A DNA stretch of 20,000 nt from contig JBBIQV010000010.1 in the NCBI GenBank assembly GCA_037442105.1, positions 55,941 through 75,940 of the forward strand, in the 5' to 3' direction. Shown piece by piece: positions 1 to 20,000 of the stretch. The DNA is from Nitrospiraceae bacterium. GTDB taxonomy: Bacteria > Nitrospirota > Nitrospiria > Nitrospirales > Nitrospiraceae. The position numbers and the translations under genes were made by a program. The notes below the pieces were generated by a model. It was given only the letters and a program-made list of their open reading frames with translations, did no database searches and was not told where the DNA came from. Within the stretch, counting starts at the first letter, position 1, and each line of letters opens with the position of its first letter.

Positions 1-1
1 A

Positions 2-130
<129 letters not shown>

Positions 131-168
131 CGTTCTCGGAGAATGCACTGCCGGCGCAGCGGCTTCGC

Positions 169-198
169 TTGACGGGGAGAATCAGCCTGGGGTAAGGT
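169..198 (+). promoter_or_regulatory. Possible sigma70 promoter for pup
   Basis: TTGACG (169-174), 18-nt spacer, TAAGGT (193-198). Shine-Dalgarno GGAGGT at 255-260 precedes the ATG at 267. Confidence 0.35.
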
Positions 199-266
199 GA
201 TTTCAAGCGATCATGCTGGAATGGAGTCTGCAAATCGAGGCTTCATGAGCTACGGGAGGTGCTCCG

Positions 267-464
267 ATGGAGAAACAGGAGAGGAGACCCGAGACCAGGA
301 AGGACCCGCAAGCAAGAGAGGAGGTCAAACCGAATCCCAAGGTTGTCGATGCCGGCAAGAAACTCAAAGAGGATATCGATAAACTAGTGGATGAGATCGA
401 CGATGTCCTCGAAAAGAATGCAGAAGAGTTTGTGAAAAACTACGTCCAGAAGGGAGGAGAGTAA
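267..464 (+). CDS. pup: Prokaryotic ubiquitin-like protein Pup (65 aa, C-terminal GGE)
   Basis: C-terminus DKLVDEIDDVLEKNAEEFVKNYVQKGGE matches the Pup signature (DEIDxVLExNAExFVxxYVQKGG[QE]). Charged, disordered-looking N-terminus; strong SD. Confidence 0.95.
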   Translation: MEKQERRPETRKDPQAREEVKPNPKVVDAGKKLKEDIDKLVDEIDDVLEKNAEEFVKNYVQKGGE

Positions 465-675
465 GGCAGCATCGAGCTGCTCGAAAAACTGAACCGAGCA
501 ACGGTTTTCCCTCGTACGATACATTTGTTCTTTTCCTCAGCGCTGTCTTCATTGATCCGTCTGTGCCCGTTCTTCGTTCGCCTGCCTTGTGCATCATGTT
601 GATCGACTGATACGTGAGCTGTGGCTCGCCTGTGCCGGAGGTTTCGTTGCGCGAGCTGTTCTTGCTCGGCGTGGT

Positions 676-704
676 TTGACAAAGAGTTGGGGAGCCTATA
701 CTAT
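676..704 (+). promoter_or_regulatory. Sigma70 promoter upstream of recJ-rel
   Basis: Perfect TTGACA (676-681), 17-nt spacer, TACTAT (699-704). Confidence 0.6.
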
Positions 705-776
705 TCCCCTTACTTCTCAATAAGTTGCGGCTAGTGATTCTACTGCATGTTGCCTGTCATGTGATGTGACAAGACT

Positions 777-2477
777 ATGCGCGAAAGACTCTGGATTTTC
801 AGGCAAGTCAGTTCCGCGCAGCAAGCGGCCTTAGCGCAGGCACTCTCGATTTCTCCCATCACCGCGTTGGTGCTGCTCGCGCGTGGCGTGACGACGCTGG
901 AAGAAGCCGGCCGCTGGCTGGCGCTCCACACAGAACCATCCCACGATCCCTTCCTGTTGCCTGATATGGAACGAACGGTCGATCGGCTCCATCGGGCGGT
1001 CGAGCAGGGCGAGCGCATCTGCTTTTACGGCGATTACGACGTTGATGGGGTATCGGCGACAAGCATTTATCTGTCTTTCTTCCGGTCGCTCGGAGCGAAC
1101 GGGCACGTGTACATTCCTCATCGCCTCCACGAGGGCTATGGCTTGAATGAAGACGCGATCTGGGCGTTGCATCGAGACGGCGTGTCGCTGGTAGTGACCT
1201 CGGATTGCGGGACGACATCGCACCGCGAGATCGAACTGGCGAATCGCTTAGGGCTCGATGTGGTGGTCACCGACCATCACCAGCCTGATGAGCATCTGCC
1301 CCCGGCAATGGCGTTATTGAACCCTTACCGGACCGGCACTGCCTATCCCTTCAAGGGTCTCTGTTCCGGCGGACTGGCCTTCAAGGTGGTGCAGGCCTAC
1401 CAGATGAAATATGGAGCGGACTTCTCCCTCGACATGCTGTATGACCTGGTGGCGCTCTCGACCATTGCGGATATTGTGCCGTTGCAGGATGAAAATCGGC
1501 GATTCGTGCGCGAAGGGCTGGCGCAGTTGTCGCGCGGCGCTCGTTGCGGCATCCGCGCATTGAAACAGATGGCCGGGATCGCGCGGGACTGCACAGCGGA
1601 AACCGTTGCTTTCAAGCTGGCGCCTCGCCTGAATGCGGCCGGCCGGTTGGCCCACGCGCTGCTGGGGGTGCAGTTGCTCACCACGGAGTCCGACCTGGAG
1701 GCCAGACGGTTGGCGGAAGAATTAGAGCGGCTCAACCGGGAGCGTCAGCAGATCGAGGAGCAGATTACCACGGAGGCCATGTCCGCGATCGATCGAGATG
1801 ATCCACCTGCTGCGATTGTCCTCGGCGCCAAGCAGTGGCATCTGGGGGTGGTGGGGATCGTCGCGGCTCGGCTCGTGGAACGGTTTCATCGCCCTGCCGT
1901 GGTAATGGCCGTCAATGAGCGGGGAATTGCCAAAGGGTCAGCCAGGACTGTGCCCGGCTTCGATCTGTATCAAGCGCTGACGGCTTGCCGGGATCTCTTA
2001 GTGGGATACGGCGGCCATCCGACCGCAGCGGGACTCACGATTCAGGAGGCTCATATTCCGGAGTTTCGCGAGCGATTTGCTTCTCTCGCCGTCGCAGCAT
2101 CCAACGGAGGTCAGCGAGTGCCGGCTCTCCACGTGGATGCGGAGGTCAACCTGACCGAAGTCAATCTTCGGTTGATTCGTGAGTTGGGAACGCTCCATCC
2201 TTTCGGCGCCGGGAACCCGGAGCCGACGTTCGCGGTCAGGAATCTTTCGGTGCTCAATGCGCGGGTGGTGGGAGAGAAGCATCTCAAACTGACCGTGCGA
2301 CAAGGGAACTCGATGACGTTCGACAGCATCGGCTTTGGACTCGGAGCCCTCGCCGAGCGGGGACTGGCCTCCCGCCGTCCTGTCGATCTCGCATTCGTTC
2401 CAGAAATGAATCGCTGGAACGGCTACGACCGGATCCAGTTGCGTATTCGTGATGTGCGCATGAGTGAGCTTCTATAG
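777..2477 (+). CDS. recJ: Single-stranded-DNA-specific exonuclease RecJ
   Basis: DHH-family motifs YGDYDVDG, YIPHRLHEGYGLN, TSDCG, VTDHH, APRLNAAGRL, KGSAR, GGHPTAAG and PFGAGNPEP; 566 aa. Confidence 0.97.
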   Translation: MRERLWIFRQVSSAQQAALAQALSISPITALVLLARGVTTLEEAGRWLALHTEPSHDPFLLPDMERTVDRLHRAVEQGERICFYGDYDVDGVSATSIYLSFFRSLGANGHVYIPHRLHEGYGLNEDAIWALHRDGVSLVVTSDCGTTSHREIELANRLGLDVVVTDHHQPDEHLPPAMALLNPYRTGTAYPFKGLCSGGLAFKVVQAYQMKYGADFSLDMLYDLVALSTIADIVPLQDENRRFVREGLAQLSRGARCGIRALKQMAGIARDCTAETVAFKLAPRLNAAGRLAHALLGVQLLTTESDLEARRLAEELERLNRERQQIEEQITTEAMSAIDRDDPPAAIVLGAKQWHLGVVGIVAARLVERFHRPAVVMAVNERGIAKGSARTVPGFDLYQALTACRDLLVGYGGHPTAAGLTIQEAHIPEFRERFASLAVAASNGGQRVPALHVDAEVNLTEVNLRLIRELGTLHPFGAGNPEPTFAVRNLSVLNARVVGEKHLKLTVRQGNSMTFDSIGFGLGALAERGLASRRPVDLAFVPEMNRWNGYDRIQLRIRDVRMSELL

Positions 2478-2486
2478 GTTGCCCGG

Positions 2487-4670
2487 ATGGTGTACCAGAC
2501 GGTTACCGACGTTGATGAACTGCTTGAGCGGGTGAAGGGGTATCACGCCGAGGCGGACCTCAGCCTGGTGCGGAAGGCCTACGAGTTTTCGGCCAAGGCC
2601 CATGCAGGCCAGGTGCGGTTGTCTGGCGAACCCTACCTGCAACATCCGTTGGCCGTGGCCGGCGTGCTGACCTCTTTGAAGACCGACGTGACCGCGATTG
2701 TCGCCGCCTTGCTGCACGACACGTTGGAAGATACCGTGGCGACGTCCGAGCAATTGGAGCGGGAGTTCGGCAAGGACGTATTGCATCTTGTGGACGGCGT
2801 GACGAAGATCGGCAAGATCGCCTTCCGGAATTCCGAGGAGAAGCAAGCGGAGAATTTCCGGAAGATGGTGCTCTCGATGGCGGACGATATCCGCGTCGTG
2901 CTGATCAAATTGGCCGATCGGCTGCATAACATGCGGACATTGGAGTACCTGAGCGAAGCCAAACGACAGCAGATTGCCCAGGAGACCCTGGAGATCTATG
3001 CGCCGCTCGCCAACCGTCTGGGGATCGGCTGGATCAAAAACGAGTTGGAGGACCTCTGCCTCAAGCATCTGAAGCCCGATGTGTATGAGATGCTTCGCGT
3101 GCGGGTGGCCAAGCGGGATGAGGACCGCCAGCAATACATCCACGAGGTAATGGAGCTCGTGAGGAAAGCGATGGATGAGGCGGGGTTGCCCGGCGAGGTG
3201 TATGGGCGGCCCAAACATCTCTACGGCATCTACCAAAAGATGGACAAGCAATCCATCTCCTTTGAAGAGGTCTATGACCTGGCCGCTCTTCGGATCGTCA
3301 CGGACACGAAGATGAACTGCTATGCGTTGCTCGGCGTCATCCATTCGTTGTGGCGCCCGATCCCGGGTCGGTTTAAGGACTACATCGCGATTCCCAAGTC
3401 GAACATGTATCAGTCGCTGCATACGACGGTAGTCGGGCCGAAAGGCGAACATGTCGAGTTCCAAATCCGGACCGAGGAGATGCATCTGGTGGCGGAGGAC
3501 GGCATTGCAGCCCACTGGAAATACAAAGATGCCGGACGGATCGAAGAGAAAGACAGCAAGGCCTTCAGTTGGTTACGCCAGTTCTTGGAATGGCACAAGG
3601 ATCTGCCGGATAACCGGCAGTTCATGGACTCGGTCAAGCTCGATCTCTTCCACGATGTCGTCTATGTGTTCACACCGAAGGGCATGGTGAAGGAATTGCC
3701 CAAAGGCTCGACGCCGGTCGATTTCGCCTATGCCATTCACACGGCAGTAGGGGATCACTGTGTGGGCGCGAAGGTCAACGGCAAGATCGTACCTCTCAGG
3801 CATCAGTTGGCAAGCGGCGATACGGTAGAGATTCTGACGTCGCCCAGTCAGACGCCGCATAAAGATTGGCTCAAGTTTGTTCGAACGTCTCGCGCCAAGG
3901 CCAAGATCAAACATTGGGTCAAAGCGGAAGAGCAGAAGCGGAGCATCGAGATCGGTCGCCGGCTTCTGGAAGCGGAGTTCCGCCGTCATGGACTTGCGCC
4001 TGCGCAGATGCTCAAATCCGAGCAGTTGTTGGAAGTCGCGCACCAGGCCGGCCATGACTCGATCGATGAGTTGGCTGCCGCCGTGGGATTCGGCCACCTG
4101 GCGACGTCGGAGGTCATCACGCGATTGTGTGTTGTGCCTGCCGATGGGGCGAAAACCGTGGCTCCTGAACCGCCCGCCGTTCAGAAGCCGGTGTCCGGCA
4201 GGGCCGGCGACAAAGGGGTGCAGGTGAAGGGCGCGCATGATCTTCTGATGCAGCTCTCTCGCTGTTGCAATCCCATTCCCGGAGATCGGATTCTCGGCTA
4301 TATCACTCGAGGGCGCGGGCTGACCATCCATACGATGGATTGCCCGAATCTCGAAGCGCTGGATTACGACAAAGATCGCCTGGTCGAAGTGGAATGGGAT
4401 CAGGCAACGCCGGGTACCCACGCGGTGAAAGTGTCGGTCATTGCGGTCGACAAGACAGGTGTCTTGGCCAATGTGTCCTCCGCCATCGCCGAATGCCATG
4501 CGAACATCAGTCGCGCGGAAATTACGACCAGAGAAGATCGCAAGGCGGAGCTGGATTTCGTGATCGAGGTCTGCGACACGGCGCATCTGCATCGCGTGTT
4601 GAAGGCGATCGAGCGAGTGGCCGGCGTGATTACGACGCGCAGGGTACGGGCCTGGCAAGAGCGATCATGA
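2487..4670 (+). CDS. rel: Long bifunctional (p)ppGpp synthetase/hydrolase Rel/SpoT
   Basis: HD hydrolase (RLSGEPY, ALLHDTLED, KLADRLHNMRT), synthetase (GRPKH, RFKDY, YQSLHT, EFQIRT), TGS (VFTPKG...DFAYAIHT), CCNPIPGD zinc/CC domain and C-terminal ACT domain. Confidence 0.97.
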   Translation: MVYQTVTDVDELLERVKGYHAEADLSLVRKAYEFSAKAHAGQVRLSGEPYLQHPLAVAGVLTSLKTDVTAIVAALLHDTLEDTVATSEQLEREFGKDVLHLVDGVTKIGKIAFRNSEEKQAENFRKMVLSMADDIRVVLIKLADRLHNMRTLEYLSEAKRQQIAQETLEIYAPLANRLGIGWIKNELEDLCLKHLKPDVYEMLRVRVAKRDEDRQQYIHEVMELVRKAMDEAGLPGEVYGRPKHLYGIYQKMDKQSISFEEVYDLAALRIVTDTKMNCYALLGVIHSLWRPIPGRFKDYIAIPKSNMYQSLHTTVVGPKGEHVEFQIRTEEMHLVAEDGIAAHWKYKDAGRIEEKDSKAFSWLRQFLEWHKDLPDNRQFMDSVKLDLFHDVVYVFTPKGMVKELPKGSTPVDFAYAIHTAVGDHCVGAKVNGKIVPLRHQLASGDTVEILTSPSQTPHKDWLKFVRTSRAKAKIKHWVKAEEQKRSIEIGRRLLEAEFRRHGLAPAQMLKSEQLLEVAHQAGHDSIDELAAAVGFGHLATSEVITRLCVVPADGAKTVAPEPPAVQKPVSGRAGDKGVQVKGAHDLLMQLSRCCNPIPGDRILGYITRGRGLTIHTMDCPNLEALDYDKDRLVEVEWDQATPGTHAVKVSVIAVDKTGVLANVSSAIAECHANISRAEITTREDRKAELDFVIEVCDTAHLHRVLKAIERVAGVITTRRVRAWQERS

Positions 4671-4725
4671 TGGCGGGAATCGCACGCGTGACTGTCCTTC
4701 CGAAAGATGTAGCCCCTCTCTCACC

Positions 4726-6246
4726 ATGAGTTTCGGCATTCTCCTCGGCAAACTGGCCGCGACCGCGCTCGGCATCGTCGCCGTGGTGGCAGGCCTGGCC
4801 TACCTTGCACAGAAGCGCCAAAGGGCGTTTCCTCTCTCCGTCATTGTCGGCGCCGGCCTGACACTCCTTCTTGCCGGTGTGGTGCTGGTCTTCAGGAGCG
4901 GGCTCGTCGCTCCTCTTTCTCCGGGTGCCTTGAATTGGCTCGAAGTCGGGGCCTATCTCGGCGCCTCGTTTCTATTTCTGAAAACCGTCGATCTGCTGTT
5001 TATCGGCGACTATTTGGTGGAGCGACGGGGGACTTACATTCCGGATGTCGTTCGCAGCCTCATTCTGTTCACGGGACTTACAGCCGCTGCTTTGGTGATC
5101 TTGCGGCTGGTGATGAACATCAACGTCATCGCGCTTGTGGCGCTGCCGACCGTCGCGACGGCGGTCGTCGGTGTGGCCTTGCGCGACACGCTGGTCCGAT
5201 TTTTTTCAGGCATCGCGCTGGGCAAGATGGTTCGAGTCGGGGATTGGGTCATGGTGCTGGACCGTGAAGGGATGGTGGCGGACATCGGATTCGGTCATGT
5301 CGCCTTGGTCACGAGAGAACACGATACCGTGATGTTGCCGAACAATACCGTGATTGAAGCCGGTCTTGTGAACTTCAGTAAACCTACGACGGCGCATATC
5401 TGTTCCATCTCTGTGGAAGCCGCGTACCGAGCCTCGCCAAGCCAGGTTTGCGCGGTGTTGGTCGAGGCGGCGACGGCGGTCGAAGGGGTGTTGGCCGAAC
5501 CGAAGCCTGTCGCGATCGTCTCGGCGTTCAACGAATCCGGGATCGAATACCGGCTTCGATTTTCGATCAGTGATTTCGCTCGCCGTCTGCAGATTGAAAG
5601 CGCAGTCCGAACTTACATCTGGAACGCGTTTCAACGGAACGGGATTGATATCCCCTTTCCCCAGCGGGTGGTGCGGATGGTGGATGCCGGAGCCGATAAA
5701 AACGGCGGTAAGGAATCCGACCAGATCGTCGGCTATCTTGCGGCCGTCGATTTCTTTACCATCCTTACTCCGAATCAGATTGAGGCGCTTGCCAGGGACG
5801 CAAGGATCCAGCAATTTCTCCCCGGAGAACAGATTGTGCGGCAAGGCGAATCAGGGCAGGATCTTTATGTCATTCTGGACGGGGAAGCAGCGGTTTGCCT
5901 GGAACATGAAGGACGGAGTTCCATGGTTAGTACCCTCCATAAAGGGCAATTCTTTGGTGAAATGTCGCTGCTCACCGGCGATCCCCGTTCCGCGACGGTG
6001 CGGGCGATTACGCCGTTGGCGGTGGTGGCGGTGGGCAAGCAGGCGCTGAGCCGGGTAGTTCAAGAGGATGAACGGATCGTGAGCCGCATCGGCGAAGTTG
6101 TGGCGCGGCGGCAAGTGTTGACGGCGGCAGCCAAAGAACAGTTGAGTCGCGAGAGTGCCAGCCAGGCTGTGGCCAGACAAACCCAATCTTTGATTCAACG
6201 GATTCAGAAATTTCTGAGGGGCGGTTCTGGCGCGCAAAAAGGTTAA
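4726..6246 (+). CDS. MscS-family mechanosensitive channel with C-terminal cyclic-nucleotide-binding domain (bCNG-like)
   Basis: N-terminal TM helices, MscS beta-domain (VRVGDWV...GMVADIG...LPNN) and GIDIPFPQR. cNMP-binding motif GQFFGEMSLLTGDPRSATVRA. Confidence 0.9.
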   Translation: MSFGILLGKLAATALGIVAVVAGLAYLAQKRQRAFPLSVIVGAGLTLLLAGVVLVFRSGLVAPLSPGALNWLEVGAYLGASFLFLKTVDLLFIGDYLVERRGTYIPDVVRSLILFTGLTAAALVILRLVMNINVIALVALPTVATAVVGVALRDTLVRFFSGIALGKMVRVGDWVMVLDREGMVADIGFGHVALVTREHDTVMLPNNTVIEAGLVNFSKPTTAHICSISVEAAYRASPSQVCAVLVEAATAVEGVLAEPKPVAIVSAFNESGIEYRLRFSISDFARRLQIESAVRTYIWNAFQRNGIDIPFPQRVVRMVDAGADKNGGKESDQIVGYLAAVDFFTILTPNQIEALARDARIQQFLPGEQIVRQGESGQDLYVILDGEAAVCLEHEGRSSMVSTLHKGQFFGEMSLLTGDPRSATVRAITPLAVVAVGKQALSRVVQEDERIVSRIGEVVARRQVLTAAAKEQLSRESASQAVARQTQSLIQRIQKFLRGGSGAQKG

Positions 6247-6758
6247 GGCTGCTGGAACTGGAGCTTGACGCCTTTCTGGAGCCGTAGCGCCTCGGCCATC
6301 CCACCGGCCAGCTCGAGGACGAACATCGCGTCCTCATTCGGCCGATATTGCGGGCAGCTATCGTCGGTTCTCGTGCAGATCGGCACGTTGCGTTCGATAT
6401 GCACGATTTTCTTCTTTCCGTCCATCCAGATGATATCCAACGGGATCTTGGTGTTCTTCATCCAAAAGGTCCAGGGCTGCGCGTCCGAGAACGTGAAGAG
6501 CATGCCGCGATCCCTGGGAAGGTTTTCTCGAAACATGAGCCCGCGCGATCGCTCTTGAGGGGTCGCGGCCAGTTCGGCGTGAATGAGTTCTCCTCCGGGC
6601 ATCTGAATCCTGATGAGCTTCTCCTCCGGGCGAGTTTCCGCATTCACAGGGCCCCACATCCAACAGTGGGGCATGATCAATATCGCAATGGATGTCAGGA
6701 GTCTGGTGACTATACCAAGGAAGAATTGTCGCGCGGTTTGGTGGGCATGCGAGAACAC
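6243..6758 (-). CDS. DUF192 family protein with N-terminal signal/anchor
   Basis: Motifs ELAATPQERSRGLMFR, GMLFTF, FWMKNTKIPLDIIW and VLELAGG. The start is uncertain; GTG at 6758 is favoured by the promoter position. Confidence 0.9.
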   Translation of the reverse strand: MFSHAHQTARQFFLGIVTRLLTSIAILIMPHCWMWGPVNAETRPEEKLIRIQMPGGELIHAELAATPQERSRGLMFRENLPRDRGMLFTFSDAQPWTFWMKNTKIPLDIIWMDGKKKIVHIERNVPICTRTDDSCPQYRPNEDAMFVLELAGGMAEALRLQKGVKLQFQQP

Positions 6759-6764
6759 GGCGTC

Positions 6765-6793
6765 ATCGTAACCAGCTTGCCGGAACTCGTCAA
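6765..6793 (-). promoter_or_regulatory. Sigma70 promoter for the DUF192 gene (predicts a leaderless transcript)
   Basis: Minus strand TTGACG (6793-6788), 17-nt spacer, TACGAT (6770-6765). Expected +1 falls at about 6758, the GTG start. Confidence 0.5.
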
Positions 6794-6923
6794 GGCTGAG
6801 GAGCGCCTGTTTCTGAGGGGCGCGATCCCTTCGCCATCTCGTACGCCTCGTTGTCTTGCAATCGCAAAGAGTCCTGTGCGATTCTGTCCCACCGTTTCAA
6901 CCGTGTTGTGGAGGGTAGGCGTC

Positions 6924-7109
6924 ATGAAAGAGAAGCGCAGAGTGTTGTACAAGAAAGGCGTGTTCGTGTGTCCGAAGTGCCGGCAGTCCTATGTTCAAGA
7001 GAAGTGGATGGAGGAATGGCGGATTCGCTGCCATAAGTGTGATTACCGCGGCACGTTGACTGAGGTGTCGGTCGAAGAACACCTGGATGAAGAGACGATT
7101 CGTCATTAG
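6924..7109 (+). CDS. Small zinc-ribbon-like protein (61 aa)
   Basis: MKEKRRVLYKKGVFVCPKCRQSYVQEKWMEEWRIRCHKCDYRGTL... has two CxxC pairs. SD GGAGG lies at 6910-6914. It is the real tail of the spurious 253-aa ORF 6348-7109. Confidence 0.75.
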   Translation: MKEKRRVLYKKGVFVCPKCRQSYVQEKWMEEWRIRCHKCDYRGTLTEVSVEEHLDEETIRH

Positions 7110-7111
7110 CT

Positions 7112-7198
7112 TAGTTGCGCTATTCATGACGGTTTCTCGCGAAGCTGATTTCGAACGATCAGGGCTATTCGCTGTTCGCTGCCGGCTTCTCGCTATCG
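7112..7198. repeat. Degenerate MITE-A terminus plus five-unit heptamer array
   Basis: TATTCATGACGGTT (7121-7134) is the exact reverse complement of 19184-19197. Heptamers GCTATTC-GCTGTTC-GCTGCCG-GCTTCTC-GCTATCG run 7164-7198. TTCGCTGCCGGCTTC (7175-7189) is identical to 19159-19173. Confidence 0.7.
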
Positions 7199-7276
7199 GG
7201 AGCGCCGAGACTGCCTGTTCCGATGGCATGAGTGCCGGGATGGTCTGGTGGGGTGTCGATTCTGTGACGAGGTAAG

Positions 7277-7882
7277 GTGATGATTCGCTCCGGTTGGGTA
7301 GCAGGGATCATCATCGGATGCCTGCTTGCTCTGAGCAACATTGCTGATGCCGGTGACTCTTCTTCTCCAACGAAGGTCCTCATCGCTTACCATTCGCTGT
7401 CCGGCAATACCGAGAAAATGGCTGACGCTGTTGCGGAAGGCGCCCGCAGTGTGCCCGGAACGCAGGTGTTGGTCAAACGTGTCGGGCAGGTGACGGCCGA
7501 TGAACTGCTTTCCTCTGATGCCATCATTGTCGGCTCGCCTGTCTATTGGTCCAACATGGCGGGCGAGGTGAAAACCTTCTTTGATAACTGGCAATTCAAG
7601 TTTGGCGTCTTTCCTGAGTTCAAAATGAAAGACAAGGTGGGCGCCGCGTTCGCGACGGGTGGCCAGATCTCCAGTGGTAAGGAACTCACGATGCTCACGA
7701 TCCTTGCCGCGATGCTTGGAAATCAGATGATCGTCGTCAGCGGGGGCGGTGCGTTTGGAGCGTCGGCGACCACGGAAGGAGAGAGTCCTGGAGTAGATAG
7801 CAAGGAGGCTGCTGACGCCAGGAGTCTGGGACGCCGGGTTGCTGAAGTTGCCGCAATCGTCAGAGCCGGGATTGCCAAATAA
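7277..7882 (+). CDS. Flavodoxin-fold / WrbA-like NAD(P)H-dependent oxidoreductase with predicted Sec signal peptide
   Basis: FMN P-loop YHSLSGNTEKMA, plus DAIIVGSPVYWSNM, KVGAAFATGG and ARSLGRRVA. N-terminal MMIRSGWVAGIIIGCLLALSNIADA ends in an AxA cleavage motif. Confidence 0.88.
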   Translation: MMIRSGWVAGIIIGCLLALSNIADAGDSSSPTKVLIAYHSLSGNTEKMADAVAEGARSVPGTQVLVKRVGQVTADELLSSDAIIVGSPVYWSNMAGEVKTFFDNWQFKFGVFPEFKMKDKVGAAFATGGQISSGKELTMLTILAAMLGNQMIVVSGGGAFGASATTEGESPGVDSKEAADARSLGRRVAEVAAIVRAGIAK

Positions 7883-7942
7883 ACGTTTCCCGCAGCGCTG
7901 CTTCCTCGTAGATTTCCTCCCCAGGTTTTGCCGATTCGCCCT

Positions 7943-8007
7943 GCTGCCGGCTGGTTGGCACACTTAGGCGCCGCAGAAACTCATGAATACATGAATAATG
8001 GGATTAG
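7943..8007. repeat. Degenerate MITE-A right terminus
   Basis: GCTGCCGGCT (7943-7952) also occurs at 7178-7187 and 19162-19171. AGAAACTCATGAATA (7975-7989) is a gapped inverse of 7121-7137. CATGAATAATG (7990-8000) is identical to 19190-19200. Confidence 0.55.
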
Positions 8008-8038
8008 GCCAGAAGACGAATAGGGTCGGCTCTGAGGG

Positions 8039-8245
8039 TTACCGGGCGACTTTCGAACAGGGCGCGTTGTCGAGAGGGCAGTTCGCCAGTTCAACGAACT
8101 CATGAATGTTCTTGGCGCAACGGCCACAACACCCATTCTTCTTGAGCGAGAAGGCTTCGATCAGTTGGTTGGAGGTTACCAGGCCTGTTCGTCCGGCTTC
8201 GCGGACAGCGGATTCAGTAATGCCTTTGCAGAGACAGACATACAT
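8039..8245 (-). CDS. bfd: Bacterioferritin-associated ferredoxin (Bfd-like [2Fe-2S])
   Basis: MYVCLCKGIT...GCCGRC gives the Bfd Cys spacing (CxC...CxxC). SD TAAGGGGG; Fur box upstream. Confidence 0.88.
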   Translation of the reverse strand: MYVCLCKGITESAVREAGRTGLVTSNQLIEAFSLKKNGCCGRCAKNIHEFVELANCPLDNAPCSKVAR

Positions 8246-8296
8246 GGGTATGCCCCCTTACTTGGGTGAGGCCGACAGCCCGTTGCCGCCATGAAC

Positions 8297-8316
8297 GATT
8301 ATGAGAACCGTTATCA
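8297..8316. promoter_or_regulatory. Fur box
   Basis: GATTATGAGAACCGTTATC (8297-8315) matches 15/19 of GATAATGATAATCATTATC. The 7-1-7 form TGAGAAC-C-GTTATCA is at 8302-8316. It lies just downstream of the bfd promoter. Confidence 0.8.
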
Positions 8317-8326
8317 TCTTTGCCCG

Positions 8327-8355
8327 AATATACGCCCTGCTGAGAATTCTGTCAA
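8327..8355 (-). promoter_or_regulatory. Sigma70 promoter for bfd
   Basis: Minus strand TTGACA (8355-8350), 17-nt spacer, TATATT (8332-8327). Confidence 0.75.
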
Positions 8356-8393
8356 GGGGCTAAGTGATGATCTCTGACAAGCGTGAAAGGGCG

Positions 8394-10181
8394 CTAGGAA
8401 GCCGTTTGTTCAAGCTCTTCCACCATTTCTCGAATGGTGTCGAATCCGGACTGCCAGAAGGATTCTGAAGAGGCATCCACGCCGACCCTCGCCAGGATTT
8501 CTTGGGGGGATCGAGAACCGCCCGCAGCGAGGAGGTCGAGGTATTTGGGGATGAACGGTGAGCCCTGCTCTCTGTACAGGCGGTAGAGCGCAAGCACCAG
8601 CAGGTTTCCAAAACTATATGCGTAACAGTAAAACGGGCTCGCAAAGAGGTGCGGGATAGTCAGCCATTCCCATCGGAACTCGTCCGGGACACGAACAGCC
8701 TTCCCGAACTGCTGGCGGAGATCGCTTAGATAGATGTCGGCGACATCCTGAACCGTGGCCCCATTAGCAATCATCGCATGAGCCGTTTTCTCGAAGCGCA
8801 CGAAGTAGGCTTGGCGGAGAACGGTGGCATAAATGTCGTCCAGTTGGGCCAGGAGCAGCCCCTGTTTAACCTTCATGTCCCATTCCTGGGTCATCAATGC
8901 ATCCGACAGGATGCGCTCGCCGAACACAGATGCCGTTTCGGCCAAGGGCAACGCTGCGTGAAACGTAAACACCGAATGGTGCGCCGCCATCATGCCATGG
9001 ACTGCATGGCCGAGCTCATGCGCCATGGTGGCGATGTCGCGGGCCTCGCCGGTGAAGTTGAGCATGACGTAGGGTGTCTGGCCGGGGACCACGCTGTAGC
9101 AGTAGGCCCCACCCAGTTTGCCGGGTCTCGTCCTGGCATCGATATGACGCTCCTGAAAGACCCGTTCGGCCAAGTCTGCCAAGCGTGGTGAAAAACTCCG
9201 ATAGGCTGTGAGGACCATCTTGGCAGCGTCGTGATAGCGGTACGTCTTCTGCTCCGTCTTGTGCGGAGCGTAGATGTGGTAGCGGTTCATTGGTTTCATC
9301 CCACATATGCGCGCCTTCAGACGGAAATACTGCTGGAATACCTCCGCATTCTTAGCGCACACGGCGAGCAGCGCATCGACGGCTTGATCGGGGATGTCGT
9401 TGCCGAGATTCCTGGTTGCGATGGGTGAGGAAAACCGGCGAAGCTGCAGGTTCTCGGACTTCCAGTCAGCCACGAGGGTTTTGTAAATCTCACCGAGCAA
9501 ATCGTGTTGGACTGAAAACACCCGGTACAACTCCCGATAGGCTGCCTCCCGCACGCGTGCGCGTGGACTGCGGAGGTACGCCATGAGTTCTTCGCGATGG
9601 AGTTGCTTCGTCTGGCCCTTGTCGCGCAGCGTGAAGGTGAAGGCGTTGGTGACCACGTCATAGAGCTGGTTGACGGCACTCCGGCCGGTTACGTTCTTGA
9701 TGTTGATGATCTTCTCTTCGGCTTCCGACAGGGTATGCGGCTTGAAGCGACGAATAGTTTCTAAGTGGTAGCGAAAGTCCCCCGCGAGCTCCATAAGCCG
9801 TGCGGCATTCTGATCATCGACGCTTTGCCACCACAGCTCAAAAAAGAGGAGGCGATTGGCGAGGCCGGTAAGGCGTTCCTCGACCTTGGTCTTAAAGGAT
9901 CGCGCCCTTAGGTCTTTGGTGTTCTCGGAAAACCAGAGATAGGCATAGGCGCCAAGCCGTGACGAGGCAGCGGTGATGGCTTGGCTTAATTCCATGAGGC
10001 GCAGAAACTCATCGGCCTTCATAGTGGGACTCAGCCCTGTGCGACTCGCTTCGAACTCCGAGACTTGTTTCTCGATGTCATGGACGAGCTGTTCGAAATT
10101 CTCAACAGGCTTGTCGGCCAGATGGGAGAGGTCCCATCGGTCGGGGATCTGTTTGAGCGTCGAGGGGGTGCGAAGCTTCAT
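8394..10181 (-). CDS. pepF: M3B family oligoendopeptidase F (595 aa)
   Basis: RWDLSHL N-terminal motif, GKLGGAYC, zinc motif TMAHELGHAVH, LAETAS and PFYCYAYSFG. Start moved from 10433 to ATG 10181, which follows SD AGGAG. Confidence 0.93.
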   Translation of the reverse strand: MKLRTPSTLKQIPDRWDLSHLADKPVENFEQLVHDIEKQVSEFEASRTGLSPTMKADEFLRLMELSQAITAASSRLGAYAYLWFSENTKDLRARSFKTKVEERLTGLANRLLFFELWWQSVDDQNAARLMELAGDFRYHLETIRRFKPHTLSEAEEKIINIKNVTGRSAVNQLYDVVTNAFTFTLRDKGQTKQLHREELMAYLRSPRARVREAAYRELYRVFSVQHDLLGEIYKTLVADWKSENLQLRRFSSPIATRNLGNDIPDQAVDALLAVCAKNAEVFQQYFRLKARICGMKPMNRYHIYAPHKTEQKTYRYHDAAKMVLTAYRSFSPRLADLAERVFQERHIDARTRPGKLGGAYCYSVVPGQTPYVMLNFTGEARDIATMAHELGHAVHGMMAAHHSVFTFHAALPLAETASVFGERILSDALMTQEWDMKVKQGLLLAQLDDIYATVLRQAYFVRFEKTAHAMIANGATVQDVADIYLSDLRQQFGKAVRVPDEFRWEWLTIPHLFASPFYCYAYSFGNLLVLALYRLYREQGSPFIPKYLDLLAAGGSRSPQEILARVGVDASSESFWQSGFDTIREMVEELEQTAS

Positions 10182-10297
10182 AGCTGTCTCCTGATCCGAG
10201 GACGTGTGCGACGAAGCTGAATGATAGCATTCTCGAACGCCACCGGGCGGAAAAATTCTGTCGCGCGTAGCCGGCCGCAGTCTGCAAGGGGCGTCCA

Positions 10298-10325
10298 TTG
10301 ACAGTCGGTCGACCGGTGTTACAAT
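10298..10325 (+). promoter_or_regulatory. Strong sigma70 promoter with extended -10
   Basis: TTGACA (10298-10303), 16-nt spacer, TG-n-TACAAT (10317-10325). It drives 10348/10681. Confidence 0.7.
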
Positions 10326-10347
10326 CACAGCCCCGGAGTGTGGAATC

Positions 10348-10677
10348 ATGACCGAGCAGGAGCTCAACCGGGCCATCCAATATGTCACCGCGAGCACGTC
10401 ATATGGACGGGACACCGTGGCCGACATCCTCAAGACCGGGTTCGGCGAGCTCGCGGCGCTTGCGATTCATACCACACGGCAGTTCGACCGGACCACGCTG
10501 TTAGAATATGTTTCCCAATGGACCATCAAACGAACGGGGCAGCCTGAGCCTTTAGTCAGAGAAGTGCTCGGCTGCGCGGGCCGCTGGCTCGACGAGGTCT
10601 ACGAAGAAATCGCCAAGCGGCAGCCGGAAGTGCTTGGTCTCGCTTCGAAGGACGACGAAGGAACGGAGCCGGTCTGA
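10348..10677 (+). CDS. Hypothetical helical protein (109 aa)
   Basis: Promoter and GGAG SD upstream, host-like codon usage, amphipathic helices. Three nt separate it from the next ORF. Confidence 0.8.
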   Translation: MTEQELNRAIQYVTASTSYGRDTVADILKTGFGELAALAIHTTRQFDRTTLLEYVSQWTIKRTGQPEPLVREVLGCAGRWLDEVYEEIAKRQPEVLGLASKDDEGTEPV

Positions 10678-10680
10678 GTC

Positions 10681-11529
10681 ATGCCGCGATTTCGCTCACG
10701 ACGCACGGTCAAGCTCATCTCCCATCTGCGGGAGGGGCAGGGACACCTGCGCGGAGCGTCATTCTTCAGAGAGCCACGCGAGCTGTTGCCCGAAATCGAA
10801 GACCGTTGGACGACGCTCAACCGGCACTGTGTCGATCAATCGAGCCATCAACGTCTGGGGCGGCTCATCCATCGGCTCACCCATCGTGATCCCGGCGTCC
10901 AAGAATCCGCGCTGGCCGAACTGGAACTCGCCACGCTGTTAATCCGCGTCGGTGCCCGCGTCGCATTTCTGCTGGAGTCGCAAGCCAGGACAGCGGATCT
11001 CGAATGTGTGCTTGGGCTGGAGAGATTCTTCGTTGAAGTCACGGCTATGGTCGGATCGGCGGATCGGCGGCGATTGCCCTTGCGCGGGCTTGCGGCGGAT
11101 GAGGGGCAGGGGGAGGAAGAAGATCGCGGCGTGATCCTCATTCACCGGATACTGGCTCGCATTCAGCAGAAAGCGAAACAACTCACCGACTATTGCGATC
11201 CGGTGATCTTGAGCATTTCCATTCCGCGGGCGGACTTGCAAGGGGTGAGGACCAGCTGGCGAGACGAGATCAGCCTCGATCTCAAAGCCCTCGCTGGGTC
11301 GGTCACCGTGCTGTTGACCAAGATTCGGCACCTGAGCGCCGTGCTGATTTCGCTGTGGGATGTCGAACCGTTGCCCGCGAAGTCCGGGACGAGGCTGGCC
11401 AACGTGGAGGTGGTCGAACGGACGAGGCACCAGCGGGCCTATCCGCGCGTGCGGCTGCTGATTCAGAACCCCAAGGCGTCCGCGCCGCTCAGTGAGCGAC
11501 AGGAAGATGCGTTCCGGCAGATTCTCTGA
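10681..11529 (+). CDS. Hypothetical protein with degenerate PD-(D/E)XK nuclease-like motif
   Basis: 282-aa ORF. ELELATLL...RTADL...RFFVEVT follows the E-helix / (P)D / (D/E)xK order, with Thr replacing Lys. Confidence 0.7.
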   Translation: MPRFRSRRTVKLISHLREGQGHLRGASFFREPRELLPEIEDRWTTLNRHCVDQSSHQRLGRLIHRLTHRDPGVQESALAELELATLLIRVGARVAFLLESQARTADLECVLGLERFFVEVTAMVGSADRRRLPLRGLAADEGQGEEEDRGVILIHRILARIQQKAKQLTDYCDPVILSISIPRADLQGVRTSWRDEISLDLKALAGSVTVLLTKIRHLSAVLISLWDVEPLPAKSGTRLANVEVVERTRHQRAYPRVRLLIQNPKASAPLSERQEDAFRQIL

Positions 11530-11980
11530 TGAAAGCCGGCCGCAACCGCATTTCGTGAGTTTTATCGCTGCATTGGCTAGGCTTCTGCAGTAGGTGCACA
11601 GTATCGGCGTACGAGCTGCATGATCGTGTTTGCAGGAGAGAGACGGTAATGGTCAAACTGAAAATAGGGAAATGGGGTCAGGTCTTGCAATCATACAGTC
11701 GCCTCTTGCGCCGATACACCTGCCAGGTGACGTGATCGCGAATCGTCTCGGATTCGACAATGAATGCACCGCGAACTTCGCGGCAACCTCTCGGAAAGGA
11801 GAGAAGACAGCGGAACCGACGGGGCACAGGATAACAAGCCCCGGTGGAGACTGCCGAATGTGTGATTGCGAGGTCTGATCATCTTTGGTGCAAGGCGGTC
11901 GCGTGATCAGGAGGTGGGCCGGGGGCATAGAAGCGGTTCCGGTGAAGACCGAACAGAAGTCGGGAGTCTTTTCTGAATTG

Positions 11981-12298
11981 TCACGATGGCAACGAACCCT
12001 TCAATATCTTCAAACTCTTCGCCACCATCGCGTCGCCGTTTTTGGTGGAGACCTCTATCCCCTGACCGATCACCTGCCGGCACTCCTCTATGCGCCCTAA
12101 CTTGTTGAGCGATTGAGCGAGCGCCAAGTAAGCAGCCGAATAGGTGGGCTTGACCATCACGCATTGTCGCAAGGCCTTGGCCGCTTTTTCGAAGTTCCCA
12201 TCATCCATGTAGGCTTTTCCCAGGCCGAACCAGGCCACGTCGTCGGTCGGGTCGATCGCCAGCACTTTTTTCAGCGGCTCGATTCTCGGATTGGGCAT
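11981..12298 (-). CDS. Tetratricopeptide-repeat protein (105 aa)
   Basis: TPR patterns AWFGLGKAYM...A...L...P and AYLALAQSL...G. SD GGAGG precedes ATG 12298. Confidence 0.88.
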   Translation of the reverse strand: MPNPRIEPLKKVLAIDPTDDVAWFGLGKAYMDDGNFEKAAKALRQCVMVKPTYSAAYLALAQSLNKLGRIEECRQVIGQGIEVSTKNGDAMVAKSLKILKGSLPS

Positions 12299-12382
12299 CG
12301 GCGCCTCCGGGTGAACTGCCAGCGACCGTACCACGCGTGTCCGCCGATTGTCTATGCCGTTTCCTGCATGATAATCTCACAA

Positions 12383-12454
12383 CGTGTGAAGGGTGATGAG
12401 TTGGGGGATCTCCTTGTCATTACGACTGATCACCCATCACGCATCACCGATCGC
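12383..12454. repeat. Heptamer-periodic hairpin in the HDAC 5' region
   Basis: TGATCAC-CCATCAC-GCATCAC-CGATCGC (12427-12454). Bases 12383-12401 match the reverse complement of 12425-12443 at 15/19. Confidence 0.6.
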
Positions 12455-12465
12455 TGGATTCCAGT

Positions 12466-13410
12466 ATGGGTAAAACCGGCCTTATTTACCACCCAGCGTA
12501 TCTTGAGCATGACATGGGACCGGGCCATCCGGAGTCGCCGGCACGGCTGCGCGCGATCATGCAACAACTGGAACAGAGCGGCACGGCTGCGAGTCTGACC
12601 AGGATCGAACCGCGGAAAGCCGAAGATGAATGGATCACGCAGATTCACACGCCCGGCTATGTCGCGTCGCTGAAGAAGCATGCGCCGGCGAATGGCCGAA
12701 TGTCACTCGATCCGGATACCTCCATGTCTCCCGGTTCGTTGACCGCCGCCTACCTGGCAGCCGGCGGGGCGCTGGCCGCGGTCGATGCGATTATGAATCA
12801 GCAGGTGGATCATGTGTTTTGTGCCGTGAGGCCGCCTGGCCACCATGCTGAATCTGACCGCGCGATGGGCTTCTGTCTCTTCAACAACGTGGCGATTGCG
12901 GCACGCTACGCCCAGAAGAAATATGGGCTCAAGCGCGTCCTCATCGTGGATTGGGATGTCCATCACGGCAATGGAACCCAACACAGTTTTGAAGACGACC
13001 CCTCCGTGCTCTTCTTCAGCACGCACCAGTACCCGCACTACCCCGGCACCGGACGCGCGGCGGAGCGGGGAATCGGCGCCGGGGAGGGATTCACGATCAA
13101 CGTGCCGATGGAAGCCGGCGAAGGGGACGCCGAGTATCGGGACATTTTTCGGAAGACGTTAGTGCCGGCGGTGGATGCATTCAAGCCGGAGTTCGTCTTC
13201 ATCTCAGCAGGCTTCGACGCCCATCGTGATGATCCCTTGGCCGGCATGCGACTCACGGAGCAAGGCTACGCAGAGTTGACCGCCATCGTCGCGGGGATCG
13301 CCAAGCGCCACGCCGCCCATCGCATCATCTCCTGTCTGGAAGGGGGCTACAACCTCACGGCCTTGGCCGCCTCGGTTGACGCTCATCTCCGCGCGCTGTT
13401 GGACGCATGA
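12466..13410 (+). CDS. Zn-dependent histone deacetylase-family amidohydrolase (class II-like)
   Basis: Motifs [45 protein letters not shown] and LEGGY. Confidence 0.96.
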
Positions 13411-14696
13411 CGAAGTGGGCAAAGATCGGCCTTGGTGTCGCCGTCGCAGGCCTGGTGGTCTACCTCTACTACACCGAGGTCAAACCGGTCGTGATTTTCG
13501 GGTTACGGTCGGACTATGCCCACGCGATCCCATTTCAGAAAGTGCCTGAGGGCATCGATAGCCTCCGGGCCGAATCCTGCGGAACTTGCCATCGGGCGAT
13601 TTACGACGAGTGGAAAGCGAGCATCCATGCCCACGCTTTTGACGATCCCTTCTTTCAAGCCTACTGGAAGAAGGATAACAACATCTGGGTCTGCTTGAAC
13701 TGCCATACGCCGCTGGAGAATCAGCAGCCCACTCTCATCAAAGAGATTCCGCGCGGGCGAGTCGAGAGAGCGGTCCAGCAGCCGAACCCTCACTACGATG
13801 CCGACTATCAAAAGGAAGCCATCACCTGCGCGGTCTGTCACGTGCGGGACGGCGTCATCATGGGGCCGTATGATGATTCCGTTGCGCCGCATCCAACCAA
13901 GTTCGACCCGAGCTTCCGCACCACCCAGGTCTGCTATCGCTGTCACAATGTCGTCTCAGGGCCGGCCCAGTTTTACAACGTCGGTCCCTGCGGTACCTAT
14001 GCGGAATACGAAGGCAAGTTCTACATGCAGGAACGGGGCTTCATTTGCCAGAGCTGCCATATGCCGGAGGTCGATCGGCCGGTTGCCGAGGGTGGACCGA
14101 TCAGAAGGGGGCGCCGTCATCTCTGGCGCGGTGGCCACGATCCCGACATGATTAAGCGGGCCGTCGTGATCGACGTGAAAGCCGATCCGCCATCACCCAA
14201 GCCCGGCGATCGCATCACCTTTACGCTCTCGCTGATCAATGCCGGCGCAGGCCATAAGATTCCCACCGGCGATCCCGACCGGCATCTCACCGTGGAATTC
14301 CTCGTTGAAGACAGTACCGGACACATTGTGCAGGAAGAGACCAACACGATGGGACGCTGGATTCTCTGGCAGCCGGTCGTTGCGGAATTGTATGACAACC
14401 GGCTCCTCCCTTTGGCCGGCCGCGATTACGAGTTTAGCTATCGGCTTCCGGCGGATAGGAAGAACCTGACATTGAAGGTGCGGGTGCGGTACCATATCCT
14501 CACTGACGGGCAACATGAGATGTTACGGACAAAGTACGGATTGACAGGAACGGATCCCTATCGGTTCACTATCTATGAACGGGCATTCCCGCTGTCGGAA
14601 GACCTCGCGGCGGCGTTGCGCCGCGAGAGCGATCAGCAGACAGCTTTCAGCCGTCAGCCGGGAGAAACAAGCTGTCCGCTGAAAGCTGATAGCTGA
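13407..14696 (+). CDS. Membrane-anchored multiheme cytochrome c (five CxxCH; c554/c552-like N-terminal domain)
   Basis: CGTCH, CLNCH, CAVCH, CYRCH and CQSCH. Also [13 protein letters not shown] and [10 protein letters not shown], plus an N-terminal TM helix. ATGA overlap with the HDAC stop. Confidence 0.9.
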
Positions 14697-14700
14697 CGGC
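14633..14700. repeat. Heptamer-periodic inverted repeat overlapping the cytochrome 3' end
   Basis: Left arm TCAGCAG-ACAGCTT-TCAGCCG-TCAGCCG (14633-14660). Right arm GCTGTCC-GCTGAAA-GCTGATA-GCTGACG (14671-14698). Confidence 0.8.
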
Positions 14701-14719
14701 GTCTTACAAAAGGACCATC

Positions 14720-15598
14720 ATGACTCACCCATTACTCATTGATACAGAGACCCTGCAGCAGAACTTAGGGCGGCCCGGGCTCGTTGTGATCGATGTGCGG
14801 GGTCGCGCGGCGTACGAGTTTGGTGGACATATCCCCGGCGCAGTCCATACTACCTGGCACGACTACAGCGATCCGAACGCCGTGGCCAAGGGCTTGTTAG
14901 ACCCGGACATTGCTCGAATCGAGCAGCGGCTGCGCACATTAGGGATGAGTAATGACAGCGATGTCGTGATCTATTCGAACCCTTTCGACAATTGGGGCGA
15001 CGAAGGGCGGATGTTCTGGATGCTTGAATACCTTGGGCATAAGAACCTGAAAATTCTAGACGGCGGCTGGGTGAAGTGGGTGAATGAACGCCGGCCCTTC
15101 GAGCACGGGCGGGTCACGCCCAAGCCCGGGCTGTTCAAGGCTGAGCCGGTGGCAAACACGATCGTCCTCAAAGAAGAGCTGAAACAGATTGTCCGCCGTC
15201 CGCATCCTGAGACCATCATCGTGGACGCGCGGAGTCTGGAAGAGTATCTCGGCAAAGAAGTCTCGGGCATTCCGAGGCCTGGGCACATTCCCTCCGCGGT
15301 GCACATTGCCTGGAACGGATTTCTGAATCCGGACGCCACCCTCAAAGATCCGGAAAAAATCGCGACTGCGTTGGATGAAAAAGGTCTTGACCCCGGGAAG
15401 CACATCGTCTGCTACTGCACCGGTGGGGTCCGGTCGGCGTGGTTGTATTTCGTGTTGAAGACCGTGGGCTACAGCCACGTGCGGAATTATCCCGGTTCGT
15501 GGTGGGAGTGGAGCCGGGACTTCGCGTGTCCGGTCGAGAAGGACTTCAAGGGCTTGCAAAAGATTCTGGATTTTGATCGGCCGGCTCGGCCGTCTTGA
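14720..15598 (+). CDS. Tandem-domain rhodanese / sulfurtransferase (SseA-like)
   Basis: VIDVR...GHIPGA, ILDGGW, DARS...GHIPSA, active loop YCTGGVRS and [15 protein letters not shown]. Confidence 0.95.
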
Positions 15599-15623
15599 CA
15601 CCATGCAGATGGGTGTTTATGCT
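15595..15623 (+). promoter_or_regulatory. Sigma70 promoter for smbP
   Basis: TTGACA (15595-15600, overlapping the rhodanese stop), 17-nt spacer, TATGCT (15618-15623). Confidence 0.65.
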
Positions 15624-15680
15624 GAGTTCAAGCTCGTTATCGCAGTCATGCTTTGCACACATTCACAGAGGAGGTTCCTT

Positions 15681-16034
15681 ATGCATAGCAAAATGCTTCG
15701 GGGTGGGCTGGTTGCTGGGGTCATGGCGGCCCTGATCGGCGCCCCCCTGACGGGGAGCGTGGCATTTGCCATGAACAAGCATGTGTCCGAAGCGGTAGAG
15801 CACGCAAAAGAAGCCGTTTCCCATGGCAAGCAGGGCCATGCCGACGCGGTGGTGAAACACGCGGAAGGCGCGCTGCAACATGCACAGGGAGCGGCGACAG
15901 AGGTCAAGAGCCCGCATCTCGGTGAAGGAATCACCCATTTGAAGGCTGCGATCGAACACGGCAAGGCCGGTCACGCTGATGTCGCGACGAAACATGCGGA
16001 AGAAGCCGTCGCCCATCTGTCCGAAGCAAAGTAA
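15681..16034 (+). CDS. smbP: Periplasmic small metal-binding protein SmbP (117-aa precursor)
   Basis: Signal peptide ending AFA. His every ~7 residues ([35 protein letters not shown], duplicated). SD GGAGG before ATG 15681. Confidence 0.88.
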
Positions 16035-16057
16035 GTTTACTACCCAAAGACAAGTTG

Positions 16058-16089
16058 AAACGGGCGGGGTTTCCCCGCCCGTTTTGTTT
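16058..16089 (+). terminator. Rho-independent terminator after smbP
   Basis: AAACGGGCGGGG-TTT-CCCCGCCCGTTT, a perfect 12-bp stem, running into a T-rich tail (TTTTGTTT). Confidence 0.88.
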
Positions 16090-16105
16090 GAAGGGGCAAT
16101 CGTCC

Positions 16106-16897
16106 ATGCGCGTGGGTTACTTTCAGTACAACCCGGTGTTCGGCGAAGTCGCACGCAACCTGGAGACGGTGGTCAGCCGGCTCCAGCAAGCCGACTGTGA
16201 GCTGATGGTGCTGCCGGAACTCTGTGCGACAGGGTACCAATTCGTTTCCGCGAAAGAAGCGAACGAGCTGTCGGAACCGGTCCCGGATGGACCGACCACG
16301 CGGCGGTTGGTGGAGGTGGCGAGGCGGCGCAGAATGTGGATCGTTGCTGGGCTGGTCGAGCGGGCCGGTTCAGTTTGTTACAATTCAGCGGTCGTAGTCG
16401 GTCCATCGGGATTTCTTGGTTGCTATCGAAAGACGCATCTCTTTTTCGAGGAGAGGCTCTTTTTCCAACCTGGCGATACCGGCTTTCAGGTGTGGGACAT
16501 CGGGCCGGCGAAAATCGGTGTCATGATTTGCTTCGACTGGTACTATCCGGAGGCGGCACGGACCCTCGCGCTCAGGGGGGCTGATGTTCTCTGTCATCCG
16601 TCCAATCTGGTGCTGCCCCACTGTCCTGATGCGATGCCGACCCGCTGTTTGGAGAATCGCGTGTTCGCCATTACCTGTAATAGGATCGGCCGCGAGGCGC
16701 GTGGTGATAAGGATCCGCTCACTTTTATCGGCCATAGCGAAATCGTCACACCTAAAGGACACATTCTCCACCGGGCGCCACGCGATCAGGATGAGCTGAC
16801 CATCCTGGACATCGACCCTGCGGAAGCCCGCATCAAAACGCTCACCCCTTATAATGATCTATTGAAGGATCGCCGTCCGTTCCTCTACGAACGGTAG
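16106..16897 (+). CDS. Nitrilase-superfamily carbon-nitrogen hydrolase (263 aa)
   Basis: Catalytic triad motifs VLPEL (Glu), YRKTHL (Lys) and MICFDW (Cys). Start set at ATG 16106 because the ORF-track start lies in the terminator. Confidence 0.93.
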   Translation: MRVGYFQYNPVFGEVARNLETVVSRLQQADCELMVLPELCATGYQFVSAKEANELSEPVPDGPTTRRLVEVARRRRMWIVAGLVERAGSVCYNSAVVVGPSGFLGCYRKTHLFFEERLFFQPGDTGFQVWDIGPAKIGVMICFDWYYPEAARTLALRGADVLCHPSNLVLPHCPDAMPTRCLENRVFAITCNRIGREARGDKDPLTFIGHSEIVTPKGHILHRAPRDQDELTILDIDPAEARIKTLTPYNDLLKDRRPFLYER

Positions 16898-16960
16898 GTG
16901 GTTGGTTCTGATTTGGTGCGGTACTTGCGCAGGGCGCGGGGGCGACGGTAGGATAATTCT

Positions 16961-17521
16961 GTGATGACTCAACTCGGCAAAGGCATTTTTCTCGTCGCGG
17001 CCCCCGCTCTCCGCGATCCCAATTTCAGGCAGACCGTCGTGCTGCTCTGCGAGCATGGGCCGGAGGGAGCATTGGGGGTCGTGGTGAATCGTCCGACCGC
17101 AATGAATCTGGCTGAAGCACTGCCGCAAATTCCGGTGATCGAGAGCCAGCGGCACGTGCTGTACTCGGGCGGGCCGGTCCAAACGAACCAAGTGATGTTG
17201 CTCTATCGGCTCGATCGAGTTCCTGACAATTCCCATCACGTGTTTGACGGTGTCTGCCTGGGCGGCAATGTCGACGTGGTCGAGCGCATCCTCACGACCG
17301 CACCGAGCAAAGACGCCTTCCGCGCCTACCTCGGCTACTCCGGCTGGGGACCCGGTCAGCTCGAAGCGGAGATGAAGACCGGATCGTGGATCACCCTTCC
17401 GGCCGACCCCACATTCGTGTTCGAGAAGGAGCCGGCCCGCGTATGGCCAGACATCCTGATTTCGCTCGGCGAGGATTATCGACGTTACGCCGACATGCCG
17501 TTCGATCCCAGCTTCAACTAA
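16961..17521 (+). CDS. YqgE/AlgH (DUF179) family protein
   Basis: LVAAPALRDPNFRQTVVLLCEH, GALGVVVNRP, GGPV and YLGYSGWGPGQLEAEM...W. Confidence 0.93.
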   Translation: MMTQLGKGIFLVAAPALRDPNFRQTVVLLCEHGPEGALGVVVNRPTAMNLAEALPQIPVIESQRHVLYSGGPVQTNQVMLLYRLDRVPDNSHHVFDGVCLGGNVDVVERILTTAPSKDAFRAYLGYSGWGPGQLEAEMKTGSWITLPADPTFVFEKEPARVWPDILISLGEDYRRYADMPFDPSFN

Positions 17522-17554
17522 AGCCAATAGCGAATAGCGAATAGCCAAGCAGCG
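17522..17554. repeat. Heptamer tandem array immediately after the yqgE stop
   Basis: AGCCAAT-AGCGAAT-AGCGAAT-AGCCAAGC-AGCG; AGCGAAT is the reverse complement of the GCTATTC-type repeat read in a shifted register. Confidence 0.7.
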
Positions 17555-17587
17555 CGCCCCACCTGTCTTCCCCGATAGAATGACAGA

Positions 17588-17616
17588 TTGCCTCCGTTTT
17601 ATGTGAGTGGTAGGGT
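17588..17616 (+). promoter_or_regulatory. Possible sigma70 promoter for the lipoprotein (predicts a leaderless transcript)
   Basis: TTGCCT (17588-17593), 17-nt spacer, TG-n-TAGGGT (17608-17616). Expected +1 is about 17623-17624, the ATG. Confidence 0.4.
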
Positions 17617-17623
17617 GCTTGCC

Positions 17624-18856
17624 ATGCGACATCTCCTTCTCATCTGTGCAGCGGCCTGGTTCGTTCTTGCTCTGTCCGGCTGCGGCGTGGCCTATACCAT
17701 CGTCAAGTCGGAAGCCAAGCTGGACCGGCTCTCGGTGCCGATGACAAAGAACCAAGTCATCGATGAGATCGGCCGGCCGGACCGTGTCCTGCGCGATGAC
17801 GGCCGGGTACTCATCTGGGAATATTCCCTCACCACCCGCAAACAATGGCTGTATGAACTGGCCCTCTGTCCTCTGTCCGTATGGGTCGGCGGCTGCGTGA
17901 TCTATCCGTTCACCAACGTTGCGGCTGAGCATCAACGCGAATATCCGTATCATGTCGTGCTCGTCGAAGACCAGCTCTGTGCCTGGGGCCCGCCGCTGGC
18001 GATTCTACAGAAACGAAAGTCCTGCACGACGCCTGGTTCCGCCCTCGCCGGCGCAGCCCGCGGTGTGGCGTCTCCACCACGTCCGGAGCCGCTCGTCACC
18101 GGCCTGGGCCCGATCAATCGGGCTACGGCAGATCGTTACAAGACGATGGCGGTGATGTTCTTCGAGGATGCACCAGGAGTTCCCGGAACGGGATCTCGCG
18201 TGGCGGGAATGGTGACGACGCTGCTGCTCGATCTGGACATCAACATAGTCGAGCGAACCAAGCTCGAACAGGTGCTGAAGGAACAAGTCTTGCGGTTGGA
18301 ACATGCGGATGACAGCGATGCCCTGCATGTCGGCAAACTGGTCGGCGCAAACGCCATTGTGGTGGGCGAAGTGCAGCAATGGGAGACGCAAGAGGCCGAT
18401 CGGCTTGGGAGGGCGTCGCTCTCGTTGAGAATGATCGATGTGGAAACCGGCCTGCTGCTCTTCAGCGGCGAAGGACACGTGACGGATACGACCGGAGACG
18501 ATCCGGAGAACCTGGCGCGCCTGATCGCCCATCGAATTCTGGCTCGCTTCGGGGCGCAGACCGGCCTGTTGGGGAGCGGCTACATCGGCGTGAACTGGGA
18601 ACTCCGCGATGTGAAAGGCTCGCGCGTCTATGTGGTCCGGGAGGTACGCAGCGGATCGGCGGCGGAGAGGGCCGGGCTCAAAGTCGGCGATCGAGTGGTG
18701 GCCTGCAACGGGGCCGCTTTGGCGAATGTGACAACCGAACAGGCGGCGAAGCGCCTCTGCCAAGTCGAGGCGGGGCAGGTGTTGCAGCTCGATGTGCGGC
18801 GAGCCGACCAGCCGATGGAAATGGTGATCACAGCCGAGAAGCGTCCGGGGCTGTGA
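17624..18856 (+). CDS. Lipoprotein with SmpA/BamE-like N-terminal motif, CsgG/HfaB-like domain and C-terminal PDZ domain
   Basis: Lipobox LALSG-C; MTKNQVIDEIGRPD...WEY. CsgG-like IVERTKLEQVLKEQ...VGKLVGANAIVVG...LRMIDVETG. PDZ GYIGV...GSAAERAGLKVGDRVVACNG. Confidence 0.85.
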   Translation: MRHLLLICAAAWFVLALSGCGVAYTIVKSEAKLDRLSVPMTKNQVIDEIGRPDRVLRDDGRVLIWEYSLTTRKQWLYELALCPLSVWVGGCVIYPFTNVAAEHQREYPYHVVLVEDQLCAWGPPLAILQKRKSCTTPGSALAGAARGVASPPRPEPLVTGLGPINRATADRYKTMAVMFFEDAPGVPGTGSRVAGMVTTLLLDLDINIVERTKLEQVLKEQVLRLEHADDSDALHVGKLVGANAIVVGEVQQWETQEADRLGRASLSLRMIDVETGLLLFSGEGHVTDTTGDDPENLARLIAHRILARFGAQTGLLGSGYIGVNWELRDVKGSRVYVVREVRSGSAAERAGLKVGDRVVACNGAALANVTTEQAAKRLCQVEAGQVLQLDVRRADQPMEMVITAEKRPGL

Positions 18857-18857
18857 G

Positions 18858-19306
18858 ATGGAATGGGCTGGCCCACTAGCCGAAGTTCTGACCGACCTTC
18901 TCGCCGATTTCAACCGCTGGGGTGTCGATTGCGCGTTGGCGGGTGGGCCTTCAGCGTCCTTGTTGAACCGCGAGCGACCGCCGGTATTGATCTTCTGATC
19001 CTGCTCGATCATCCGTCTCGCGAATCGATTCAGTCGATGTTAGCCCGCATTATTCAGTGCGCTTCTGCTGCAAAGACCAAGGAGCGAGTAGCTGGTAGCG
19101 AACAGCGAGCAGCTTGTCGATCTACATTTCTGAGCTATTTACTATCAGCTATTAGCTATTCGCTGCCGGCTTCGTTTGCGACGAACCGTCATGAATAATG
19201 CGGGCTGGCGGATCTCGAAAAGATCGAAGCGCGGAAAAACGAACTCCAAATCGACTGGGACTACGTTATACAGTGGAAAGCCAGGCTCGGACTGGAGAAG
19301 CAGTAG
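18858..19306 (+). pseudogene. Disrupted nucleotidyltransferase (Pol-beta-like, DUF6036/AbiEii-related) gene
   Basis: Frame A from ATG 18858 reads MEWAGPLAEVLTDLLADFNRWGVDCAL. After a frameshift near 18936-18944, frame B reads GGWAFSVLVEPRATAGIDLLILLD (GGxA...PRxTxDID motif, first Asp mutated to Gly). After the MITE: LADLEKIEARKNELQIDWDYVIQWKARLGLEKQ* (19205-19306). Confidence 0.8.
19042..19206. mobile_element. MITE-A: 165-bp non-autonomous element with internal heptamer hairpin
   Basis: Perfect 15-bp terminal inverted repeats AGCCCGCATTATTCA (19042-19056) / TGAATAATGCGGGCT (19192-19206). Internal arms are AGCGAGT-AGCTGGT-AGCGAAC-AGCGAGC and GCTATTT-ACTATCA-GCTATTA-GCTATTC-GCTGCCG. It interrupts a gene; no clear target-site duplication. 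Confidence 0.78.
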
Positions 19307-19371
19307 GGGCGGCCTTCTGCAAGAGAACTTCTTGGGGGGACCCGGTAGAGAAGGTGAGAAAGTCAGAGGGG

Positions 19372-19537
19372 GGCTAACGAGTCTGTAGAAAAAGCCTATT
19401 TCCGAAAATTCGACCATTGAAAACAAAGGAGTTTCTGTGTCGAGATTTTCAAAACTTTGGGTTTTTCTACAGTCTCAACGGTCCGGTTCAGCGGCGGCAC
19501 GCTGCCTTTGCGCGTCGGCTCAAACCGGTTGTTTGGC
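19372..19537 (-). other. Integron attC recombination site (65 bp when reconstructed), interrupted by MITE-B
   Basis: Minus strand without the insert: R'' GCCAAAC, AACCG, L'' GTTTGAGC, 25-nt core CGACGCGC...GCGTGCCGCC, L' GCTGAAC, CGGACC, R' GTTAGCC. This is the canonical 7-5-8-n-7-6-7 spacing. It lies 33 bp downstream of a co-oriented ORF. Confidence 0.78.
19379..19476. mobile_element. MITE-B: 98-bp element inserted in attC with 3-bp AAC/GTT duplication
   Basis: Terminal inverted repeats GAGTCTGTAGAAAAAGCC / GAGACTGTAGAAAAACCC (16/18). An inner inverted pair GAAAATTCGAC / GTCGAGATTTTC is present. AAC flanks both sides (19376-19378, 19477-19479). Confidence 0.85.
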
Positions 19538-19570
19538 CACATTTGGTAGGGTTGTCACGCGATTCTTTTC

Positions 19571-19946
19571 TCACCCGGTTGTGCGGATGGTTTTATTGAC
19601 TCCTGATTTAAGCCACTCAACACAGGTTTCAAGACAATCCGTCCAGTCGTCGTTGACGCGCATTGCAACAGGTTGGAATTTGAAAATCTTCCCGGTATCT
19701 TTAGGGTCCGGAATGAACCAATTGGCAACTGTATAGAAGAACCTGCCCCAGTCGTTCGTAGAAGGGTGAAGGGATACTGCGATGACATCAAATTCGCCAA
19801 AACGATATGGCCGAGTATCATTTCCCTCACTGTCTTTCCCGCCACGAGTCTTCTGTGTCTCGACAACCCACATTTCAGAGGCTGAACCGAACAGTTTTTT
19901 GTTCGCTTCGATTGCGCGCATAGGCTGTTTATTCTTCATACGCTGC
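19571..19946 (-). pseudogene. 3' part of a PD-(D/E)XK restriction-endonuclease-like gene cassette, 5'-truncated by IS insertion
   Basis: Open for 124 codons (QRMKNKQPM...WVVETQKTRGG...TRPYRFGEFDVIAVSLHP...). Its YxxxEFDxxAV segment resembles PD-(D/E)XK nuclease C-terminal strands. More AT-rich than the host genes. The ORF-track TTG start lies inside the IS end. Confidence 0.55.
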
Positions 19947-20000
19947 CAGTAGTGTCCCAACGTTACTCAAACAAATTCAATTGGTTGCTGGCTTCTGATG
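19947..20000 (-). mobile_element. Right end of a probable IS4-family element (terminal IR plus transposase C-terminus)
   Basis: A minus-strand frame (19998-19963) ends ...SEASNQLNLFE*. It is followed immediately by CGTTGGGACACTACTG, i.e. a 5'-CAGTAGTGTCCCAA terminus. I recognise this arrangement from DUF4372-type IS4 transposases; only 54 bp are visible. Confidence 0.6.

Follow-up and report, generated by a model that had tools for sequence, protein, structure and literature searches.

IS1111-attC elements are insertion sequences (IS) specialised on the attC sites of gene cassettes; as far as the available text describes them, they have a DEDD transposase, a seekRNA guide, sub-terminal repeats and a circle intermediate (PMC11187229). 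Group IIC-attC introns, such as S.ma.I2, are also mobile elements specialised on attC; the accessible account presents them as retroelements that lie on the R'' side and separate the gene from its attC (PMC8876359). IS1272/TnSha1, a member of the IS1182 family in staphylococci, uses stem-loop targets; the portions of the reports available give no sequence consensus, no target duplication, partial deletion of the hairpin and insertion in both orientations (PMC4923244, PMC5678879). IMU, NFM2-MITE and Correia elements are non-autonomous and moved in trans, and IHF sites are reported in MITEs; by the same partial source, IMU and NFM2 flank whole integrons, have 5-bp duplications and do not enter attC (PMC3184786). 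The IntI crossover lies between G and TT of GTTRRRY (PMC8876359), and the available text of a further study has IntI acting on the folded bottom strand of attC only (PMC11023631). IS were found inside 12% of CALIN and 23% of complete integrons by Cury et al., whose available text names neither family nor site (PMC4889954), and IS1182 targeting goes unnamed in the accessible parts of PMC12444791, PMC3971601, PMC9137128 and PMC7923331.

In this study, we analysed a 20,000-nt stretch of a Nitrospiraceae genome (the window, the terminal 20 kb of contig C10; positions are those of the window), in which a 98-bp MITE interrupts an attC site at the GTT of its R' box (Table 1). The lineage to which the MITE belongs occupies an IS1111-attC-like niche, has IS1272-like chemistry and is a member of neither group. 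Compared with IS1272, it keeps the hairpin, duplicates a fixed GTT and has an orientation set within a clade, and its transposases score 239-262 bits against the family cut-off of 270. In contrast to IS1111-attC elements, it has a DDE enzyme and terminal repeats and duplicates 3 bp at the R' GTT; its MITEs of 87-219 bp are too short and too varied for a common guide comparable to the seekRNA. Membership of IS1111-attC was rejected on the terminal repeats, the doubled GTT and the DDE families that alone were returned by Pfam and NCBIfam. Unlike group IIC introns, the lineage lands on the R' side, and gene and attC stay together; an intron was rejected for the window's element, which is inserted at R' and has no reverse transcriptase ORF and no Rfam match. 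Our main reading, which we consider more likely than not, is that the MITE was moved in trans by a DDE transposase from a divergent IS1182 lineage specialised on attC.

Table 1. Features of the interrupted attC site and its surroundings in the window.
Feature	Position	Strand	Remarks
Displaced original R' core GTTAGCC	19372..19378	-	Its GTT is the distal duplication copy
98-bp non-autonomous MITE, IS1182-like lineage	19379..19476	-	No ORF; single copy in the assembly; relatives of 87-219 bp
Distal terminal inverted repeat	19379..19393	+	Final 18 bases identical to the right ends of full IS copies L332, L334, L338 and L349, from same-phylum genomes
Degenerate IHF-like site	19422..19434	+	3 mismatches vs consensus WATCAANNNNTTR; centre 49; weak in the window's copy
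attC-proximal terminal inverted repeat, 15 bp	19462..19476	-	Equals the full IS end on C12/C28 except base 4
attC in present form	19473..19537	-	R'' 19537-19531, L'' 19525-19518, L' 19492-19486, new R' GTTGAGA 19479-19473
GTT of attC R' (IntI crossover triplet), proximal duplication copy	19477..19479	-	
Cassette ORF upstream of attC	19571..19960	-	129 aa as listed; 5' end overlaps the end of the presumed IS4-like element
End of unrelated multi-copy IS, breaks contig	19947..20000		Within 5' part of cassette ORF

The ends of the MITE are 15-bp inverted repeats with one mismatch (16/18 when extended), and AAC, which is GTT on the minus strand, stands on either side (19376-19378 and 19477-19479). 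The element is thus typical of a MITE in being short, without a transposase, and bounded by terminal inverted repeats and a target duplication; it also has the second mark of a MITE, ends in common with an autonomous IS. Its predicted hairpin (DNA, -20.4 kcal/mol, z -4.8) was equalled by 0/200 shuffles. No sigma-70 promoter or terminator was found inside it, so an outward promoter is unsupported here, and window positions 17000-20000 gave no Rfam match. The MITE is present in one copy in the assembly and in 1/61 related genomes, with no other copy in the 60 relatives examined; multi-copy relatives are present in other genomes. Single contigs of sequencing runs X1, X2 and X3 span it with zero differences, where X1 may be the source data of the assembly and X2 and X3 resemble one data set deposited twice. 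The MITE allele is not an assembly artefact. Because no empty, MITE-free allele was found among the spanning contigs of X1-X3, and no orthologous empty site in related genomes or run contigs, the GTT duplication is deduced from the family.

Read on the minus strand, the attC consists of R'', a 5-nt spacer, an 8-nt L'' with an extra base, a 25-nt variable stem, a 7-nt L', a 6-nt spacer and the GTT, and its recombining bottom strand is the + strand. This agrees with the attC geometry R''(AAC)-5 nt-L''(8 nt, extrahelical base)...L'(7 nt)-5/6 nt-R'(GTT) over 55-150 bp, and a geometry test was positive for R' and negative for the mirror reading. A covariance model was built from 25 uninterrupted attC sites, which were chosen from 41 candidates in the loci retrieved and are neighbours from the same loci as the elements tested. 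Mirror readings, element-adjacent sites and sites >75 nt were left out of training, and the covariation of the alignment was above that of 500/500 shuffles. In the 20-kb window, the model gave a single match (19473-19537, 30.1 bits, E 2.7e-6), on the right strand behind a gene, with its R' completed by the MITE's own end. The original prediction of a 98-bp inverted-repeat element at 19379-19476, inserted in a 65-bp attC with canonical boxes, was exact in its coordinates and in the length of the reconstructed empty site, and box geometry and the covariance model both put the GTT at 19479-19477 in R', where it had been expected. The prediction that the element's end leaves GTTGAGA as a usable GTTRRR held for GTTRRR; the final Y of the full core is lost. 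In the family, the distal flank has the consensus GTTAG. Taken by itself, the 61-nt attC body folds no better than shuffles (z -0.6 and -1.0), so the site is identified as attC by its box geometry and the model, not by folding energy.

In the model scan, this site is the only attC on C10, which ends 460 bp upstream. The two IntI genes of the genome (C39:23988-24926 and C1:171682-172350) both lie at contig ends, and neither contig had an attC match among the candidates scored. Within the window, no further attC was found downstream of the MITE, and the DNA beyond it is a convergent broken reading frame. This frame (18858-19306, + strand, convergent on attC) is frameshifted and interrupted, and is presumably the remnant of a nucleotidyltransferase gene; its three fragments (18858-19303) had no Pfam match and no family. 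The interruption is a second, unrelated inverted-repeat element of 165 bp (19042-19206; 24-nt arms, 83% complementary), which has many partial copies in the genome and was found in 24/36 same-family genomes. The cassette ORF belongs to no Pfam or NCBIfam family, and its leads to type II restriction-nuclease clusters are weak (0.79-0.84 only). The IS whose end overlaps it, which we take to be IS4-like from its end motif, also has its end at the ends of C10, C14, C26, C27, C31, C40 and C45, and is missing at the same place in the X2/X3 contigs.

Transposases with the expected inverted repeats are present in the same genome. An end-motif scan revealed two full elements, C12:68063-69824 (1762 bp) and C28:27156-28951 (1796 bp). 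Both have a single transposase, the same 15-bp repeat and GTT on both sides; the C12 copy lacks an in-frame start, with a break close to its 5' end. Full IS1182-like elements that share these ends measure 1.73-1.95 kb. A 219-bp MITE of the same family (C60:56-274, L011) also has GTT on both sides. No attC stem was seen in the 52 bases available upstream of it, and a cassette with an attC lies further down. The C12 element sits in an array of four attC matches (C12:64451-69881, L009), with the IS in the first attC seen and small ORFs that we assume to be toxin-antitoxin-like. Altogether, the elements of this genome have GTT on both sides in 4/4 cases and lie at the R' of a model-positive attC in 3/4. 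Genome-wide, 11 attC matches at E<0.01, one of them a training site, were obtained among the 150/1824 candidates scored, and the insertion sites on C10, C12 and C28 are three of the 11, exact to the base.

The partner transposases contain the domains DUF772, DDE_Tnp_1 and DDE_Tnp_1_6. By far the best NCBIfam model for the lineage was IS1182 (NF033551), with 239.2, 257.5 and 261.8 bits, all below its cut-off of 270 bits. A single transposase of ~450-520 aa with DUF772 and DDE_Tnp_1/1_6, and terminal inverted repeats with a short duplication (here 15 bp and 3 bp), are as expected of IS1182, in which duplications are of 2-4 bp. D141, D303 and E471 are invariant in the 5/5 lineage transposases aligned and probably form the DDE catalytic triad. 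ISPpu20 and ISPa7, two named IS1182 elements, are ~26% identical to the lineage and have other ends and no GTT/attC flanks. The proteins thus point to an IS1182-like partner from a divergent lineage, not a core IS1182 member. The element had been predicted to derive from a DDE transposon of IS1182 or IS5 type; the former is borne out by the best model, and IS5 ancestry was rejected at 43 and ~20 bits against a cut-off of 140.

The target sites of the family were surveyed in public genomes by three scans. The end-first scan used the end motif with the flank unspecified (at least 127 stretches, 80 examined); among the matches listed, GTT or AAC precedes 41 of the 84 distinct ones, and the others follow 32 different triplets and resemble chance matches in coding DNA. 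The scan for short paired-end MITEs, which sampled only 90-120 bp, yielded 79 elements from 80 examined of 88 stretches, with GTT/GTT flanks in 50/79 and GTT-like flanks in 61/79. The remaining 18 are mostly without family termini; L167, L193 and L207 do have them but lie elsewhere than at GTT. L167, at a non-attC site between CAA and CAA, shows a true 3-bp duplication. The window's MITE has its closest homologue in L193 (1497-1593), which is flanked by ATT/TGC, has no attC and is near a tRNA-like sequence; the flanks of L207 are CCT/TCC. The transposase-first scan used an alignment of five sequences as the query, since no related locus was obtained with the single C28 transposase. In the best 76 of its 635 loci, the ends adjoin GTT/AAC on the left in 51/52 and on the right in 56/57 (107/109).

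Near-junction matches of the model (38/73 and 50/147) were used to count attC sites lying exactly at the junction. At E<=0.01, there were 28/61 for MITEs and 31/53 for IS, 59/114 together; at E<=1, there were 34/61 and 38/53. No model match was at the junction in 27/61 MITEs and 15/53 IS, and some of these junctions read as attC by eye; 31-44% of family insertions have no attC there that the model detects. The geometry test found R' at 38/102 insertions, the mirror (R'') only at 0/102, and R' at 20/3000 random GTT; its scorers were over-strict or ignored 5-nt R'-L' spacers, so that the positives are lower bounds, and the covariance model superseded them. Targeting of attC by the lineage is strong, not absolute. 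The foreseen attC-targeting MITE family is therefore real, with enriched GTT and 3-bp duplications in other copies; the insertions with no detectable attC depart from that expectation.

Other insertions are stemless (L160, L181, L185, L204, L252, L254, L266, L272, L275, L281 and L283) and keep CGTT upstream and a GTTAG-like sequence downstream. Those with GTTAG downstream may be adjacent deletions, as at L201, or off-target cassette integrations. No intI was found within 1.5 kb of the stemless insertions, and no family element directly behind attI; arrival at attI therefore has no support. At L201 (1094-1599), a MITE and the final (3') third of a family transposase gene meet directly at a GTT, an arrangement that an adjacent deletion would leave. 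L036-L040 is a contig start with an inverted partial IS copy and is probably a long-read fold-back artefact.

By the labels of the sequence records, the hosts include Beta-, Gamma- and Deltaproteobacteria, Nitrospirota, Gemmatimonadota, Acidobacteriota, Elusimicrobia, Spirochaetota and others. The transposase is present in 16/301 genomes of the window's phylum and in 0/50 others of its family. It is rare on plasmids, with three matches at >40% identity, and the lineage was not found in the E. coli genomes or viral contigs searched.

Most transposases of the transposase-first set run against the cassette. The transposases of this genome run with it, as do several others and all those from same-phylum loci in which an end could be read, which rules out a single orientation for the entire lineage. 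A FastTree tree of 93 proteins, with its root placed on ISPpu20 and ISPa7, puts the 64 'opposite' transposases into a single clade nested among 24 'same' ones; this clade has a support of 0.63 (0.99 with its sister L298 included) and was oversampled by the search query. On this tree, orientation is fixed within a transposase clade and flipped once, a feature new here. The window's MITE has 'same' polarity, because full IS copies from genomes of its own phylum have a right end identical to its distal 18 bases.

Elements of the family also stack. When the spacer of head-to-tail junctions was left free at 0-8 nt, GTT/AAC filled 35/36 three-base spacers; spacers of other lengths occurred in 13 further matches, whose ends are mostly not those of the family. 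At L333/L346, L342, L365, L371, L392 and L398, one attC is followed by two or three elements with a single GTT between neighbours. In metagenomes, a search in which GTT was part of the pattern gave 66 distinct junctions, including attC-GTT-element-GTT-element-GTT and triple stacks.

The 102 distinct short elements have lengths of 87-88, 96-99, 105-109, 119, 137, 146-149, 157-159, 166-167, 176, 187 and 215-219 bp. After clustering at 65% identity, 47/55 representatives have lengths of 6-9 mod 10, and the best period is 9.9 bp (R 0.63), with 0/2000 jittered sets equally phased. MITE lengths that step by ~10 bp are new here. The IHF consensus occurs exactly in 30/61 MITE cores against 45/6100 shuffles, and in 10/28 cluster representatives against 36/5600 shuffles, at fixed positions (49-50 or 60). 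By length, it is found in 21/48 elements of 90-119 bp and in 0/52 elements of >=130 bp. The centred IHF consensus of the shortest MITEs is also new here; in the window's copy, the degenerate site is centred at the position of the exact sites in relatives of 90-99 bp.

Our main reading of trans mobilisation by the DDE transposase draws on the observed ends, R' GTT target (not R''), duplication, clade polarity, stacking and phasing of the lineage. The lineage transposase, supplied in trans, would pair both MITE ends; short MITEs would be held to whole helical turns, and those below ~120 bp would use an IHF bend. The transposase would recognise CGTT(AG) at the base of the attC stem, either on folded attC or on attC occupied by IntI, and join the element through a 3-bp staggered cut there. 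Since gene, R'', L'', L' and GTT remain together, the upstream cassette can excise free of the element. The retained boxes and the repeated insertion at one GTT suggest that the interrupted site is still usable, as had been proposed. The element would come to form the 5' end of the cassette downstream and travel along; such hitch-hiking would follow from the G|TT crossover, and is moot at the window's site because no downstream attC or cassette is present. The whole could amount to a selfish safe-harbour strategy, in which gene-free sites are renewed at each cassette capture.

A part for the integron machinery, by which the transposase makes an end-GTT-end circle that IntI integrates at attC, or IntI-bound attC recruits the transposase, is unlikely, though a serious contender. 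Taken as two enzymes in series, with the transposase yielding a circle with GTT-joined ends and IntI recombining the junction with attC at G|TT, it is doubtful; equally doubtful is its corollary that the circle junction is a secondary site and the 'duplication' a recombination core. Insertion at the IntI crossover and never at R'' alone is explained by this route as well as by the DDE route, and agrees with the use of only the bottom strand by IntI in the available text of PMC11023631. End-GTT-end junctions are common, two IntI are encoded in the genome, and a spacer inherited through the circle would fix the orientation of a lineage and make one flip heritable (64 vs 24). That last argument is weakened by the 0.63 support and the oversampling of the 'opposite' clade. 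The CAA/CAA duplication at L167, the MITE fused at GTT in a transposase remnant at L201, as expected of an adjacent deletion made by a transposase, and the conservation of the putative DDE residues all speak for the DDE transposase instead, and other IS1182 members reach hairpins without an integrase, as the accessible part of PMC4923244 describes.

It is improbable that the transposase reads only CGTT(AG), and that harmless attC insertions survive where genic ones are purged. The insertion-site word fits such a plain preference, with C before GTT in 82/88 and A and then G after it in 73/88 and 70/88 (the sequences are related, and these counts, like those of the surveys above, overstate independence), as does its persistence at stemless sites; stacking would follow from the C-GTT that the end of the element itself provides. 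Yet the genome holds 72,273 GTT and 270 CGTTAG sites against 11 attC matches (150/1824 candidates scored), and 3/4 insertions are at attC. Moreover, R'' also offers GTTAG on the other strand and was never hit alone (0/102), and more than half of the junctions have an attC match exact to the base. A chance palindrome, terminator, gene-less cassette or assembly artefact, which the single assembly copy, the presence in 1/61 related genomes and the nearby contig end might suggest, is hardly credible and is refuted by ends in common with transposase-bearing elements, homologues in other phyla, the lack of an attC of its own and of any terminator or Rfam match, and contigs of three runs that span the MITE unchanged.

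No published description of an attC-targeting IS1182-like lineage was found in the literature searched, which was thin on subscription papers. Sonbol and Siam (2022) reportedly recorded many IS1182 elements in or near halophile integrons, and Siguier et al. (2015) are said to have mentioned insertion of IS1182 members at the base of stem-loops; the lineage may be partly anticipated by either. It may have been overlooked because plasmid and E. coli collections contain almost none of it.

On our main reading, the lineage would join IS1111-attC elements and group IIC introns as a third, mechanistically distinct attC-specialised class, the first to have a classical DDE enzyme and MITEs. Structure-guided DDE targeting could be tested on it, as could length phasing and the use of IHF by natural MITEs, and it is perhaps a site-specific insertion tool. 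Should the lineage depend on the integron machinery, the IS and its phased, IHF-bent MITEs would behave as parasitic pseudo-cassettes, stacking at a single crossover point and moving from host to host on cassettes. An element that lies on the IntI crossover triplet yet preserves the boxes can shape cassette arrays across many phyla, with possible effects on downstream cassette expression, on deletions and on fragmentation into CALINs.
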